Positions 1 to 64,000 of a stretch of DNA of 64,000 nucleotides are shown piece by piece. Location: NCBI GenBank assembly GCA_963814395.1, contig CAWFCS010000004.1, forward strand, positions 20,862 through 84,861, read 5' to 3'. Under the pieces are notes generated by a model. The model made no database searches. It was not told where the DNA came from and was given only the letters and a program-made list of their open reading frames with translations. Source of the stretch: an uncultured Acidobacteriota bacterium (GTDB taxonomy: Bacteria > Acidobacteriota > Vicinamibacteria > Vicinamibacterales > UBA2999). The translations under genes and the position numbers were made by a program. How positions within the stretch are numbered: position 1 is the stretch's first letter; the number at the start of each line of letters is the position of its first letter.

Positions 1-3609
<3,609 letters not shown>

Positions 3610-3664
3610 CCGCGCTGAACTTCGCCCCTGGGCGGGCCGTATGTTCAGGGTGGGGGCAAGGCAC

Positions 3665-4489
3665 ATGCGTTCACTGAGAACCCGCGCGACGCTCGCGTCG
3701 CTCTTACTGGCGGTTGCAGTCGCGGCTTCGGCCGGATGCGACGTGAAGATGGCCGCCGACGGCGACCTGTCCGTCGACATGTGGCATGGGCAGGCGCAAG
3801 ACACCTGGACCCGCAGCTATACCCTGGCGCCCGGTGGGCATCTGGACGTGATCAACGTGAACGGCCAGATCACGGCCGAGGCCTCGGATGGCGCCACCGT
3901 CGAGGTGCATGCCGAGCGGTCGGCGTCGGCCGCTTCCGACGAGGCCGCCAAGGACCTGCTGGCCACGATCGAGATGCGCGAGGAGGTGAGCGCAGAGCGG
4001 GTGCGGGTGGCCACCATCGCCCCGCGGGTGCGCCTCGGCAACCACAAGGTCACCTACACCATCAAGGTGCCCAAGGGCGTGCACGTCGACCTGCGTACCG
4101 TCAATGGCGGCGTCAGGCTCGAAAACGTGGGTGGGGAGGTGCGGGCCTCCACGACCAACGGCGGCGTGCGCGGCCGCGTCGCGGCGGCGTCGCTGGTCGA
4201 GGCGCGCACCACCAATGGCGGCGTCGAACTCGAGCTGACCGGGGCGCTCACGGCCGACGGCCGCGTGTTGCTCTCGAGCGTCAACGGCGGCGTGCAGTTG
4301 AAGGTGCCCGAAGACACGAAGGCCCAGGTGCGCGCGCGCTGCACCAACGGGCGGGTCAGCGTCGACGATCTGCCGTTCACGGCCGAAGGGGAGCAGACCC
4401 GGCGCCGGCTCGACGGCACGATCAACGGCGGGGGCGGCCGCATCGAGCTCCAGACGACCAACGGCGGCGTCTCGCTCGGCCGGTCCTGA
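3665..4489 (+). CDS. DUF4097-like putative adhesin lipoprotein
   Basis: Signal peptide with lipobox LAVAVAASAGC, then repeated (T)TNGGV / VNGGV beta-strand motifs typical of DUF4097. The start could also be the ATG at 3641. Confidence 0.65.
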   Translation: MRSLRTRATLASLLLAVAVAASAGCDVKMAADGDLSVDMWHGQAQDTWTRSYTLAPGGHLDVINVNGQITAEASDGATVEVHAERSASAASDEAAKDLLATIEMREEVSAERVRVATIAPRVRLGNHKVTYTIKVPKGVHVDLRTVNGGVRLENVGGEVRASTTNGGVRGRVAAASLVEARTTNGGVELELTGALTADGRVLLSSVNGGVQLKVPEDTKAQVRARCTNGRVSVDDLPFTAEGEQTRRRLDGTINGGGGRIELQTTNGGVSLGRS

Positions 4490-4567
4490 CCGGGGCCGGC
4501 CTGCGCGTAGACCGTTGTCCCAAAGGCGGCGAGTGTCGTACGCTTCGCGGACGAGCATGAGTCCGCC

Positions 4568-5731
4568 GTGAACGAAGACAAGTCCACCCGGTACCACCGC
4601 CGCCGCCGTCGTGCGGACTTCGCGGGCACCGTTCTCGTGGGCGCCTTCCTGTTCGTGATTGCCATCTCAGGGATGGCGGCGGCGTTTCGCAGCGCGGCCG
4701 AATGGCTCACGGCATGGCTGCCCGGCATGCTGGCGCCCGGTGCCAGCATGGCCCTCTTCCTGGCCGGCCTGGTCGCCACCGTGCAGGCCCTCGAGTTGCC
4801 GTTTGCCTGGTATCAGAGCTACTGGCTCGAGCGGCGCTACGGTCTTTCCACGCAGATTCTGGCGCACTGGCTCGCCGATCACGTGAAGGCCGTCACCGTC
4901 AGCAGCGCGGTCATGGTGGCTGGCGTCTGGGCGGTCTACCTCTGCATGCGCTGGTGGCCGTCGGCCTGGTGGCTGGTGGCGGCCACCGCCTTCACGCTCG
5001 CCATGGTAGTGCTGGCGCGGCTGGCGCCCATTCTGCTGCTGCCGGTGTTCTACCGGGTGCGGCCGCTGCGCCGGCCGGGCCTGTCGGAGCGCCTGCTGCG
5101 CCTCGCCGAGCGCGCCGGCGCGCCGGTGATCGGCGTCTACGAGTGGGTGATCGCCGGGCACACGCGCAAGGCCAACGCCGCGCTCGCCGGGATTGGCCGC
5201 TCGCGGCGCATCCTGCTCTCGGACACGATGCTCGATGCCTACTCCGACGAGGAAATCGAGGTGGTGCTGGCACATGAGCTCGCGCACCACGTGCACCACG
5301 ACCTGTGGACCAGCATGTTGCTGCGGACGGCCACCCTGTTCGGCGGCTTCTACGTGGCCGCTGCGACCATCGCGGCCGTCACGCCGTGGCTCGGCCTGCG
5401 GGGACCGGCCGACGTGGCGGGGGCGCCCGTGCTGCTGCTCGTGGCGGGCGCGCTGTCGTTCTTGATGCTGCCCGTGGGCAACGCCCTGTCGCGGGCCCAG
5501 GAACGGCGGGCCGACCAGTACGCCCTGCGCCTCACCGGCAACCCGCACGCCTTCGTCACGGCCATGCGGCGCCTCGGGCAGCAGAACCTCGCCGAGGACC
5601 GCCCGTCGGCGCTGGCCCGCTGGCTGTTCTACTCGCACCCGCCCATGCGCGAACGCATCGCGGCCGCAGAGGCGTGGGGCGGCGTCGCGCCGGCGTTACC
5701 CGCGCATGGCATCATCGCCGGCAAGGAGTGA
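4568..5731 (+). CDS. M48 family zinc metallopeptidase (Ste24/HtpX-like), integral membrane
   Basis: Several hydrophobic N-terminal segments. HEXXH motif LAHELAHHVHHD followed by the downstream E/R-rich M48 region (ERRADQYA). GTG start. Confidence 0.8.
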   Translation: MNEDKSTRYHRRRRRADFAGTVLVGAFLFVIAISGMAAAFRSAAEWLTAWLPGMLAPGASMALFLAGLVATVQALELPFAWYQSYWLERRYGLSTQILAHWLADHVKAVTVSSAVMVAGVWAVYLCMRWWPSAWWLVAATAFTLAMVVLARLAPILLLPVFYRVRPLRRPGLSERLLRLAERAGAPVIGVYEWVIAGHTRKANAALAGIGRSRRILLSDTMLDAYSDEEIEVVLAHELAHHVHHDLWTSMLLRTATLFGGFYVAAATIAAVTPWLGLRGPADVAGAPVLLLVAGALSFLMLPVGNALSRAQERRADQYALRLTGNPHAFVTAMRRLGQQNLAEDRPSALARWLFYSHPPMRERIAAAEAWGGVAPALPAHGIIAGKE

Positions 5732-5735
5732 GCGG

Positions 5736-6662
5736 ATGCACCATTGGCAGCACACGATGTGGATCATGACGCTGGTGGCGGCCGCGGGGGCGGGCATGCC
5801 GGCGGCCGAGGGGCGCAAGCTGAACGTGGCCCATCGCGGCGCCTCGGCCTACGCGCCCGAGCACACGCTCGAGGCCTACGACCTGGCCATCACCCAAGGC
5901 GCCGACTTCGTGGAACAGGATTTGGCGGTCACGAAGGACGGCGTGCTCATCTGCCTGCACGACCCCTCGCTCGAGCGGACGACCGATGTCGAAGAGCGCT
6001 TTCCCGATCGCTCCAGCACGGTCACCGTCGAGGGACGCCCGCGCCGGGTGTGGCTGGCCAACGACTTCACGCTCGCCGAGATCAAGACGCTCGACGCCGG
6101 CTCCTGGTTCGCCGCCAAGTACGCCGGCGCGCGCGTGCCGACCTTCGACGAGGCGGTGGCGCGCATCCGCGGCAAGGCGGGCCTCTACCCTGAGCTGAAG
6201 ACGCCGGAGATCTACGAGGGCCGGAATGTCGACTTCGTGGCGCTGGTCGAGCAGGCGCTCGACCGCCTTGCGCTGCGCGGTGCGAAGGCCGACGCGAAGA
6301 CGCCCGTGATTCTGCAGACGTTCGGCGCCTCCACGGCCCGGGCGCTCGCCGCCCGCCGCATCGGCGTGCCGGTGGTGTTGCTCATTGGCGGCGTGCCGCC
6401 CACGTGGGATCCGCGCGCCGCCGTCGCCGAGTGGAAGGGCGTCGTGGCTGGCTTCGGGCCGGCCAAGGGGATCGTGACGAAGCACCCGGAGTTCGTGCGC
6501 CTGGCTCACGAGGCGGGCCTCACGGTCACGCCCTACACGTTCACGACGAAGACCCCGGCGGAGCAGACCTCGGTGGCCGCCGAGATGGAGCACTTCCTCT
6601 ACATACTCGGGGTGGACGCGGTGTTCACCGACAACCCCGACAAGTTCCCGCGCCGCCCCTAG
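5736..6662 (+). CDS. glycerophosphodiester phosphodiesterase (GlpQ/UgpQ family), secreted
   Basis: GDPD motifs NVAHRGASAYAPEHTLEAY, FVEQDLAVTKDGVLICLHD and YPELK. AAGGAG lies 7 nt before the ATG at 5736. N-terminal signal-like segment. Confidence 0.85.
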   Translation: MHHWQHTMWIMTLVAAAGAGMPAAEGRKLNVAHRGASAYAPEHTLEAYDLAITQGADFVEQDLAVTKDGVLICLHDPSLERTTDVEERFPDRSSTVTVEGRPRRVWLANDFTLAEIKTLDAGSWFAAKYAGARVPTFDEAVARIRGKAGLYPELKTPEIYEGRNVDFVALVEQALDRLALRGAKADAKTPVILQTFGASTARALAARRIGVPVVLLIGGVPPTWDPRAAVAEWKGVVAGFGPAKGIVTKHPEFVRLAHEAGLTVTPYTFTTKTPAEQTSVAAEMEHFLYILGVDAVFTDNPDKFPRRP

Positions 6663-6690
6663 CGCGGACAGCGCCGCATGCCGGCCGAAA

Positions 6691-7075
6691 TCAACGACCG
6701 GTGACCACGAGCGTGCCCTTCATGGTGCGGCACTGGGGGTCGCTCGACAGGCTGCAGTAGGTACTCGAACCGGCCCACCTGGTCGGCGCGGAACTCGAAG
6801 GTGATCACTTCACCGGCGCCGGCGCGCTTCATCACCCGGTAGGCGTCGATCGCGAAGCTGTGCGGCCCGCCCTCGCTGCGCAGGGTGATCGTGACGAGAT
6901 CGTTCTTCGCGACCTCGAGTCGATCGGGGTCGAAGCGCCCGTCCTTGGCCACGACCGTGAACGCCCGCCGGGTCGGCGCCACTTCTTGTGACGTCACTGC
7001 GCCTGACGGGCCCGCCAGGGCGGTCGTGAGGACGGGCAGGGCGGCGAACACGACCGCGAGCAGGCGGAGAGCCAT
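6691..7075 (-). pseudogene. small secreted cupredoxin-like protein, one +1 frameshift near 6760
   Basis: Signal peptide plus a cupredoxin-like body (DLVTITLRSEGGPHSFAID..GEVITFEFRADQVGRFEY). After one extra base at GAGTAC-C-TACTGC the frame continues YCSLSSDPQCRTMKGTLVVTGR to the stop at 6691-6693. The length is 3n+1. Confidence 0.55.
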
Positions 7076-7087
7076 GGAGGGATTGTA

Positions 7088-7264
7088 GGGGGACTGGGGG
7101 CTGGAGGCTAGGGGCTGGGGTGGGTCTCAAGAAAGACGAAGGGCCGGAAGCAAATGCTCCCGGCCCTTCGTTGTGAGTGTCGAACCTGGGTGTCACACCG
7201 TCACCGTGGCGTGCCTTGGTCCCCAGTCCCGAGTCCCTAGTCCCGCCGCGCCCTAAGGCGCGGC
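7088..7264. repeat. composite palindromic intergenic element: G-rich heptamer array, conserved hairpin, C-rich heptamer array, small hairpin
   Basis: 7088-7124 reads GGGGACT GGGGGCT GGAGGCT AGGGGCT GGGGTGG. 7136-7171 is a 12-bp perfect stem (ACGAAGGGCCGG/CCGGCCCTTCGT). 7218-7244 is the complement of GGGACTA GGGACTC GGGACTG GGGACC. 7245-7264 is GCCGCGCC-ctaa-GGCGCGGC. The core matches the element at 58116-58267. Confidence 0.8.
7125..7171 (-). terminator. rho-independent terminator downstream of pnp
   Basis: A 12-bp GC-rich perfect stem at 7136-7147 / 7160-7171. On the minus strand it is followed by CTTTCTT (complement of 7125-7135). Confidence 0.6.
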
Positions 7265-7267
7265 TGA

Positions 7268-9466
<2,199 letters not shown>

Positions 9467-9574
9467 TGGAAACCTCGATGCCGGGGTCACGTTCCCCGGG
9501 CTTGTCGGCGCGACGGCGCGGAGCCTTCGCCTGGTGCGAGAAGCCCCGCCGCCGCCGGTATTGCGGTGTGGTCG

Positions 9575-9618
9575 CCAGGCACGGATCCGGACCGGACGAG
9601 CCGGTGCGGCCGTGCCGG
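9575..9618 (-). promoter_or_regulatory. stem-loop in the rpsO-pnp intergenic region (candidate rpsO terminator or pnp leader processing hairpin)
   Basis: Outer pairing GGCACGG (9578-9584) with CCGTGCC (9610-9616), plus CC/GG across one bulge. Inner stem ACCGG-acgag-CCGGT (9591-9605). It lies directly after the rpsO stop. The function is assigned only by analogy with the E. coli rpsO-pnp leader. Confidence 0.3.
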
Positions 9619-9625
9619 ACGACAG

Positions 9626-9895
9626 TTACTTGCGGATACCGAGTCGCTTGATCAGCTCAGCGTACCGGTCGGTGTCCTTGCTCTTCAGGTAGTCGAGCAG
9701 GCGCCGGCGCTGGCCGACGAGTTTCAGGAGGCCGCGGCGCGAGTGGTGGTCCTTCGCGTGGCTCTTGAAGTGCTCGGTCAGGTAGGTGATGCGTTCGCTC
9801 AGAATCGCGACTTGCACCTCGGGAGAACCCGTATCGGTTCCGTGTGTGCGGTAGGAGCCGATGACTTCGGTCTTCTTGTCTTTCGTCAGTGCCAC
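9626..9895 (-). CDS. rpsO: 30S ribosomal protein S15
   Basis: 89 aa reading [72 protein letters not shown] start at 9895 is preceded by GGAGG with a 5-nt spacer. Confidence 0.95.
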
Positions 9896-9985
9896 GTCTG
9901 CCTCCACGCACGGCCCAGAGCACGGTCTGCCGCCGCTCCACGCCGCCGTATGTCTGCGGGTTCGTCCGCAGGTTGACCGTTCATC

Positions 9986-10897
9986 TTAGCCCAGGATCAC
10001 AACGGGCTGCAAAGTGTCCGGGCGCCGCGGCCTGCCGGCGAGCGGCGACCTCGGCCTCGGCGATGCCGATGAGCCGTGCATCCTCGTCCAGGAGCCGGAC
10101 GGGCCCAGACAGGGCGCCGGCTGGGCCTGCCGCTTGCACGGTTTGGCCATGCCGGACGCGCGCCGCGTCGTCGGCCGACAGCACCACGGCTGGCAGGTTG
10201 GGAAGCAGACGGTCGATCGGCAACAGGCCGGCCGCGGCGGCCTCGCCGCCCCGAGCCAGCACCTCCCACGACAGCGCATCGGCCAAGGCGAAGGCGCCGG
10301 CCTGAGTGCGGCGCAACGCCGACAGATGCGCGCCGGTGCCGAGCCGTTCACCCAGGTCGTGGGCCAGGGACCGCACGTAGAAGCCCGCCGACGCCCGCAC
10401 CGAGAGGGTGGCCACGCCCTCGGCGTAGTGGCCGAGCGTGAGGTCGTGCACCACGACGGCCACGGGCGCGAGCGCGACGGGCAGGTCGCGGCGCGCCAGC
10501 TTGTAGGCGGCTTCGCCACCCACCTTCTTGGCGGAGTAGGCCGGCGGTTGCTGCAGGAAAGGCCCGGTGAAGCCCGCCAGTGCGGCGGCCAGGGCCGCTT
10601 CGCTCCGGATGCTGGCCGGTCTCGGAGGTGGTGGCGCCGAGGGCGTCGTAGGTGTCGGTCGCTCGGCCGAACGTGACGTGGGCGTCGTAGCTCTTCACGT
10701 CGCCCGCCATGTAGCGGGCCAAGCCGGGTGGCGCGGCCGACCACCAGCACGAGCACGCCGGTTGCCATGGGATCGAGCGTGCCCGTGTGGCCGACCTTGG
10801 GCGTGCGGAGGGCGCGGCGCGCCACGGCCACCACGTCGTGGGAGGTGGGCCCCGCAGGCTTGTCGACGACGAGGACGCCGTCGGCGGCCGGGCTCAC
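9986..10897 (-). pseudogene. truB: tRNA pseudouridine(55) synthase TruB, three +1 frameshifts in this assembly
   Basis: The N-terminus [32 protein letters not shown] is in one frame. [25 protein letters not shown] is in the next, and [40 protein letters not shown] in the third. The tail TLQPVVILG returns to the first frame. Breaks are near 10718, 10606 and 10018. GTG start overlaps the nrnA stop (GTGA). Total length is 3n. Confidence 0.85.
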
Positions 10898-11892
10898 GCG
10901 CCGTCCGCGTCGGCTACGGCGCGTTCGAGCGCCCGCAGCACGTCGGCGCGCACCACGTCGAGCGGGCCCGCGCAGCGCGCACGCCGCGGCATTGCGGTGG
11001 CCACCGCCACCGCGTTCGCGCGCGATGCTGCCGATGTCGACCGCACCCTTCGAGCGCAGGCTCACGCGCCAGTGCTCGGGCGACTCGGCCTGCTTGAAGA
11101 AGGCCACGGCGCAGAGCGTCGTTCACCGACAGCGGGAAAGTTGATCAGCCCGTCGGTGTCGTCGTAGCTGCCGCCGGCGGCCGCGGCCATCTCCGGCGTG
11201 ACGGCCAGCAGCGCGATCCGCCCGTGCGCGTCGACGATCATCTCCGAGAGCACGCGGCCGAAGAGATGCACCCGCGCCATGCGGTTGCTGTCGTAGTGCG
11301 TGCGCGCAATCCACACCGGGTCGGCGCCGGCCTCGACGCAGCGCGCGGCGATGTCGAAGGTGCGCGCCGTGATGTGCGAGAAGTGGAACGACCCGGTGTC
11401 GGTCAGGATGGCGAGATAGAGGTGCGTCGCGATGGCCGGCGTGAGCGGCACGCCGAGGGCGACGATCAGGTCGTAGGCCAGCTCGCCGCAGGCCGCTGCC
11501 GATTCATCGACCCAGTTCTCGGCGCCGTAGCGCGCGTTGCCGGGATGGTGGTCGACATTGAGCACGGGCGAGCGGTCGAGGCCGCTGACTCCGGTGCGCG
11601 CCAGCTCGCTGCACTCCATGATCACGGCCGCGTCGAAGGTCTCGCTGACGTCGCGCGTGACCCACACGCCGTCCACCTCGGGAAAGGGGAGGAGCGCGGG
11701 TGGCGGCGTGTCGCACATCACCATGCGGGCGTCCTTGCCGAGGGCGCGCAGGGCCAGCACGAGTGCCATGCCCGAGCCGATGGCGTCGCCGTCGGGCCGT
11801 TCGTGTGAGGACACGACGATGCGGGTCGCGGCGTGGAGCCGCGCCACGATGGCGTCGAGCTCCGGCCGGTCAGCGCGCCGGGTCGGCATCAT
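10894..11892 (-). pseudogene. nrnA: DHH/DHHA1 phosphoesterase (NrnA-like oligoribonuclease/pAp phosphatase), three +1 frameshifts
   Basis: DHH motifs SHERPDGDAIGS, NVDHHPGN and DTGSFHF. After breaks near 11134 and 11110 the sequence reads [39 protein letters not shown] (DHHA1). After a break near 10965 it reads [22 protein letters not shown] then stop. Length is 3n. Confidence 0.8.
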
Positions 11893-12352
11893 CGGCGGGC
11901 GCCGCCGGAGCGCCGGCGGGGACTGGATCGGACGGGGCCGGATCGGCCGGCAGCGGATCGGATGGAGCCGCGTTCGCCCCGCCGGCCGTCTCACCGCGCG
12001 CGGCATCCGCCTCGTGAATCTCGTGCAGAATCTCTTCTACGCGCTGGTGCGCCGCCAGGCCTTCGTCGTAGTGGAACGCCACCTCGGGCACCCGCCGCAG
12101 CGTGAGCCGCGTGGCCAGCACGTGGCGCACGAAGGGGGCCGCGCGCTGCAGCGCCTTGGTCGTGCGCTTCTTCTCGGCGGCGTCGCCGAACAGCGTCCAG
12201 TAGACGCGCGCGAGCGACAAATCGGGCGAGACCTTGACCCGGCTGACGGTCACGAGTCCCACGCCCGGGTCGGCGATGTCGGTGGCCAGGATCTGGCTCA
12301 CCTCTTCGCGCAGTTGTTCCGCGATCCGCTCGATGCGATGGGTGAGGGGCAT
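11870..12352 (-). CDS. rbfA: ribosome-binding factor A
   Basis: RIERIAEQLREEVSQIL..DPGVGLVTVSRVKVSPDLSLARVYWT is typical RbfA. It carries an acidic Pro/Ala-rich C-terminal extension. Confidence 0.9.
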   Translation of the reverse strand: MPLTHRIERIAEQLREEVSQILATDIADPGVGLVTVSRVKVSPDLSLARVYWTLFGDAAEKKRTTKALQRAAPFVRHVLATRLTLRRVPEVAFHYDEGLAAHQRVEEILHEIHEADAARGETAGGANAAPSDPLPADPAPSDPVPAGAPAAPADDADPAR

Positions 12353-12361
12353 GTCTCTATT

Positions 12362-12386
12362 CTAGGGGCTAGGGCTGGTCCCCAGC
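12362..12386. repeat. short heptamer-type tract (two units) with a mini hairpin between infB and rbfA
   Basis: The plus strand reads CTAGGGGCTAGGGCTGGTCCCCAGC. It holds two CTAG-containing units and a GCTGG-tcc-CCAGC hairpin. The C-rich version is on the mRNA-sense (minus) strand. Confidence 0.4.
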
Positions 12387-12418
12387 ACTCCGGCGACGTG
12401 CCCGTGTCGGCAGCGAGC

Positions 12419-15332
<2,914 letters not shown>

Positions 15333-15407
15333 CAGTCACCCCTGGTATACGCGTTCCCGTGCCGGCACCCGTCGGACAGACGTCCGGCAGGTCGATGCCG
15401 CGTGCTG

Positions 15408-16632
<1,225 letters not shown>

Positions 16633-16637
16633 GTTCC

Positions 16638-17114
16638 TCAAAACTCCACTTCGAGACGGGCTCGCTTGATCACGCGCAAGGGCAGGCGTTGCAGCTTGCC
16701 CCCGACCGCTTCAAACAGCACATCGTCGCCATCCACACCGCGCAGGTGCCCCGCAAACGCCGTCTGCCTGGCCACCGGCTCGGCGGTGACGATCTTCGCA
16801 AACCGTCCCGCGAACCGCTCGTAGTCGCCTCGTGACCGGAGCGGCCTGTCGAGCCCCGGCGACGACACTTCCAACGTGTACTCGGCGGGCACGACGTCTT
16901 CGACGTCGAGCACCGCACTCAACTCTTCGCTCACCTTCGCGCAGTGCTCGAGGCTGACGCTGTCCTCGGCGGTGGCCGAGGGGCCAGGCCGATCGAGCAC
17001 CACCCGCAGCACGTTCCGGCCGCTTTCGCGGCCGTAGGTCACGTCGAACAACTCGAGTCCATACACCCCGGCCATGGTCGCCGCGAGCTCCCGAATCCGT
17101 TCAAGTGACGTCAC
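16638..17114 (-). CDS. rimP: ribosome maturation factor RimP
   Basis: 158 aa with LEVSSPGLDRPL and a C-terminal Sm-like region. Its position immediately upstream of nusA is conserved. Confidence 0.9.
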   Translation of the reverse strand: MTSLERIRELAATMAGVYGLELFDVTYGRESGRNVLRVVLDRPGPSATAEDSVSLEHCAKVSEELSAVLDVEDVVPAEYTLEVSSPGLDRPLRSRGDYERFAGRFAKIVTAEPVARQTAFAGHLRGVDGDDVLFEAVGGKLQRLPLRVIKRARLEVEF

Positions 17115-17121
17115 TGACTAC

Positions 17122-17155
17122 CTAGAAACAAAAAAGAGTGGGCTACAGCCCACTC
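17122..17155 (-). terminator. rho-independent terminator between rimO and rimP
   Basis: A 9-bp stem AGAGTGGGC-taca-GCCCACTCT at 17134-17155. On the minus strand it is followed by TTTTTGTTTC (complement of 17124-17133). Confidence 0.75.
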
Positions 17156-17204
17156 TGGATTTCCCAGATCAGCACCGGACCCTTGAGTTTAGCATCCTGC
17201 TGGC

Positions 17205-18687
17205 TTACAGGTCCAGGGGCCTAGCGACCAGATCGTAGCCGCTGGGCCCCGACGATTTCCACGTCGAGGAACTGGCCGGGCCGCAAGACCGCCGGATCGG
17301 CCTCGGTCAGGAAGACCTGCGGGTCGATTTCGGGCGCCTGCCCTGAGAGCCGGCCGGTGAAGACCCACTCGTGTTCCGGGGACGGGCCGTCGACGACCAG
17401 ACGCGCACGGGCGCCGACGCGGGCCTTCTGGCGGGCGGCGACCAGCTTCTTCTGCGGTGGCCATCACCTTGCGCTGGCGGCGCGCCTTCTCCGCGGCGGG
17501 CACGTCGTCGGCCAGGTCGAAGGCCGAGGTGTCTTCCTCGTGGCTGTAGGTGAAGACGCCGACGTGGTCGAAGCCCACCGCCGTGATGAAGGCCAGCAGT
17601 TCCTGCACGTCGGCCTCGGTCTCGCCCGGGAAGCCGACGATGAAGGTGGTGCGCAGCGTGACGTCGGGCATCTTCGCCCGGATGTTGCCGAGCAGCCGCT
17701 CGTACGAGGCGCGCGTGCCCGGACGTTTCATGCGCTTCAGCACCGCGTCGGAGGCGTGCTGCAACGGCAGATCGATGTAGCGCACGACCTTCGTGCTGGC
17801 GGCGATGGCGTCGATGGTGGCGTCGGTGATGGTGGTGGGATAGAGATAGAGCAACCGCACCCATTCGATGCCGTCCACGCCGTCGAGCGCCCGGATCAAA
17901 CGCGGCAGGGCATCGCGCTCCTTGCGGTCGATGCCGTAGAAGGTGGTGTCCTGCGAGACCAGCAGCAGTTCCTTGACGCCTCTGGCGGCGAGCATGTGCG
18001 CCTCGTCGACCACCGACTCGATGGTGCGGCTGCGGTAGTGACCGCGCATCTTGGGGATCACGCAGAACGCGCACTTGTAGTCGCAGCCCTCGGCGATCTT
18101 GACGTAGGCGTAGTGGCCGGGGGTGGCCAGACGGCGTGGCGTGGTGGCGTCGTAGAGATAGGTGGGGAGATCCAGGCCGAAGGCAGGGACGAGGGACTGG
18201 GGACTGGGGACTGGGGCGGACTGTCCCGCTGCGGACGCTGTGGCGTGCTCAGCTGTCCAGGAGCACCATCGCTGCGCTCGGCGCTTTCGGATCGCGCTTG
18301 TAGAAGGTCAGGGGCGAGGCGCCGGCTGGCGCGCGCAGCGGTCGAGCCGGGCTGGATGGCCTCGAGGATGTTGGGCACGTCGCCGGTGCCGAGCAGGGCA
18401 TCGATCTCGGGGATTTCCTGCTGCAGTGTGTCGCGGTAGCGCTCGGCCAGGCAGCCGGTGACCACCAGGCGTCCGCCAGTGGCCTTCTTGCGCTCCGCCA
18501 TCTCGAGAATCGTGTCGATCGACTCCTGCTTGGCGCGGTCGATGAAGGCGCAGGTGTTCACGATCACCACGTCGGCGCCGTCGGCGTCGGTCGTGATCTC
18601 GTGCCCGGCCTGCTCGGCCATGCCCAACATCACCTCGGAATCGACGAGGTTCTTGGGGCAGCCGAGGGAGACGAAGCCGATCTTCAC
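17205..18687 (-). pseudogene. rimO: ribosomal protein S12 methylthiotransferase RimO, four +1 frameshifts, with a heptamer array inside the interdomain linker
   Basis: N-terminal MTTase domain [30 protein letters not shown]. Radical-SAM core [28 protein letters not shown]-like end QKKLVAARQ..LVVDGPSPEHEWVFTGRLSGQAPEIDP..GYDLVARPLDL then stop. Breaks sit near 17241 and 17457, plus two within 18255-18365. Length is 3n+1. Confidence 0.85.
18185..18219. repeat. heptamer array inside the rimO coding sequence
   Basis: Plus strand reads GGGACGA GGGACTG GGGACTG GGGACTG GGGCGGA. The sense (minus) strand is C-rich. In the frame that continues into the radical-SAM core it reads [26 protein letters not shown]. 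It contains no CTAG. Confidence 0.85.
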
Positions 18688-18691
18688 GGCA

Positions 18692-18719
18692 GGGACCAGG
18701 GACTGGGGACCGGGGACCA
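18692..18719. repeat. heptamer array 5 nt upstream of the rimO start codon
   Basis: Plus strand reads GGGACCA GGGACTG GGGACCG GGGACCA. Two GCTAGC palindromes at 18742-18747 and 18756-18761, 8 nt apart, follow it. Confidence 0.8.
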
Positions 18720-18837
18720 GACCCCAAGGACGCGGCGGGAGGCTAGCGGTTGGCTGCTAGCGGCGCAAGACATCCCAATACTGTACACCCCCACGGCCGC
18801 CCGTGCCTGTCGTGCTATACATGGCGCGCTCGTTGCC

Positions 18838-20047
18838 ATGCCGCGTCAAGCTGCCGGGGGGCCAGTGACATCCCGCGACGTCGCCATCGCCGGATGTGGA
18901 CCAGGCGGTCTTGCGGCGGCCCTCTTCCTGCACCGTGCCGGGCACGCCGTCACGCTCTACGAACGCTTCGACCGGCCGCAGCCGGTCGGATCGGGGCTGA
19001 TGATTCAGCCCACCGGCCTGGCGGCGCTCGACGCGCTCGGCCTGGCCGGGTCGCTGCGGCACCTTGCCGCCCCCATTCGTGGCCTGCACGGCGTGTCGAT
19101 GCCCTCGGGACGCCGGGCGCTCACGATGACCTACGCCGCCATCGACCCGGCGATGACCGGCTACGGCGTGCATCGCTCGCTGCTCTTCGACCTGTTGTTC
19201 GACGCCGTGCGGGCCGCCGGCATTGGGATTGAGACGGGGCGGGCCGTCTCCGGCACCGAGCCCACGGCGAACGGCAGGCGTCGCCTGCTCTTTCATGACG
19301 GCGGCACGTCCGCGCCAGTCGATCTCGTCGTCGACGCGATGGGATCGCGCTCGCCGCTCTCCACCCGATCGCGCGACCTCGCCTTTGGCGCGCTCTGGAC
19401 GACGCTCGACCGCGTGGACATCCAGCACGCCCTGCCCGACTGGCTCGACCAGCGCTATCACCGGGCCGATCAGATGGCCGGCATCATGCCGCTTGGCCGC
19501 TCCAGCCCAGGGGGCCGTGATTCGGTCGCGTATTTCTGGAGCCTGCGCCAGCGTGACCTTGCGCGCTGGACGGCCGGAGGGGATCGAGGCGTGGCGCCGC
19601 GACGCGCTGGCTCTGTGGCCCGAATCAGAGCCCCTGCTCGCTCAGGTGCGTGATGCCGGGCAGTTCGTCTTCGCGTCCTACCAGCACCGCACCCTCGCGC
19701 ATCCGGTTGCGGCGGCGCTCGTGCACATCGGCGACGCCTGGCACGCGACGAGTCCCCAACTCGGCCAGGGGGCGAACATGGCCTTGCTCGATGCGTGGGC
19801 GCTCGGCCGGTCGATGGCGGCGGCGTCGGTGGGCGACGCTCTTGCAGCCTATCAGCGGCGCCGGTGGAGGTATGTCGCCCTCTACCAGTTGATGAGCCGC
19901 GTCTTCACACCGGTCTTCCAGTCCGAGAGCCGCACCCTGCCGCTGCTGCGTGATGTCTTGATGGAGCCGCTCGACCGCATACCACTCGTGCGCCGGATCG
20001 CCGCCCGCATCGTGGCGGGCCAGGTGTGGCTGGAGGCAGGACCGTGA
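18838..20047 (+). pseudogene. FAD-dependent monooxygenase (UbiH/salicylate hydroxylase-like), one +1 frameshift near 19576
   Basis: Dinucleotide fold DVAIAGCGPGGLAAALFLHRAGHAVTLYER. After GCC-G-GAGGGG the next frame continues EGIEAWRRDALALWPE..VHIGDAWHATSPQLGQGANMALLDA, the FAD-binding GD..P..GQG motif. The start may instead be the GTG at 18865. Confidence 0.75.
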
Positions 20048-20058
20048 CGGAGCGGCTG

Positions 20059-21356
<1,298 letters not shown>

Positions 21357-21360
<4 letters not shown>

Positions 21361-22226
21361 TGGCTCATCAACTCGTCATTGATTCCGAGACACTGTTCGA
21401 AGCGCTGCCGGGCCTGGGCGGCGCGGGCCAGCGTGGCGACGACGGGCGAGGCAGCCGGGGCCAGCTCGAACGTCCACGGGCCAGAGTAGCCCACCTTCTG
21501 GAAGGCCAGCAGCGTGCGCGCCCACTCGATCGACCCATCGTAGGGCACGAGATGGTCGTCGCGGGAGCCGCGCGTGTCGTGCACATGGCTGGCCACGATC
21601 AGGCCCGACGCGGTCTCGATCGCGTCCACGGGATCGCCGAGCAGGCGCGCGTGGCCGACGTCGAGGCAGATTCCGGACGGCGGCCAGTCGGCGGCGTCTT
21701 CGATGAGCGCCACGAGCGCATCCGGCGTGGACAAGGCATTGGTCTGCACTTCGAGCGCCACCTGGACGCCGCGCTCGGCGGCGTACGGCACGATGACATC
21801 GAGACTGCGCCGGGCCGCGCCGGCATCGTTGTCGTTCGCTGCCGCGATGTGCGCCGGCATGCCCACGTGCAGCACCAGCGTGCGGAACGGCAACACCCGG
21901 ACGAGGTCCAGCGTCAACTGCACCTCGGCCACGGCGCGTGCGCGGATCGACGCGTCGGTCGACGCCACCGAGAGGTTCCCCGTCCACACCCCGTCGACCA
22001 GGCGCTCCGCCGTGGGCGCGTGCACGGCCACGAGCTGCAGGCGTGTGTCGTCGAGCCACTCGGCCAGGTCGGCGACTGCGGCCGGATCGGCGTAGTCGAA
22101 GTGCGAGCGCAGGGCGAAGAGCTCGACCGCGCCGAAGCCGTGGGCCGCGATCTCGACGAGGTGCTCGCGGTCGAGACGTGACCGGTGGAACAGGAAGGTG
22201 GAGACGGCGAAACTGACGGCGCTCAC
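21357..22226 (-). CDS. sugar phosphate isomerase/epimerase (xylose isomerase-like TIM barrel)
   Basis: 289 aa with the pattern [31 protein letters not shown] typical of the AP endonuclease 2/TIM-barrel family. It overlaps asnS by 4 nt. Confidence 0.7.
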
Positions 22227-22247
22227 GACTACCCGGAATTCTAGCAG

Positions 22248-23264
22248 CTACCGGAGTTCGTCGACGAGTCCCCCGAGCAGTTCGGCGAGCCGCGCGTAGC
22301 GCGGGTCACGCGAGACCGTGCGGCGCACGTAGGCCAGGGTGCGCGGCACGTACTGCATGTAGACCGGGTTGGCGCGCGTGGTGGTCTGGTAGCCGAAGGT
22401 GCCGAGCGCCTTCAGATTGCGCTGCAGGGCCATCAGATCGAAGCGCCGCCGGAACTCCAGGCTCTCGGCCGGCGAGGCGGCGGCGCCGCGCGTGAGCGCG
22501 TAGAAGTAGTCGATGAGATCGTCGACCGCCGCGTCGGGCAGGTCCACGTACGAGTCGCGGAGCAGCGACACGAGGTCGTAGGTGTCGGGCCCCATGCGCG
22601 CGTCCTGGAAATCGATGAGGTAGAGTGCGCCCTCGTGCCACATCAGGTTGCGGCTGTGGTAGTCGCGATGGCACAGCACCCGCGGCTCGCTGGCCAGCTC
22701 GTCGACGATGCTGGTCCACTCCACCCGCAGCGCGTCGCGCACGGCGTCGTCCGGCAGCGCGCCGCGATAGGCCAGCAGGAAGTGGCGCACGAAGAATTCG
22801 AGCTCCCACATCAGCTTCTCGTGGTCGAAGGCCACGCCGTAGGGTGGATAGTCGGGCGATGCCAGCTGCGCGCCACGCTGCTGGAGCCGCACGATCAGGC
22901 CCACGGCCTCGCGGTAGCGCTTGCCGCGATCGGGCGCCGACAGCCCGCCCAGGTGCGCCTGCAGCGTGACATCGCCGAGGTCCTGCAGGCCGAGCACGCC
23001 GAGCGCGTCGTCGTGATGGAGGATGTGCGGCACCGGCACGGGCATCCGCGCGAAGAGCTGGGCCACGCGCACGAAGGTGGAAGTGGCATAGGTGATGGGG
23101 CCCGCGTGCACGCTGAGCACGACCGACGGGCGTCCCGTCAACAGTACCCGGACATAGCGCCGATCGGAGGCATCGCCCGTGAGCGGCACGATGCGCTGCA
23201 CGTCGGGTGCGAGGCCCTGTGCCTGCAGGTAGGCGGACACGCGTGGATCGAGGTCGGCGGACAC
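22248..23264 (-). CDS. amgK: aminoglycoside phosphotransferase-family kinase, AmgK-like (anomeric MurNAc/GlcNAc kinase candidate)
   Basis: LTGDASDRRYVRV is an N-terminal ATP-binding-like motif. The catalytic loop is LCHRDYHSRNLMW, followed by IDFQDA. It is adjacent to a MurU-like nucleotidyltransferase. GTG start at 23264. Confidence 0.65.
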   Translation of the reverse strand: MSADLDPRVSAYLQAQGLAPDVQRIVPLTGDASDRRYVRVLLTGRPSVVLSVHAGPITYATSTFVRVAQLFARMPVPVPHILHHDDALGVLGLQDLGDVTLQAHLGGLSAPDRGKRYREAVGLIVRLQQRGAQLASPDYPPYGVAFDHEKLMWELEFFVRHFLLAYRGALPDDAVRDALRVEWTSIVDELASEPRVLCHRDYHSRNLMWHEGALYLIDFQDARMGPDTYDLVSLLRDSYVDLPDAAVDDLIDYFYALTRGAAASPAESLEFRRRFDLMALQRNLKALGTFGYQTTTRANPVYMQYVPRTLAYVRRTVSRDPRYARLAELLGGLVDELR

Positions 23265-23275
23265 GGAGCGGAATT

Positions 23276-24259
23276 CTACCTGGATGGGGCGGTGAATGGC
23301 ACGGCGAGCAGATCGCCGTGCGTCACGCCCGGTGCCCCGGGCGGCTGCGAGTCGCGGCGCACGACCGCCGCATTGGCCAGCCGCAGGCCGGGTGGCACGA
23401 CCACGCCGTCTCCCACCACGCAGTCGGTCAGCGCCGCGCCGGCGCCCACGTGCACGTCGTTCCACAGCACCGAGCGCAGCACCTGCGCCGACGGATCGAC
23501 CCGCACGCCGGTGCCGCGATCGAGTGGACGTCCGAGTTGCGCGGCGATGGTCTGCGCGGTGCGCAGATACTCGGCCGGCGTACCGACGTCGTGGAAGGCC
23601 GCGTCGCGGCGCCACACCCGCACGCTCGAGGGGTCGCGAGCCAGCAGGCGAGGATACAGCCACTTGACGGTTTCAGCGGGGGTGCCCGGGGGCACGTCGG
23701 CGCAGGCCCGGCGTTCGAGCACCTGCACGCCCATGAAGTGCACGGCGTGTTGAGCAGACGGACCGGTGGCGAGCGTCTCGCCGACGCGGATCACGCCGGT
23801 CAGGCAGCCAGCGTCGTTCACGAGCAGGGCGTTGTAGCCGGGCCGGGCCGCACGGGTGGCCGCCATGGTGACGAGCGGCTGCGTGCGCGCGTGCTCCGCG
23901 ACGAGGGCCGGAAGGTCGAGGTCGGTGATGGTGTCGCCATTCACGACCAGGAGGCGCTCGGTGTCGACGAGGTCGAAGGCCTGCCGCGGCCCACCTGCTG
24001 AGCCCAGCACCTGCCCCTCCCACGAGTAGCGCACCGTCACGCCGAGATCGTCTCCGTGCCCGAGTACGGCCGCGACCGTTGCCGGCAGGTGATGCAGATT
24101 CACGATCACGTGGCGCACGCCCGCAGCCGCCAGCCACCGCACCTGGTGGCGGATGATAGCCTCGCCGGCCACGGGCAAGGCGGCTTTCGCGCGGATGGCC
24201 GAGAGCGGCGCGAGGCGCGTGCCGAGCCCGGCCGCAAGGATGAGGGCGGTGTCGATCAC
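23276..24259 (-). CDS. murU: nucleotidyltransferase, MurU-like (sugar-1-phosphate uridylyltransferase candidate)
   Basis: The N-terminus ALILAAGLGTRLAPLSAIRAKAALPV is the G-x-G-T-R-x-x-P motif. A C-terminal left-handed beta-helix-like region follows. It is paired with the AmgK-like kinase. Confidence 0.65.
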   Translation of the reverse strand: MIDTALILAAGLGTRLAPLSAIRAKAALPVAGEAIIRHQVRWLAAAGVRHVIVNLHHLPATVAAVLGHGDDLGVTVRYSWEGQVLGSAGGPRQAFDLVDTERLLVVNGDTITDLDLPALVAEHARTQPLVTMAATRAARPGYNALLVNDAGCLTGVIRVGETLATGPSAQHAVHFMGVQVLERRACADVPPGTPAETVKWLYPRLLARDPSSVRVWRRDAAFHDVGTPAEYLRTAQTIAAQLGRPLDRGTGVRVDPSAQVLRSVLWNDVHVGAGAALTDCVVGDGVVVPPGLRLANAAVVRRDSQPPGAPGVTHGDLLAVPFTAPSR

Positions 24260-24840
24260 GAAGCCGATTCGGGCGGGCCGAGGACGGTGGCGGTGGGGAA
24301 GACCATGTCGCCCGCGCCGTCCGCGGCGCCCGCGCTGGCCATGAAGAGCGCTCGGTACGACGCGGTCACGTAGTCGGCCGGCGCGAAGCCCAGCCGGGCC
24401 GCCAGCGTGTGGATCGCCGTTTCGTCGCCTTCGATCTCCACGAACACGCCAATCGGCGTGTCGTCCACGGCGATGACCACGCCTGGCAACGCGAATTCCT
24501 CGCGGTACTTGTCGTAGCGGAACGCGGGCTGGTAGCCGAGGGCCGCGCCGATGGCGAGCAACGCCTCGGCGCTGGCGGCCTCGGTTTCGATCTCTTCGCG
24601 GGCTTTCACGACGCCCGGCAGGACCGGCCCTTTGAAGGTGAGAAAGGCGCGGTCGCCGTCGGCCCGCACCCGCAGGGTGGTGCCGCTCGCGAGCAGCCGC
24701 CGATCGGCGGTGTCCAGCAGGACGTCGCGCTGCAGCCGCCGGGCGCGCGCCGGCGTGGCCGCCAGCGCGAGGACGCGCGTGCGCGCATCCTCGGCGCTGG
24801 AGAATCGCAATTTGACTTCGCGTTCGAGGCCGTGACCCAG
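24256..24840 (-). CDS. CYTH domain protein (class IV adenylate cyclase / triphosphatase family)
   Basis: EREVKLRF carries the ExExK signature, followed by TLRVR..FLTFKG..REEIE..FVEIEG. The start is uncertain. I used a CTG at 24840 that follows AAGGAG because there is no in-frame ATG or GTG after the htrA stop. Confidence 0.6.
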   Translation of the reverse strand: MGHGLEREVKLRFSSAEDARTRVLALAATPARARRLQRDVLLDTADRRLLASGTTLRVRADGDRAFLTFKGPVLPGVVKAREEIETEAASAEALLAIGAALGYQPAFRYDKYREEFALPGVVIAVDDTPIGVFVEIEGDETAIHTLAARLGFAPADYVTASYRALFMASAGAADGAGDMVFPTATVLGPPESAS

Positions 24841-24844
24841 GAGC

Positions 24845-26408
24845 TTACTCCTTGCGCACGGTGACGAAGCTCTCCTGGCCGTTGCGCAACACGAGCAGGA
24901 ACGCCGTGGAGCCCGAGGCCACGCGACCGAGTTCGCGCGCCGCATCGCTGACCGAAGTGACCGGCCGGCGGTTGACCTGCAGCAGCACGTCGCCGCGCGC
25001 CAGGCCGCCGCGCTGCGCGGGGCTGCCGGCTTCGATGTCGGTGATGATCACGCCCTCGGTGCCCGAGGGCAGCCGCAGACGGCGGGCCATGTCCGCGGTG
25101 AGCGCACCAACCGTCATGCCGAAGCCTTCGCCGGCTTGTTCTTCGGGCTCGGGCGTGTCGGCCTGGGTGCGGGTGGTTTCGGCGTCGAGATTCAGCTCGT
25201 CGACCGTGACGTTCAACCGCTTTTCCACCTTGTCGCGCAGCACCTTCACCGGCACCGTGGTGCCGGGCGAGGTGCGCGTGACGTAGCCCACCAAGTCGTC
25301 GCGGTTCTTCACCGGCTTGCCGTTGAACTCGATGATCACGTCGCCCGGCTCGACGCCGGCCTTGGCGGCCGGGCCGCCGTTGTTGACCGACGACACGAGC
25401 GCGCCGGCGCGTTCCTTGAGACCGAGCGCCTCGACGGCGTCGAGCGGAATGGTGCCCACCGAAACGCCAATCACTCCGCGCGTGACCTTGCCGCTGCGCA
25501 GCTGCGGCAGCAGCTCGCGGATGGTGTTGATGGGAATGGCGAAGCCGATGCCGATGTTGCCCTGCGCGCGCGAGTCGGTGTAGATGGCCGTGTTGATGCC
25601 CACGACCTCACCGCGCACGTTCAGCAGCGGGCCGCCGGAGTTGCCGGGATTGATGGCGGCGTCGGTCTGCAGCACGTCCTGACTGCGGCCGTCGGTGATG
25701 GGAAAGGGCCGCTCGGTGGCGCTGACGACACCGACGCTCACGGTGTGCGCCAGGCCGAAGGGATTGCCGATGGCCATCACCCAGTCGCCGGGCTGCATCT
25801 GGGCGGAGTCGCCGAACTTCACTTCGGTCAGCTCGCGCTTGGGCTTCTCGGTGAGTTCGATGAGTGCGCTGTCGCTGAGCGGGTCGCGGCCGACCACCTT
25901 GGCGAGGTAGCTCACGTCGGCGTCATCGCCGTAGAACGACACCTGAATCTTCGTGGCGTCCTCGACCACATGGTTGTTGGTGAGGATGAAGCCGTCCTTG
26001 CTGATGATGAAGCCCGTGCCGGCCGCCTGCGTGACCTGCGGACGCTCGGGCTGCTGCCGGCGCTGCTGGCCGCCGCCACCGCCGCCGCCCCCGAAGAAGC
26101 GTTCGAGCAGGTCGTCGCCGCCGCCGCCCGTCGCCGCCGAAGAACTGCGTCATCTGGCTGGCGCGCTGCCGCGACTCGGTGCGGATGTTCACCACCGCCG
26201 GGCTCATCGCCTTGGCGATGGTGCGGAACGTGGAGGCGTCGACGGGCCCGCTGAGCGGCGCGCTGTTGGCGGGCGGCGCGGCCAGGTTGACCCCCTGCGC
26301 CGACGAGACGGGTGAGAGCTCGAGCCGCGACGCGATGACCATGCCGACGGCCACCGAGGCAACGGCAATGAGCAGGGCATAGAACAGCGTGGTCTTTCGG
26401 GTCGACAT
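24845..26408 (-). pseudogene. periplasmic serine endoprotease DegP/HtrA, one +1 frameshift near 26127
   Basis: Signal anchor MSTRKTTLFYALLIAVAS. The trypsin-like domain has GTGFIISKDGFILTNNHVVE, D..LIEL and TDAAINPGNSGGPLL. Two PDZ domains follow. An extra G in the GGC-repeat region (FFGGD-G-GGGGDDLLERFFGG) joins ORFs 25923..26420 and 24845..25969. Confidence 0.9.
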
Positions 26409-26420
26409 TGATTCCTCCAC

Positions 26421-27603
26421 TTACACCACCGGGCACGACGGCCATTTGCCGCGGTCCCGTCACTTCAGGGCCGTCGGGGCCCCAGGCGATATTGATCTCG
26501 GTGCGAACGCCGAACGTGTCGAAGTACAACCCAGGTTCGATGGTGAAGCCGGTGCCCGGCAGCAGTCGCCGTTCGTCGCGGGTCTCGTAGTCGTCGAGGT
26601 GGGCGCCGTTGCCGTGCACCTCTTCGCCCAGGCTGTGTCCGGTGCGATGCAGGATGGCGGCGCCGAAGCCGGCCGCCTGCAGCACGCGGCGCGCCGCGGC
26701 GTCGGCTTCCCAGCCGCGCACCTCGCGGCCTGCGGCCGCGGCCTCCTGGATCAGCGTGACGGCCGCGTCGCGCGCGTCCCGCGCTGCCGCGAAGGCGGCC
26801 ACGAGGGCGGCTGGCGGCTCCGGGCCGGTGAAGCCCATCCAGCTGATGTCGGCGTAGACCGCGCCCGGCGAGGCGAGCTTGCCCCACAGGTCGAGCAGCA
26901 CGACCTCGCCGCGGCCGATGGCGCGGGACCCCACGGCCAAGGGCTGATAGTGCGGGTTGCCGGCGTTCTCCTGCGCGGCCACGATCGGGGGATGATCGGT
27001 GGTCAGCCCTTCCTCGGCGAACCACTGCATCATGGCGGCCTGGATGTCGTGCTCCGTGGTCGGCACGCCGTCGCGGAGGCGCGCGGCGATGGCGGCAAAG
27101 GCGCGGTCCTTCACGCGGTAGAGGCGTTCCGAGGCGGCGCGGTGCGACGCCAGGGCCTCGGGGCTCCACACCGCCTCGAACTGCTGGATCAGGTCGCCGG
27201 AGGAGACGACGTGCACGCCGCGATCGCGCACCAGCTCGATGGTGCCCGCATCCACGCGCGACACATACGGAATCGCGTTCCGGGGCGAATACTCCATGGC
27301 GATCGTGCCCATGCCGGCAAGCAGCGCCGACAGTCCGGCCTCGAGCTCGACCCGGCCGGCGTATTCGGTGGACGCGCCGGGCAGATGGGCGAGCGTGCGC
27401 CGCTCGATCTTGTGCACCAGGCCCCGGGGCGCACCCTCCGCGGGAATCAGGTAATACCAGCGCCGCGAGGTGATATGTCCGCTCGACGCCAGGCCGGCCA
27501 GGCGCTGCGCCACGGGGTTGGAGCCGTGGAAGTCATAGAGCAGCCAGCCGTCCAGATCGGCCGCGCGGAGGGCCGCTTGCACGGCGGCGACGTCAAGGGG
27601 CAT
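26421..27603 (-). pseudogene. M24 family metallopeptidase (Xaa-Pro aminopeptidase-like), one +1 frameshift 10 nt before the stop
   Basis: Pita-bread fold motifs are VLLDLWG..YADISW, HRTGHSLGEEVHGNGAHL, GFTIEPGLY and RTEINI. Removing one C from GTGCCCGGTGGTGTAA gives the end MAVVPVV and a stop at 26421-26423. Without that correction the ORF runs on to 25912. Confidence 0.8.
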
Positions 27604-27758
27604 ACGATTTTCGAGTATAGCCGGTTTGACGGAGGGCCAGGCGAGGCGCCCTGGTCCGCCAATCCAGGCACATCAGCTAGGACGCACGACCGCGGCCGAA
27701 AGTTGTGTCTGGGCTCGTTGGAGAGAAACCGGCGGCCCCGGGCCGCCGTCCTATAATC

Positions 27759-29855
27759 ATGCGCATGACCCCTACGATCCGGCTCCTTTCGTTCGCCGCC
27801 GTGGTGGCGGGCGCCGTGCTCACGTCCGCCCAGGAAGCGCAGATCCCGCCCTCGACGCAGCCGCCGGTCACCTTCCGCGCGGAGATCAACTACGTGGAGG
27901 TCGATGCCCGGGTGCTCGATGACAAAGGGGTGTTCGTGCCCGGCCTCACCGGCGCGGATTTCGAGGTGCTCGAGGACGGCAAGCCGCAGAAGGTCTCGGC
28001 CTTCTCGCTCGTGAACATCCCGGTCGAGCGCCAGCAGCGGCCGCTCTTCGCCGCGGCGCCGATCGAGCCCGACGTGCAGAACAACATCACCGGCTACGAC
28101 GGCCGGGTCTACGTGCTGCTGCTCGACGACCAGCACACGCACCCGCTGCGGGCGGCGCGCACCAAGAACGCGGCGCGGCAGTTCGTGCTGAGATACATGG
28201 GCGCCAACGACACGGCCGCGGTCGTGTTCACGAGTGGCCGTTCGGATGCGGCGCAAGAATTCACCAACAGCCAGCGGCGGCTGCTGGCGTCGGTCGACAA
28301 GTTCACCGGCCGCAAGCTCCGTTCGTCCACGCTCGAGCGGCTCGACGAGGAAGTGCGCACCCGCGAGACGCGTCAGCAAGGCGACCGGGTGGACGACATG
28401 CTCGACAACGAACGCGGGCTCACGGCGCGCACGACCCTCGACTCGATCCGCAACCTGGCCACCTACCTGGGCGGAATCAGCGGCCGGCGCAAGGCCATCA
28501 TCTACTTCAGCGAAGGCATCGACTACGACATCACCGACGTGTTCAACAATCGCAGCGCCTCGAACGTGATGGACGCCACGCGGGACGCGGTCGCCGCGGC
28601 CACGCGCGCCAACGTCGCCATCTATGGCATCGACGCGCGCGGTCTGGGCGCCGGCTTCGACGATCAGATCGAGGTGGGCAGCCTGCCCCAGGACAACTCC
28701 GTGAACCTGGGCAGCGGTTCCTTCCTCACCGAGGCCCGGCTCGGCCAGGACAGTCTGCGCGTGCTCTCGCAGGAAACTGGCGGCTTCGCCGTGGTCAATC
28801 AGAACGACCTGGCCGCCAACTTCGAGCGGGTCGTGGCCGACAACAGCGCCTACTACCTGCTCGGCTACTACTCGACCAACGAGCGGCGCGACGGCAAGTT
28901 CCGGAAGATCGAGGTGCGCGTGTCGCGGCCCGGCCTGTCGGTGCGCGCGCGCAAGGGCTACGCCGCCGCGCGGGGCCGCGTGGAAGCCGACAAGGGCGAT
29001 ACCAAGACCGCGCCCGAACTGCGCGCGGCGCTCGCCAGCCCGCTGCCCTCATCGGGCCTGCCGCTGGCGCTCGCGGCGGCCGTGTTCAAGGGCCCGGACA
29101 AGCTGGGCGCGGTCGTGATTTCGGCCCTCGTCGGCGCCCGCGATTTGCCGCTCACGGAAAAAGACGGCACCTTCCGGAACGACCTGGAGATCGTGCTCAC
29201 CGCCGCCGACTACGGCGGCAAGTCGTTCCCCGGCGACCGGGCCACGCTGGCGCTCAACCTGAAGCCCGATTCGGTGCAACGCCTGCGTGCCGGCGGCTTC
29301 CGCATCCTCAACCAGATCGATCTGCCGCCCGGCCGCTATCAGCTGCGCGTGGCCGCGCGCGAGGGCAACACCGGTCGCGCCGGGTCGGTCACCTACGACC
29401 TCGACGTGCCCGACTTCTCGAAGGACAAGCTGTCGATCAGCGGACTCGCCTTGACCTCGGCCTCGAGCGGGCTCACGCCGACCGCCCGCCCGAAGGACCC
29501 GCTCGCGAAGATGTTGCCCGGGCCGATGACCACCTACCGCGACTTCACCGCCGGTGACGAGCTGGCGCTCTTTGCCGAGGTCTACGACAACAGCGGCAAG
29601 CAGCCGCACAAGGTCGACATCGAAGCGACGCTGCGTTCCGAAGGCGGGCAAGCCGTCTTCCAGACGCGTGAAGAGCACGACAGCAGTGAGCTCGCGGGCG
29701 GTCCTGGCGGCTACGGCTTCTCGGCGCGGGTGCCGCTCAAGGACGTGCCGCCGGGGCTCTACGTGCTGCGCGTGACCGGCCGCACCCGGGTGGGCGATCA
29801 GGCCGAGGCGTCGCGCGAGACGATCATCCGGGTGCTGGCGCCGCCGGCCCGATGA
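27759..29855 (+). CDS. VWA domain-containing protein, acidobacterial VWFA-related type
   Basis: A signal peptide is followed by FRAEINYVEVDARVLDDKGVFVPGLTGADFEVLEDGKPQKVSAF, a VWA core (YVLLLDD..AVVFTSG..IIYFSEG..IYGID) and C-terminal beta-rich repeats. It resembles the VWFA-related acidobacterial family as I remember it. Confidence 0.75.
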   Translation: MRMTPTIRLLSFAAVVAGAVLTSAQEAQIPPSTQPPVTFRAEINYVEVDARVLDDKGVFVPGLTGADFEVLEDGKPQKVSAFSLVNIPVERQQRPLFAAAPIEPDVQNNITGYDGRVYVLLLDDQHTHPLRAARTKNAARQFVLRYMGANDTAAVVFTSGRSDAAQEFTNSQRRLLASVDKFTGRKLRSSTLERLDEEVRTRETRQQGDRVDDMLDNERGLTARTTLDSIRNLATYLGGISGRRKAIIYFSEGIDYDITDVFNNRSASNVMDATRDAVAAATRANVAIYGIDARGLGAGFDDQIEVGSLPQDNSVNLGSGSFLTEARLGQDSLRVLSQETGGFAVVNQNDLAANFERVVADNSAYYLLGYYSTNERRDGKFRKIEVRVSRPGLSVRARKGYAAARGRVEADKGDTKTAPELRAALASPLPSSGLPLALAAAVFKGPDKLGAVVISALVGARDLPLTEKDGTFRNDLEIVLTAADYGGKSFPGDRATLALNLKPDSVQRLRAGGFRILNQIDLPPGRYQLRVAAREGNTGRAGSVTYDLDVPDFSKDKLSISGLALTSASSGLTPTARPKDPLAKMLPGPMTTYRDFTAGDELALFAEVYDNSGKQPHKVDIEATLRSEGGQAVFQTREEHDSSELAGGPGGYGFSARVPLKDVPPGLYVLRVTGRTRVGDQAEASRETIIRVLAPPAR

Positions 29856-30259
29856 GCAGTGCCGGCGCGGACGGCCCGGACCCGGCAGGCAGCAGCACTG
29901 GTCTCGATCCCCGTGTGGCCTCGGTCGTGGCCTACAGCGCGTGGTGGGTGACCGGCCTGGTCTTCCTGGCCCTCGAGCGTTCGGATGACACCGTGCGGTT
30001 CCATGCGGCGCAGTCGGTGGTGGTCTTCGGCCTGGCGTCGGCAGTGATGGCCTTCACCTTCGGCGCGGCCTTGCCGCTCGTGCTCGTGTCTGGGGACGCG
30101 GTGCGCGTGCTCATGGCGGTGGCCAATCTGACGTGGCTGGCTGCCGTGGGGCTGTGGGCCTGGCTGGTCTACAAGGCCGCGAACGGCGAGCGCTGGTGCG
30201 TGCCCGGCCTCGGGCCGCTCGTGGCCGCCCTGGCCCGCCGGTCGCCGGCGCCGCGCTGA
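29852..30259 (+). CDS. small integral membrane protein (DUF4870-like)
   Basis: VVAYSAWWVTGLVFLALERSDDTVRFHAAQSVVVFG followed by further transmembrane segments. It overlaps the VWA gene stop by 4 nt (ATGA), which suggests translational coupling. Confidence 0.5.
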   Translation: MSSAGADGPDPAGSSTGLDPRVASVVAYSAWWVTGLVFLALERSDDTVRFHAAQSVVVFGLASAVMAFTFGAALPLVLVSGDAVRVLMAVANLTWLAAVGLWAWLVYKAANGERWCVPGLGPLVAALARRSPAPR

Positions 30260-30325
30260 CGCCGTACACACGACGACCCGCGCTGCCAGAGGTGGCGCGG
30301 GTCGCGGTGCGTGCCGGGGCCGGGT

Positions 30326-30760
30326 CTACTTCGCGGCGGTCGCGGGCGGTACGTCGATCTTCGGCACCACGTTGGCCTTGATCGTGCCGTTGGTGTGGCT
30401 GAACTGATACTTGTTCGAGTTCATGGCCGGGCTGCGCGGCGTGCGCAGCGTGATCGTCACGACCTCGCCGGCGCGAAGCGGCCGCGGGTGGCGGTAGAGG
30501 TCGCCCGCCACGGGGTTGCCGGCCTTGTCGTACCAGTTCTCTTCGACTTTCAGACCGGCAATCGCGCCGGTCGTCGCCGGGTTGCGGATGATGATCACCG
30601 TGACCACCTCGGCGCCCGACAACTTCGTGGCTGGCTTCGTCATGTCCAACGTTGCTTCGCCACGGATCGGCGGAATGAGCTTACGCTCCTGAGCCGAGGC
30701 CCCTCCGGTAACGAGACCCACCACCGCAACGGCCAACAACAACTGCCCAAGGCGCTTCAT
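30326..30760 (-). CDS. hypothetical secreted protein
   Basis: Signal peptide MKRLGQLLLAVAVVGLVTGGASA. GGAGGAG lies upstream of the ATG at 30760. I recognise no family. Confidence 0.5.
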   Translation of the reverse strand: MKRLGQLLLAVAVVGLVTGGASAQERKLIPPIRGEATLDMTKPATKLSGAEVVTVIIIRNPATTGAIAGLKVEENWYDKAGNPVAGDLYRHPRPLRAGEVVTITLRTPRSPAMNSNKYQFSHTNGTIKANVVPKIDVPPATAAK

Positions 30761-30821
30761 CAACACTCCTCCGATCTCATCGGCGAACCAGGGTCCGCCA
30801 GCTGGCGTGCAGTATAGATCC

Positions 30822-31283
30822 TTACATCTCGCCGTTCCAGTCCTCCGGTTCGGCCGTGGCCGAACGGAAGACCTCGAGGTGCCACTTTCCGCCGCCCCAG
30901 GGTTCGATGACCTCGGTGGCCACGACGTCCACCAGCAACTCGGCGAACGTGCGGCCTTCGGGGTCGCCCTCCAGGTGGTAGGCGGGATCATCCCACGCGA
31001 ACGTGGGATAGAGCGTCATGGTCAGGAAGAGGTCGTAGCCGTCGTCCACCACGATGAGCTGGCCGCACGGCGGCTTCTGCGTGGAGTGGTAGACCAGGTA
31101 CTTCTCGGCGCTGTGCGCGCGGATGTAGCGCTTGAGCACGAACTCGCGCGCGACGATCTCCTCGACCGCGATCTTCTTGTCCCAGCAGTCGCCGCAGTAG
31201 CGTTCCTCGCCCTTCGGCTCGGACACGTCCTTGGCACCGCAGAGCGCGCAGTGCGCCTTGGTGGGCGTGGTCTTTCGGGACAT
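30822..31283 (-). CDS. hypothetical protein with an N-terminal zinc ribbon (CxxC..CxxC)
   Basis: HCALCGAKDVSEPKGEERYCGDCWDKK, then about 110 aa of unrecognised acidic domain. Codon usage is consistent with coding. Confidence 0.5.
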   Translation of the reverse strand: MSRKTTPTKAHCALCGAKDVSEPKGEERYCGDCWDKKIAVEEIVAREFVLKRYIRAHSAEKYLVYHSTQKPPCGQLIVVDDGYDLFLTMTLYPTFAWDDPAYHLEGDPEGRTFAELLVDVVATEVIEPWGGGKWHLEVFRSATAEPEDWNGEM

Positions 31284-31348
31284 CCTCGCATTGTATCAAG
31301 CCCCTGCGCGGTGCGCGCAGGGACTCGCCGGCGGGCAGGTCGCTCGGC

Positions 31349-33481
31349 CTAGCGCTGGCGTTCGATGGCCGGGCCGTAGAGGCGGCGCACGTACTCCTTC
31401 AGCATCCGGCTGGTGGAGAAGCGGGGGATGTTGGTGCGCATGGCTTCACGCACGACCTTCATCCAGGCGGTCGGCACGCCGGCCGCGTCCCGGTCGTAGA
31501 AGGCGGGCACGATGTTGCCCTCGAGCAGGGCATAGAGGGCCTCCGCGTCGGCCGTGTCAGCGGCGTCGGGGTTGGCGTCGGCGGCGCGTCCGTCGATCAA
31601 CCAGCCGTTGTCGCCGGTGTAGCCCTCGGCCCACCAGCCGTCGCCGATGCTCAGGTGAGGCACGCCGTTGATCGACGCCTTCATGCCGCTCGTGCCGCTG
31701 GCCTCGAGGGGTTTGCGGGGGTTGTTCAGCCACACGTCGCAGCCCTGCACGAGCAAGTGCGCGACGTGCAGGTCGTAGTCGTCGATGAAGGCGACGCGGC
31801 CGCCAAAGATGGGGTCGAGCGCGCGCCGGAAGACGCGCTGCATATGGTGCTTGGCCGGGTCGTCGGCGGGATGCGCCTTCCCGGCGAAGACGATCTGCAC
31901 CGGGCGGCCCGGGGCATTCAGCAGCCGGGCCAGACGCTCGGCGTCGTGGAAGATCAGCTCCGGGCGCTTGTAGGCGGCGAAGCGGCGCGCGTAGCCGATG
32001 GTGAGCGCGTCGGGGTCGAGCATCGACCCGTGGGTGAGGATGCGCGACGGGGCGACGCGTTCCACCGTCCACCGCTGCCGCGCGCGCTCGCGGATGAAGC
32101 CGAAGAGGTGCGCGCGCAGCGTGAGACGCGCCTGCCAGAGGTCGGCGTCGGGGATGGCGTCGAAGCGGCGCCACACCTCCGGGTCGTCGACGCGCTGGAT
32201 CCAGTCGTCGCCGAGGTGGGTGGTGAGCAGCTCGCGCACGTCGGCGGCCACCCACGTGGGCACGTGCACGCCGTTGGTGATGGCCTGCACCGGCACGCCG
32301 TCGACCGGACGGTCGGGCCACATCGGCTGCCACATCTCACGGGTCACGTGTCCGTGCAGTTCACTGACCGCGTTGATACCGCCGGCGGCGCGCATGGCGA
32401 GCGCCGTCATGTTGAACTGCGACCCGTGGCCGCTATCGTGCTCGCCGAGCGCGAGGAAGCGCGGGCGATGCGGTCCGAGTTCACCCCAGCAGCCGGCCAG
32501 GTGCTTCTCGACCAGTTGGTAGGGGAACGCGTCGTGGCCCGCGGGCACGGGCGTGTGCGTCGTGAACACCGTGCTCTTGCGCACGGCCTCGAGCGCCTCG
32601 TCGAACGAGTGGCCCTGCTCGATGAACTCACGGATGCGCTGCAGCACGACGAACGCGGCATGGCCTTCGTTCAGGTGCCACACCGCCGGTTCGATGCCCA
32701 TGGCGCGCAACACGCGCACGCCGCCGATCCCGAGAATCACTTCCTGCTGGATGCGGGTCTCGCGGTCGCCTCCGTACAACCGCGCCGACAGTTCGCGGTC
32801 CCAGGGCGCGTTCTCTTCGAGATCGGTGTCGAGCAGGTAGAGGCGCACGTGGCCGACCCGCACGCGCCAGACCGCGGCCAGCACGGTGCGGTCGCCGAGC
32901 GGCACCGCCGTGATGCACGGCTTGCCGTCGGGCGTGATCGCGGTCTCGATCGGGGCGTCGGCCCAATTGATGCGTTCGTAGTGTTCCTGCTGCCAGCCGT
33001 CGTTCGAGACGCGCTGGTGGAAGTAGCCCTGCGGGTACATGAAGCCGATGCCCACGAGCGGCACGCCCAGGTCGCTGGCTTCCTTGCAGTGGTCGCCGGC
33101 CAGCACGCCCAGCCCCCCCGCGTAGATGGGCAGCGACTGATGGAGCGCGAACTCGGCCGAGAAGTAGGCGATGACCTTGCCCTGCAGGTCGGGGCCGTCG
33201 CTCGCGAACCACGAGCGCTCGGGCGCGCGGGCGGCGTCGAGTCCGATCAGAGCGGCGTCATAGAGGCGCAGGAACTCAGGGTCGGCAGCCGCCCGCTGCA
33301 GCACGTCGGCACCGAGGGTGCGCAGCATGCGTGCCGGGTTGTGCGCAGTGGTGCGCCACACGCCGAGATCGAGGCGCCGGAACAGCGCCCGGGCGCCGGG
33401 TTGCCAGCTCCACCAGATGTCGGTGGCGAGTTCGCCGAGGCGGTCGATGCGGGCGGGAAACGGGATGTGGAAGCGTTCCAT
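31349..33481 (-). CDS. glgP: alpha-glucan phosphorylase (GT35, maltodextrin/glycogen phosphorylase family)
   Basis: 710 aa with YFSAEFALHQSLPIYAGGLGVLAGDHCKEASDLGVPLVG and EASGTSGMKASINGVPHLSIGDGWW (PLP-lysine region). Confidence 0.9.
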   Translation of the reverse strand: MERFHIPFPARIDRLGELATDIWWSWQPGARALFRRLDLGVWRTTAHNPARMLRTLGADVLQRAAADPEFLRLYDAALIGLDAARAPERSWFASDGPDLQGKVIAYFSAEFALHQSLPIYAGGLGVLAGDHCKEASDLGVPLVGIGFMYPQGYFHQRVSNDGWQQEHYERINWADAPIETAITPDGKPCITAVPLGDRTVLAAVWRVRVGHVRLYLLDTDLEENAPWDRELSARLYGGDRETRIQQEVILGIGGVRVLRAMGIEPAVWHLNEGHAAFVVLQRIREFIEQGHSFDEALEAVRKSTVFTTHTPVPAGHDAFPYQLVEKHLAGCWGELGPHRPRFLALGEHDSGHGSQFNMTALAMRAAGGINAVSELHGHVTREMWQPMWPDRPVDGVPVQAITNGVHVPTWVAADVRELLTTHLGDDWIQRVDDPEVWRRFDAIPDADLWQARLTLRAHLFGFIRERARQRWTVERVAPSRILTHGSMLDPDALTIGYARRFAAYKRPELIFHDAERLARLLNAPGRPVQIVFAGKAHPADDPAKHHMQRVFRRALDPIFGGRVAFIDDYDLHVAHLLVQGCDVWLNNPRKPLEASGTSGMKASINGVPHLSIGDGWWAEGYTGDNGWLIDGRAADANPDAADTADAEALYALLEGNIVPAFYDRDAAGVPTAWMKVVREAMRTNIPRFSTSRMLKEYVRRLYGPAIERQR

Positions 33482-33491
33482 AGATCAGGCT

Positions 33492-33531
33492 GGGACTAGG
33501 GACTAGGGACTGGGGACTAGGGACTAGGGAC
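33492..33531. repeat. heptamer tandem array (5.7 units) between the dehydratase gene and glgP
   Basis: Plus strand reads GGGACTA GGGACTA GGGACTG GGGACTA GGGACTA GGGAC. The TAG stop of the upstream gene (33524-33526) lies in unit 5. The array ends 10 nt before the glgP ATG. Confidence 0.9.
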
Positions 33532-34507
33532 GCGGGCTCGCCGGGCAGGCGCCCACGAGTGTCGCGAATCTGGAGAGGTCGATGTTGCCGCCGGACACGA
33601 TGGCCACGACCTGGCCGGGTCCGGCGCGACCGGACAGCGCAGCGGCCACGGCACAGGCCGCGGCGCCTTCGATGATGACGTGCGCGCGCTCGGCGGTGAG
33701 CTTCATGGCCGCGGCGGCGTCGTCGAGCGTGACCACGAGCGAGCCGGCAATCGCGCCGTGCAGCAGCGGCCACATCGACGGGAGCACCGAACGCCCGCCG
33801 GCGCCGTCGACGAACGACGTGCGCCACGCCTCGAACCGCTGCGGCGATCCGGCGGCCAGCGAGAGCGCCAGCGGCGACGCGGTTTCCGGTTCGGCGGCCA
33901 CGACGCGCACGTCGGGACGCCGGGCGTTCATGACGGCAGCGATGCCGGCCAGCAGGCCACCCCCGCCGATGGCGGCGACGACCGTGGAGACGCCGGGCAG
34001 GTCGTCGAGAATCTCGAGGCCAGCCGTGGCGTTACCGGCGATGAAGGCGTCGTCGTCGAACGGGTGCACGAAGTAGCCGTGCATGCGCTCCGAGGCGCGC
34101 GTTTCCACCGTCTTCCAGCACTCGTCGTAGGTGGCGCGCACGATCGTGGCGCCGAGCCGCTCGATCGCCCGCACCTTCGTCTCGGGCGCCGTGTCCATGA
34201 CCATCACGGAGCAGGGGGCGCCCACGGACCGCGCCGCGAAGGCCACGCCCTGCCCGGCGTTGCCCGCGCTCACCGTCCACACGCCGTCCTGCAGGTCGCG
34301 CGGACCGAGCTGGCGCACGGCATTGAAGGCCCCGCGCAGCTTGAACGATCCGATGGGCTGCAGGCACTCGAGCTTGAGGAAGACCTCGACCGGCTCGCCT
34401 TCAGGGGTCCGCACCGGCACGTCGAGCCGCACGAGCGGGGTGCGCACGGCCGCCGCATAGATGGCCGCGGCTGCGTCTTCTACCGCGCTGATGGGAATGT
34501 GCCGCAT
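33524..34507 (-). CDS. PLP-dependent threonine/serine dehydratase family enzyme
   Basis: LKLECLQPIGSFKLRGAFN holds the PLP-lysine motif. SAGNAGQGVAFAA and GGGGLLAGIA form the glycine-rich phosphate loop. Start taken at MRHIPISAV. Confidence 0.8.
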   Translation of the reverse strand: MRHIPISAVEDAAAAIYAAAVRTPLVRLDVPVRTPEGEPVEVFLKLECLQPIGSFKLRGAFNAVRQLGPRDLQDGVWTVSAGNAGQGVAFAARSVGAPCSVMVMDTAPETKVRAIERLGATIVRATYDECWKTVETRASERMHGYFVHPFDDDAFIAGNATAGLEILDDLPGVSTVVAAIGGGGLLAGIAAVMNARRPDVRVVAAEPETASPLALSLAAGSPQRFEAWRTSFVDGAGGRSVLPSMWPLLHGAIAGSLVVTLDDAAAAMKLTAERAHVIIEGAAACAVAAALSGRAGPGQVVAIVSGGNIDLSRFATLVGACPASPRP

Positions 34508-34589
34508 CGTGACGACCGCAGATCGTATCACGCCGTCCCGCGCATCGCTGGCGCGGCCGCGCGTAGAATGCTCGTGCCTGGAGGCCGAC

Positions 34590-35758
34590 ATGACGAGCGC
34601 GAATGCGAAGAGACTGCTGCTGTTGTGTGCCTTGAGCACAACGCTCGTGTGGAGCGCCGCGCCGCTGGCGCAGCCGGCCGCTGCGCGTCCGCGCGCGCGT
34701 GAGCTGGGGCTCGCGCCAGGGGTGTTTGCGCCGGGGCCGGGCAACGCCATCACCGACGTGGACGGCGTGCGCGTGGGTCACGTCACGCTCACGACCGGCG
34801 ACGCGGTTCGCACCGGCGTCACCGCCGTCCTGCCGCATCCCGGCAATCTGTTCCAGCAGAAGGTGGCGGGCGCGGTGTTCGTCGGCAACGCCTTCGGCAA
34901 ACTGGCCGGTTCCACTCAGGTGGACGAACTCGGCACGATCGAGTCGCCGATCGTGCTCACCAACACCCTGGCGGTAGGCGCCGGCGTGGAAGGCGTGGTG
35001 CGGTGGACGCTGGCGCAGCCCGGCAACGCCGAGCGTGCGCTCGGTGAACGCGCTGGTCGGCGAAACCAACGACGGCGGCCTGCAACGACATCCGCGGTCT
35101 GCACGTGCGGCCTGAGCACGTGCTGCAGGCCATCGCCGCCGCGCGCGGCGGCGCCGTGGAGGAGGGCAGCGTGGGCGCGGGCACCGGCACACAGGCGTTC
35201 GGCTGGAAGGGCGGCATCGGCACGTCGTCCCGCCGCCTGCCCGCGACCTACGGCGGCTTCACGGTGGGCGTGCTCGTGCAGAGCAACTTCGGCGGCGTGC
35301 TCACCATGGGGGGCGCGCCCGTGGGCAAGGAACTCGGCCGCTACAGCTACGCGCCGGCCGGGCGCGGCGATGCCGGCGACGGCTCGTGCATGATCGTCGT
35401 GGCCACCGACGCGCCGCTCGACGCCCGCGACCTGAAGCGCCTCGCTGCGCGGGCCGTGTTCGGCCTGGCGCGCACCGGGTCGTCGTTCAGCAACGGCAGC
35501 GGCGACTTCGCCATTGCGTTCACGACCCATCTGTCGCAGCGGGTGGCGTTCGGCGCGGCCGCGCCGGTGACGCGCACGGCGCTGCCCACCGACGGCGTGT
35601 CGCCGCTCTTCCAGGCGGCGCTCGAGGCCACCGAAGAAGCGGTCTACAACTCGCTGCTGCGCGCCACCACGGTCACCGGCAACGGCACGACGACCGAGGC
35701 GCTGCCGATCGAGCGCGTGCGCGAGATTCTGCGCAAGTACAACGCCGGCAGTCGCTGA
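34590..35758 (+). pseudogene. DmpA/peptidase S58 (P1) family aminopeptidase, two +1 frameshifts near 35040 and 35083
   Basis: A signal peptide is followed by NAITDVDGVRVGHVTL..RTGVTAVLP. After the breaks the sequence continues SVNALVGETNDGGL then NDIRGLHVRPEHV..GSVGAGTGTQAFGWKGGIGTSS (self-processing nucleophile region). Length is 3n+2. Confidence 0.8.
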
Positions 35759-35778
35759 CGCCGTCCGCTTGAGCAGGG

Positions 35779-36870
35779 CTACCCGCGGTGGCCGGGATAG
35801 CGTTTCTCGCCAGCTGGTGTCATCGACAGGCCGCCCGTGTGGATGAAGAGCACGCGGCTGCCGGGCGCGATGTCGCCCCGCGCCACGAGGCCCTGCAGGC
35901 CGGCAAAGGCCTTCGCCGTGTAGACGGTGTCGAGGAAATACCCTTCCGTCGTCGCCATCAGGCGGATGGCGTGGTCGCTGCCATGATTGGGCACGCCGTA
36001 GCCCTCTTCGCCGAACCCATAGGTGATCTCGTGCGGCGGGATGTCGGCGGCATCGAGATCGAGGCCGAAATGACGCACCGACGTCATGAAGTGCACCGCG
36101 GGCGAGGGCATCTGCAGCGCGACCTCGACGGCATGGCGCGTGCTGATGGCGATGGGATGGACCCGGGCGCCGAAGCCTCCGAGCGCGAGCCCCAGCAGGA
36201 GGCCGGTGGTCGTCGACCCCGTGCCGTAGGCGACCACGATGTGGTCGAAGTCGAGGCCGCCGCCGCGCTGCTGGGCGATTTCGGCGACGCAGCGCATGTA
36301 GCCGGGTTCGGCTTGGGGCATCGTGCCCCCGCCCGGGATGAAGTAGCCCGAGGTCTCCGCCGTGACCTGGGCGCACAACGCGGCGAGACGGATGCCGTCG
36401 TCGGCCGTGGGCTCGGCGAAGTTCATCGGGCTGAAGTGCAGGCGGGCGCCCAGGTAGTCGAGGAGCAGCAGGTTGCCGTGCCAGTCGGCCGGCCCGGCCG
36501 GCGGATCGCCGGCGACCACGCAGTGCACCTCGAGGCCCACGCGCCGGCACGCGGCCGCGGTCATCATGGTGTGGTTCGAGGTGATCGGGCCGGGGGTGAC
36601 GACGGTGTGCGCGCCGCGCTGCTTCACGTCGGCGAGGATGTATTCGAGCTTGCGCGTCTTGTTGCCGCCCAGGGCGACGCCCGAGCACTCGTCGCGCTTC
36701 ATCCACAAGTCGATGCCGAGCGTGGCGCCGACGCGTTCGAGGGGCACGAGGGGCGTCGGGAACTCGCCGAGGCGCACGCGCGGCACCCGAGCGACGAAGT
36801 CGAGCAGCGTGGTCAGTGATCTCACGTCGGTAATGCTATGGGCCTGTCCGCTCGAGGTGTGGACAGACAT
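35779..36870 (-). CDS. PLP-dependent D-cysteine desulfhydrase / ACC deaminase family protein
   Basis: FPTPLVPLERV..LWMKRDECSGVALGGNKTRKLEYILAD and TSNHTMMTAAA are family hallmarks. The start is uncertain (ATG at 36870 or TTG at 36888). Confidence 0.8.
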   Translation of the reverse strand: MSVHTSSGQAHSITDVRSLTTLLDFVARVPRVRLGEFPTPLVPLERVGATLGIDLWMKRDECSGVALGGNKTRKLEYILADVKQRGAHTVVTPGPITSNHTMMTAAACRRVGLEVHCVVAGDPPAGPADWHGNLLLLDYLGARLHFSPMNFAEPTADDGIRLAALCAQVTAETSGYFIPGGGTMPQAEPGYMRCVAEIAQQRGGGLDFDHIVVAYGTGSTTTGLLLGLALGGFGARVHPIAISTRHAVEVALQMPSPAVHFMTSVRHFGLDLDAADIPPHEITYGFGEEGYGVPNHGSDHAIRLMATTEGYFLDTVYTAKAFAGLQGLVARGDIAPGSRVLFIHTGGLSMTPAGEKRYPGHRG

Positions 36871-36924
36871 GGGGGGATTGCGATACAAATAGAGGTTCCT
36901 GCCCTCGTGGAACGACCCTTCTGT

Positions 36925-37011
36925 GCGGAAGTGGCGGAATTGGCAGACGCGCTAGCCTCAGGAGCTAGTCCGGGCAACCGGGTGAAGGTTCAAATCCTTT
37001 CTTCCGCACCA
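36925..37011 (+). tRNA. tRNA-Leu (anticodon CAG), class II with a long variable arm, CCA encoded
   Basis: Acceptor stem GCGGAAG/CTTCCGC. Anticodon stem CTAGC/GCTAG with loop CTCAGGA. Variable stem-loop CCGGGCAACCGGG. T arm GAAGGTTCAAATCCTTT. Terminal ACCA. Confidence 0.93.
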
Positions 37012-37093
37012 GCCTTCGCGGGCGCCGCCCGCTTCGGCTAGGCAAGCCGGCGAAGGCTGTCTCGCCGTAGCGCGTGAGCGCGAAGGCGGACCG

Positions 37094-38086
37094 CTACTTC
37101 TTCCAGTCCGGCAACCGATCGTTGCCCGCGCCCTGCGTGAGGCGCATCCACGCGCCGGTCTTCAGGTCCATCACCGCAAGATCCCAGTTCTCGCCTTCGT
37201 GGTGCTCCGGGCTCACCGAGAACGCCAGGCGCGTGCCGTCCGGCGAGAAATCAGGGTAGTAGCTCCACAGGCCATCGGCCTTCAGCACCCGCGACTGTTC
37301 GAACCGTGCCCCCTCCCGCACTTCGATCGACGAGGCCTCGCCCGAGGGCAGCCGCACGTGCGCGAGGCGCAGGCCATCGGGTGACCACGTCGGCCAGCAG
37401 CCGCCCACAGAGGTGGTGAGCCCGGGGGCGGTGCCATCGGACGACAGCAGATGCACCTGATACGACCAGAACGCGCCCGCCCGTAGCGACTGTGCCGCAA
37501 AGGCGACCCGAGTACCGTCGGGCGACGGCGACGGCATGATCGCGCGGCCCACGAAGTGCTGCGTGAGTCGGGTCACCACGCCGGTCGAGAGCACGAGCCG
37601 GAACAGGTCGCCGCGGCTGTCGCGGTCGGAGTTGTAGACCAGGCTCTGGCCATCAGGGGCCCAGGCCGGATCGTGTTCGTTGGCCGGGTCGCGCGTGAGG
37701 CGGGCGAGCCCGCGGCCATCAGCGTTCACGACCCACAGGTCCATGTCCGGTGTGCCGGTGTCCGGGGAGGCGCCGTCGTAGTGCGCGCGATTCGAGCTGA
37801 AGGCCACGCGCGACCCATCGGGCGACCAGCGCGGCGTCGTGGCCGTGAACGAGCGCCCGCCCGAGAGCGCTGCCACTGTGCCAGTGGCGAGCGCCAGAGT
37901 GTAGAGGGCAGGGCGCCCCGCCACGTCCGACTCGAAGACCAGGGTGCCGGTCAGGCCCGGTGGGAAGGGTTTCACGGCCTCGGGCAGGCGGGCAGGCCGG
38001 GTGTCTTGGGGTGCCGGGGGGTGCGGCGCGCTGCCCAGGAGCGCGAGGCTGAGGAGCGCGGCCGGCAGCACCAGGGATGCGGACAT
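37094..38086 (-). CDS. TolB-like periplasmic beta-propeller protein (PD40/WD40-like repeats)
   Basis: A signal peptide is followed by repeated P.WSPDG..(V/L)AF motifs (PRWSPDGSRVAFSS, PAWAPDGQSLVY, PSPSPDGTRVAFA, PTWSPDGLRLAH, PDFSPDGTRLAFS). Confidence 0.75.
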   Translation of the reverse strand: MSASLVLPAALLSLALLGSAPHPPAPQDTRPARLPEAVKPFPPGLTGTLVFESDVAGRPALYTLALATGTVAALSGGRSFTATTPRWSPDGSRVAFSSNRAHYDGASPDTGTPDMDLWVVNADGRGLARLTRDPANEHDPAWAPDGQSLVYNSDRDSRGDLFRLVLSTGVVTRLTQHFVGRAIMPSPSPDGTRVAFAAQSLRAGAFWSYQVHLLSSDGTAPGLTTSVGGCWPTWSPDGLRLAHVRLPSGEASSIEVREGARFEQSRVLKADGLWSYYPDFSPDGTRLAFSVSPEHHEGENWDLAVMDLKTGAWMRLTQGAGNDRLPDWKK

Positions 38087-38163
38087 CCTTCGTGTATACC
38101 GTACCCCGGCCGACTGTGCCGAAACGAGTCAGGCCGTGTGCCACGGAGTTTCGTTTCGGAACA

Positions 38164-38424
38164 CTAGTGCACCGAAAGCCGGTGGTCGATGGCGTCCACT
38201 TCGTCGAGCAGCCGCCGCAGCAGCACGGCATGGTGTTCCGTGCTCGGCGTGCGGAAGATGGTACGCACCTCGCGCAGCCACATCCGCACATCCCCCACGA
38301 ACCCGTCGAGTTCGGGCCGATCGCGGGCGATGTCGGCCGCCGCGCGCTCGATATGATTGAGCAGCGCAACCGCCTCGAGTAGTTGCTCATGAGTCAGATC
38401 TACGGAGCCGAGTCGTCGGGCCAT
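38164..38424 (-). CDS. hypothetical small helical protein
   Basis: 86-aa ORF with genome-typical GC3-rich codons, divergent from udk. I recognise no family. Confidence 0.35.
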   Translation of the reverse strand: MARRLGSVDLTHEQLLEAVALLNHIERAAADIARDRPELDGFVGDVRMWLREVRTIFRTPSTEHHAVLLRRLLDEVDAIDHRLSVH

Positions 38425-38504
38425 GCCGGTGACCTTCGCAAGCGACGTGCCAAGCCAGGCGTGGGCTCCGGCGGCCCAGGGGCGGCGTGTTATCGTGGCC
38501 GGCC

Positions 38505-39137
38505 ATGACTCCCATCGTGATTGGCGTGGCGGGCGGCTCCGGTTCTGGCAAGACCACCGTCGTGCGCCGCATCGTCGAGAGCCTGGGCGACGACCAGGTC
38601 ATCGTGCTCGAACACGACCGTTACTACCGCGATCGCAACGACCTGCGGCTCGAGGAACGCGCGTCGCTCAACTACGACCATCCCGATGCGCTCGAAACCG
38701 ACTTGATGGTGCAGCACGTGCTGGCCCTCAAGGGCGGCCAGCCGATCGATGCCCCGGTCTACGACTTCGCCATGCACGCGCGCACCGTGAAGACCGACCA
38801 CCTGGTGCCGCGGCGCGCCATCATCGTCGAGGGCATCCTGATCTTCGCCGACCCGCCGCTGCGGCGCCTGATGGACATCAAGGTGTTCGTCGACACGGAT
38901 GACGACACGCGCGTGATCCGGCGGTTGCAGCGTGATGTCGCGGAGCGCGGCCGCACCATGGCGTCGGTGATCGATCAGTACTTGAGCACCGTCAAGCCCA
39001 TGCATCTCGAGTTCGTCGAGCCGAGCAAGCGCTACGCCGATCTGATCGTGCCGGTCGGCGGACACAATGCCGTGGCCGTCGATCTCTTGTTGTCGTTGAT
39101 TCGCGGCGTCGCCGGCGTGCCCGCTTCCCGCGGCTAG
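38505..39137 (+). CDS. udk: uridine kinase
   Basis: IVIGVAGGSGSGKTTV is the P-loop. LEHDRYYRD, NYDHPDALE, YDF and VEGIL..D are typical Udk motifs. Confidence 0.9.
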   Translation: MTPIVIGVAGGSGSGKTTVVRRIVESLGDDQVIVLEHDRYYRDRNDLRLEERASLNYDHPDALETDLMVQHVLALKGGQPIDAPVYDFAMHARTVKTDHLVPRRAIIVEGILIFADPPLRRLMDIKVFVDTDDDTRVIRRLQRDVAERGRTMASVIDQYLSTVKPMHLEFVEPSKRYADLIVPVGGHNAVAVDLLLSLIRGVAGVPASRG

Positions 39138-39176
39138 CCGCGGGCGCAGGCCGCGACGGCGTTGGTCCCGGTCCGC

Positions 39177-39767
39177 TCAGCGCGGGTGCGCGTCTTCGTA
39201 GTGGCGGATGGCAGCGTCGTGCCGCAGGATGAGCGCGATGTCGTCGAGTCCCTCGAGCAGCCGCTGGCGCGCGCGCGCATCGATCGTGAAGGGCGCCTCG
39301 AGCCCGCTGGCGTCGCGCACCACCAAGGCGTGCAGGTCCACGGTCACCGCGTAGCCGGGCACGGTCGCCGCGCGGGCCACCAGCGTGTCGAGCAGTACCT
39401 CGTCGATGCGCCCCGTCAGCAGGCCGTTGGCCACGGCGTTGCTGGCGAAGATGTCGGCAAACGACGGCGCCAACACCACTCGGAACCCGTAGTCGTGCAA
39501 GGCCCACACGGCGTGTTCGCGCGACGAGCCGCAGCCGAAGTTGGCGCCGGCCAGGAGCACCGACGCGCCGGCGTAACGCGCGTCGTTCAGCACGAAGTCG
39601 GGCTGCAGCCGGCCGTGGCCGTCGGCCCGCCAGTCGTAGAACAGCGCGTCCTCGAAACCGGTGCGGCCGAGGCGCTTCAGGAACTGCTTCGGGATGATCT
39701 GATCGGTGTCGACATCCCGTTTCGGCAGCGGGGCGACCAGGCCGGTGTGCGTGGTGAAGGGTTCCAT
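39177..39767 (-). CDS. leuD: 3-isopropylmalate dehydratase small subunit
   Basis: FTTHTGLVAPLPKRDVDTDQIIPKQFLK and NFGCGSSREHAVWAL. Confidence 0.93.
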   Translation of the reverse strand: MEPFTTHTGLVAPLPKRDVDTDQIIPKQFLKRLGRTGFEDALFYDWRADGHGRLQPDFVLNDARYAGASVLLAGANFGCGSSREHAVWALHDYGFRVVLAPSFADIFASNAVANGLLTGRIDEVLLDTLVARAATVPGYAVTVDLHALVVRDASGLEAPFTIDARARQRLLEGLDDIALILRHDAAIRHYEDAHPR

Positions 39768-39774
39768 CGCGGCC

Positions 39775-41193
39775 TCAGCGGAACTGCCAGTGGCGGATAT
39801 CGGCGAAGTGGCCGCGGATGGCGGCCGCGGCCGCCATGGCCGGGCTGACCAGGTGCGTGCGGCCGCCCCGTCCTTGCCGGCCCTCGAAGTTGCGATTGCT
39901 GGTGGAGGCGCAGCGCTGTCCGGGCTGCAGCACGTCGTCGTTCATGCCCAGGCACATCGAGCAGCCCGGCTCGCGCCACTCGAAACCGGCCGCGATCAGC
40001 ACTTCGTGCAGACCCTCGGCCTCGGCGGCGCGTTTCACGGGCTGCGATCCAGGCACGACCAGGGCGCGCACGGACGGCGCCACGTGATGCCCCTTGGCGA
40101 CGCGCGCCGCCTCGCGCAGGTCTTCGAGACGCGCGTTCGTGCACGAGCCGATGAACACCCGGTCGATCGCGATTTCGTCGATCGGCGTGCCTGGGGTCAG
40201 CCCCATGTAGGCCAGCGCCAGCTCGTGACTGGTGCGGGCCGCCGCCGAGGGCTGCGCCGCCGGATCGGGTACCCGTGCCGTGATGGCGGCCACCATGTCG
40301 GGCCGCGTGCCCCAGGTGACGAGCGGCGTGACGGTGGCGGCGTCGATCGTGATCTCGCGGTCGAAGACAGCGCCCGGGTCGGACACGCAGCCGCGCCACC
40401 GCGCGACGGCAGCCGTCCACGCGGCGCCGGTCGGCACGCTCGGCCGGCCCCCGAGGTAGGCGATGGTGGTGTCGTCGACGGCCACCAGGCTCGAGCGCGC
40501 GCCCGCCTCGATGCTCATGTTGCAGAGCGTCATGCGCTCTTCCATCGACAGGGCGCGGACGGCCTCGCCCGCAAACTCGATGGTGTAGCCGGTGCCGCCC
40601 GCACAGGTGAGTTCGGCGATGACGGCCAGCGCGAGGTCCTTGGCGCCCACGCCCACGGGGCGGCGGCCCGTAAGGGTGACCCGCATGGCCTTGGGCCGCG
40701 ACAGCACGAGGCACTGGGTCGCCAGCACATGCTCGACCTCGGAGGTGCCGATGCCGAAGGCGAGGGCGCCGAACGCGCCGTGGGTGGTGGTGTGACTGTC
40801 GCCGCACACGATCGTCATGCCGGGCTGGGTGAGTCCCTGTTCGGGTCCGATCACGTGCACGATGCCCTGCGCCGGCGAGTCGAGGTCGTGCAGCCGGATG
40901 CCGTGCGCCTCGCAGTTGGCGCGGAGGGCGTCGAGCATGGCCACGGCGAGCGCGTCGGTGAGCGGCAGGTGGCGCGGACCGGTCGAGATGTTGTGGTCGA
41001 GGGTGGCCACCGTGAGGTCGGGGCGGCGCACGCGGCGGCCGGCCAGGCGCAGGCCCTCGAAGGCCTGCGGCGTCGTGACCTCGTGAATCAGGTGCAGGTC
41101 GATGTAGACGAGATCCCGTCCGCCGTCGAGCGGCGCGACGACGTGCGCGTCCCAGAGCTTGTCGACCAGCGTGCGCGGCGCGCTAGACGCCAT
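39775..41193 (-). CDS. leuC: 3-isopropylmalate dehydratase large subunit
   Basis: [54 protein letters not shown] and NRNFEGRQG are aconitase-family motifs. Confidence 0.95.
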
Positions 41194-42288
41194 GGTACGA
41201 CCAGTGGCGTTCGAGCGCGTCGACCACGGCGCGTTCCACGGCGGCGCCGATCTCGGTCGTGCTGGCGGGCGTGTCACTGGGCCGGGCCAGATCGGCTGGA
41301 CGCAGGCCGTGCGCGAGCACCTCGCGCGTGGCGGCGTCGACCGCATCGGCCTCGCGCGGCATCTTCGCGGTGTAGCGGAGCAGCAGCGCGATGCAGCCGA
41401 TGGCGCCAATCGGATTGGCGATGTTCTTGCCGGCGATGTCGGGCGCGGAGCCGTGCACGGGCTCGTAGAACGCGACCTGGCCGCCGAGGGTGACCGACGG
41501 CAGCATGCCGAGCGACCCGGCGATGACCGCGGATTCGTCGCTCAGGATGTCCCCGAACAGGTTGTCGGTGAGGACGACGTCGAACTCGGTCGGCGCCGTG
41601 GCCAGCCGCATCGCGAACGCGTCCACGTACATGTGCTTGAGGACGACATCGGGATAGTCGTGTCCCACCCGCGTCACGGTCTCGCGCCACAGCCGCGACA
41701 CCTCGAGCACATTGGCCTTGTCGACCGACGTCACGAGGCGGCGGCGCTGCCGCGCTTGCTCGAACGCCACCCGGGCCACGCGCTCCACTTCCGCCACGCT
41801 GTAGCGCAGGGTGTTGAACGCGCTCTGGCCATCGGCGTCGTAGCCACGGGGCTCGCCGAAGTAGAGGCCGCCGAGCAGTTCGCGCACCACCAGCACGTCG
41901 GCGCCGCGCACGCGTTCGCTCTTGAGCGGCGACACGTCGAGCACGGGCTCGAACGCGACCGCCGGGCGCAGGTTGGCGAAGCCGCCAAGGGCCGTGCGCA
42001 AGGCCAGCAGCCCAGCCTCGGGCCGCAAGGCCGGTGGGTGGGCGTCGAAGGCGGGATCGCCCACCGCGCCGAGAAACACGGCGTCGGCCGCCAGGCACGC
42101 GGCGAGCGTGGTCTCGGGCAGCGGCACGCCCGCGGCACGAATGGCCGCGGCGCCGACCGGATGCTCGGAGATATCGACCTTGAGACCGGTGACGGCGGCG
42201 ACGGCGTGCAACACGCGCATCGCCTGGCGTGTGACCTCCGGGCCGATGCCATCACCAGCGAGTGTGACGAGACGTAGTTTCATCGTGC

Positions 42289-42292
<4 letters not shown>
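41183..42292 (-). CDS. leuB: 3-isopropylmalate dehydrogenase
   Basis: [35 protein letters not shown] and [18 protein letters not shown]. The ATG overlaps the leuA stop (ATGA). Confidence 0.95.
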
Positions 42293-43497
<1,205 letters not shown>

Positions 43498-43534
43498 GCC
43501 TGTGATCGAACCCGAATCAATAAAATAAGTCAAG

Positions 43535-43553
43535 ATATTGAGAACTACAATAT
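43535..43553. promoter_or_regulatory. candidate LysR-type regulator box in the leuA/lysR divergent region
   Basis: Perfect inverted repeat ATATTG-N7-CAATAT containing a T-N11-A core. It sits in the only AT-rich stretch of the window (43498-43610). Confidence 0.4.
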
Positions 43554-43573
43554 CCATAAGCCAGACCCGCGCA

Positions 43574-43602
43574 TTGTCGGGGTCGTCGCCCACTCCTAGA
43601 AT
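43574..43602 (+). promoter_or_regulatory. candidate sigma-70 promoter of the LysR gene
   Basis: TTGTCG (43574-43579), a 17-bp spacer, then TAGAAT (43597-43602). The -10 element ends 8 nt before the ATG, which implies a near-leaderless transcript. This is prediction only. Confidence 0.35.
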
Positions 43603-43610
43603 GGAAGATT

Positions 43611-44579
43611 ATGGACATTCACCAGCTCGAGACGTTCCTGGCTGTCGTCGACGAAGGGAGCTTCTCTGGCGCGGCCAAGGCGCTCGGGCGCACTCAGCCG
43701 GCGATCAGTCAGGTGGTAGGACGGCTCGAAGACGAGATCGGCCAACGGCTCTTCGAGCGGCCGGCGCGGCGGGGTGGGCTCACCGACGCCGGCAAGGCCC
43801 TGGTCGAATATGCCCAGCGCCTCATCACCGTGCGTCAGCAGGCGCGCGTGGCCCTCGAAGACGTGCGCGCCCTGCGGGCCGGCCGGCTCACCATCGCCGC
43901 CAATGAGCTGACCTGTCTCTACCTGCTGCCAGTGCTCGACGAGTTCCGCCGCCTCTACCCGGGCGTGAGCGTGACCGTGCAGCGGTCGCTCGCCAGCCGC
44001 GTGCCCGCCAGCGTGCTCGATTACGGCGTCGATCTGGGCGTCGTCACGTATCAACCGCTCGAACCCCAGCTGAAGTCGGTCGTCGTCTACCGCGATGAGC
44101 TGGTCTTCGTGGTGCCGCCCACCCATCCCCTCGTCCGTCGCGCGGAGGTCAGCATCTCGATGCTCGGCAGCGAGTCGTTCGTGGCCCACCACGTGGCGTC
44201 GCCATACCGGGGCCTGGTCCTGGAGGCATTCCGCAAGCACCGCGTGACGCTGCACATGCCGGTGGAGATGCCGACCATCGATGCCATCAAGCGCTTCGTG
44301 GCGTTGGGGCACGGGGTGGCATTGCTGCCCGGGATCAGCGTGGAGGCCGAACTCGGCCGCGGCGAGCTGGTCCGTGTGCCCGTACCGGAACTGGCCCTCG
44401 AACGCCGCCTGCGGCTCGTGATGCGCCGTCATGGCGAGCCGTCGCAGGCCGTGCAGGCGTTCCTGGCGGTGGTCGAACACCACGCCGCGACCGCCAAGGG
44501 GCTGTTCGACTTCGCCTGGGACGCAGGTCCTGTCGCACCCGGGGGCGAGGCCGTCATCGACCCGCGGGGCGAGAAGTAA
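43611..44579 (+). CDS. LysR family transcriptional regulator
   Basis: An N-terminal wHTH (MDIHQLETFLAVVDEGSFSGAAKALGRTQPAISQVVGRLE) plus a LysR substrate-binding domain. It is divergent from leuA. Confidence 0.9.
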   Translation: MDIHQLETFLAVVDEGSFSGAAKALGRTQPAISQVVGRLEDEIGQRLFERPARRGGLTDAGKALVEYAQRLITVRQQARVALEDVRALRAGRLTIAANELTCLYLLPVLDEFRRLYPGVSVTVQRSLASRVPASVLDYGVDLGVVTYQPLEPQLKSVVVYRDELVFVVPPTHPLVRRAEVSISMLGSESFVAHHVASPYRGLVLEAFRKHRVTLHMPVEMPTIDAIKRFVALGHGVALLPGISVEAELGRGELVRVPVPELALERRLRLVMRRHGEPSQAVQAFLAVVEHHAATAKGLFDFAWDAGPVAPGGEAVIDPRGEK

Positions 44580-44616
44580 GATGTCGGCGCCGTGGGCCCT
44601 GTGAGGAGTGACCTGA

Positions 44617-47600
44617 ATGTTCCGATCGTTCGCCGCGATGTCGTTTGCCGTGTTGGCCGCACTCGCGGCCGCGCCGCACGCCCAGACCCCGCCGGTGCCG
44701 CCGGCAGCGGTGGACCCGGCCCTGTTCAGCGAGTTGACCTGGCGCATGATTGGTCCGCACCGCGCCAGCCGTACTCGCGCGATCACGGGCGTCGTACAGG
44801 AGCCGCACACGTTCTACATCGGCGTGTCGAACGGCGGCGTGTGGAAGACGACCGACGCCGGCCGCACCTGGGTGCCGATCTTCGATGGCGCACCCACCGG
44901 ATCGACCGGCGCGCTGGCGGTGGCGCCGTCCGACCCGCGCGTGCTCTATCTGGGCACCGGTGAAGCCCAGCAGCGGCCCGACCTGTCGGTCGGCAACGGC
45001 GTCTACAAATCGACCGACGCGGGCCGCACCTGGACGCACCTGCCGGAGCTGCGCGACACGCAGCAGATCGGCGCGCTCGTGGTGCATCCGACCGATCCGA
45101 ACCGCCTCTTCGTGGCCGCACTCGGGCATCCCTACGGGCCGAACGAGGAGCGCGGGCTCTACCGTTCGGCTGACGGCGGCGCCACCTTCGTGCGCGTGCT
45201 CTTCAAGGACGAGAACACGGGCGCAGTCGATGTCACGCTCGATCCTGACAACCCAGAGGTGGTCTACGCCGCCCTCTGGCAGGCGCGCCAGGGGCCGTGG
45301 GAGAACGGCGACTTCCGCGGACCGGGCAGCGGGCTCTTCAAGTCGATCGACGGCGGCACGACCTGGCGGCAATTGACCAGCGGTCTGCCCGACTGGGAGA
45401 AGAGCCGCGTCGGGCGTATCGGCGTCACGGTAGCGCCCACGCTCAACACCCGCCTGTATGCGGTCGTCGAAGCGCGCCAGGGCGCGGGCATCTACCGGTC
45501 CGACGATGCCGGCGAGCACTGGGTGCGCATCAACAGCGACCCGCGTGTGGTCGCCCGGCCTTCCGATGCGGCCGACATCCAGGTGCACCCGACCCGTCCC
45601 GACGTGGTCTTCGTGCCCACCATCGTGGCGTGGAAATCGCTCGACGGCGGCCGCACCTTCACGGCGTTCCGCGGCGCGCCCGGGGGCGATGACTATCAGG
45701 ACCTCTGGATCAATCCCGGCAATCCCGACGTGATGGCCATGTCGTCGGATCAGGGCGCCGTCATCTCGCTGAATGGCGGCACCACGTGGAGCAGCTGGTA
45801 CAACCAGGCGACCGCGGCGTTCTACCACGTGTCGACCGACAACGCGTTCCCCTACCGCGTGTGCAGTGGCCAGCAGGAGAGCGGGTCGGCGTGTGTGGCG
45901 AGCCGCGGTGACCACGGGCAGATTACGTTCCGCGAGTGGGCGCCGGTGGGCGTGGAGGAATACGGCTACGTGGCGCCCGATCCGCTCGATCCCGACATCG
46001 TCTACGGCGGCAAGGTGAGCCGCTTCGACCGGCGCACCGGGCAGGTGCAGCAGGTCGGCCCTCGGCCGCTGCGTACTGCGGACTACCGCACGGTGCGCAC
46101 CGCGCCGGTGGTCTTCTCACCGGTGAATCCGAAGAAGCTCTACTTCGCCTCGAATGTGCTCTGGCAGACCGTCGACGGCGGTCAGCATTGGGATCAGATC
46201 AGCCCGGACCTGTCGCGCGAGCGCTGGGACACGCCCGCCAACGTCGGCATCTACCGCGGCTCGCCCGAGGCGGCGCCCACGCGGCGGGGCGTGATCTACA
46301 CGATCGCGCCGTCGCCACTCGATGAACGCGTGGTGTGGGCCGGCACCGACGACGGCCTGGTACACGTCACGCGTGACGGCGGCAAGACCTGGGCGAACGT
46401 GACCCCGCCCGAGATCGGGCCGTGGGCCAAGGTGTCGCTGATGGACGCCTCGCACAGTGACGCCGGCACAGCCTACGCGGCCGTGAACACGATTCGCCTC
46501 GACGACGTGCGGCCCCACATCTTCCGCACGCGCGACGGCGGCCGGTCGTGGACGCGCATCGTGACGGGCATTCCCGATGGCGGCATCATCAACGTGGTGC
46601 GCGAGGATGCCAAGCAGCGCGGGCTGCTCTTCGCCGGGTCGGAGCAGGCCGTCTACGTGTCGTTCGACGACGGCGACCACTGGCAGTCGCTGCGCGTGAA
46701 CATGCCCGCCACCTCGATTCGCGACCTCGTGATCAAGGACGACGATCTGGTGGTGGGCACGCACGGACGCTCGTTCTGGATCCTCGACGACATCACGCCG
46801 CTGCGCCAGATCGCCGCCGGCGCACTCGTCCGCCCCACACATCTCTTCACGCCGCAGCCGGCGTGGCGCTTCCGCTGGAACACGAACACCGACACGCCGC
46901 TGCCGCCCGACGAGCCGGCCGGGCAGAACCCGCCCGACGGCGCGATCCTGCACTACCGGCTCTCGTCGCCGGCGACCGAGGTGACGATCGAGATCCTCGA
47001 CCGCGCCGGCGCAGTCGTGCGCCGCTACTCGAGCCGCGACGTGCCCGACCCACCTGTCGAAGGCCGTAACACGCCCGACTACTGGCTCCGTGCGCCGCAG
47101 GCGTTGGGCACCTCGCCAGGGCTGCATCGCTTCGTGTGGGACCTGCGGCATCCGGCGCCGGCCGTGGCCAGCTACTCGTATCCGATTGCCGCCATTGCCG
47201 GGGGCACGCCGCGCACTCCGCAGGGCACGCTCGTGGCGCCGGGCGCCTACACGGCACGGCTGCGCGTCGACGGAGCGGAGTTCAGCGCGCCGCTCACCGT
47301 GCGCATGGACCCGCGCGTGAAGACGCCCGCGGCCGGACTGCAGCTCCAATACGCCACCTCGCGCGCCATCGATGCCGCGCTGGCTCGCGTGGCCGCGGCC
47401 CTGAGGGAGGCGCGAATGGAGGCCGGTGGAGGAGCCCGGGCGGAGGCCGCGAAGATGGCGGCGACGGCGCTCACGCGTGCCCAGGGCGAAGCCACCCAGC
47501 TCTTTGGACAGATAGAGGGCGCCGATCTGCCGCCCACCCCTCAGGTCCTGGCGGCATGGCAGGCGACGGCATCGGCCATCGACGCCGCCATCGCCGCCTG

Positions 47601-47619
47601 GGAGCGGGGGAGGCCATAG
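44617..47619 (+). CDS. secreted BNR/Asp-box repeat protein (sortilin/Vps10-like, often annotated as glycosyl hydrolase)
   Basis: A signal peptide is followed by at least 10 Asp-box motifs of the form S/T-x-D-x-G-x-T-W/F. Examples are TTDAGRTW, STDAGRTW, SADGGATF, SIDGGTTW, SLDGGRTF, TVDGGQHW, TRDGGKTW and TRDGGRSW. GAGGAG ribosome-binding site. Confidence 0.8.
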   Translation: MFRSFAAMSFAVLAALAAAPHAQTPPVPPAAVDPALFSELTWRMIGPHRASRTRAITGVVQEPHTFYIGVSNGGVWKTTDAGRTWVPIFDGAPTGSTGALAVAPSDPRVLYLGTGEAQQRPDLSVGNGVYKSTDAGRTWTHLPELRDTQQIGALVVHPTDPNRLFVAALGHPYGPNEERGLYRSADGGATFVRVLFKDENTGAVDVTLDPDNPEVVYAALWQARQGPWENGDFRGPGSGLFKSIDGGTTWRQLTSGLPDWEKSRVGRIGVTVAPTLNTRLYAVVEARQGAGIYRSDDAGEHWVRINSDPRVVARPSDAADIQVHPTRPDVVFVPTIVAWKSLDGGRTFTAFRGAPGGDDYQDLWINPGNPDVMAMSSDQGAVISLNGGTTWSSWYNQATAAFYHVSTDNAFPYRVCSGQQESGSACVASRGDHGQITFREWAPVGVEEYGYVAPDPLDPDIVYGGKVSRFDRRTGQVQQVGPRPLRTADYRTVRTAPVVFSPVNPKKLYFASNVLWQTVDGGQHWDQISPDLSRERWDTPANVGIYRGSPEAAPTRRGVIYTIAPSPLDERVVWAGTDDGLVHVTRDGGKTWANVTPPEIGPWAKVSLMDASHSDAGTAYAAVNTIRLDDVRPHIFRTRDGGRSWTRIVTGIPDGGIINVVREDAKQRGLLFAGSEQAVYVSFDDGDHWQSLRVNMPATSIRDLVIKDDDLVVGTHGRSFWILDDITPLRQIAAGALVRPTHLFTPQPAWRFRWNTNTDTPLPPDEPAGQNPPDGAILHYRLSSPATEVTIEILDRAGAVVRRYSSRDVPDPPVEGRNTPDYWLRAPQALGTSPGLHRFVWDLRHPAPAVASYSYPIAAIAGGTPRTPQGTLVAPGAYTARLRVDGAEFSAPLTVRMDPRVKTPAAGLQLQYATSRAIDAALARVAAALREARMEAGGGARAEAAKMAATALTRAQGEATQLFGQIEGADLPPTPQVLAAWQATASAIDAAIAAWERGRP

Positions 47620-47637
47620 CGATGGCGCCGCGCCGGC

Positions 47638-49612
47638 CTACTGGCCGGGCGCGGGCGACGGGAACATGGGCGCGCCGGCCGGAGCGGGCACCGGGCCCAT
47701 GATCTGCGCGAGCACGTCCTGTTTGATGCCGATCTTGAGCGACGTCTTGGCCTTGGCCATGTAGGCGCTGAAGAATTTGTCGCGGCGCTGGTTGACCAGT
47801 TCGTCGCGTAGCGCGTCGCGGCCCTCGGCCAGCTGCGCGTCGGTCACGTCGGCCCGCTCGGCCACGCGCGCAATCACGCTGCCGGTGGCGGTGGTGATGG
47901 CGCCGGTGACGCCGCCCACGGGCAGGGCAAAGGCGGCCTTTTCCACCTCGGCGTTGGCGCCGATGTCGGGCAGGGCCGCGCCGCGCGCGATGAGTTCGGT
48001 GGGCTTCACCTCGAAGCCCGCCTTCTTGACCGCCGCGGTGAAGTCGGTGGCCGCCTTGAGGTCGGCGGCAATCGCGCTGGCGCGCGTCTTCAGCAGTTCG
48101 GCGGCCTTGTCGCGCGTGGCATCCTCACGCACGCGGTCGGTCACGTCGGCCAGCGTCGGTAGATACGAATCCTGCTTGCCGGCGGGAGTGGCGAACACCC
48201 AGCCGCGTGACACGCGCATGGCCGGCGTCACCTCGCCGTCCTTCATGGTGAAGGCGCGCGACGCGATGTCGGGCGCGGCGCCGAGTTCGCCAATCGGCTC
48301 GTCGCGCAGGAACAACGGCGATTCCACCACGGCGAGCCCGCGCTCCTTGGCGATCTTGTCGAGGTCGGCGGCCGTCTTGATCGGCGGCCTCCATGGCCTT
48401 GGCCTGCTCCTCGGCGACTTGCTGGGCCTTCTGCCACTTGAGCTGGTCGACGAGTTCGGGCTTCACCTCGGCGACTGGCCGGCTGGTTTCGGGCTGGCTC
48501 TCGACCACCTTGATGATGTGGAAGCCGAAGGTGGTCTTGACGAGCTCGCTGATGTCGCCGGCCTTCATGGCGAAGGCGGCCTGCTCGAACTCCGGCACCA
48601 TCTGGCCGCGTCCGAAGAAGTTCAGGTCGCCGCCGTTCACCGCCGAGCCCTCGTCTTCCGAGTTGGCTTTGGCCAGTGCCGCAAAGTCGGCGCCGGGTGC
48701 CTTGGCCTGCGCGAGCAGGGCTTCGGCCTTGGCCTTGACGGCCGCCTCGTCCTTGCCCTCGGTCTTGAGCAAGATGTGGCTGGCCCGCACGCGGCCTTCG
48801 GTGGTGTATTGCGCCTTGTTCTGCGTGTAGAACGCCTCGACGTCGGCGTCGGGCACCTGCACCGTCTCGCGCACCTTGTCGACTTCGAGCAGCGCGTACT
48901 TCACCTTGCGCTTCTCGCCGATGCGATAGGTTTCCTTGTTGGCCTCGAAACGCGCGGTCAGGTCGGCATCGCTGACCGTGACCTGTCCCTTGAACGCATC
49001 GGCGGTGAGCGCCACGAGCTCGAGCTTCACCTTCTCGTTGCGTTGCTTGAATTCCTGGGCCACGTCGGCGTCGGTCACCGACATCCAGCCGGTCACCGAG
49101 GTGCGCAGCTTCTCGGCGAGAATGGCGCGCCGCAGCTGGTCTTCGAATTCCTTGGTGGACAGGGGCGGATTCTGACCCGAGAGCAGCTGGCGATAGCGCG
49201 TCTCGCCGATGAACGTGCCGTTCTCCATGAACGCGGGCAGCGAGAGGATGCGCTGCCGCACTTCGACGTCGCTCACCGTCAGGTTCTGGCGGCGGGCTTC
49301 GGCGACCATGGCCTGCTCGTCGACGAGGGCCTGCAGAATCTGCTGGTCGATGCCCAGCTGGCGCAGCATCTGCTCGCTGATCTGGCCGCCGTAGGCGTTG
49401 CGGTACTGCTGCATCTGGGCGCTGTAGCGCCGCTGGAACTGCGCCACCGTGACCGTTTCGCCCTCGACGTCGGCGAGCACCTGCTCCCCGGCGAGCGTGG
49501 CCGTGGCGGTGTTGTTCGTCGGCACGAAGAACAGGCCGAAGGCCAGGATGAGCGGGGCCAGGCTCCACTTGAGCCAGGTCTGGTGACGCCGCATCCGATC
49601 GAGCATGGTCAT
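47638..49612 (-). pseudogene. PpiD/SurA-like periplasmic chaperone with a parvulin PPIase domain, one +1 frameshift near 48382
   Basis: The N-terminal anchor is [23 protein letters not shown]. The parvulin core is [44 protein letters not shown]. Reading across GCCGCC-G-ATCAAG joins it to [24 protein letters not shown] of ORF 47638..48330. Confidence 0.8.
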
Positions 49613-49813
49613 GGGTAAGTTCCTTGAACCTCTCATCCTAACAAGGTTGCGCGCTGATTCCCAAACGGCCTGGCGACGGGAGGAGCCGAAAAGTCTGGAC
49701 CACCGTGCAACTGGGCGTCGAACCGGTCTCGAGCCGTGCTATAGTCGCGATCTTAGACAACCGCCGGAACGGGCCTAATTCGCCCCAGACTTCCCCAGTC
49801 TCGGCTGAAGCCA

Positions 49814-50863
49814 ATGCCACCTTCAGCGGCTGCCCGCCCCGACCTCGCCACTCGACTTCGTCACGCTCAGCGGACGCTGAGAACCCGGCTGACCCGGCCC
49901 GATGTTCAACTTGCGCTCATGCGCGCGGCTCACGAAACCCTCGACCCCGAGGAGATCGGCGAACTCGTGGCCACCCACGCCGCGCAGTGGCTCAACGCCC
50001 AGTCGCTCGCGGTGTATGCCGTCGACATGGACGGGCAGGTCGGCCTCATGGCGTCGCGCGGCATGACGACGACCCTCTCGGCGCCGGCGTCCAATGTGAG
50101 CCGCTGGGTGCTGTCGCACGGCCGCGAGTTCACGAGTCCCGATCTGCGGCACGACCTGCGGGTGCGCGGCACAGCTGGCGCCGTGTTCGCGGTGCCGCTG
50201 CGCTGCCGCGGCCGCGTCGTGGCCGCCCTCGTGATCATCGACCGCGCACTCTCGAAGACCGAGCCGCGCCTGCCGGCGGGCGCGGCCGACGCGCTGGCCG
50301 ACGTGCTCGAAGGTCCGGCCCTCGCGCTCGACAACGCGCTCGCCATCCGCCGGGCCGAAGCGCTCTCGGTCACCGACGACCTGACCCAGCTCTACAACTC
50401 GCGCTATCTGAACCAGGTGCTGCGGCGCGAGTCGAAGCGCGCGTCGCGCAGCGGCCGCTCGCTGTCGCTGCTGTTCATCGACCTCGACGGCTTCAAGCGG
50501 GTCAACGATTCGTACGGCCACCTGGCCGGCAGCCGGGCGCTGGTCGAGGCCGCCGGCGTGATTCGCGGCTCGGCGCGCGAAACCGACGTGGTCGCGCGTT
50601 TCGGCGGCGACGAGTTCGCCATCGTGCTGCCGGAAACCGGATCGGAAGGCGCGCTCGGCGTGGCCGACCGCGTGCGGGACCGCGTGCGCGACTTCGTCTT
50701 CCTGGCCGGCGACGGCCTGGAAGTGCGGCTCACGGTGTCGGTCGGCGTTGCGACGCTACCGGATGCCGCCAGTTCGGCCGAAGAGCTGGTACGGGCGGCC
50801 GACGTCGCCATGTATCGCGTCAAGGAATCGGGGAAGGACGGCGTGGCCGTCGCCAACCCCTAG
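49814..50863 (+). CDS. GAF domain-containing diguanylate cyclase (GGDEF)
   Basis: An N-terminal GAF-like domain is followed by DDLTQLYNSRYL..LLFIDLDGFKRVNDSYGH and RFGGDEFAIVL. An RxxD I-site (RETD) lies five residues before GGDEF. Confidence 0.85.
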   Translation: MPPSAAARPDLATRLRHAQRTLRTRLTRPDVQLALMRAAHETLDPEEIGELVATHAAQWLNAQSLAVYAVDMDGQVGLMASRGMTTTLSAPASNVSRWVLSHGREFTSPDLRHDLRVRGTAGAVFAVPLRCRGRVVAALVIIDRALSKTEPRLPAGAADALADVLEGPALALDNALAIRRAEALSVTDDLTQLYNSRYLNQVLRRESKRASRSGRSLSLLFIDLDGFKRVNDSYGHLAGSRALVEAAGVIRGSARETDVVARFGGDEFAIVLPETGSEGALGVADRVRDRVRDFVFLAGDGLEVRLTVSVGVATLPDAASSAEELVRAADVAMYRVKESGKDGVAVANP

Positions 50864-51964
<1,101 letters not shown>

Positions 51965-51966
51965 TG

Positions 51967-52810
51967 ATGGCCCTTGCCGACATCCGCCAACGTCCCGGCC
52001 TCATCCTGGCCGGCGCCATCGCGCTGAATGTCGCCCTCATCTCGCTGCAGGTCACGACCGGGTCGGGCACCACGGTGTTCCACGCCGTCACGTTCGGCAG
52101 CTTCGCCGAGGTGCAGCGCGCGGCCACTGGCGTGGTCGGCAGCGTGCGCGACACCTGGCAGGGCTACTTCGCCCTGCGGCAGGTGCGCAGCGAGAACGAC
52201 GCGCTGCGCGCGCAGCTCGGCGCCCTGCAGGTCGAGCTGCAGATGGAGCGCGCGCGGGCCGAACGCGCCGACGCCTATCGCGACCTGCTGCAGTTCCGGG
52301 CGCGGGTGCCGCTCACGACGACCGGGGCCGAGGTGATTGGCGCCAGCGCCAGTCCGGAGTTCCGCACCGTCACCATCGACAAGGGCACGAGCGACGGCCT
52401 CGCGTCCGACATGGCCGTGGTGGCGCCGGCCGGCGTCGTCGGCCGCATCACCCGGCCGAGCGGCCGCGCCGCGCTCGTGCAGCTCATCATCGACCGCAAC
52501 GCCGCCGCCGGCGCGATCATCGAGCGCACGCGCGTGCAGGGCATCGTCGTCGGGCTGGGCGACGGCACGCTGCGCATGGACTTCGTGGTCGCGACCGGCG
52601 ACGTCGTGGCGGGCGACGCGGTGGTCACGTCGGGCATCGACGGCCTCTATCCGCGGGGCTTCGCCATCGGCACCGTCGTCACGGTGGGGCGGGGCGACGG
52701 CGTGTATCACGAGATCACCGTGCGGCCGTCGGTCGACTTCTTCCGGCTCGAGGACGTGCTCGTCGTCGTGGCGCCGCCGGCGCCACCGAGCCGAGGGCCA
52801 GCCGCGATGA
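51967..52810 (+). pseudogene. mreC: rod shape-determining protein MreC, one +1 frameshift near 52791
   Basis: A transmembrane anchor and coiled coil (ENDALRAQLGALQVELQ) are followed by the beta-barrel region GASASPEFRTVTIDKGTSDGL..MAVVAPAGVVGRI..TSGIDGLYPRGFAIG. The natural stop (TGA at 52808-52810, overlapping the mreD ATG) is reached only after a +1 shift in the last 20 nt. Confidence 0.85.
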
Positions 52811-53321
52811 GGGGGCTGGCGCTGGTGGCGGCGCTGGCGGCGGCCGTCGTGCTGCAGACCACGCTGGCGGGCTTGTCTGGTGCCGGGCGCCATGGCCGTG
52901 GACCTGGTGCTGGTGGTGGTGGTCTACGTGGCGCTCACCTCGGGCCCGGTGGCGGGATTGCTGGCCGGGAACCGTCGGCGGGCTGGTGCAAGACGCCCTG
53001 TCCTCCGGTATCCTCGGCATGGGGGGCCTGACCAAGACGTTGGTGGGGTTCCTGGTGGGCCGTTTCGGCACCCAGTTCATCGTCACGGCGACGGTGCCGC
53101 GGTTCCTGGTGTTCGCGGCGGCCAGCGCGGCGCACGCCGGGTTGTTCATGGGGGCCTACACGTTGCTCGGGCTGCGCTCGTTTCCCAATCCGTTCGCGGC
53201 GGTCGCGCTGCAGGCGGTGGGCAACGGCGTGCTCGGCGTGGTGGGGTTCCAGGTGGCGGAGTGGCTGCCGCGGATGCTCGAACGGCGGCGTTCGGGACGC
53301 GGAATGCGGGTGAAGCGATGA
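52807..53321 (+). pseudogene. mreD: rod shape-determining protein MreD, two +1 frameshifts near 52876 and 52970
   Basis: Three hydrophobic pieces lie in successive frames. They read MRGLALVAALAAAVVLQTTLAGL, then LVPGAMAVDLVLVVVVYVALTSGPVAGLLAG, then TVGGLVQDALSSGILGMGGLTKTLVGFLVGRF. Length is 3n+2, and the position between mreC and mrdA fits. Confidence 0.7.
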
Positions 53322-53352
53322 CCGTGGGCGAACGCGGGGAGCAGGCGTAGAC

Positions 53353-55335
53353 ATGCGCATCGGGTCGATGGGCGCTCAGGACGATCGGCGGCGGCTGCAC
53401 GCGCGCATCGCCGCGCTGCGCGTGATCATCTCGATGGCCTTCGTGCTGCTGCTCGGCGGCTTCTGGTTCTTCCAGGTCTTCCAGCACGCCAAGTTCAAGG
53501 AGATGGCCGAGAACAACCATCAGCGCACGCTGCCGTTGCGCGCGCCGCGCGGCGTGATCTTCGACCGCAACGGCGAAGTGCTGGTCGAGAACCGCGCCTC
53601 GTTCAACATCTCGATCATGCGCGAGCACACGCGCGATCTCGACCGCACCGTGCGGCTGCTGTCGGCGGTGACCGGCGTGGACGAAGCCGAGATGCGCGAG
53701 ACCGTGGCGCGCCACCGCCGCGAGCCGTCCTACCGGCCGATTGTCGTGGTGCAGGACGCCACGCTCGCGCAGGTGGCGGCCGTGACCGCGCGGCGCCTCG
53801 ACTTCGAGCTGCCCGACGTGGTCGTGCAGCAGGTGCCGACGCGGCGCTATCCGGCCCAAGCGCTCGGCGCGCATCTGCTCGGCTACGTCGGCGAGGCGAG
53901 CGAGCAGCAGGTCGTCGACGACCAGCGTGGCCACCGGCACGGTGCTCGGCCAGTCGGGGCTCGAGCGCACCTACAACCGCGTGCTGATGGGCGAGGACGG
54001 CGCGCGCCGCGTCGTCGTCAACAGCGTGGGCCGCGAGATCCGGACGCTCGACGAGGCGCCGCCCGTGGAGGGCCGGCGCGTGCAGCTCACGATCGATGCC
54101 GCGATGCAGCGGGCCGCCGAAGAGGGCTTCCGCACGACCGGCTACTGGGGCTCGGCGGTGGTGCTCGACCCGCGGTCGGGCGACGTGCTCACGCTCGTGA
54201 GCCTGCCGGCCTACGACCCCAACGCCTTTGCCGCCGGCATCGATCGCGCCACCTGGCAGGCGCTCAACACCGACGAACTGCGCCCGCTGCAGAACCGCGC
54301 CATCCAGGGGCGCTATTCACCGGGCTCGACCTTCAAGATCGTGGTGGCCACGGCCGGCCTCGAAGAAAGGTCGTCACGCCCGACACCAAGATCTACTGCG
54401 CCGGCGGCGGCACGTTCTACGGCCGCTTCTTCCAGTGTCATCTGCGCGGCGGCCACGGCTGGGTGGACATGCGCCACGCCCTCGAGAAGTCGTGCAACAT
54501 CTACTTCTACACGGTCGGCAACATGCTCGGCGTCGACCGGATTCACGAGTGGTCGCGAGAAGCTGGGCCTGGCGGCGAAGAGCGGGCGTCGATCTGCCGA
54601 ACGAAGTGGAGAGCATCATTCCGTCGACCGACTGGAAGCAGCAACGCACCGGCGAGCGCTGGTATCCGGGCGAGACGATCTCGGTGGCGATCGGCCAGGG
54701 CCAGGTGTCGGTCACGCCGATGTCGATGGCGGTGATGATGGCGTCGGTGGCGCAGGGCGCGCGCGTCGTGCCGCGGCTGGTGAAGGCGACGTCGAACGGC
54801 GGCGCCTGGGAGCCGGTGCCGGTGGCGCGTCCAGCCTCAGCGGTCACGCTCGCTGCCGGACACCGTGTCGGCGGTGCACGACGGCCTGTGGATGGCCGTG
54901 AACGGAGCCGGCACGGCCGGCGCGCGCCAGGATCGCCGGCCGCGACGTGGCCGGCAAGACCGGCACGGCCCAGGTGATCTCGCTCCAGGGCCGCGAGCGG
55001 CCCGCCGCAGCGGCAGCGAGCAAGGACCTGCGCGACCACGGCTGGTTCGTGTTCATGGTGCCGAAGCGACAATCCGGAACTGGCCGGCGTGATCTTCGCC
55101 GAGCACTCCGAGCACGGCTATCTCGCCGCGCCGATCGCGCGCCACATCATCGAAACCTACTACGCGCGCAAGGAAGGGCGGCCGCTGCCCACCATGCCCG
55201 TCGTACCCGGCACGCCCGGCGCCAGCGCCGGCGCCGGCCCCGCCGTCCGTCCCGCGGCCACGGCCGCTGGCCGGCGCGGTCGCTGGCCGCGCGCAGTCGT
55301 GCCGGCGCCTGCGTGCCGTCGCGGATCCCAGGTAG
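53353..55335 (+). pseudogene. mrdA: penicillin-binding protein 2 (elongasome transpeptidase), about nine +1 frameshifts in this assembly
   Basis: Pieces in rotating frames read APRGVIFDRNGEVLVEN, then LGQSGLERTYNRVLMGEDG..VVLDPRSGDVLTLVSLPAYDPN..GSTFKIVVATAGLEE (SxxK). Further pieces read VTPDTKIYCAGGG..LEKSCNIYFY (SxN) and VDLPNEVESIIPS..ISVAIGQGQVSVTP. The last read TVSAVHDGLWMAVNGAGTAG, VAGKTGTAQV (KTG) and DNPELAGVIFAEHSEHG. Stop TAG at 55333-55335. Length is 3n. Confidence 0.85.
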
Positions 55336-55337
55336 CC

Positions 55338-56423
55338 GTGTTCGAGCGCCGCCTCTCGACGCACCTCGATCTGCCGCTGCTCGGCGCGGTGCTCGCGCTC
55401 GTGGCCATCGGCCTCGCGATGATCTACAGCGCCACCGGCGGCGCCAGCCGCGAGTACTGGACGCAGATCTACGCCGTGGTGATCGGCCTGGGCGCGATGG
55501 CCGCGTGCCTGGCGGTCGACTACCGCTCGCTCGTCGACAAGGCGCACTGGCTCTACCTCGCGCTCGCCCTCGCGCTGCTGGCCGTGCTGTTGTTCGGCGC
55601 GGTGCGCGGCGGGTCGCGGCGCTGGCTCGACCTGGGCACCTTCAACCTGCAGCCGTCCGAGTTCGCCAAGGCCGGCCTGGCGCTGATTCTGGCCAAGCTG
55701 CTCGGCGACGTGCGCCGCGCCGAGCTCTCGACCCAGGACCTGCTGCTGGCGGCGGCGCTCACCGCCGGGCCGCTCGTGCTCATCGCGCGCCAGCCCGACC
55801 TGGGCACCGCCGTCACGCTGCTGCCGGTGCTGGGCGCGGCCGTGTTCGCCGCCGGCCTGCCGCTGCGCTACCTCGGCATCGGCGCGCTCATCGCCATCGT
55901 GTCGGCGCCGGTGGCCTGGGTGTTCGCGCTCGAGGACTACCAGAAGTCGCGCATCGTCACCTTCCTCGATCCCGAGCAGGACGCGCGCGGCGCCGGCTAC
56001 CAGCAGATCCAGGCCCGCATCACCGTCGGCTCGGGCGGCGTGCTGGGCAAGGGCTTCATGGGCGGCACGCAGGGACAGCTGCGCTTCCTGCCGGTCGCGC
56101 ACAACGACTTCATCTTCTCGGTGCTCGCCGAAGAGCAAGGCTTCGTCGGCGTCATCGTCGCTCTGGGCTTGTACTTCTTCGTCATCATCCGCTCGCTCGA
56201 CGCGGCCCGGCTCTCGAAGGACCGCATGGGCGCCTATCTCGTGCTCGGCGTGCTCGCCAGCTTCACGTTCCAAGTCATCTACAACATCACCATGTCGGCG
56301 GGTCTGGCGCCGGTCAAGGGACTCACGTTGCCGCTGCTCAGCTACGGCGGGTCCTCCATGATCGCCACCCTCGCGGGCTTCGGCCTCATCCTCAACGTGC
56401 GGATGCGACGGTTCACGAATTGA
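55338..56423 (+). CDS. rodA: rod shape-determining protein RodA (SEDS glycosyltransferase)
   Basis: An intact 361-aa frame from the GTG at 55338. Motifs are LQPSEFAKAGLALILA, QPDLGTA, NDFIFSVLAEEQGFVG and LPLLSYGGSSM. Confidence 0.9.
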   Translation: MFERRLSTHLDLPLLGAVLALVAIGLAMIYSATGGASREYWTQIYAVVIGLGAMAACLAVDYRSLVDKAHWLYLALALALLAVLLFGAVRGGSRRWLDLGTFNLQPSEFAKAGLALILAKLLGDVRRAELSTQDLLLAAALTAGPLVLIARQPDLGTAVTLLPVLGAAVFAAGLPLRYLGIGALIAIVSAPVAWVFALEDYQKSRIVTFLDPEQDARGAGYQQIQARITVGSGGVLGKGFMGGTQGQLRFLPVAHNDFIFSVLAEEQGFVGVIVALGLYFFVIIRSLDAARLSKDRMGAYLVLGVLASFTFQVIYNITMSAGLAPVKGLTLPLLSYGGSSMIATLAGFGLILNVRMRRFTN

Positions 56424-56430
56424 GTGACGC

Positions 56431-58080
56431 ATGAACAAGGAAATGATCATCTCGACCAATGGCCACGAAACCCGCGTGGCCATTCTCGAGGACGACCTGC
56501 TCGCCGAGGTGTTCATCGAGCGCGAGCGCAATCGCGGCGTGGTCGGCAACGTCTACAAGGGCCGGGTCTCGAAGGTGCTGCCCGGCATGCAGTCGGCGTT
56601 CGTCGACATCGGCCTCGAGCGCGACGGCTTCCTCTACGTGTCGGACGTGGTCAACACGATGGAGGAGTTCGAGCGCCTGAGCGGCGACGACGACGACGAG
56701 GAGACGCCGGCGGTGGCCGCCGAGTCGGCCATCGGCAGCGGCGCGGCCGACGTGGCGGCGGCGAGCGCGCCGGCGCCGTCGGGCGGACAGAGCGGCGGCC
56801 GGGGCCGTGGCGGGCGCGGCGGGCGCGGCGGCGAGCGCGACAAGAACGCGCCCGAGCCGAAGATCGAAGACCTGGTCAAGGAAGGCCAGGACATCATCGT
56901 GCAGGTGGCCAAGGAGCCGCTCGGCACCAAGGGCGCGCGCCTCACCTCGCACGTCACGATGCCCGGCCGCTTCCTGGTGTTCATGCCCACGGTGGACCAC
57001 GTCGGCGTGTCGCGCAAGATCGCGACGCGCGAGGAACGCAACCGGCTGCGCGGCATCGTCAAGGAGTTCCGCGACCAGCACCACTTCGGCGGCGGCGTGA
57101 TCATCCGCACCGCGGCCGAGGGCCGGCCCAAGGAAGACATCGTCTCGGACCTGCAGTACTTCCACCGCGTGTGGACCGAGATGCGTCACAAGTCCGAGAC
57201 CAGCCGCGCGCCGGCCACGGTGTTCCGCGAAGCCAGTCTCGTGGCCAAGCTGCTGCGCGACCTGCTGACCGACGACTACATCGCGATCCGCATCGACGAC
57301 CCGCGCGAACACGCGCGCATCATCGAGCTGCTCAACCGCATCATGCCGGCGATGTCGCCGCGGGTGCGGCTGCACGACAAGCCGTATCCGATCTTCGAGG
57401 AATACGGCGTGCAGGCCGAGCTCGACAAGGCGCTCAAGAGCAAGGTGTGGCTGAAGTCGGGCGGCTCGATCGTGATCAACCAGACCGAGGCGCTGGTCGC
57501 CATCGACGTGAACACCGGCCGCTACGTGGGCAAGAAGACCGCCGGCCGGCTCGAGGACACGATCATCAAGACCAACCTCGAGGCGGCCAAGGAGATCGTG
57601 CGGCAGATGCGCCTGCGCGACCTGGGCGGCATCATCGTGCTCGACTTCATCGACATGGAAGAGAAGAAGAACCGGCAGAAGGTCTTCCAGACGGTGGAGC
57701 ACGAGCTGCGGCGCGACCGCTCGCCGTCAAAGGCGCTGCAGGTCTCGGACTTCGGCCTGGTGATCGTGACGCGCAAGCGCGTCAAGCAGAGCCTCGAGCG
57801 CACCCTCACCGAGCCGTGCCCGTATTGCTCCGGGATCGGCACCATCAAGTCGAGCTCGACGGTGTGCTACGAGATTCTCACCGAGGTGAAGAAGGTGGGA
57901 CCGGACCTGGATGGCCTGGGCGTGCTGCTGCGGGTCAACCCCGACATCGCCCGCGCGCTCAAGGACGAAGAGCGCGGCGTGCTGCGCGACTTGAAGCAGA
58001 TGCTCGGCAAGGACGTGATCGTGAAGGCCGACGTGCAGCTGCACCACGAGCAGTTCGACGTGATGTCGATCGGCGGGTAG
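56431..58080 (+). CDS. rng: ribonuclease E/G family endoribonuclease (Rng-like)
   Basis: S1 domain GNVYKGRVSKVLPGMQSAFVDIG. Other motifs are KEPLGTKGARLTSHVTMPGRFLVFMP, VAIDVNTG, GGIIVLDFIDM and a Zn-link CPYCSGIG. It carries an acidic plus RGG-rich insertion at about 56653-56865. Confidence 0.9.
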   Translation: MNKEMIISTNGHETRVAILEDDLLAEVFIERERNRGVVGNVYKGRVSKVLPGMQSAFVDIGLERDGFLYVSDVVNTMEEFERLSGDDDDEETPAVAAESAIGSGAADVAAASAPAPSGGQSGGRGRGGRGGRGGERDKNAPEPKIEDLVKEGQDIIVQVAKEPLGTKGARLTSHVTMPGRFLVFMPTVDHVGVSRKIATREERNRLRGIVKEFRDQHHFGGGVIIRTAAEGRPKEDIVSDLQYFHRVWTEMRHKSETSRAPATVFREASLVAKLLRDLLTDDYIAIRIDDPREHARIIELLNRIMPAMSPRVRLHDKPYPIFEEYGVQAELDKALKSKVWLKSGGSIVINQTEALVAIDVNTGRYVGKKTAGRLEDTIIKTNLEAAKEIVRQMRLRDLGGIIVLDFIDMEEKKNRQKVFQTVEHELRRDRSPSKALQVSDFGLVIVTRKRVKQSLERTLTEPCPYCSGIGTIKSSSTVCYEILTEVKKVGPDLDGLGVLLRVNPDIARALKDEERGVLRDLKQMLGKDVIVKADVQLHHEQFDVMSIGG

Positions 58081-58115
58081 GCGCTGCGCGCCGAGGCGCC
58101 GCATCGACAGGTCTT

Positions 58116-58267
58116 GGGACTGGGGGCTGGGGGCGAGGGCCTGCCAGAAACGGCGAAGGGCCGGGCGATTCGCCCGGCCCTTCGCTTTGTACGGTGTGGC
58201 GGCTGGACTGGTACGTTACTAGCCCCAGCCCCCAGCCCCCAGCCCCCAGTCCCTAGAACCTAGAACC
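58116..58267. repeat. composite palindromic intergenic element: 19-bp perfect inverted heptamer arrays flanking a 15-bp hairpin
   Basis: GGGACTGGGGGCTGGGGGC at 58116-58134 is the exact reverse complement of 58235-58253. The central hairpin is at 58153-58185. The right array extends at 7-nt period through AGTCCCT AGAACCT AGAACCT (to 58267) and contains the receptor gene's TAG stop. Confidence 0.85.
58153..58190. terminator. bidirectional rho-independent terminator between convergent rng and the TonB-dependent receptor gene
   Basis: Perfect 15-bp stem GCGAAGGGCCGGGCG-att-CGCCCGGCCCTTCGC. It is followed by TTTGT on the plus strand and by CGTTTCT on the minus strand. Confidence 0.7.
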
Positions 58268-61035
58268 TGAAAATCGCCGACACCCGGTAGCGGCGGGGCA
58301 GCTGGAACGAGCCGCGCGCCGTGGCCTTGCCGAAGTTGTCGACGGCCGTCGCGCACGCTGCGGTGGCCGACGTACCGCAGAACGCGGTGTTGTTCGAGAT
58401 GATCTTGGCTTCGCGGTTGGTGACGTTGAACGCCTCGCCCTTGAAGCCGACCTGCGTGCGCGCTGGACCGCGCCAGGTCACTTCGACCGAGCCGTCGACA
58501 TACCATTCGATGCCGTCGACCGGGTCGGAACCGCGTTCGTTGTAGAAGTAGACGGCGGTCGATCCCTGGTTCAGCAGCGTGCCGGGCAGCAGCACGTTGA
58601 CCGAGCGCTGCTTCTCGTAGCGGCGCTTCGAGATCGCTTCTGCCAGGGCGCCCACGCTCAGGTTGATCGGGCCGATCGGCCGCACGTAGGCGCCGTTCAG
58701 TTTGAAGTTGTGGGGCCGGTCGTAGATCGGCCGGCCGTACTTGTTGTCGCCGTTCTGCACCTCGGCGCAGGGAATCACGCCGTTGACCCCCACCGTGGTG
58801 TCGACCGTGGTGCGGCACTGTGCGTCGAGGTAGTCGCCCAGGCTGGTGAAGGTCTGGTCGAAGTGGTTGCCCTCGGTGCGCGAGTAGGTGTAGCTCGCCG
58901 CCGCGTTCCAGTTGTTCGAGAAGCGCTTCTCGAAGGTGGCCTGCACGCCGCGATACTGACGCTCGGCCGCGTCGTAGTTCACGACCTGACGGTTGATCGA
59001 GTTGTCGGCGTTGAAGGTGCGGACGTCGTCGATCAGATCCTTCCAGTCGCGCGTGATGAAGCGCACGCCGGCAGCCAGGCTGCGGCCGAACTGCCGCTGC
59101 ACACCCACCGTGAACTCGTCCAGGTAGGACGGCGTGAGGTCGGCGTTGGGGCGGAAGGTCGAGCCGCCGATGCGCACCTGGTTCTGCAGGGCGTAGGCGC
59201 TGCCGTTCCACGCGTAGTTGTCGTAGTCGGCCTGCTGCGGCACGCCGGCGAAGGCATCCGAGAAGCTCTGGATGATGCCGGCGTAATAGCGGCCGAAACT
59301 GCCGAGCACGATGGTCTTGCCGTCCCCGGTCACGTTGTAGCTGGCCGACACACGCGGCGCGAGCACGGTCGTGTCGACCGTGTCGGCGGCGAGGTCGCTC
59401 GTGCCGACCTGCTTCTCGACGCGTACGCCCGCCTCGACGAAGAGCCGGCTGGTGACGTCGAACTTGTCGCGCAGGTAGAACGCGTAGTTCTTGCCTTCCG
59501 ACGTGGACGCGCCGGAGAGGTAGTCGCGCCGGAACTGCGGCACCAGGGTGCCGGTCGCCTGATTGAACGACTCGGCGATGTAGTACTGCTTGTTCGGGTA
59601 GTCGAACTGCGAACCCGATTCCACCGTCTGGAAGTCGAACCCCGCCTTCACGTTGTGACTACGCGAGCCGAGACTGAAGAACCAGGTGCTGGCCAGGTTG
59701 GCCTGCTGGCGCGGACGATTCGTGAAGCCGTCGAAGGTGGCGCCGTTGTAGTTGCGGTTGTCCGCCTGGGAGAACACCGGGGCATTCGAGCCAATCCGGC
59801 CGGCCTCGAAGGTGGTGACGTCGAGCCGCGAGGTGTAGGTGCCCACCGCTGCTTCCACCGCCCAGTTGTCGCTGAGCACGCCGTTCCACTGCCCGGCCCA
59901 CGAATCCGAGCTCTGGTTCTGCGAGGTCAGGGCTTCCAGTTCGGCCGCGGCCGAGGCCGCCGGCCAGTAGTCGATGACGAAGCCAGTCGTTGGGCGAGCG
60001 GAAGTACTTCACCCAGGCCGAGTGGCCGTCGCTGATCTGCACGGTGGCGCGCACGTTGAGGAAGTTGTTCTCGGTGCTCTGCTGGTAGTTCTCGGGGATC
60101 GGGCCGCTGGTCTGGCGCTGCGGCGTGGTGTTGGTGGCGTACTCGTGCGCGGCGAAGAACCACGCCCGGTCCTTGAGCAGCGGGCCGCCCAGGGTGGTGG
60201 CGTAGACGGGGTTGACCTTGTCGAACTTGGCCCGTTCGAGCGACACGCCTGTCACTTCGCTCTTGGTCGAGTTCTGCTTGTCCCAGTTGTCGTTGATGAC
60301 GATGTATTTGGCCGAGCCCTCGAAGCGGTTGGTGCCCGACTTGGTGATGATGTTCACGATCGCGCCCTGGCCGCGGCCGTATTCGACCGACGCCGCCGAG
60401 GTCGACACCGACACTTCCTGGATGGCTTCGAAGTTGAGGTTCGCGCCGAAGGTGCCGGTCGTCGGGTCGGTGGTGTCGACCGAGTCCATGATGAAGAGGT
60501 TGCTGCTCGTGAGCGCGCCGAGCGCGTTCACGTTGCCCGTGCCCACCACGCCTGGCGTCACGCCGATGAGGTTCTGGTAGCTGCGGCCGACCGGCAGCCG
60601 CTCGAATTCCTCGCGGCGCACGCGCGTGTTGGCGGTCACGTTGGTGAGGTCGACGATCGGCGTCTCGCCGGTGACGGTCACCGAGTCGGTGAGGCCGCCG
60701 ACCTTGAGCGCGAACGGCACGTTCGTGGTCTTCTCGGTCTCGACGAGGTTGTCGGTGAGCCGCAGTGGCGCGAAGCCGGCCAGGTTCGCTTCGACGGTGT
60801 AGTTGCCGATCGACACGGCGGCAAATGCGTAGCGGCCGTTCTCGTCGGTGACCACCGACCGCACGACGCCGCGTTCCTGGCTCGTGAGCGTGACGGTGAC
60901 GCCGGGCAGCACACCGCCGCTGACGTCTTGCACGACGCCCGCGACCGTGCCGGTCTGGGCGGGTTGGGCCCAGGCCATCGGGGCCAGGGCGATGGTCAAC
61001 AAGGCCGCAACCCACACGGATAACAGTCGAGACAT
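58260..61035 (-). pseudogene. TonB-dependent receptor, Oar-like (carboxypeptidase-regulatory-like N-domain), one +1 frameshift near 59982
   Basis: A signal peptide is followed by GTVAGVVQDVSGGVLPGVTVTLT..TDENGRYAF (CarbopepD_reg fold), a plug region, a long beta-barrel and a C-terminal aromatic end (AIFRF). ORFs 59659..61035 and 58260..59879 join across GACTGG-C-TTCGTC. Confidence 0.8.
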
Positions 61036-61226
61036 AGTCAGATCCTCGTCACAAGAACAACGCCGCCGTCATGACAGCGAACACGCCTGAGCGACATTAG
61101 GACACCAGAATCGTGGTGTTCGTCCCAAAGGTGGCCATTTTGCACGGTTTGGCAGCCCGCCGTGTCAGTGGCCGATATTCGCCGTGCAAACGGGCTGCCG
61201 AGGCGAGTGCCCGGCTACGGCTGAGG

Positions 61227-61598
61227 TCAGCGTGCCGCGCGGCGGCGCGGTGCCCCGGTCCAACGCACGCGCGCGAAGTGGCGCACGCGGCGCGGCGTGA
61301 CCTCGAGTCCCTCGGCGGCCAGCAGTGCCCGCTTCAGCGCGAGCTGGCTGTAGCCGCCCAGCATGCCGCCGGCGGCGATGACCCGGTGGTAGGGAATGCC
61401 GGGCCGGGTGGCGCGCGCCATCACATTGCCCACGGCCCTGGCGGCCCCGGGCTTGCCGGCGAGGCGGGCCACGTCGCCGTAGGTGGCCACGCGGCCGGGC
61501 GGGATGCGCGACACCACCGCCAGGACGCGCCTGGCGAAGACGTCAGCGGCCGATGACGAGCGAGAGCCGGATACTGGTGCCGCCAAGGTTCGTTTCAT
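61227..61598 (-). CDS. MGMT-family DNA-binding protein lacking the catalytic cysteine (alkyltransferase-like, ATL)
   Basis: VSRIPPGRVATYGDVARLAGKPGAARAVGNVMA..IPYHRVI..GGMLGGY. The canonical PCHRV motif reads PYHRV (codon TAC). The start is uncertain because the ATG at 61598 overlaps the upstream OMP gene by 56 nt. Confidence 0.65.
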   Translation of the reverse strand: MKRTLAAPVSGSRSSSAADVFARRVLAVVSRIPPGRVATYGDVARLAGKPGAARAVGNVMARATRPGIPYHRVIAAGGMLGGYSQLALKRALLAAEGLEVTPRRVRHFARVRWTGAPRRRAAR

Positions 61599-62205
61599 CG
61601 AAGGCCTGTGAGGCGCCGCCGGTGCCGATCGCGTTTGGGATCGGACGTCCAGACGGCTTCTCCGGTCAGGCCGATCCACCGGGCGAGGCGCACTTCTGCG
61701 CCGGCCTTCACGTGGAAGCCGTTGAACGACTCGTCGACGTCCTCGTCAGCCGCCGCGAAGTCGGAGGTCTCTTCGTAGCGCAAGCGCGTGTAGCCGCCGC
61801 CGAGAAAGGGGACGAACGCGGCCGAAGCGCGGAGCGAAACGCCAACCCGCGGCGATGTCGAGCGGCGTGAGCCTGATGGTCGCGGGAATGCCGAGGGGAA
61901 AGACCTCGCCGATCGCGCCGACGAAGACGCGTTCGCCGGTCTTCGTGAAACCGGCGTGCGCCGACCTCGAGGAAGACTGGGCCCCTGGTGAGGTTGAGGC
62001 CGCCGCCCAGGTCGTGGCCCGACCCGCTGCCGAGCACGGCCCCGAAGGTGCTCGCTGCCGTGAACCACTCCAGACCCGCGCCGGCGAAGGTGCGAATGGC
62101 CAGGCCGCTGGGGCGGACCGCCGCCGTCTGCGTCTGGGCAGCGACGACCGGGGCGGGCGCGAGCCCGACGGCGAGCAGTGCGGCAAGGGTGCGGATGCGT
62201 ATCAT
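61543..62205 (-). pseudogene. small outer-membrane beta-barrel protein, three +1 frameshifts
   Basis: The signal peptide is MIRIRTLAALLAVGLAPAPVVAAQ. Alternating-hydrophobic strands then run through three frames. They read GLEWFTAASTF, GERVFVGAIGEVFPLGIPATIRLTPLDIAAGWRF, AAFVPFLGGGYTRLRYEE..FHVKAGAEVRL and the end GGTSIRLSLVIGR. Length is 3n. The family call is weak. Confidence 0.45.
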
Positions 62206-62212
62206 CCGCTCC

Positions 62213-63797
62213 TCAGCGCGCCAGGCCCAGACCACGCAGCGTGGCCCGTGGGTTGATCAGTCCGGCGCCGTATTGATCGTCGCGGCCGGCGGCCCCGCGG
62301 TCGGTGGCGAACTGTTTCATGGCGGCCTCGATGGCCGCCGGGTTCGTGAGGCCCTGTTGCCGCAGCAGCGCGGCGAAGCCGGCCACGTGGGGCGTCGCCA
62401 TCGACGTGCCCTGCACGAAGTAGAACCGGAACGCGTCGAAGCGCGGCGTGCGGAAGAGCGCGGGTCCGAGCGTGTAGGTCATGCTGAGGTCCTGGTCGAC
62501 CATCTGCTGCAGGATTCCGCCCTCACGCAGACTGCCCGCGGCGCGTGAGTCGCCGCCCGGCGCCGAGAGCTCCACGTAGCTGCCCGTCGTGGAGTAGTAG
62601 GCAGCGGCCAGGCCGCGGCCCACCGCGCCCACGGCCACCGCGCCGTCGATTCGCGCCGCGAACTCGGCCGATCGATTGGGCCGGTTCAGGCCGGCCCCGT
62701 CGTTGCCCGCCGCGATCACCACGAACACGCCCTTCGACACCGCGTAGCGCACGGCCTCTTCCACCGCCGTCGCCGCGCCGCCGTCTTCACGGCCGATGCT
62801 CATGTTGATCACGTGCGCGCCGTTGTCGGCCGCGTAGCGGATACCTCGAGCGACGACGTCGTCGGTGCCGACGTTAGGGCTCTCGAAGATGTCGTCCCAC
62901 AGCTCCGCGATCACCTTCACCGGCATGATGCGCACGTTGTAGGCCATGCCGGCCACGCCCACGCCGTTGTTGGTGGTCTGGCCGATGGTGCCGGCCACGT
63001 GCGTGCCATGGCCGTCGAGATCGAGCGGCAGGTCGTCATCCCAGATCAGATCGCGAGGCGCCACGAAGCGTGACGCCGGCCCGAGGTCGGGCGCGGCGGC
63101 AAACGGCACATCGACGAGCCCCAGCGCCGGATAGATCGGGCCGCCGGTTTCGAGCCGGAACGCGTCGGCGCGGTAGCGTACGACCGCGTCCCTGTAGGCC
63201 ACGCCGCTGTCGAGCACGGCCACCGTGACGCTGCTCGTGGCCCCCGGGTTGATGTCCCAGGCGCGTTCCATGTCGATGCGCCGGCAGGTTCCATTGCAGC
63301 GAGTAGAACTCGTCGTTCGGCCGGAACATCGCGTGGTTGACGTAGCGCGCCTGCGCGTACTCCACGTCGGATCGCGCAGCCAGCAGCGCTGCCGCCGCTT
63401 CGGGATCGGCGCTGGCGGGAATGTCCATGATCGCGAAATCGGCGTGAGCGGGATGCGTCAGGTGCTGTCCACCGACGGCCCGCATCGCAGCCGCCTGCGC
63501 CGGTTCGGTGCCGTCGCGGAACTTCACGATCAGCGACCCGCGGGCGAACCGCTCGCGGGGGGTGCCCGAGGGAGGCTGGAACTGCGCGCCACGCTGGCTG
63601 CGATCGACGGGATCGATGGTCTGATCGTGCTCGGCGAGGCCACGGTCGAGGCCGGGCACGGCCAGGTCGTCGACGAGCAGCCGGCCGGCGGCGCCAACCG
63701 GCAGCTGACGGCCCGCTGGAGTGCTCGTCGCGAGGGCCAAGGCGCTCGCAGCCGCGAGGCCGGCGCCAGCCAGGCGGTGCCGGAACGAATGTGTCAT
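62213..63797 (-). pseudogene. S8 family (subtilisin-like) serine peptidase with an N-terminal propeptide, one +1 frameshift near 63278
   Basis: A signal peptide and an I9-like propeptide (LIVKFRDG..) come first. The catalytic triad contexts are VAVLDSGV, HGTHVAGTI and GTSMATPHVAG. ORFs 63036..63971 and 62213..63271 join across CCGGCG-C-ATCGACATGGAACGC (WNLPAIDMERAW). Confidence 0.85.
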
Positions 63798-63831
63798 GCG
63801 ACCTCGAATGCGGCGGGCAGGCCGCTCGATT

Positions 63832-64000
63832 CTACTTCGGCGGCGCGATCGGGCGCGCGCTCGCCGTAAGCGGCCGCCCCTCGACGCCGGTGAGCGTGAG
63901 GCCGACCGTGGCGGCGAGCGTGGGCGCGGCATCGGCGGGCGTCGCGGCGGCCTGGTAGCGTCCCGGCGCAAACGGGGCGCCGAGGAACACGAGTGGCACA
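63832..64000 (-). CDS. 3' end of a gene running off the window (possibly an alkaline phosphatase / phosphodiesterase family protein)
   Basis: An open frame from the window edge reads VPLVFLGAPFAPGRYQAAATPADAAPTLAATVGLTLTGVEGRPL..APPK, then TAG at 63832-63834. It resembles the C-termini of type I phosphodiesterase / AlkP-superfamily enzymes. This is a weak call. Confidence 0.35.
   Translation of the reverse strand, partial: VPLVFLGAPFAPGRYQAAATPADAAPTLAATVGLTLTGVEGRPLTASARPIAPPK

Follow-up and report, generated by a model that had tools for sequence, protein, structure and literature searches.

Inherited terminators bracketed by inverted G-rich heptamer arrays: a probable account of two look-alike intergenic sites in a Vicinamibacterales genome

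Two intergenic sites at 7 kb and 58 kb of a 64 kb window (the whole stretch of DNA analysed here) resemble each other so closely that the first-pass annotation took them for two homologous copies of a composite element, one that propagates or has been recruited. Are they indeed copies of one element, or did the resemblance arise in some other way? We consider it probable that each "copy" is a vertically inherited, locus-specific terminator bracketed by inverted G-rich heptamer arrays of the GGGRCTN type. Of the identity of these parts and of their origin we are highly confident; that they act together as an insulating stem is a proposal which we advance only tentatively. The apparent two-copy mobile element would then be a microsatellite family decorating independent terminators.

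The resemblance itself is real. Sequence, repeat and motif searches recovered all of the parts described at both sites, in the same order and with the inverted symmetry that had been reported: on the plus strand, a G-rich array of 7-mers is followed by an A-tract, a GC hairpin and a C-rich array. Both G-rich arrays start with the same 15 nt, GGGACTGGGGGCTGG (7090-7104 and 58116-58130), both sites have AGAAA further on (7130-7134 and 58146-58150), and the two hairpins share a stem core in which CGAAGGGCCGG pairs with CCGGCCCTTCG. This identical 11-bp core had been placed correctly: the exact 11-mer CGAAGGGCCGG is found at 7137-7147 (+)/7160-7170 (-) and 58154-58164 (+)/58174-58184 (-), and is absent elsewhere in the window. 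TTGT follows the 7 kb hairpin (7171-7174) and CTTTGT the 58 kb hairpin, and the C-rich arrays come next at 7219-7245 and 58223-58253. In the computed folds the outer arms anneal, with a perfect 19-bp pairing of 58235-58253 with 58116-58134, and only 10 bp at 7 kb (7090-7099 with 7221-7230), where the units of the two arms differ (GGGGCTG-type vs GGGACTN-type). These 10 bp correspond to an inverted repeat noted at first pass, of which CCCCAGTCCC stands at 7221-7230 as given, whilst its partner GGGACTGGGG needs to be moved by one base, from 7089-7098 to 7090-7099. The fold energies of the composite regions are -100.8 (z -6.3), -131 (z -9.1) and -127.5 kcal/mol (z -8.2). As for their surroundings, both genes flanking the 7 kb site lie on the minus strand, as had been said: pnp (7268..9466/9490) and a cupredoxin-like gene (6659..7075). 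The 58 kb site lies between convergent genes for RNase G (+; RNase E/G by Pfam) and an outer-membrane β-barrel protein (OMP, -). At gathering thresholds, Rfam matched only a tRNA in the window, at 36925-37008.

A MITE- or REP-like unit of array, hairpin and array, inserted at two loci, would be expected to look much like this, with the same part order, a common first 15 nt and core, and inverted arms resembling terminal inverted repeats. However, once the arrays and the stem core are set aside, a pairwise comparison finds the two sites no more alike than shuffled sequences, with spacers and loops at random similarity (P = 0.17, 0.44 and 0.96). An nhmmer profile of the two copies, run over 2.08 Mb, returned its two training copies and partial matches, either arrays alone or a hairpin alone, and no third composite. 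Likewise, blastn found no match for either composite in plasmid or phage collections, and arrays also occur on their own. The more telling question is whether the composite comes and goes as a unit, and this can be asked at orthologous loci in relatives.

At the pnp locus, the first-pass annotation had read the hairpin plus CTTTCTT as the pnp terminator, a reading that comparison with relatives upholds. The terminator scan flags a minus-strand hairpin of 16 pairs, 11 of them G-C (7171..7136), followed by CTTTCTTGAG and scored with the tail TCTTTCTT; with an A-tract on its other side, this predicted terminator looks bidirectional. The hairpin has orthologues in L001, L002, L003, L004, L006, L008, L021 and L041, and compensatory (double) changes affect 10 of its 12 predicted pairs across nine orthologues. 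At the other locus, a perfect 15-bp stem (58153..58185) is predicted to terminate transcription on both strands, with tails CTTTGTAC (+) and CGTTTCTG (-). Its orthologues lie between the RNase G (rng) and OMP genes of L083, L204, L205, L206 and L207; 13 pairs are kept across six orthologues, four of them with double changes. The U-rich tracts are uneven: the pnp tail passes the scan, and each 58 kb tail has only 4 T in 8. A strict scan (perfect 8-bp stem, at least 5 T in the next 9 nt) gave 29 matches in 0.8 Mb, mostly a single conserved rimO/rimP terminator. On this comparative evidence, the two hairpins have been passed on separately among Vicinamibacterales relatives, each at its locus. A look at the pnp 3' regions of related genomes, proposed at first pass as a check, finds the hairpin kept and the arrays different or absent, so that the composite is not carried as a unit. 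A further 8-bp GC hairpin, correctly reported directly after the pnp stop codon (7245..7264, minus strand; GCCGCGCC ctaa GGCGCGGC, loop of 4), is part of the MFE fold and is absent from L001, L002, L003 and L041.

What, then, of the identical stem core? At least 120 unrelated metagenome contigs, of GC contents from 0.40 to 0.74, contain the 10-mer hairpin GAAGGGCCGG..CCGGCCCTTC; none of them has flanking arrays, and 38 among the listed contigs carry the full 11-mer on both arms. By this distribution the core is a generic terminator stem. Within the window, the 11-mer with up to one mismatch is not enriched (8 occurrences vs 4.7 expected; 9 of 100 shuffles reach 8), and a search for 14-mers shared by the window and the metagenome loci returned GC-rich background only. 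The cores inferred for the ancestors of the two hairpins differ, CGAAAGGCCGG for pnp (from L001 and L006) vs ACGAAGGGCCCGG for rng (from L204 and L206), so the identity in the window genome looks convergent, though the two hairpins may conceivably share an origin in the distant past. An identical 11-bp GC-rich stem in two terminators is thus no evidence of homology, as such a stem recurs across unrelated bacteria. We also considered DNA-uptake-sequence terminators (DUS/USS-like) and rejected them: the 11-mer is confined to two hairpins, its one-mismatch variants are at chance level and the stem is common in unrelated contigs.

With both hairpins orthologous to hairpins that have other arrays or none in relatives, no presence or absence of the composite as a unit, and a core found in so many contigs devoid of arrays, the idea of a mobile or propagating composite is largely refuted, and we regard it as highly improbable. 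For the hairpin part, the similarity between the sites is one of generic terminator composition. The earlier argument that the resemblance is no coincidence survives in another form: it is not pure chance, because both sites carry the same heptamer repeat family, and it cannot be drawn from the generic 11-bp core.

This family is dispersed. Seven arrays occupy five loci in the 64 kb, six of them intergenic and one in the rimO linker, with units GGGACTG, GGGGCTG and GGGACTA repeated at period 7 in 2.7-5.7 copies (TRF). The heptamer pattern GGGRCTGGGGRCT, allowing up to two mismatches, has 29 matches, vs 8.9 +/- 3.1 in shuffled sequences, and none of 100 shuffles reaches 29. At the 7 kb site, the array at 7219..7245 (units GGGACTA, GGGACTC and GGGACTG, then GGGAC; TRF period 7, 3.9 copies, and regex; four G-tracts, G4Hunter 1.62) is G-rich on the minus strand, in the sense of pnp, and starts 23 nt past the pnp stop; the array at 7089..7124 (TRF period 7, 4.6 copies; five G-tracts, G4Hunter 2.25) is G-rich on the plus strand, hence C-rich when read in the direction of either flanking gene, and sits between the pnp terminator and the cupredoxin-gene promoter. 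At the 58 kb site, the plus-strand array at 58116..58139 (TRF and regex; four G-tracts, G4Hunter 2.33) is G-rich in the sense of RNase G, 35 nt past its stop, and the array at 58223..58268 (TRF), G-rich on the minus strand in the sense of the OMP gene and 6 nt from its stop, reads on the plus strand as 4.4 copies of CCCCAGC and then 2.4 copies of CCTAGAA, a run which overlaps the OMP stop codon.

Besides the two composites, GGGRCTN arrays stand alone at three window sites, all G-rich on the plus strand. A GGGACTG array in the rimO linker region (18186..18216; TRF and regex) is antisense to rimO and, since rimO is on the minus strand, C-rich in its sense; in L001, the linker holds a TAGCCGC array instead and the gene stays in frame. 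In the window, rimO shows apparent frame breaks at 18.2-18.35 kb, either genuine or due to misassembly. A second array (18692..18715; regex), G-rich on the antisense strand, lies 4 nt upstream of the rimO GTG start, and at least seven relatives (L001, L003, L011, L036, L037, L041 and L048) have arrays of other units there, matched by locus position, L001 being the one in which the context itself was read. The third, a GGGACTA array with seven G-tracts (33492..33536; TRF and regex), is antisense to the downstream gene, 10 nt upstream of the glucan phosphorylase-like start, and overlaps the stop codon of an upstream PLP-enzyme gene. The survey of the family covers the 64 kb and the relatives' loci, its genome-wide extent being an extrapolation; among tandem repeats of at least three copies in 753 kb of Vicinamibacterales DNA, period 7 comes first (69 arrays vs 28 of period 6 and 20 of period 9). 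As a separate matter, the TAG in some units might provide stops in all three frames, a role that fits some arrays (33.5 kb, L001), fails for GGGGCTG arrays and was set aside.

How do these arrays behave at orthologous loci? They change unit or length, or vanish, and the central terminator is kept. At the pnp site, L001 carries 5.6 copies of GCGGCTA and L005 a GGGTAGT array, and there is none in L002, L003 and L041, whose PNPase identity is 89-91%. Between rng and the OMP gene, the arm unit is GGGGCTG in the window, GCGGCTA in L206, GGGAACA in L207, of GGGAC type in L205 and CCCGAGN in L083, with none in L204. Wherever a site has two arms, each is the reverse complement of the other irrespective of the unit, and in all six rng-OMP regions the computed fold is a stem that runs across the intergenic region and has the terminator at its apex. 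That the unit varies between genomes and yet the arms stay complementary, so that the region folds as one stem, suggests a possible structural role. In other Acidobacteriota, AAGCTGG, AGTGCTG and GATTTTG units occur in the same inverted-pair layout.

Perhaps, though, none of this requires a function. The arrays could be slippage debris that is tolerated only in non-coding DNA by ORF ends, with arms that are complementary through seeding from, or homogenisation by, a pre-existing palindrome around the terminator. Even between relatives whose PNPases are 89-94% identical, arrays do appear, disappear and give way to others, and their loss at the pnp site in the three relatives named above fits near-neutral microsatellite dynamics as well as function. 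The copy numbers of the two arms are unequal, e.g. 2.7 vs 4.4 at 58 kb (TRF); the long SSRs of many bacteria are reportedly most often heptamers, a prevalence attributed to slippage (Mrazek et al. 2007); and Rehm et al. 2015 (PMC4692102) found no function for repeats of this kind. Pure slippage, however, does not predict where the arrays lie and on which strand. They fall within about 35 nt of ORF ends, and all six intergenic window arrays conform to a strand rule, G-rich in the sense direction after stops and antisense before starts. Taking the window and relatives together, 11 arrays lie in sense within 50 nt after a stop, 11-12 in antisense within 50 nt before a start and 4-5 are opposite, so that roughly 22 of 27 classifiable arrays obey the rule; the ORFs for these counts were called with our own GC3 filter, and start positions are therefore approximate.

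Nor does slippage readily account for the pairing. In addition to the two inverted pairs in the window, 23 of the 34 listed pairs of neighbouring arrays (window and fetched loci, several overlapping) match the reverse-complement unit with 0-1 mismatch, whereas as direct repeats all but two of the same 34 differ at 2-5 positions. We put the probability of a chance reverse-complement match between independent arrays at about 7 x 4^-7 per pair, and some structure-dependent process is therefore needed. The spanning stem, too, is kept in 6/6 rng-OMP regions despite four or five different arm sequences, one region being without repeats. A purely neutral origin is a serious contender which we nevertheless hold to be rather unlikely.

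A different possibility is that what matters is a G-quadruplex of the G-rich arm, in 3'UTR RNA or in a displaced DNA strand, and not the pairing of the arms; such a structure would act by pausing RNA polymerase, by standing in the way of exonucleases or by modulating promoters close by, the C-arm serving as a mirror for the opposite strand. All seven window arrays have 4-7 tracts of three or more G, separated by loops of 3-4 nt, and by sequence-based prediction score 1.42-2.61 in G4Hunter; the strand rule places G-runs into 3'UTR RNA and keeps 5'UTR RNA free of them. Rehm et al. 2015 (PMC4692102) moreover report CD-based G4 formation by repeat-derived oligonucleotides, along with a preference for four units. 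On the other hand, heptamers that cannot form G3 quadruplexes take the same orthologous positions in relatives (GCGGCTA in L001 and L206), and the same holds for the units AAGCTGG, AGTGCTG and GATTTTG in the inverted pairs of other Acidobacteriota. The conserved property is therefore not the G4; it is period 7 and arm complementarity. A quadruplex would also have to compete with a very stable duplex with the C-arm, and we think it quite unlikely that G4 formation is the key. The C-rich arm was considered as a rut site (Rho utilisation) for read-through RNA as well, a role for which it would be sequestered by the G-arm.

Returning to the locus-specific terminator with its inverted arrays, how might such a structure work? 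We propose that the arrays grow and turn over in place through replication slippage, and that either selection for pairing or a copying process templated by the hairpin would keep the arms complementary. RNA terminated in the normal way would carry the G-arm and the terminator hairpin, and read-through RNA would add the C-arm; the arms could then anneal, over 19 bp at 58 kb and 10 bp at 7 kb, and close the intergenic region as a long stem-loop. Such a closed stem would most likely insulate neighbouring genes, whether as a barrier to 3' exonucleases, as a double-stranded processing site or as a back-up where the U-tract of the terminator is weak. Three of the seven window arrays are without a partner arm, and pairing therefore cannot be the role of those three. 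A bolder version holds that inverted heptamer arrays serve Acidobacteriota at large as a "bracket" of intergenic regions that is under active maintenance and evolves fast, in which the unit is free to change and a structure-dependent process, either selection on an intergenic-spanning RNA stem or hairpin-templated repeat copying between arms, keeps the arms complementary and positioned against ORF ends. This we consider unlikely at present; if true, the brackets would add to gene insulation or 3'-end control in a major soil phylum a layer that has so far gone unrecognised, one that perhaps switches between G4 and duplex.

By their sequence, the arrays fit a poorly understood class of G-rich, G-quadruplex-type heptamer repeats known from Xanthomonas (GGGAATC) and Nostoc (GGGGACT), which we extend to Vicinamibacterales (Acidobacteriota). 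The Nostoc unit reportedly corresponds to STRR1, a repeat with the unit CCCCA(A/G)T that Mazel and colleagues described from cyanobacteria in 1990. Rehm et al. 2015 (PMC4692102) described the Xanthomonas GGGAATC and Nostoc GGGGA(C/T)T heptamer SSRs as having the G-strand on the coding strand up to 50 bp after a stop and on the non-coding strand up to 50 bp before a start, each Xanthomonas genome having 70-75 pairs in convergent inverted arrangement and arrays of four units being favoured; their CD study included (CCCCAGT)3 and (CCCCAGT)3CCCC, C-strand oligonucleotides of the Nostoc repeat. The window arrays share with these SSRs a 7-mer unit with a G3-4 tract (GGGGACT/CCCCAGT being the main unit here), a dispersed and mostly intergenic distribution, typically four or more units, the same strand rule, frequent convergent inverted pairs, and a length and sequence that vary among close relatives whilst the repeat type is kept. 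They differ in their host, a 70% GC member of a phylum that the text of Rehm et al. does not mention, and in that the G4 potential of the window arrays is a sequence-based prediction, whereas repeat-derived oligonucleotides of Rehm et al. were studied by CD. Furthermore, one relative differs from another in the very unit (GGGRCTN, GCGGCTA, GGGAACA, GGGACCN) with arms still complementary, and a conserved predicted terminator occupies the centre of the pair, the word "terminator" being missing from the text of Rehm et al. The window sites thus add to this class a conserved predicted terminator central to inverted pairs, and a unit that is swapped at orthologous loci while complementarity and the spanning fold persist. 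Unit replacement with kept complementarity amounts to a natural covariation experiment, in which pairing, quadruplex formation and no action at all become testable against each other.

Elements of other kinds invite comparison too. The GC-rich stem-loops past stop codons, each set between an A-tract and a somewhat T-rich stretch and showing compensatory changes, resemble intrinsic bidirectional terminators, but unlike classical intrinsic terminators their U-tracts are short and interrupted (TCTTTCTT, CTTTGTAC and CGTTTCTG) and they have inverted microsatellite arms in addition. Stem-loops of REP elements in E. coli protect upstream mRNA from 3' exonucleases. Like REP, BIME and MITE sequences, the composites are intergenic and palindromic, lie at gene 3' ends and are predicted to form stable RNA stem-loops; unlike them, they have no full-length consensus or homologous internal sequence, their arms being heptamers that vary by locus and genome, and they come with no evidence of transposition or match in mobile-element collections. 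MacGregor 2015 (PMC4679880) described TAACTGA intergenic direct repeats in marine Beggiatoaceae, Cyanobacteria and Bacteroidetes, with 169 direct sets and one indirect. These repeats are also heptamers a few nt upstream of starts, and their associated genes often lack a canonical ribosome-binding site; in contrast to the window arrays, they are AT-rich, not G4-prone, found almost only in direct sets and not described as bracketing terminators. At the 7 kb site, no Shine-Dalgarno sequence precedes the ATG of the cupredoxin-like gene (7073-7075), and its transcript is therefore probably leaderless. TACAAT, a putative -10 box (7082..7087, minus strand), lies 6 nt upstream of this ATG, and CTACAAT is conserved at the same position in L001, L002, L003, L006, L008, L041 and L045.

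The order of parts described in the first-pass annotation is borne out at both sites of this GC-rich window (~70%), and the overall observation of two array-hairpin-array sites stands. On the plus strand at 7 kb, a G-rich array (7089-7124) is followed by AGAAAG, a hairpin (7136-7171), TTGT, a 47-nt spacer and a C-rich array (7219-7245), and the order recurs at 58 kb (array 58116-58139, AGAAA, hairpin 58153-58185, CTTTGT, spacer, array 58223-58253). The genes flanking the first site, pnp (PNPase) and a cupredoxin-like gene, are both on the minus strand as reported, and the 8-bp hairpin noted beside the pnp stop codon (7268-7270, minus) is indeed present at 7245-7264, between the C-rich array and that codon; at the second, an RNase E/G-family gene (rng; 56431..58080, plus) converges with an outer-membrane β-barrel (OMP) gene (minus; stop at 58260). 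The exact 11-mer CGAAGGGCCGG, the claimed identical stem core, occurs at four positions only in the window, the two sides of each stem, and the GGGACTGGGG repeat is also present, one base away from where it had been placed (7090-7099). In a MAFFT alignment of the two regions, invariant columns are concentrated in the arrays and the stem core.

What is not supported is the interpretation of these sites as two homologous copies of a mobile composite element. The pattern GAAGGGCCGG N3-16 CCGGCCCTTC matches at least 120 metagenome contigs; among the matches listed, stem-bearing contigs range in GC from 0.40 to 0.74, include a human-gut assembly and have diverse loops, in 38 of 120 both arms extend to the full 11-mer, and none has flanking arrays, no period-7 run within 150 nt exceeding 10 bases. 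Judged by these matches, the stem common to both copies is generic; within the window, matches to the 11-mer allowing one mismatch are no more frequent than expected by chance. The left spacers, loops and right spacers of the two copies are no more similar than shuffles (P = 0.17, 0.44 and 0.96), and an nhmmer profile of both, run over 2.08 Mb, returned the two copies together with partial matches to arrays alone or hairpins alone, with no third composite. Neither plasmid nor phage collections gave a match to the composites, and Rfam gave no family for them. The generic stem, the shuffle-level spacers and loops and the lack of a third copy in those 2.08 Mb speak against a mobile, homologous element.

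Comparison with relatives indicates that both hairpins are old terminators, each specific to its own locus. PNPase relatives place the organism in the Vicinamibacterales (Acidobacteriota), the nearest loci being L001 (94%), L041 (91%), L002 (90%) and L003 (89%). The proposal that the hairpin plus CTTTCTT terminates pnp is supported both by a terminator scan, which flags ACGAAGGGCCGGGAGC..GCTTCCGGCCCTTCGT then CTTTCTT in the pnp sense, and by compensatory changes in orthologues, double in 10 of 12 pairs (RNAalifold). Relatives keep the hairpin at the same position, ahead of the cupredoxin gene's CTACAAT..ATG (CGAAAGGCCGGAAG..CTTCCGGCCTTTTG in L001, CGAAAGGCCGGGGC.. in L006, TCGGGCCGGAGC.. in L008), with more diverged stems in L004, L041, L002, L003 and L021. 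The arrays after the pnp stop vary independently of it (GCGGCTA x5.6 in L001, GGGTAGT x5.4 in L005, none by the hairpin in L002, L003 and L041).

Between rng and the OMP gene, the hairpin is retained in five of the seven RNase G relatives examined, those five being 90-93% identical (ACGAAGGGCCCGG.. in L204 and L206, GAAAGGGCCGGCTGG.. in L083). The arms, that is, the inverted arrays either side, are GCGGCTA/TAGCCGC in L206, GGGAACA/TGTTCCC in L207, GGGAC-type in L205 and CCCGAGN in L083, and are absent in L204. At locus L082 (RNase G 93%), rng is not followed by an OMP gene, and hairpin and arrays are both missing, and L081 (99%) has a 3' flank quite unlike the window's. L081 carries its own GGGACGC/GGGTCCC/GGGGCTC array (L081:6064-6239) without the window's terminator; the stretch 3' of rng is a rearrangement hotspot. 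As the older stem cores inferred for the two loci are not the same (AAAGGCCGG for pnp, AAGGGCCCGG for rng), the perfect match between the 11-mers of this genome looks convergent.

Rather than being components of a two-copy element, the arrays belong to a dispersed repeat family. Solitary GGGRCTN arrays lie within the rimO linker (18186-18216), 4 nt upstream of the rimO start (18692-18715) and 10 nt upstream of a phosphorylase-like gene (33492-33536). Among tandem repeats of three or more copies in 753 kb of Vicinamibacterales sequence, those of period 7 are the most frequent (69 arrays, with period 6 next at 28 and period 9 at 20), and units differ by locus and genome (GGGACTN, GGGACCN, GGGATTC, GCGGCTA, GGCGCTG, AAGCTGG), with AGTGCTG, GATTTTG and GTAAATC in other classes of Acidobacteriota. 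Neighbouring arrays, 9 to 232 nt apart, have reverse-complement units with 0-1 mismatch in 23 of 34 pairs, several of the listed pairs overlapping, while as direct repeats all but two mismatch at 2-5 positions. Considering the solitary arrays, the varied units and these mostly reverse-complement pairs, the window's composite is a local form of a general architecture.

By sequence and placement, the arrays match the G-quadruplex-type heptamer repeats described as GGGAATC in Xanthomonas and GGGGA(C/T)T in Nostoc, which prefer four units, are mainly intergenic, occur as convergent inverted pairs (70-75 per Xanthomonas genome), and vary between close relatives while keeping the repeat type, and for which that study found no function (Rehm et al. 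2015; PMC4692102). The Nostoc GGGGACT is the window unit in a different register, and all seven window arrays hold 4-7 G-tracts (G4Hunter 1.4-2.6). In that work, the G-strand is the coding strand up to 50 bp after stops and the non-coding strand up to 50 bp before starts (PMC4692102). The same strand rule describes 6/6 intergenic window arrays; in window and relatives together, 11 arrays on the sense strand follow a stop by no more than 50 nt (median 7 nt), 11-12 on the antisense strand precede a start by no more than 50 nt (median 10 nt), and 4-5 are exceptions, the ORFs being our own GC3-filtered calls with approximate starts. What is new here is the phylum, Acidobacteriota, for this known class.

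How might such arms work? The central hairpins are conserved through covariation, and the arms are complementary irrespective of unit. In 6/6 orthologous rng-OMP regions, repeat-free L204 included, a stem whose apex is the terminator is predicted to span the intergenic sequence, and the window's regions are predicted to fold much more stably than shuffled sequence (z = -6.3, -9.1 and -8.2). Since two independent heptamer arrays would match by chance at only ~7 x 4^-7, by our own estimate, complementarity despite changing units needs some structure-dependent process, whatever the reading. Tentatively, and as something possible rather than probable, we posit that transcripts ending at the hairpin would contain the G-rich arm and the terminator, whilst read-through transcripts would gain the C-rich arm too, and that the arms could then anneal, over 19 perfect pairs at the 58 kb site and 10 at the 7 kb site, into a long duplex. 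This might act as a 3' exonuclease stop at the ORF boundary, a double-strand-specific processing site, or a back-up for a terminator with a weak U-tract. Perhaps the arrays are simply a neutral by-product of slippage, as their loss at pnp in three close relatives would suit, but the strand rule and the persisting arm complementarity weaken this reading, which is a little less likely than arm pairing. It is less likely still that the active structure is a predicted G-quadruplex in the G-rich arm, as relatives' heptamers at the same sites, such as GCGGCTA, are unable to form one. Worth following are the conserved terminator at the centre of inverted pairs and an arm unit replaced over time with its pairing kept.

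Further observations concern the arrays' surroundings. Upstream of rimO, a degenerate GCTAGCGG-type repeat (18732-18765) resembles the GCGGCTA family dominant in L001, L002 and L206, which suggests that the clade draws on a common, limited set of units. In lower-GC Pyrinomonadales, AT-rich arrays (for example AGTCGTG, a GTAAATC/CGATTTA pair and GATTTTG) sit either side of the small rpmJ (ribosomal protein L36) ORF (L075:3052-3317, L078:3562-3800), extending the bracket architecture beyond G-rich units and high-GC genomes. Stop codons fall inside TAG-containing units for a PLP enzyme (33524-33526, CCCTAGT) and the OMP gene (58260-58262, CCTAGAA), and (GCGGCTA)5.6 after the L001 pnp stop gives TAG in all frames. 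As assembled, rimO (17189-18687, minus) is broken, and three different frames encode its N-terminal domain (ORF 18058..18687), the conserved sequence 'PLTFYKRDP' and the radical-SAM portion; a TGA lies near 18250 and the break region contains the CCCCAGT x3.4 array at 18186-18216, where L001 has an in-frame linker with a TAGCCGC array. The break could be due to assembly indels, a pseudogene or, as 7 nt is a frame-shifting unit, repeat-driven frame switching.

Between rimO and an ORF named rimP-like by sequence alone lies a canonical terminator (17135-17156, minus; AGAGTGGGCT..AGCCCACTCT then T5). More than 15 relatives have a hairpin of this type at a similar place in the locus, with paired stem-base changes (GAGTGGGC.., AAGTGGGC.., TAGTGGGC..); its conservation is unusually strong for such an element. 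A GTACGG motif lies 3-8 nt 3' of terminator stems in Vicinamibacterales, ahead of a promoter or between convergent genes (window 58190-58196; pnp terminators of L002, L003, L004, L008 and L041; L003:21720). Lastly, the start region of the cupredoxin-like gene (7073-7087, minus) has no Shine-Dalgarno sequence and a TACAAT box 6 nt upstream of the ATG. At least seven relatives keep CTACAAT with this spacing, an arrangement that suggests leaderless mRNA.

Follow-up and report, generated by a model that had tools for sequence, protein, structure and literature searches.

The heptamer array inside rimO is very probably a stably inherited copy of a heptamer family found across this genome, fixed in the disordered linker of the RimO protein and translated as part of it, and not a switch. 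In the course of events that we favor, one copy of the family, whose unit GGGACTG can equally be written as GGGGACT or CCCCAGT, would have become fixed in the linker, probably seeded through replication slippage or insertion, as arrays elsewhere in the genome are. The comparison of orthologues shows that the only versions to survive were those whose total length kept the frame and that placed no TAG in it; from then on the array has been passed on like any other coding sequence and has changed through point substitutions. Transcription would give its C-rich strand as mRNA, and translation an in-frame spacer rich in Pro and Ser. The window is the whole 64-kb stretch of DNA that was analyzed, and the features at the center of the analysis are the following.

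17205 to 18687, minus strand: rimO, gene of the ribosomal protein S12 methylthiotransferase; domains UPF0004, Radical_SAM and TRAM_2; four +1-type frameshifts in the assembly.
18186 to 18220, plus strand: heptamer array GGGACGA, GGGACTG (three times), GGGCGGA; 35 nt in five units, inside rimO.
18116 to 18339, minus strand: interdomain linker, approximately residues 117-191, of hypervariable length among relatives.

The gene starts with a GTG at 18687, ends with a TAA at 17205-17207 and belongs to a rimO-rimP-nusA-infB cluster. Its product was assigned to the RimO family by matches to PF00919, PF04055 and PF18693, all above cut-offs, by the motif CDYKCAFC (CxxxCxxC) and by comparison with T. 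maritima RimO 4JC0 (E = 1.8e-100); its nearest database relative shows 92% protein identity, the species itself having no database entry. UPF0004 covers residues 2-100 and Radical_SAM residues 197-368 of the frame-corrected protein, and the array codes for residues 157-169; sequence and Pfam placement thus agree with an earlier reading made from the sequence only, which had located five heptamers between the N-terminal MTTase domain (UPF0004) and the radical-SAM motif. TRF detected 3.4 perfect copies of GGGACTG at 18193-18216. The G-rich strand at 18186-18220 is the template (non-coding) strand of rimO, the coding strand reading CCGCC, CCAGTCC three times, CTCGTCC and CTGCC, and its five G-tracts match the canonical G4 motif at the level of sequence. 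The array is read in the frame that continues into the radical-SAM core (CDYKCAFC), where the translation is exactly the Pro/Ser-rich stretch given by the sequence-only reading; frame conservation suggests that this spacer is indeed made.

The rimO reading frame is not intact in the assembly, which carries four +1-type shifts in the same direction, none of the four inside the array.

18325 to 18327, minus strand: first inserted base, absent from both orthologues, GCGCCAGCCGGCGCC against GCGCCA-TCGGCGCC.
18252 to 18275, minus strand: interval in which the second frameshift lies, net +1; over this interval L081 has 2 nt more than the window.
18249 to 18251, minus strand: in-frame TGA met by the frame entering from the N-terminal side, 29 nt 5' of the array.
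17457 to 17459, minus strand: third single-base insertion, ATGGCCACCGCAG against ATGGCCA-CGCAG.
17240 to 17242, minus strand: fourth single-base insertion, CCCAGCGGCTACG against CACAG-GGCTACG.

Over the whole gene, differences from the orthologues are distributed among codon positions 1/2/3 as 28/11/107 and 24/13/108, and this third-position excess points to purifying selection on rimO on both sides of every frameshift. Because the codon-position pattern argues for such selection throughout the gene, the four shifts look like assembly artefacts; comparable frameshifts are also present in the neighboring FAD monooxygenase, nusA and mreB genes, with presumed extra bases at 19577, at 15452 and at the mreB 3' end. 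The suspicion raised earlier, that rimO carries four insertions of the artefact type, is therefore substantiated, and they can be located at ~18326, 18252-18275, ~17458 and ~17241. Gene callers begin truncated ORFs at the GTG of VDLP, and an internal start after the array was accordingly considered; it was discarded, the window having CTG (Leu) at that position.

The linker measures 75 aa versus 21 aa in 4JC0, and the stretch from FY-x-RD to FG-x-DLP ranges from 9 to 66 aa among relatives. The closest RimO relatives, of 470 aa, have no linker array and the window protein is 23 aa longer, which supports the view that the array was inserted, as judged against the shortest of the close orthologues. 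In the AlphaFold model of orthologue P0006, residues 116-169 have a pLDDT below 50 (about 30) and no secondary structure. The linker is thus predicted to be a disordered, array-tolerating segment, and the enzyme would tolerate the array because this segment has no predicted fold; the absence of the array from the 470-aa relatives and the predicted disorder both fit the earlier proposal of an insertion within a tolerated linker.

Orthologues from the Vicinamibacterales carry the array at the identical site and with identical length, differing by point substitutions only. The window, L083 and L081 align through it without gaps, and array length is equal in the window, L083, L081, L002, L087, L085 and L086 (at least seven genomes) at ~11% DNA divergence, while at the protein level a constant-length block of 11 aa precedes VFG-x-DLP in 24 of 120 protein-cluster representatives. 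Assemblies made independently of one another, by different projects and with different sequencing technologies, contain the array within intact ORFs of 486-510 aa, and every rimO locus with a readable linker is in frame. Over longer evolutionary distances the number of units does change: L001 and L003 have 0, most relatives have about 5, L088 has about 8, and L089 has 4+5.

The sequence-only reading had also taken the array for a CTAG-free variant under selection, a claim that stands in part. An in-frame TAG is indeed excluded: translation of the CCGCTAG array of relatives gives PLAASRQPLAA, and CAG stands in place of TAG precisely at the position where the triplet would be in frame. The wider claim does not hold, as CTAG units are present in the orthologous arrays of L083, L088 and L089, where they are read as CTA-G, C-CTA-GC and so on. 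Because orthologues keep CTAG units in non-stop frames, freedom from CTAG is not a rule, and the exclusion covers only in-frame TAG and not CTAG units generally.

The linker copy belongs to a family of eight arrays in the window, the other seven being intergenic. Two-unit matches with at most 2 mismatches numbered 17 versus 0.79 expected (0 of 100 shuffles reached 17), and arrays of at least four GGG-phased units numbered 7-8 versus 0.02 in Markov simulations; seven of the nine G4 motifs in the window are family arrays, with 2.0 motifs expected. All seven intergenic arrays lie within 50 bp of a start or stop codon, the G-rich strand being the non-coding one in arrays that precede a start and the coding one in arrays that follow a stop, and two inverted array pairs flank hairpins (7089-7244 and 58116-58253). 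These arrays, together with a repeat of another type next to the rimO leader, are listed here.

7089 to 7120, plus strand: array preceding a minus-strand cupredoxin gene, 14 nt from its ATG (7075); G-rich strand non-coding; left arm of an inverted pair at a terminator-like hairpin.
7217 to 7244, minus strand: array 24 nt downstream of the PNPase stop (7268); G-rich strand coding; right arm of that pair.
18692 to 18719, plus strand: rimO 5' leader array GGGACCA, GGGACTG, GGGACCG, GGGACCA, with 4 nt between its end and the GTG; C-rich when read as mRNA.
18742 to 18764, plus strand: CTAGC-type repeat GCTAGCGGTTGGCTGCTAGCGGC beside the leader array, of the type translated as PLAASRQPLAA in the RimO linker of relatives.
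33492 to 33540, plus strand: array of seven units, mostly the CTAG variant GGGACTA, which takes up the spacer that separates a PLP-enzyme gene from a phosphorylase gene.
51909 to 51936, minus strand: array GGGATCG, GGGCCCG, GGGCCCA, GGGACCA between the mreB stop and the mreC ATG (51967); G-rich strand non-coding.
58116 to 58143, plus strand: array following the RNase E/G gene, 36 nt beyond its stop (58080); G-rich strand coding; left arm of an inverted pair at a terminator-like hairpin.
58219 to 58253, minus strand: array following a minus-strand outer-membrane beta-barrel gene, 7 nt beyond its stop (58260); G-rich strand coding; right arm of that pair.

The array at 33492-33540 supplies the TAG stop (33524-33526) of the PLP-enzyme gene. 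Between the leader array at 18692-18719 and the rimO start there is no Shine-Dalgarno sequence, and a promoter and terminator scan of 18600-18900 found nothing.

These characteristics correspond to the class of G-rich heptamer repeats described by Rehm et al. 2015 (PLoS One, PMC4692102), known as GGGAATC from Xanthomonas and as GGGGA(C/T)T from Nostoc, which lie up to 50 bp upstream of starts with the G-rich strand non-coding or up to 50 bp downstream of stops with the G-rich strand coding; the class forms G4s in vitro, no regulatory role was found for it and phase variation was judged unlikely (PMC4692102). The window shows tandem GGGNNNN units (at least two), dispersed copies far above chance and the strand and position rule for starts and stops. 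The unit itself is identical, GGGACTG being a rotation of GGGGACT, and the likeness extends to short tandem runs of about 4-7 units dispersed on the chromosome, inverted pairs around hairpins, the fit to the G4 motif, an intragenic minority with mostly the G-rich strand non-coding, and the absence of an association with surface or virulence genes. That the same strand and position rules hold in Acidobacteriota argues for a common cause. The present case differs in its host, a member of the Vicinamibacterales with about 70% G+C; in the several units per genome (GGGACTG, GGGACCA, GGGGCTG/C, CCGCTAG), those of related species being different and some AT-rich; and in an in-frame copy inside a conserved housekeeping enzyme, at a site occupied order-wide, which is not described in PMC4692102. 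A search of the literature on heptanucleotide repeats in Acidobacteria found no paper. The cyanobacterial heptamer STRR1, CCCCAGT, which Mazel and colleagues are said to have described in 1990, is reportedly equal to the Nostoc unit.

Two other kinds of repeat are comparable to a lesser extent. The TAACTGA heptamer occurs as direct repeats in Beggiatoaceae, Cyanobacteria and Bacteroidetes (MacGregor 2015, PMC4679880), mostly a few nt upstream of starts where Shine-Dalgarno sites are rare, with occasional "reverse" copies translated at the periphery of proteins; like the CTAG variant here, it gives stops in all three frames in one orientation. It is, however, a different, AT-rich unit without G4 potential, and its copies in ORFs are mostly in hypothetical proteins or at termini and not in a linker that joins the domains of a conserved enzyme. 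Rickettsia palindromic elements were reportedly found by Ogata and colleagues, in 2000, to be inserted in frame in protein-coding genes. These elements, reviewed in PMC1779305 and PMC10969869, resemble the present array as dispersed, non-coding-type repeats fixed in frame in housekeeping genes, at permissive surface-exposed sites and with function kept, although they are MITE-like palindromes of about 100-150 bp, whereas the window copy is a 35-nt direct array without palindrome or partner arm and only some relatives of the window carry inverted arrays. An element of this MITE-like kind was considered for rimO and rejected, there being no palindrome of ~100-150 bp and the predicted fold being unremarkable (z = -0.64).

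Across the Vicinamibacterales three rimO sites repeatedly carry arrays, namely the position just before the start codon and two linker sites that flank a short conserved core, and the unit sequence at these sites is species-specific, matching the other arrays of each genome. The RimO linkers of the order hold 0.79 arrays per kb versus 0.018 per kb elsewhere in the same loci, a density as high as at the favored intergenic position. What is new is that the RimO linker and the leader at the rimO start codon are hot spots for arrays throughout the order, each species having its own units. The density in the linker exceeds what simple tolerance would obviously predict, and may reflect a mutational or selective pull on the site.

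We weighed whether the array acts as nucleic acid, be it as a template-strand G4, as the site of a heptamer-reading factor or as an mRNA hairpin between paired arrays that modulates transcription or translation of rimO-rimP-nusA-infB, the peptide being a by-product; we regard this as unlikely. The motif of five G-tracts, in a repeat class known to form G4s in vitro (Rehm 2015), is consistent with it, as are the second array, which abuts the rimO start in the window and in all close relatives, and the leader and two linker sites, 43-57 times denser in arrays than the remaining loci. Moreover, in relatives such as L086, L068, L027 and L004 the conserved PLTFY / PLLRSNGEP core has a G-rich array on one side and a C-rich array on the other, and pairing between the two is predicted. 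However, the window linker has no partner array and the RNA structure predicted around its array is like that of shuffled sequence (z = -0.64), a search of 17000-19000 gave no Rfam match, and Rehm et al. saw no regulatory role. In addition, the close 470-aa relatives do without any linker array, and many species have AT-rich or G-poor units that cannot form a G4 (GAATTCT, CTGAAAT, GCAAAAT, GGCTTAC). These units without G-tracts also weaken the candidacy of the G4 as the unifying property of the family.

The sequence-only reading had proposed a slipped-strand contingency locus, in which gain or loss of a 7-nt unit would shift the rimO frame and so switch S12 methylthiolation on or off. A unit length that is not a multiple of three, a tract within the coding region and a unit content at the site that does differ at longer evolutionary distances (0 to 4+5 units) speak for such an architecture, yet we consider it very improbable. 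The proven phase-variable switch at H. influenzae hmw1A (PMC8262952) likewise has a 7-nt unit repeated in tandem, so that one unit more or less does not amount to whole codons, but its ATCTTTC tract has 11-24 perfect units that vary among sibling isolates, and tracts of this type control surface adhesins; here there are three perfect units of constant length in at least seven genomes and 24 protein clusters, all readable linkers are in frame, and the target is a housekeeping enzyme, not a surface, restriction-modification or host-interaction gene. Rehm et al. judged phase variation unlikely for the heptamer class as a whole. Furthermore, the frame break and the TGA at 18249-18251 precede the array, so that the frame of the window could be neither restored nor broken by the gain or loss of units. 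With three perfect units, constant length at ~11% divergence and a TGA 29 nt before the array, the contingency-locus architecture was abandoned.

Truncated RimO calls of 322, 298, 223, 384, 205 and 188 aa are found among the 90% clusters and were considered as possible OFF alleles. The call in L090 traces to a 100-N scaffold gap across the linker and that in L091 to a shift that precedes the array, the long-read contig being prone to errors, and for these two loci the explanation was therefore rejected. The other short forms lie on short contigs. A metagenome scan for unit-number variants gave only 2 matches, both in frame, which are too few for a population test.

That the array was mis-assembled, or that rimO is decaying with the repeat spreading into it, is hardly credible: the error-prone assembly with its frameshifts in rimO, the FAD monooxygenase, nusA and mreB genes, and the ability of short-read scaffolds to break at the linker (L090), would allow it, but array and site are shared by independent assemblies in intact ORFs and the rimO substitutions are overwhelmingly at third positions, therefore the gene is under selection.

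Taken as an inherited family copy, the array itself is an ordinary case of a non-coding-type repeat fixed in a permissive protein loop. Its analysis removes a false lead, that of a phase-variable housekeeping gene, flags the frameshifts of the window as assembly errors, and extends a G4-prone heptamer class, with members in Xanthomonas and Nostoc and without assigned function, to abundant soil Acidobacteriota. We give a low probability to the idea that an active process forms or homogenizes arrays at defined sites, or that a trans-acting factor reads the heptamer of each genome and regulates rimO; if the latter were true, the rimP-nusA-infB translation operon might be regulated too, and the peptide insert would be a side effect. 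The RimO linker and leader provide a natural comparative series, with dozens of species, different units and sometimes inverted pairs, that can be used to study array origin, turnover and translational constraint.

The heptamer array at 18186-18220 (+) reads GGGACGA, GGGACTG, GGGACTG, GGGACTG and GGGCGGA, and Tandem Repeats Finder counted 3.4 perfect GGGACTG copies across 18193-18216. Such a repeat motif is far from random in the window, whose G+C content is ~70%: 17 two-unit matches (up to 2 mismatches) were counted against 0.79 expected, a number reached in 0 of 100 shuffles, and runs of at least four GGG-phased heptamers numbered 7-8 compared with 0.02 in simulated sequence; the array noticed in the sequence-only reading is borne out. 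It lies inside the following gene:

17205-18687, minus strand: rimO, with a GTG start at 18687 and a TAA stop at 17205-17207

Frame-corrected RimO showed the Pfam domains UPF0004 (residues 2-100), Radical_SAM (197-368) and TRAM_2 (424-489), and matched RimO of T. maritima (4JC0) with E = 1.8e-100. The array encodes residues 157-169 in the frame that continues into the radical-SAM core, and its translation in that frame gave the same peptide as the sequence-only reading. The two 4JC0 domains correspond to residues 1-116 and 192-486, which leaves a linker of 75 aa between the UPF0004 and radical-SAM domains in the window, compared with 21 aa in the crystal structure. AlphaFold2 modeling of the orthologue P0006 (product of rimO locus L083) with 34 aligned sequences gave confident domains, while residues 116-169, array-coded block included, displayed a pLDDT of ~30 and no secondary structure. 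The insert is predicted by this model to be a Pro/Ser-rich piece of a disordered tether, and would be tolerated for that reason.

Comparison with two orthologues recovered the four +1 insertions that had been claimed in rimO, and further breaks were found elsewhere in the window:

~18326, ~17458 and ~17241: extra single bases in rimO relative to both orthologues
18252-18275: net +1 in rimO relative to both orthologues
~17162: homopolymer +1 in the rimO-rimP spacer
~19577: +1 in the FAD monooxygenase gene relative to orthologues
~15452: -2 in nusA, giving a 502-aa ORF instead of ~408 aa
~51860-51905: mreB 3' end; here the Pfam match stops early, and a plausible C-terminus lies in a different frame

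The array itself is free of all four rimO frameshifts. The frame coming from the N-terminal side meets a TGA at 18249-18251, 29 nt ahead of the array, and therefore gain or loss of a heptamer neither makes nor mends the frame break. Differences from the orthologues at codon positions 1/2/3 of rimO (28/11/107 and 24/13/108) follow a pattern like that of the intact neighbours asnS and rimP, thus indicating purifying selection across all four breaks. We conclude from these comparisons that the frameshifts of the window are in all probability assembly errors. Most insertions occur in GC-rich CCGG- or GCGC-like contexts, and rimO of L091, a locus on another long-read contig, is broken at nearly the same GCGCGC spot, which suggests systematic long-read errors behind the indels.

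The closest RimO homologues (451-527 aa, up to 92% identity) all belong to Vicinamibacterales (Acidobacteriota), and the only hypervariable part among them is the linker, with 9-66 aa between FY-x-RD and FG-x-DLP. No array is present in the linker of the shortest close relatives, at 470 aa; the corrected window RimO, at 493 aa, exceeds them by 23 aa, close to the excess of ~25 aa proposed earlier, in agreement with an insertion inside the linker that is in frame with the radical-SAM core. The DNA alignment of the window with rimO loci L083 and L081 is gap-free across the array, which on the coding strand reads:

window: CCGCC CCAGTCC x3 CTCGTCC CTGCC
L083 (P0006): CCGCC CCAGTCC x3 CTAGTCC CCGTC
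L081: CCGCC CCAGCCC CCAGTCC CCAGCCC CCAGCCC CTGTC

Array length is also equal in L002, L087, L085 and L086, and 24 of 120 protein-cluster representatives hold a constant-length 11-aa block, xPxPSPQxxxP, immediately N-terminal of VFG-x-DLP. DNA divergence among the lineages sharing the array at equal length is ~11%, thus the array is old relative to these lineages. It is in frame everywhere and has been altered by point substitution.

The array had also been proposed as a slipped-strand contingency locus, in which heptamer gain or loss would flip the rimO frame as an on/off switch; no evidence for this was found in tract length, array length of relatives, frames, truncated calls or metagenome contigs. 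The best-studied heptamer switch, H. influenzae hmw1A, works with 11-24 units (PMC8262952), whereas the rimO array has 3 perfect ones. All rimO loci with a readable linker are in frame, and the metagenome contigs scanned for the locus yielded only two matches, both in frame, and no out-of-frame form. Truncated RimO cluster members were considered as OFF alleles, and the two traced, L090 and L091, owe their truncation to other causes. In L090, which comes from a short-read metagenome scaffold, a gap of 100 N (2385-2484) falls exactly on the linker, and the gene call then gives a 322-aa "RimO" beginning at VDLPTYLY, and several cluster members of 322 and 298 aa probably have the same cause; in L091, an error-prone long-read contig, the shift is upstream of the array, which is in frame. 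Array-rich linkers break assemblies and so leave false truncated proteins in databases. Over longer distances the unit content varies: L001 and L003 lack units altogether, L088 has ~8 and L089 carries two arrays. Overall, the site appears to show slow, frame-preserving turnover, as expected of repeat DNA in a permissive linker, and a contingency switch is not supported by the loci compared.

Seven further arrays of this kind occur in the window (context from Pfam annotation of flanking ORFs):

18692-18719: ends 4 nt ahead of the rimO GTG
7089-7120: 14 nt upstream of a cupredoxin gene
51909-51936: between mreB and mreC
33492-33540: seven units, mostly the CTAG variant GGGACTA; they fill the 42-nt spacer that separates a PLP-dependent enzyme gene from a phosphorylase-like gene
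7217-7244: downstream of the PNPase stop codon
58116-58143: downstream of the RNase E/G stop codon
58219-58253: downstream of the stop codon of an outer-membrane protein gene

The last three lie 7-36 nt past the stop codons, and the G-rich strand is non-coding in all upstream arrays and coding in downstream arrays. Two inverted pairs, 7089-7244 and 58116-58253, each surround a GC-rich hairpin; they sit between the PNPase and cupredoxin genes and between the RNase E/G and outer-membrane protein genes, in the order G-rich arm, terminator-like hairpin (GAAGGGCCGG...CCGGCCCTTC), C-rich arm. On the template strand of rimO, its array matches the canonical G4 motif, and 7 of the 9 G4 motifs of the window are arrays (2.0 +/- 1.4 expected). 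G-rich heptamer repeats are known from Xanthomonas (GGGAATC) and Nostoc (GGGGA(C/T)T), where they are dispersed, favour ~4 units, form inverted pairs, are intragenic in a minority of cases and form G4 in vitro, with function unknown and phase variation deemed unlikely (Rehm et al. 2015, PMC4692102). The window arrays share their strand and distance rule, and the Xanthomonas pairs around a hairpin are arranged as at 7089-7244 and 58116-58253 (PMC4692102). Rotating the Nostoc unit GGGGACT yields GGGACTG of the window. The Nostoc unit is the cyanobacterial STRR1 heptamer CCCCAGT. Judged by these sequence features, the rimO array is most probably an intragenic, translated member of this known dispersed class, for which a literature search found no published description in Acidobacteriota.

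Selection for a CTAG-free variant in rimO had been suggested, and the window array indeed lacks the CTAG unit, whereas intergenic arrays often carry it; however, L083, L088 and L089 have CTAG units, with TAG out of frame, in their orthologous coding arrays. On either strand, CTAG units place stops in each of the three frames, and the first CTAG of the 33492-33540 array is the TAG stop (33524-33526) of the PLP-dependent enzyme gene. A second flavour, CCGCTAG, is read in frame as (RD)PLAASRQPLAA in the linker of several relatives (L087, with product P0025; also homologues P0009, P0013, P0053, P0066 and P0073), and the single unit with a would-be in-frame TAG reads CAG. CTAG is kept out of frame and CAG stands at the in-frame site, so selection acts against in-frame stops, not CTAG per se.

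In the window, and likewise in each of its close relatives (L001-L006, L081-L089), 2-4 nt separate the leader array from the rimO start codon. No Shine-Dalgarno sequence lies in between, and the flavours abutting the start differ even among these relatives (TGGTCCC, GAGCCCC, AGCCGCT). A CCGCTAG-type repeat is also present in the window leader at 18742-18764. At 18769-18789 (minus-strand sense GGTGTACAGTATTGGGATGTC), ~75-95 nt upstream of the start, a 21-nt motif, GGTGTACAGTGGTGGGATGT(C), is kept in all close relatives examined, arrays replacing the sequence from motif to start; it may be a promoter or start-of-leader element, and a sigma-70 consensus scan there returned nothing. In one Vicinamibacterales MAG (L062, 2821-2927) an array of ~15 units (GGCTTAC / GGCTCAC) lies ~75-180 nt upstream of rimO; it far exceeds the 4-7 units usually seen, and its length would suffice for slippage.

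Across 80 species-level rimO loci of Vicinamibacterales (L001-L080), strict heptamer arrays had a density of 0.79 per kb over the linker, where 19 of 80 species carry them, and of 1.03 per kb over the 150 nt preceding the rimO start, compared with 0.018 per kb in the remaining ~500 kb, the linker thus being ~40x denser than the rest; a looser threshold found arrays in ~35 of 84 linkers. Relative to the start codon, the linker hot spot spans ~+300 to +650 nt. The unit varies by species (CCCCAGT, GGGATCC, CCCCGAT, CCCCAAT, GGGAACC, GAATTCT, CTGAAAT and others) and arrays of one genome are alike, mean unit distance being 1.1 within genomes versus 2.85 between. In many linkers, a G-rich array that follows GTGEVPxIVxAIGG and a C-rich one that precedes LPTYIYD enclose a conserved core (PLTFYRRD / PLLRSNGEP); for L086, pairing of the two arrays is predicted. 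The density is striking, and a site-specific cause or a role at the nucleic-acid level may contribute. The predicted RNA structure of the window array is unremarkable, and Rfam gave no match. The order-wide RimO hot spot, a side result of modest interest, is most simply explained by tolerance of the linker together with an abundant supply of arrays in these genomes.

Follow-up and report, generated by a model that had tools for sequence, protein, structure and literature searches.

Heptamer array at the dehydratase–glgP junction

The window, a 64-kb stretch of DNA, contains two co-directional minus-strand genes that encode a dehydratase-like protein and a glgP-like alpha-glucan phosphorylase. 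They are separated by a gap of 42 nt, which is occupied by a tandem array of heptamers (Table 1). In the dehydratase-like frame the PALP domain begins only at residue 103, so the true start of this gene is probably downstream of 34753. The glgP-like protein begins MERF, an N-terminus common to its homologues, and the nearest glgP genes are those of Acidobacteriota/Vicinamibacterales MAGs.

On the plus (template) strand the array reads (GGGACTA)2 GGGACTG (GGGACTA)2 GGGAC. TRF reports a period of 7, 5.7 copies and 93% matches, with a score of 73 that ranks second among the 110 TRF rows for the window. On the mRNA strand the tract comprises 19 C, 6 G, 10 U and 5 A. The first-pass annotation had described a nearly pure (GGGACTR)x5.7 array in a 42-nt gap, and both the sequence and TRF bear this out. 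It had also recognised a G4 motif on the template strand, where we find six runs of at least three G, with loops of 3–4 nt, that match the G4 regular expression.

The array supplies the stop codon of the upstream gene, as had been proposed; the dehydratase-like frame ends ...ACPASPRP-TAG, the TAG being bases 33526–33524, inside unit 5. The associated expectation, that a change in unit number would alter both the upstream C-terminus and the glgP leader, holds for the length of the leader but fails for the protein. Simulated arrays of 1 to 8 TAGTCCC units all yield ...ACPASPRP*, because the in-frame TAG is the first TAG that the ribosome meets. A role as a three-frame translation stop was rejected, TAG being present in only two of the three sense frames because unit 3 of the array is CAG.

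The glgP ATG follows 10 nt after the array and, in agreement with the earlier annotation, no Shine-Dalgarno (SD) sequence is recognisable; the cores GGAG, GAGG and AGGA are absent from the intervening AGCCUGAUCU, which is homologous to ...CCCGCCUGAU/AUG in relatives. Its lack of an SD does not set glgP apart. An SD core is found at only ∼24% of crudely called starts in this group, in which an SD-core peak exists, and the glgP genes of relatives are likewise without one.

A search of Rfam 15 at gathering score left the array unmatched, the only match in the window being a tRNA. Scans of positions 33000–35200 gave no sigma-70 promoter consensus and no terminator-like site, with no hairpin at the junction, and the glgP leader RNA has a predicted fold whose stability does not exceed that of shuffled sequences (z=+0.47). 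An intrinsic (Rho-independent) terminator is ruled out by this fold score and by the lack of a GC-rich hairpin with a U tract. Terminal repeats and target duplications, as expected of a mobile element of MITE or REP type, are not visible at the site, and the register of the orthologous tracts described below argues for growth of the array in place.

Table 1. Positions of the arrays and associated features in the window.
Feature	Position	Strand	Description
GGGRCYR-family array	7089..7120	-	C-rich in the sense of the cupredoxin gene (6659..7075); 3' arm of inverted pair
GC-rich terminator-like hairpin	7138..7169	-	Between the two arrays downstream of pnp
GGGRCYR-family array	7219..7245	-	G-rich in the sense of pnp (7268..9490); 22 nt past pnp stop; 5' arm of inverted pair
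GGGRCYR-family array	18186..18216	-	Inside rimO, linker between UPF0004 and radical-SAM domains
GGGRCYR-family array	18690..18720	-	C-rich in mRNA sense; 2 nt from rimO GTG start
Alpha-glucan phosphorylase (glgP-like) gene	31349..33481	-	DUF3417 and Phosphorylase domains
Proximal leader	33482..33491	-	10 nt, between array and glgP ATG
Heptamer array, glgP junction	33492..33531	-	mRNA sense GTCCC(TAGTCCC)2 CAGTCCC (TAGTCCC)2; plus (template) strand (GGGACTR)x5.7
TAG stop of PALP gene	33524..33526	-	Within array unit 5; first TAG reached on mRNA
PLP-dependent (PALP) threonine/serine-dehydratase-like gene	33524..34753	-	PALP domain, E 2.5e-65
tRNA gene	36925..37008	+	Only Rfam match in window
GGGRCYR-family array	58116..58134	+	G-rich in the sense of the RNase E/G gene (56431..58080); 35 nt past stop
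GC-rich hairpin	58155..58183	.	Between convergent genes, with an array on either side
GGGRCYR-family array	58223..58268	-	G-rich in the sense of the convergent OMP gene (58260..59879)

Related arrays in the window

The junction array belongs to a dispersed family. The pattern GGGACTRGGGACT, with at most one mismatch, matches the window 16 times against 0.09 expected from shuffles, and the matches fall into seven GGGRCYR-family arrays. Each of the six besides that at the glgP junction lies at a gene end or in a domain linker. The first-pass annotation had read the array as a device specific to this junction; at least seven arrays of the same family in 64 kb, and an order-wide class of intergenic period-7 repeats, speak against that. 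Of the 11 G4 motifs that the window contains, GGGRCYR-family arrays account for six.

The intergenic arrays of the window follow a strand rule (6/6), the C-rich strand being on the mRNA upstream of starts and the G-rich strand downstream of stops, with the side assignment of the glgP-junction array ambiguous in that genes adjoin both of its ends. Four arrays form two inverted pairs, 7089–7120 with 7219–7245 and 58116–58134 with 58223–58268, each of which brackets a GC hairpin; the array at the glgP junction is unpaired. Another stop codon is array-borne, the CCTAGAA tail units of the 58223–58268 array providing the TAG of the OMP gene.

The 192-nt spacer between pnp and the cupredoxin gene (7076–7267, minus strand) has a predicted fold of −100 kcal/mol (z=−6.6 against shuffles). 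In this fold the inverted arrays pair with each other around the terminator hairpin, and a small hairpin (7246–7264) lies immediately 3' of the pnp stop. The array at 7089–7120 is directly 5' of a conserved TACAAT hexamer and the cupredoxin ATG. The hexamer is found 6–7 nt 5' of the ATG in the window (7076–7088, minus strand) and in four relatives (L175–L178, ∼12320–12400). Its sequence suggests the −10 box of a leaderless mRNA; if it is one, the array would lie in the promoter spacer or −35 region, outside the transcript. One of the four relatives, L176, has the TACAAT without the array.

Orthologous junctions in related genomes

Among relatives with glgP identities of 75% or less, dehydratase–glgP synteny is common and the junction is either plain or carries unrelated heptamers. 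Relatives at up to 74%, together with MAFFT pairwise comparison with L001, had pointed to absence of the array from all orthologous junctions. This was refuted by genus-level relatives, which were obtained through protein matches and have 81–91% glgP identity. All eight of them carry a C-rich period-7 tract that ends 7–13 nt before the glgP ATG and aligns in register with the window array (8/8).

The sequence and number of the units differ between these tracts. Set against TAGTCCC x5.7 (93% pure) in the window are GAGCCCC x5.7 in L174, a GAGCCCC/GGGCCCC mixture x4.6 in L170, 3.6 copies in L162 and CTAGCCG x4.7 in L173, while the tracts of L001, L161, L164 and L172 are degenerate. The comparison of unit number across related genomes that the first-pass annotation had suggested thus gives copies from ∼3 to 5.7, with differing unit sequences. 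Units are more alike within an array than between orthologous arrays, the mark of an old SSR homogenised by slippage and not of a recent insertion. In effect, eight relatives have the tract at this site too and the window array is its locally homogenised form, which further argues against a junction-specific device.

Misassembly had also been named as a possible objection. The orthologous tracts are present in independent assemblies (Illumina MEGAHIT-style, JGI and long-read-style contigs), and an assembly artefact is thereby ruled out. In the long-read-style contigs L172, L173, L174 and L178 the genes for aconitase, rimO and nusA/infB are split into fragments; such splitting of conserved genes indicates indel errors, so exact base counts within G or C runs in the arrays of these assemblies are to be read with caution. 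Sequence from the same species was found neither by exact-protein look-up nor by a metagenome scan with the glgP N-terminus (best 71%) nor by protein search (best ∼90–91%).

Outside the tract the spacers are unalignable. They measure 70–132 nt in the relatives, which have their own TGA or TAA stop, so that the 42-nt spacer of the window is 30–90 nt shorter. The array-borne stop and the short spacer are therefore specific to the window lineage, in which spacer has been lost. The spacers of L001, L161, L162, L164, L170, L172 and L174 have a short GC hairpin right after the dehydratase stop and a conserved GaCCGATAc motif, ∼60–80 nt upstream of the glgP ATG. From their sequence and placing, they could belong to a promoter of glgP. 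The 42-nt spacer of the window has neither, which suggests that glgP there relies on read-through from the dehydratase gene, the two genes then being co-transcribed.

The G4 motif is retained in only five of the nine orthologous junctions, whereas C exceeds G on the mRNA strand in all nine. The strong G4 reading offered earlier accordingly stands as regards the presence of a motif in the window, but the motif is weakly conserved at the site.

Several unit variants can coexist in one genome, L177 having GCCCCCA, CTAGCCG, CGGGGCC, CCCGAGC and GGGGACT at different loci. The idea that genome-specific units are homogenised between loci was rejected, since both L177 and L175 bear several variants; it follows that the unit consensus is genus-wide and that homogenisation is local.

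Arrays at rimO and neighbouring loci

Conserved position combined with unit turnover is also seen upstream of rimO, inside rimO and in the pnp–cupredoxin spacer. In rimO (window 17189–18687, minus strand) a heptamer array lies within the coding sequence, and it has the same position in L175 (1150–1181), L177 (893–923) and L178 (906–934). Relatives with an intact RimO (491 and 511 aa) translate the array as a Pro/Ser/Ala-rich stretch; the RimO of L176 (458 aa) is without it. The rimO frame of the window contains at least three frame changes, two just upstream of the array and one in the C-terminal part, and either the gene is a pseudogene or the assembly has indel errors there.

A conserved GGTGTACAGTGGG motif and a TACAGT −10-like hexamer are found 60–90 nt upstream of the rimO GTG, the motif being seen in the window (18721–18800) and upstream of rimO in L175, L177 and L178. 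Their presence implies a 5' UTR of which the last 30 nt are the heptamer array, with no SD. Within the nusA-infB-rbfA-truB-rpsO-pnp cluster, another array of conserved position separates the DUF503 gene from rbfA (L175 7120–7153, L176 7130–7154, L177 7033–7132, L178 7081–7114). Its units vary by genome: GTCCCCG, CCCTGTT, CGGGGCC/CCCGAGC and GTCCCTG.

Period-7 arrays in Vicinamibacterales and beyond

Across 1.1 Mb of Vicinamibacterales (Acidobacteriota) DNA, tandem repeats have a period of 7 far more often than any other. In 674 kb of Acidobacteriota loci together with the window, TRF finds 76 period-7 arrays, of which 58 are noncoding, compared with 32 of period 6 (5 noncoding), 13 of period 8 (8) and 36 of period 9 (12). 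In a further, independent set of metagenome loci (434 kb), period 7 accounts for 66 arrays, and periods 6, 8 and 9 for 8, 11 and 23. At roughly one per 8 kb, period-7 arrays are the dominant non-coding repeat of Vicinamibacterales, and apparently of some Gemmatimonadota as well. They lie close to genes, the median distance to a gene end being 9 nt, and 53% fall in the proximal tenth of their gap against 20% expected (KS p=7e-8).

The units themselves are diverse. Within the order, 63 distinct units occur in 98 arrays, and at least four G3/C3 runs occur in only 7 of 94 noncoding period-7 arrays. A core ACTG/CAGT shared across lineages is unsupported by these 63 units; enrichment of AGCC and CTGA is modest and is confounded by relatedness. 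The strand rule, taken here as the G-rich strand reading away from the nearest gene end, is obeyed 34:10 in genome loci (p=4e-4) but was not replicated in the metagenome loci (16:15); we therefore claim it only for the genome of the window, its genus and the organisms described in the literature.

More distant members of Vicinamibacterales keep syntenic arrays, at ∼8720–8850 in L019, L020 and L031 and at ∼13150–13220 in L021, L022, L024 and L026. These have the same unit in different copy number (GGCTCAG x4.7, x7.1 and x3.6; an ATGGCAG family), and many arrays of these genomes are back-to-back inverted pairs 1–7 nt apart. The unit of the window itself recurs in another phylum, in a Gemmatimonadales MAG (L066), as inverted TAGGGAC/CCCTAGT pairs of 6–7 units at 4913–5053 and 17616–17767, and the first array begins at the TAG stop of the upstream gene. 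This recurrence reflects either convergence or horizontal spread of one heptamer.

Relation to known heptamer repeats

The closest parallel is the class described by Rehm et al. (2015), whose units are GGGAATC in Xanthomonas and GGGGA(C/T)T in Nostoc PCC 7120 (PMC4692102). Those arrays are dispersed and 68–93% intergenic (89–93% in xanthomonads, 68% in Nostoc), lie within ∼50 bp of ORF ends, and have their G-rich strand as the non-coding one ahead of a start and as the coding one past a stop; convergent inverted pairs, frequent in xanthomonads, are scarce in Nostoc, and both length and sequence vary at the same intergenic site between related species (PMC4692102). No function was found for the repeats (PMC4692102). 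The glgP array resembles this class in its tandem 7-nt units with a G3+ tract (93% matches), in being one of 7 dispersed arrays in 64 kb with a non-coding bias and gene-end placement, in the inverted pairs of the window, and in length and sequence variation at orthologous sites; the GGGACTG unit was itself assayed for G4 formation in that study (PMC4692102). It differs in its host, which belongs to Acidobacteriota (Vicinamibacterales) and not to Gammaproteobacteria or Cyanobacteria, and in its main unit, GGGACTA. Further, G tracts can disappear from the orthologous tract (CTAGCCG) and are absent from most period-7 arrays of the order, from which we conclude that G4 potential is not the common denominator. 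As far as features assessable from the letters go, the array agrees with this class, G4 being present here as a motif only, and we regard it as a member of a known heptamer-repeat class in a phylum that is new for the class.

Similar heptamers are said to have been described by Mazel et al. in 1990 as the cyanobacterial STRR, short tandemly repeated repetitive sequences. STRR were defined in heterocystous cyanobacteria, whose GC content is low. STRR1, CCCCAGT, is a rotation of GGGACTG, the unit found in the glgP array and at 18193–18216. The likeness extends to tandem heptamers that are dispersed intergenically and sometimes lie within transcripts. The host here is a member of Vicinamibacterales, however, and we do not assign the array to STRR; common descent is without support.

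TAACTGA repeats, reported by MacGregor (2015) from marine Beggiatoaceae, some Cyanobacteria and Bacteroidetes, occur in 2–6 copies a few nt upstream of starts that lack a canonical ribosome-binding site, and the genes they adjoin span every functional class, housekeeping genes among them (PMC4679880). The glgP array is similarly within a few nt of an SD-less start, but its sense-strand unit is TAGTCCC, not TAACUGA, and inverted pairs are common here, whereas indirect repeats are nearly absent there, with one reported. As summarised in PMC4679880, Mrazek (2007) surveyed long SSRs (LSSR, 5–11 nt), found heptamers to be the most abundant long class in most genomes, and proposed polymerase slippage as their cause. 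The heptanucleotide units of the present arrays likewise are the most abundant and are non-coding; LSSR, as presented in the summaries (PMC4679880, PMC4692102), is however a statistical category and not a defined element, and those summaries do not name Acidobacteriota among the repeat-rich genomes. Our search of the searchable literature found no description of such heptamer repeats in Vicinamibacteria.

Interpretation of the glgP array

These comparisons lead us to a largely passive reading, to which we give a probability of about 0.6: the glgP array would be an expanded, homogenised old SSR that serves mostly as an unstructured leader spacer and not as a sequence-specific switch. A pyrimidine-rich (C-rich, G-poor) period-7 tract would form the last 30–40 nt of the glgP leader throughout the genus-level clade, as one member of the dispersed gene-end heptamer family (GGGRCYR in the genome of the window). 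Replication slippage would alter copy number and homogenise the units within an array, so that each genome comes to have a different unit at the same site. In the lineage of the window the remaining spacer is absent, with the result that the dehydratase frame enters the array and stops at its first TAG. On the mRNA the array, nearly free of structure and poor in G, would hold the SD-less glgP start region single-stranded in a genome of 70% GC, and it would also act as a spacer between the dehydratase and glgP cistrons. If the array is not a sequence-specific switch, a change in copy number would alter the length of the leader only.

Predicted accessibility is consistent with such a role. The unpaired probability predicted from −20 to +13 is 0.50 for 10 array starts, which represent 4 independent sites, against 0.37 for 199 crudely called starts (p=1.6e-4). 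Most likely, then, the array is a passive but tolerated stretch of the glgP leader, perhaps of slight benefit, and probably does not serve glgP as a special switch.

Transcription could instead allow the template strand to form a G-quadruplex, or the non-template strand an i-motif, and such a structure might slow or modulate RNA polymerase between the two genes or recruit G4-binding factors, tuning glgP relative to the dehydratase. The six G3+ tracts with their 3–4-nt loops, and the predominance of GGGRCYR-family arrays among the G4 motifs of the window, invite this explanation, and in vitro (GGGACTG)3GGG and (GGGGACT)n oligonucleotides formed K+-dependent G4s while the C-rich strands formed i-motifs (PMC4692102). 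We nevertheless find it distinctly unlikely. The motif is lost from four of nine junctions, and the CTAGCCG units of L173 lack any C3 run; the noncoding period-7 arrays of the order share the period and the gene-end placement, yet only 7 of 94 have the requisite runs; G4 extrusion should be disfavoured in duplex DNA of 70% GC; and Rehm et al. found no regulatory role (PMC4692102). Alternatively, the repeats could be a periodic platform for a trans-acting RNA- or DNA-binding protein, the arrays together making up a post-transcriptional regulon. The arrays adjoin the SD-less starts of glgP and rimO, the mRNA carries the C-rich strand at each of the 10 array-bearing starts of the genus set, and units at many loci of the genus share one consensus, CNRGYCC. 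Candidates on RNA would include ribosomal protein S1, a cold-shock protein, a CsrA-like protein or a ring-shaped HutP/TRAP-like protein; HutP recognises UAG triplets 4 nt apart, which amounts to a period of 7. Binding of S1, Csp or CsrA was suggested by MacGregor for TAACTGA repeats in the same position (PMC4679880). A sequence-specific binder is, however, hard to reconcile with the differences in unit seen at one site among close relatives (TAGTCCC, GAGCCCC, CTAGCCG) and from locus to locus within a genome (L177), with 63 distinct units among 98 arrays of the order, or with occurrence of the family 3' of stops on the opposite strand, in a coding linker and in what is probably an untranscribed promoter region, and we regard it as distinctly improbable.

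The C-rich, G-poor composition could also make the 40-nt tract a Rho loading (rut-like) site, causing polarity and leaving glgP dependent on translation or read-through. The 19 C against 6 G of the unstructured mRNA tract, the excess of C over G in 9/9 orthologues and the lack of an intrinsic terminator in the 33000–35200 scan would suit such a site. Typical rut sites are longer than 40 nt, however, ribosomes would cover a tract that ends 10 nt from a start codon, and the same family is G-rich RNA after stop codons, all of which makes Rho loading very unlikely. Least of all do we favour a phase-variable contingency locus, in which frequent changes in unit number would switch the neighbouring genes, or grade their expression, among the members of a population; tandem repeats are prone to slippage and copy number does range from ∼3 to 5.7 among relatives, but this reading is extremely unlikely. 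The upstream frame is indifferent to copy number, with an identical C-terminus from 1 to 8 units, and no promoter consensus was found at the junction (33000–35200), so that the array was rejected as a contingency SSR whose unit number shifts frame or promoter spacing. The flanking genes moreover belong to central metabolism, other arrays flank pnp, RNase E/G, rimO and rbfA, and Rehm et al. were likewise negative for their class (PMC4692102).

Two observations are not fully explained by the passive leader-spacer model. The tract has persisted at 81–91% protein identity while the spacer around it diverged, which could reflect selection for a specific function rather than passive persistence, and local slippage by itself leaves the genus-wide CNRGYCC consensus unexplained. 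A dedicated system in place of passive slippage would be either a selected leader element for SD-independent initiation or standby, or machinery that generates or binds heptamers specifically and evolves together with the unit. Such co-evolution would explain the genus-wide consensus, although we think a dedicated system unlikely.

On its own the glgP array matters little, being typical of a repeat class known for ∼35 years. For annotation it carries a warning that such repeats can supply stop codons and even coding linkers, as in rimO, and that spacer length can differ sharply between close relatives. The value of the arrays is comparative, in that nine related uncultured soil acidobacteria show, at single sites, repeats that persist while their units are replaced. 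Through this replacement G-quadruplex potential is dispensable, whereas period 7 and C-richness of the mRNA are kept, which argues against the G4 explanation favoured for the class and directs experiments to the accessibility of the leader or to a periodic binder.

Follow-up and report, generated by a model that had tools for sequence, protein, structure and literature searches.

To our knowledge, heptamer repeats of this type, recognised first in cyanobacteria (1990) and later in Xanthomonas (2015), have no established function. The cyanobacterial examples are short tandemly repeated repetitive (STRR) sequences, reportedly introduced by Mazel et al. in 1990 with STRR1, whose unit is said to be CCCCA(A/G)T. 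The G-rich heptamer repeats analysed by Rehm et al. (2015, PLoS One; PMC4692102) have GGGAATC as their unit in Xanthomonas and GGGGA(C/T)T in Nostoc, with a tract of three to five G in each 7-nt unit and a preference for four units, and the oligonucleotides (GGGACTG)3GGG and (GGGGACT)4 gave circular dichroism (CD) spectra of the G-quadruplex (G4) type. According to the same study, the G strand either follows a coding-strand stop by no more than 50 bp or lies on the non-coding strand upstream of a gene, some repeats overlap stop codons, and pairs of arrays are always convergent, 70-75 of them being present per Xanthomonas genome and few in Nostoc. Array positions are conserved among relatives while length and sequence vary, and the class is not associated with mobile elements (PMC4692102). 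Transcript ends were examined in that work for a role in transcription termination, the word 'terminator' being absent from the article, and its discussion states that heptamer simple repeats are over-represented in bacteria. A second study, from 2016 (PMC5100583), deals with intergenic G-rich motifs that have alternative hairpin or quadruplex forms; unlike the arrays considered here, the motifs reported there are conserved single motifs, not convergent pairs of tandem heptamer arrays.

The feature described in the present report, at 58116-58268 of a 64-kb stretch of Vicinamibacterales (Acidobacteriota) DNA with a G+C content of about 70% (hereafter, the window), is a member of this known heptamer class in a new host lineage, and it comes with an informative comparative series. 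It occupies the spacer between two convergent genes encoding an RNase E/G family protein and a TonB-dependent receptor. Its two arms consist of tandem 7-nt units (GGGACTG/GGGGCTG) with a G tract of at least three and a total length of at least 14 nt, the properties by which the class is defined in PMC4692102. At least four G-tracts per arm form the canonical G3+N1-7 x4 pattern at 58116-58139 on the plus strand and at 58223-58253 on the minus strand, in both cases as a sequence motif only. The pair is convergent: on the coding strand of rng, the G strand begins 35 nt past the stop, and on the other side it overlaps the receptor stop. The arrays match the heptamer class of Rehm et al. 2015, or STRR type (PMC4692102), and a shift of register turns the unit GGGACTG into the GGGGACT of Nostoc. 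Two differences from that class are that the host, a member of the Vicinamibacterales, lies outside the coverage of that paper and that a strong, conserved hairpin of the terminator type stands between the two arrays of the pair. The likeness to STRR1 is similarly close, GGGACTG being the reverse complement of CAGTCCC, that is, CCCCAGT re-registered, and both systems form dispersed intergenic tandem arrays; here, in contrast, the host is a 70% G+C acidobacterium and the arrays are short (3-6 units) and often present as inverted pairs around hairpins.

The left arm (58116-58139, plus strand) reads GGGACTG GGGGCTG GGGGCGA GGG, and its first 19 nt (58116-58134; GGGACTGGGGGCTGGGGGC) are the perfect reverse complement of 58235-58253. 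When mismatches are allowed, the inverted repeat extends to 32 nt with 88% complementarity (arms 58112-58143 and 58226-58257). Between the arms lies a G+C-rich palindrome common to both strands (58153-58185), consisting of a 15-bp stem with the base AAGGGCCGG..CCGGCCCTT and a 3-nt loop, for which folding predicts a free energy of -33.9 kcal/mol; the bases beside the stem are A-rich on one side and T-rich on the other (AGAAACG ... TTTGT). The right arm (58219-58268) is G-rich on the minus strand and reads CTAG CCCCAG (CCCCCAG)x3 TCCCTAG AACCTAG AACCT on the plus strand. Tandem Repeats Finder reports a period of 7 throughout, with 2.7 copies at 58116-58134, 4.4 copies at 58223-58253 (95% matches) and 2.4 copies at 58252-58268 (100% matches). 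The right-hand copies follow a single 7-nt register in which the CAG or TAG ends of the units fall at 58228, 58235, 58242, 58249, 58256 and 58263. The arms are unequal in copy number, with about three units on the left and five to seven on the right. Apart from the 19-nt arms and the 15-bp stem, the whole window has no perfect inverted repeat that reaches 14 nt and spans a gap of 200 nt or less; shuffled windows gave zero to two such repeats each, mostly none. The 182-nt rng/receptor spacer folds to -131.0 kcal/mol on the plus strand and -127.5 kcal/mol on the minus strand, in both cases with z of about -9 against dinucleotide shuffles. An Rfam scan of positions 57800-58600 returned only sub-threshold matches of the microRNA-precursor and VA-RNA-like kind, which we rejected as typical of any long hairpin.

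The rng-like gene (56431-58080, plus strand; stop TAG at 58078-58080) encodes a product with the Pfam domains RNase_E_G (5e-95) and RNase_E_G_Thio, whose homologues with 88-99% identity are named ribonuclease G or Rne/Rng and come from Vicinamibacterales or Acidobacteria. The opposing gene (58260-61035, minus strand) encodes a TonB-dependent-receptor-type outer-membrane protein with the domains CarboxypepD_reg, Plug and OMP_b-brl_4. The 7-nt register of the right arm enters the last codons and the stop of this gene: the minus-strand reading frame ends in SAIFRF* (from AGGTTCTAG), with the Arg-Phe-stop AGG TTC TAG at 58260-58268. The unit AGGTTCT occurs there as a tandem duplicate (58255-58268), so that an exact second GTTCTAG follows the end of the receptor. 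The C-terminus SAIFRF is conserved, and relatives stop with TGA and are without the 7-nt duplication. An earlier note on this DNA had already described the exact 19-nt inverted repeat, the 15-bp hairpin with its 3-nt loop, the microsatellite-like nature of the arms, the convergence of rng with a TonB-dependent receptor gene and the run of the 7-nt register into the receptor's Arg-Phe-stop, and in all of these respects our analysis, Pfam domains included, bears it out.

The window's own RNase G product gave no exact match in a look-up, and related spacers were drawn from the neighbourhoods of its homologues. Metagenomes scanned for the 3' end of rng added five loci, among them one further composite (L127). 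About eight related sites were compared, several of which are mutually non-independent. The core hairpin is kept at seven sites, including L003, L127, L128, L129, L130 and L131, and over eight sequences both sides of the stem have changed in 4 of its 13 pairs, a compensatory pattern. The arms, on the other hand, have turned over: their units are GGGACTA/GGGACCA in L128, GGCTAGC in L129, GGCTGGC in L130 and GGGTCTC/CCCGAGA in both L127 and L003, and L131 has no heptamers and carries CGCGGCCGCGG on both sides of the hairpin. The heptamer-bearing sites have in common their period of 7 and a CTNG(S)G core; each coding strand has a G-richer arm, and the arms of the same site are complementary. At each of the eight sites, L131 among them, the outer flanks are paired around the core in the predicted structure of lowest energy, with z between -3.5 and -9.4 (mononucleotide shuffles). 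The drift to units devoid of G3 runs (GGCTAGC, GGCTGGC) with the arms still complementary is a comparison absent from PMC4692102. That the same core is found with arms that are changed or absent indicates divergence in place around a conserved hairpin and not transposition.

Within a genome, the rng-site arms match each other but differ from the array in the mreB-mreC spacer, so that arm matching is site-specific. The idea that each genome has one heptamer 'flavour' was rejected, the units of L003, L129 and L130 differing between the mreB-mreC and rng sites. Array position and type (single or paired) are stable, and length and sequence variable, at the rng site (L003, L127-L130), at the pnp site discussed below (L135) and in the mreB-mreC spacer. 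The related loci without the receptor gene (L002, L123-L125 and probably L001, whose contig stops 175 nt past rng) are all without the composite.

In the light of this conservation, the core hairpin most likely acts as a bidirectional intrinsic terminator, or as a stem-loop protecting the 3' ends of both transcripts, although either role is an inference and its U-tracts are weak. In the rng transcript, the hairpin would be followed by a short, T-containing tail with a weak U-tract (58186-58195, plus strand; TTTGTACGGT), and in the receptor transcript by an equally short one with four T in eight positions (58143-58152, minus strand; CGTTTCTGGC). The T runs beside the stem are TTTGT (plus) and TTTCT (minus), giving three consecutive U at most. 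A consensus terminator scan did not call the hairpin at 58153; both tails (TTTGTACG and GTTTCTGG) have four T in eight against a scan threshold of five in eight. High-G+C bacteria commonly have short U-tracts. The earlier claim of T-rich runs on both sides is therefore right as to their presence and generous as to their length, and the bidirectional terminator deduced from them remains plausible because the hairpin is conserved with compensatory changes, not because of the terminator scan. The locus resembles bidirectional intrinsic terminators in having a perfect G+C-rich stem between two convergent stops, at a conserved site and with compensatory stem changes, and differs from canonical intrinsic terminators in its 3-U tracts, the lack of a scan call and the nested outer microsatellite arms.

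We note in passing a weak trend in the T runs, based on two array-less sites and about eight array-bearing ones: the array-less sites L131 and L134 have T4-T5 after the hairpin, and the array-bearing sites T3 or less on that side.

The rng/receptor arms are not isolated in the window, which contains eight period-7 arrays as opposed to zero or one at each of the periods 5, 8 and 10. The others lie at 7089-7120, 7219-7245, 18193-18216, 18690-18720, 33492-33531 and 51913-51931, and the array unit is GGGRCTR in all but the last, an ambiguous CCCYGGG array. The 13-mer GGGGGCTGGGGGC, with up to two mismatches, occurs 19 times in the window against 6.7 expected. Against the eight arrays in the 64 kb of the window, relatives have 0-3 per 12-22 kb. 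All six intergenic window arrays that were scored conform to the placement of the G strand described in PMC4692102, and single arrays of the GGGRCTR type occur without any hairpin. The possibility that the CTAG-bearing units serve as six-frame stop cassettes was set aside, as the dominant units CTGGGGG and CTGGGGA contain no stop.

Two hairpins of the window stand out by their strength, with 15 pairs each against at most 11 in the rest, and each has convergent arrays on its flanks: one belongs to the composite at 58116-58268, downstream of rng, and the other to that at 7089-7245, downstream of pnp. The pnp composite reads, on the minus strand, pnp stop, G-rich array, hairpin, C-rich array and next gene, its 15-bp hairpin (ACGAAGGGCCGG...CCGGCCCTTCGT) being followed by CTTTCTT. 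The pnp and rng composites are 62% identical (114 of 184 columns), mainly in the arrays and the stem base. The 9-nt stem base AAGGGCCGG/CCGGCCCTT is identical in both and found at these two sites in the window; it is also common to the orthologous rng sites. The core hairpin sequence as a whole has no second copy within the window. Among relatives, L135 has the same composite at the pnp site with a compensated stem (GAAGAGCC/GGCTCTTC) and L134 the core hairpin alone, so that the pnp series replicates the pattern seen at the rng site.

The heptamer class is common in Acidobacteriota and extends well beyond them. A scan of a genome collection for three CTRGGGR units found at least 119 loci, with taxon counts that are not quantitative; the matches listed include many Nostocales (Nostoc, Calothrix, Anabaena) together with Acidobacteriota, Gemmatimonadota, Planctomycetota, Chloroflexota, Xanthomonadaceae and others. 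Where adjacent arrays among the matches listed are of opposite type, 31 pairs are convergent and none divergent, which extends the convergent-only rule across phyla. With genes called crudely, a gene boundary lies closer on the 5' side of the G strand in 113 of the 154 arrays among the matches listed and on the other side in 40, the median distances being 26.5 nt and 138.5 nt; the boundary on the 5' side is a same-strand stop in 99 arrays and an opposite-strand start in 55. About one third of the convergent pairs among the matches listed have arms that are non-complementary on visual inspection, so that the heptamer class does not, in general, require its arms to pair. The most general constraint is the orientation of the G strand, which is explained by no tested mechanism.

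The explanation that we favour, with moderate confidence, is that a conserved terminator-type hairpin is flanked by slippage-driven, G-rich heptamer arrays of an STRR-like class. The locus would then have two layers, the first being the conserved G+C-rich hairpin, which would serve the transcripts of both convergent genes, and the second a G-rich heptanucleotide simple-sequence repeat on each flank. As each array directly follows the stop of its own gene, on that gene's coding strand, the pair is convergent. Replication slippage may cause the arrays to expand, contract and switch unit in place, and one slippage step would have duplicated the receptor's last 7 nt (AGGTTCT) and left the protein unchanged. 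Complementarity between the arms might be kept by hairpin-templated repair or quasi-palindrome template switching, or else by selection for pairing; template switching and selection would both need the hairpin to form. Since the arms are complementary, read-through RNA or extruded DNA could form a long compound hairpin around the core. If the core terminates efficiently, however, the distal C-rich arm would be absent from the RNA, and arm pairing would matter only in read-through RNA or in DNA. The locus series supplies concrete constructs for asking whether the arms aid termination or insulation.

Among the alternatives, the earlier note had likened the feature to a MITE- or REP-type element, and a 152-nt non-autonomous insertion of the MITE or REP/BIME type between the two genes would indeed account for terminal inverted repeats around an internal palindrome in intergenic, non-coding DNA, as well as for a second composite of like build and identical 9-nt stem base at 7089-7245. 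REP/BIME elements are built on an imperfect palindrome of 20-40 nt with a fixed 5' tetranucleotide, are recognised by RAYT proteins and occur in hundreds of copies. Like them and like MITEs, the feature is intergenic and palindromic, has terminal inverted repeats and sits at gene 3' ends, where such elements can stabilise the upstream mRNA; unlike them, it has neither a conserved unit, a target-site duplication nor a multi-copy composite family, and its arms change in place. We looked for target-site duplications and found no direct repeat beside the arms, the flanks being CGACAGG... and ...ACCTAGAACC and the inverted repeat decaying outward. The arms, both of them tandem arrays, differ in length, same-unit single arrays exist without a hairpin, and the 64-kb window holds no near-identical copy of the whole composite (its two composites being as divergent as described above) and no conserved unit of the REP type beyond the stem base. 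No precise empty site was found among the relatives that have the rng/receptor pair, all of which keep the core at the same site and differ only in their arms, and the pnp site behaves likewise. Together with the lack of mobile-element association reported for the class (PMC4692102), these observations make a mobile origin highly improbable, and the comparison with MITE and REP elements is one part of the earlier note that we do not uphold.

That the arms are selected as G-quadruplex elements, forming a DNA or RNA quadruplex in each 3' UTR that would stall polymerase or block exonucleases, with the hairpin and arm pairing as secondary matters, appears unlikely to us. Each arm carries a canonical (G3+ N1-7)x4 motif on its own coding strand, and although the window as a whole is poor in G4 motifs (11 clusters, as opposed to about 28 in shuffles), 6 of the 11 are heptamer arrays; the G4-type CD spectra of heptamer oligonucleotides and the four-unit preference (PMC4692102) point the same way. 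A complementary arm, however, offers a very stable competing duplex, L131 is without heptamers, and the arms of L129 and L130 are nearly without G3 runs and nonetheless keep their period, position, orientation and complementarity. At one orthologous site, then, the unit drifts to the point of losing its G3 runs while period 7, orientation, arm complementarity and the central hairpin persist, which argues that G-quadruplex potential alone is not the conserved property. Equally doubtful, in our opinion, is a neutral origin, whereby slippage-prone microsatellites near gene ends, with one arm copied from the other by quasi-palindrome template switching, would be functionless by-products. The rapid turnover of unit and copy number among relatives, the absence of arrays from L131, L002 and L134, the harmless duplication of the receptor's last codons and the general over-representation of heptamer simple repeats in bacteria (PMC4692102) are all consistent with it. 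It sits less well with the fact that, at one site, period 7 and the CTNG(S)G core persist from genome to genome as the rest of the unit changes, with the concentration of most canonical G4 motifs of the window in arrays despite their overall depletion and, among the matches listed, with the strict orientation of pairs (31 to 0) and the proximity of the G-strand 5' end to gene boundaries (113 to 40), a proximity that slippage alone leaves unexplained.

A more speculative proposal, to which we attach a low probability, bears directly on this orientation. The arrays would be orientation-specific transcriptional gatekeepers that insulate genes, genome-wide, against pervasive and antisense transcription and back up terminators with poor U-tracts. 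With the G strand running 5' to 3' away from the nearest gene, a polymerase leaving the gene would write a G-rich tract, whereas one entering it, be it as convergent antisense or as upstream sense read-through, would write C-rich, G-poor heptamers. The C-rich tract could provide a ready Rho-loading site as well as the partner that closes the long hairpin with the G-rich arm. If true, this proposal would give a function to STRR-type repeats, unexplained since 1990.

Finally, the receptor gene and rimO are both frameshifted in the source assembly. The receptor gene is present in two frames (59659-61035 and 58260-59879); its orthologues are intact proteins of 929 aa, one of which matches the last 539 aa of the product in a gapless alignment over its residues 391-929 (75% identity). 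The frameshifts in the two genes are suggestive of homopolymer errors, in which case the lengths of G-runs and C-runs in the arrays could be wrong by one base; the perfect 7-nt periodicity argues against run-length errors within the arrays. The interpretation of rimO as a naturally split gene, or as one interrupted by an array, was rejected in favour of an in-frame Pro-rich linker combined with assembly frameshifts, since the region is read through in P0126. On the practical side, such arrays are located on stop codons and within linkers, and in long-read assemblies they coincide with gene calls that are frameshifted.

Downstream of pnp (PNPase), at window 7076-7267, lies another composite built like the one at rng, with a G-rich array, a 15-bp hairpin and a C-rich array, and with the stem base AAGGGCCGG common to the hairpins of the two sites. 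At the pnp loci of two relatives, the composite is kept with identical heptamers in L135 and represented by the hairpin alone in L134. The hairpin also occurs without arrays at the rng locus of another relative (L131 11700-11770); both there and at the array-less pnp site (L134 3710-3755), T4-T5 runs follow the stem. The corresponding side of the array-bearing sites (window, the rng loci L128-L130 and L135) carries T3 or less, a comparison that, with two array-less sites, is too small for any conclusion. At the pnp site, a TACAAT motif precedes the ATG of a cupredoxin-like gene by 6 nt (window 7076-7088; L134 3805-3817; L135 3886-3898). The motif is kept in all three genomes, and no Shine-Dalgarno sequence is apparent before this ATG. 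TACAAT, which stands immediately after the C-rich array, may be the promoter of a leaderless transcript.

Heptamer arrays are found at other gene boundaries. The mreB-mreC spacer carries one in five genomes, namely at window 51909-51940 and, in relatives also represented by their rng loci, at L003 5533-5559, L128 5560-5582, L129 5540-5566 and L130 5470-5496. Its units vary among them (CCCYGGG, GCGGCTA, TCCCTAG, CCCGGGA), as does the identity of the G-rich strand. Elsewhere in the window, a (GGGACTA)n array of 5.7 units (33492-33531) has the palindrome CTAG in most of its units, so that each strand presents TAG stops in several frames. The array provides the stop of the minus-strand gene 33524..34753, and the start of the next gene adjoins it. 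CTAG is strongly depleted, with 28 occurrences across the whole window versus 178 expected from base composition, and approximately 11 of these 28 sites fall within or adjoin heptamer arrays. A miniature pair, consisting of CTAGGGGCTAGGGCTGG directly followed by TCCCCAGC (window 12359-12385), precedes the minus-strand gene 11870..12352, whose start lies a short way downstream of it.

Two genes of the window are split between reading frames. The TonB-dependent-receptor-type gene on the minus strand is read in two overlapping frames (window 59659-61035 and 58260-59879); its orthologues are unbroken, at 929 aa, in L128 and L130, and split in L003 and L129 as well. The split is likely to reflect homopolymer error of long reads or, alternatively, a recent pseudogene. 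The minus-strand gene rimO (window 17189-18687) occupies three frames instead of one and includes, within its Pro-rich linker, a (GGGACTG)3.4 array that is coding there (window 18193-18216). The sequence of a relative (P0126) reads uninterrupted through this linker region. Each of the best 120 homologues of the rimO N-domain is 199 aa or shorter, probably owing to contig ends and to frameshifts at the homopolymer-rich linker.

On the 3' side of rng, a relative's contig (L001) carries a gene whose RNase G product shares 99% identity with that of the window, and the contig's DNA is completely divergent from the window a few bases past the rng stop codon (L001 6064-6239), over a comparison limited to the 175 nt after which the contig stops. 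This divergence marks the rng 3' end as a breakpoint of synteny or recombination. Downstream of rng in L126, three tandem 9-mers (CGCAGATTA) stand where other relatives carry heptamer arrays. An Acidobacteriota MAG (L032 4740-5200) contains a higher-order tandem repeat of several differing heptamer sub-arrays, GGGGCTA and GAGAACG among them, whose copies are spaced approximately 125-260 nt apart.
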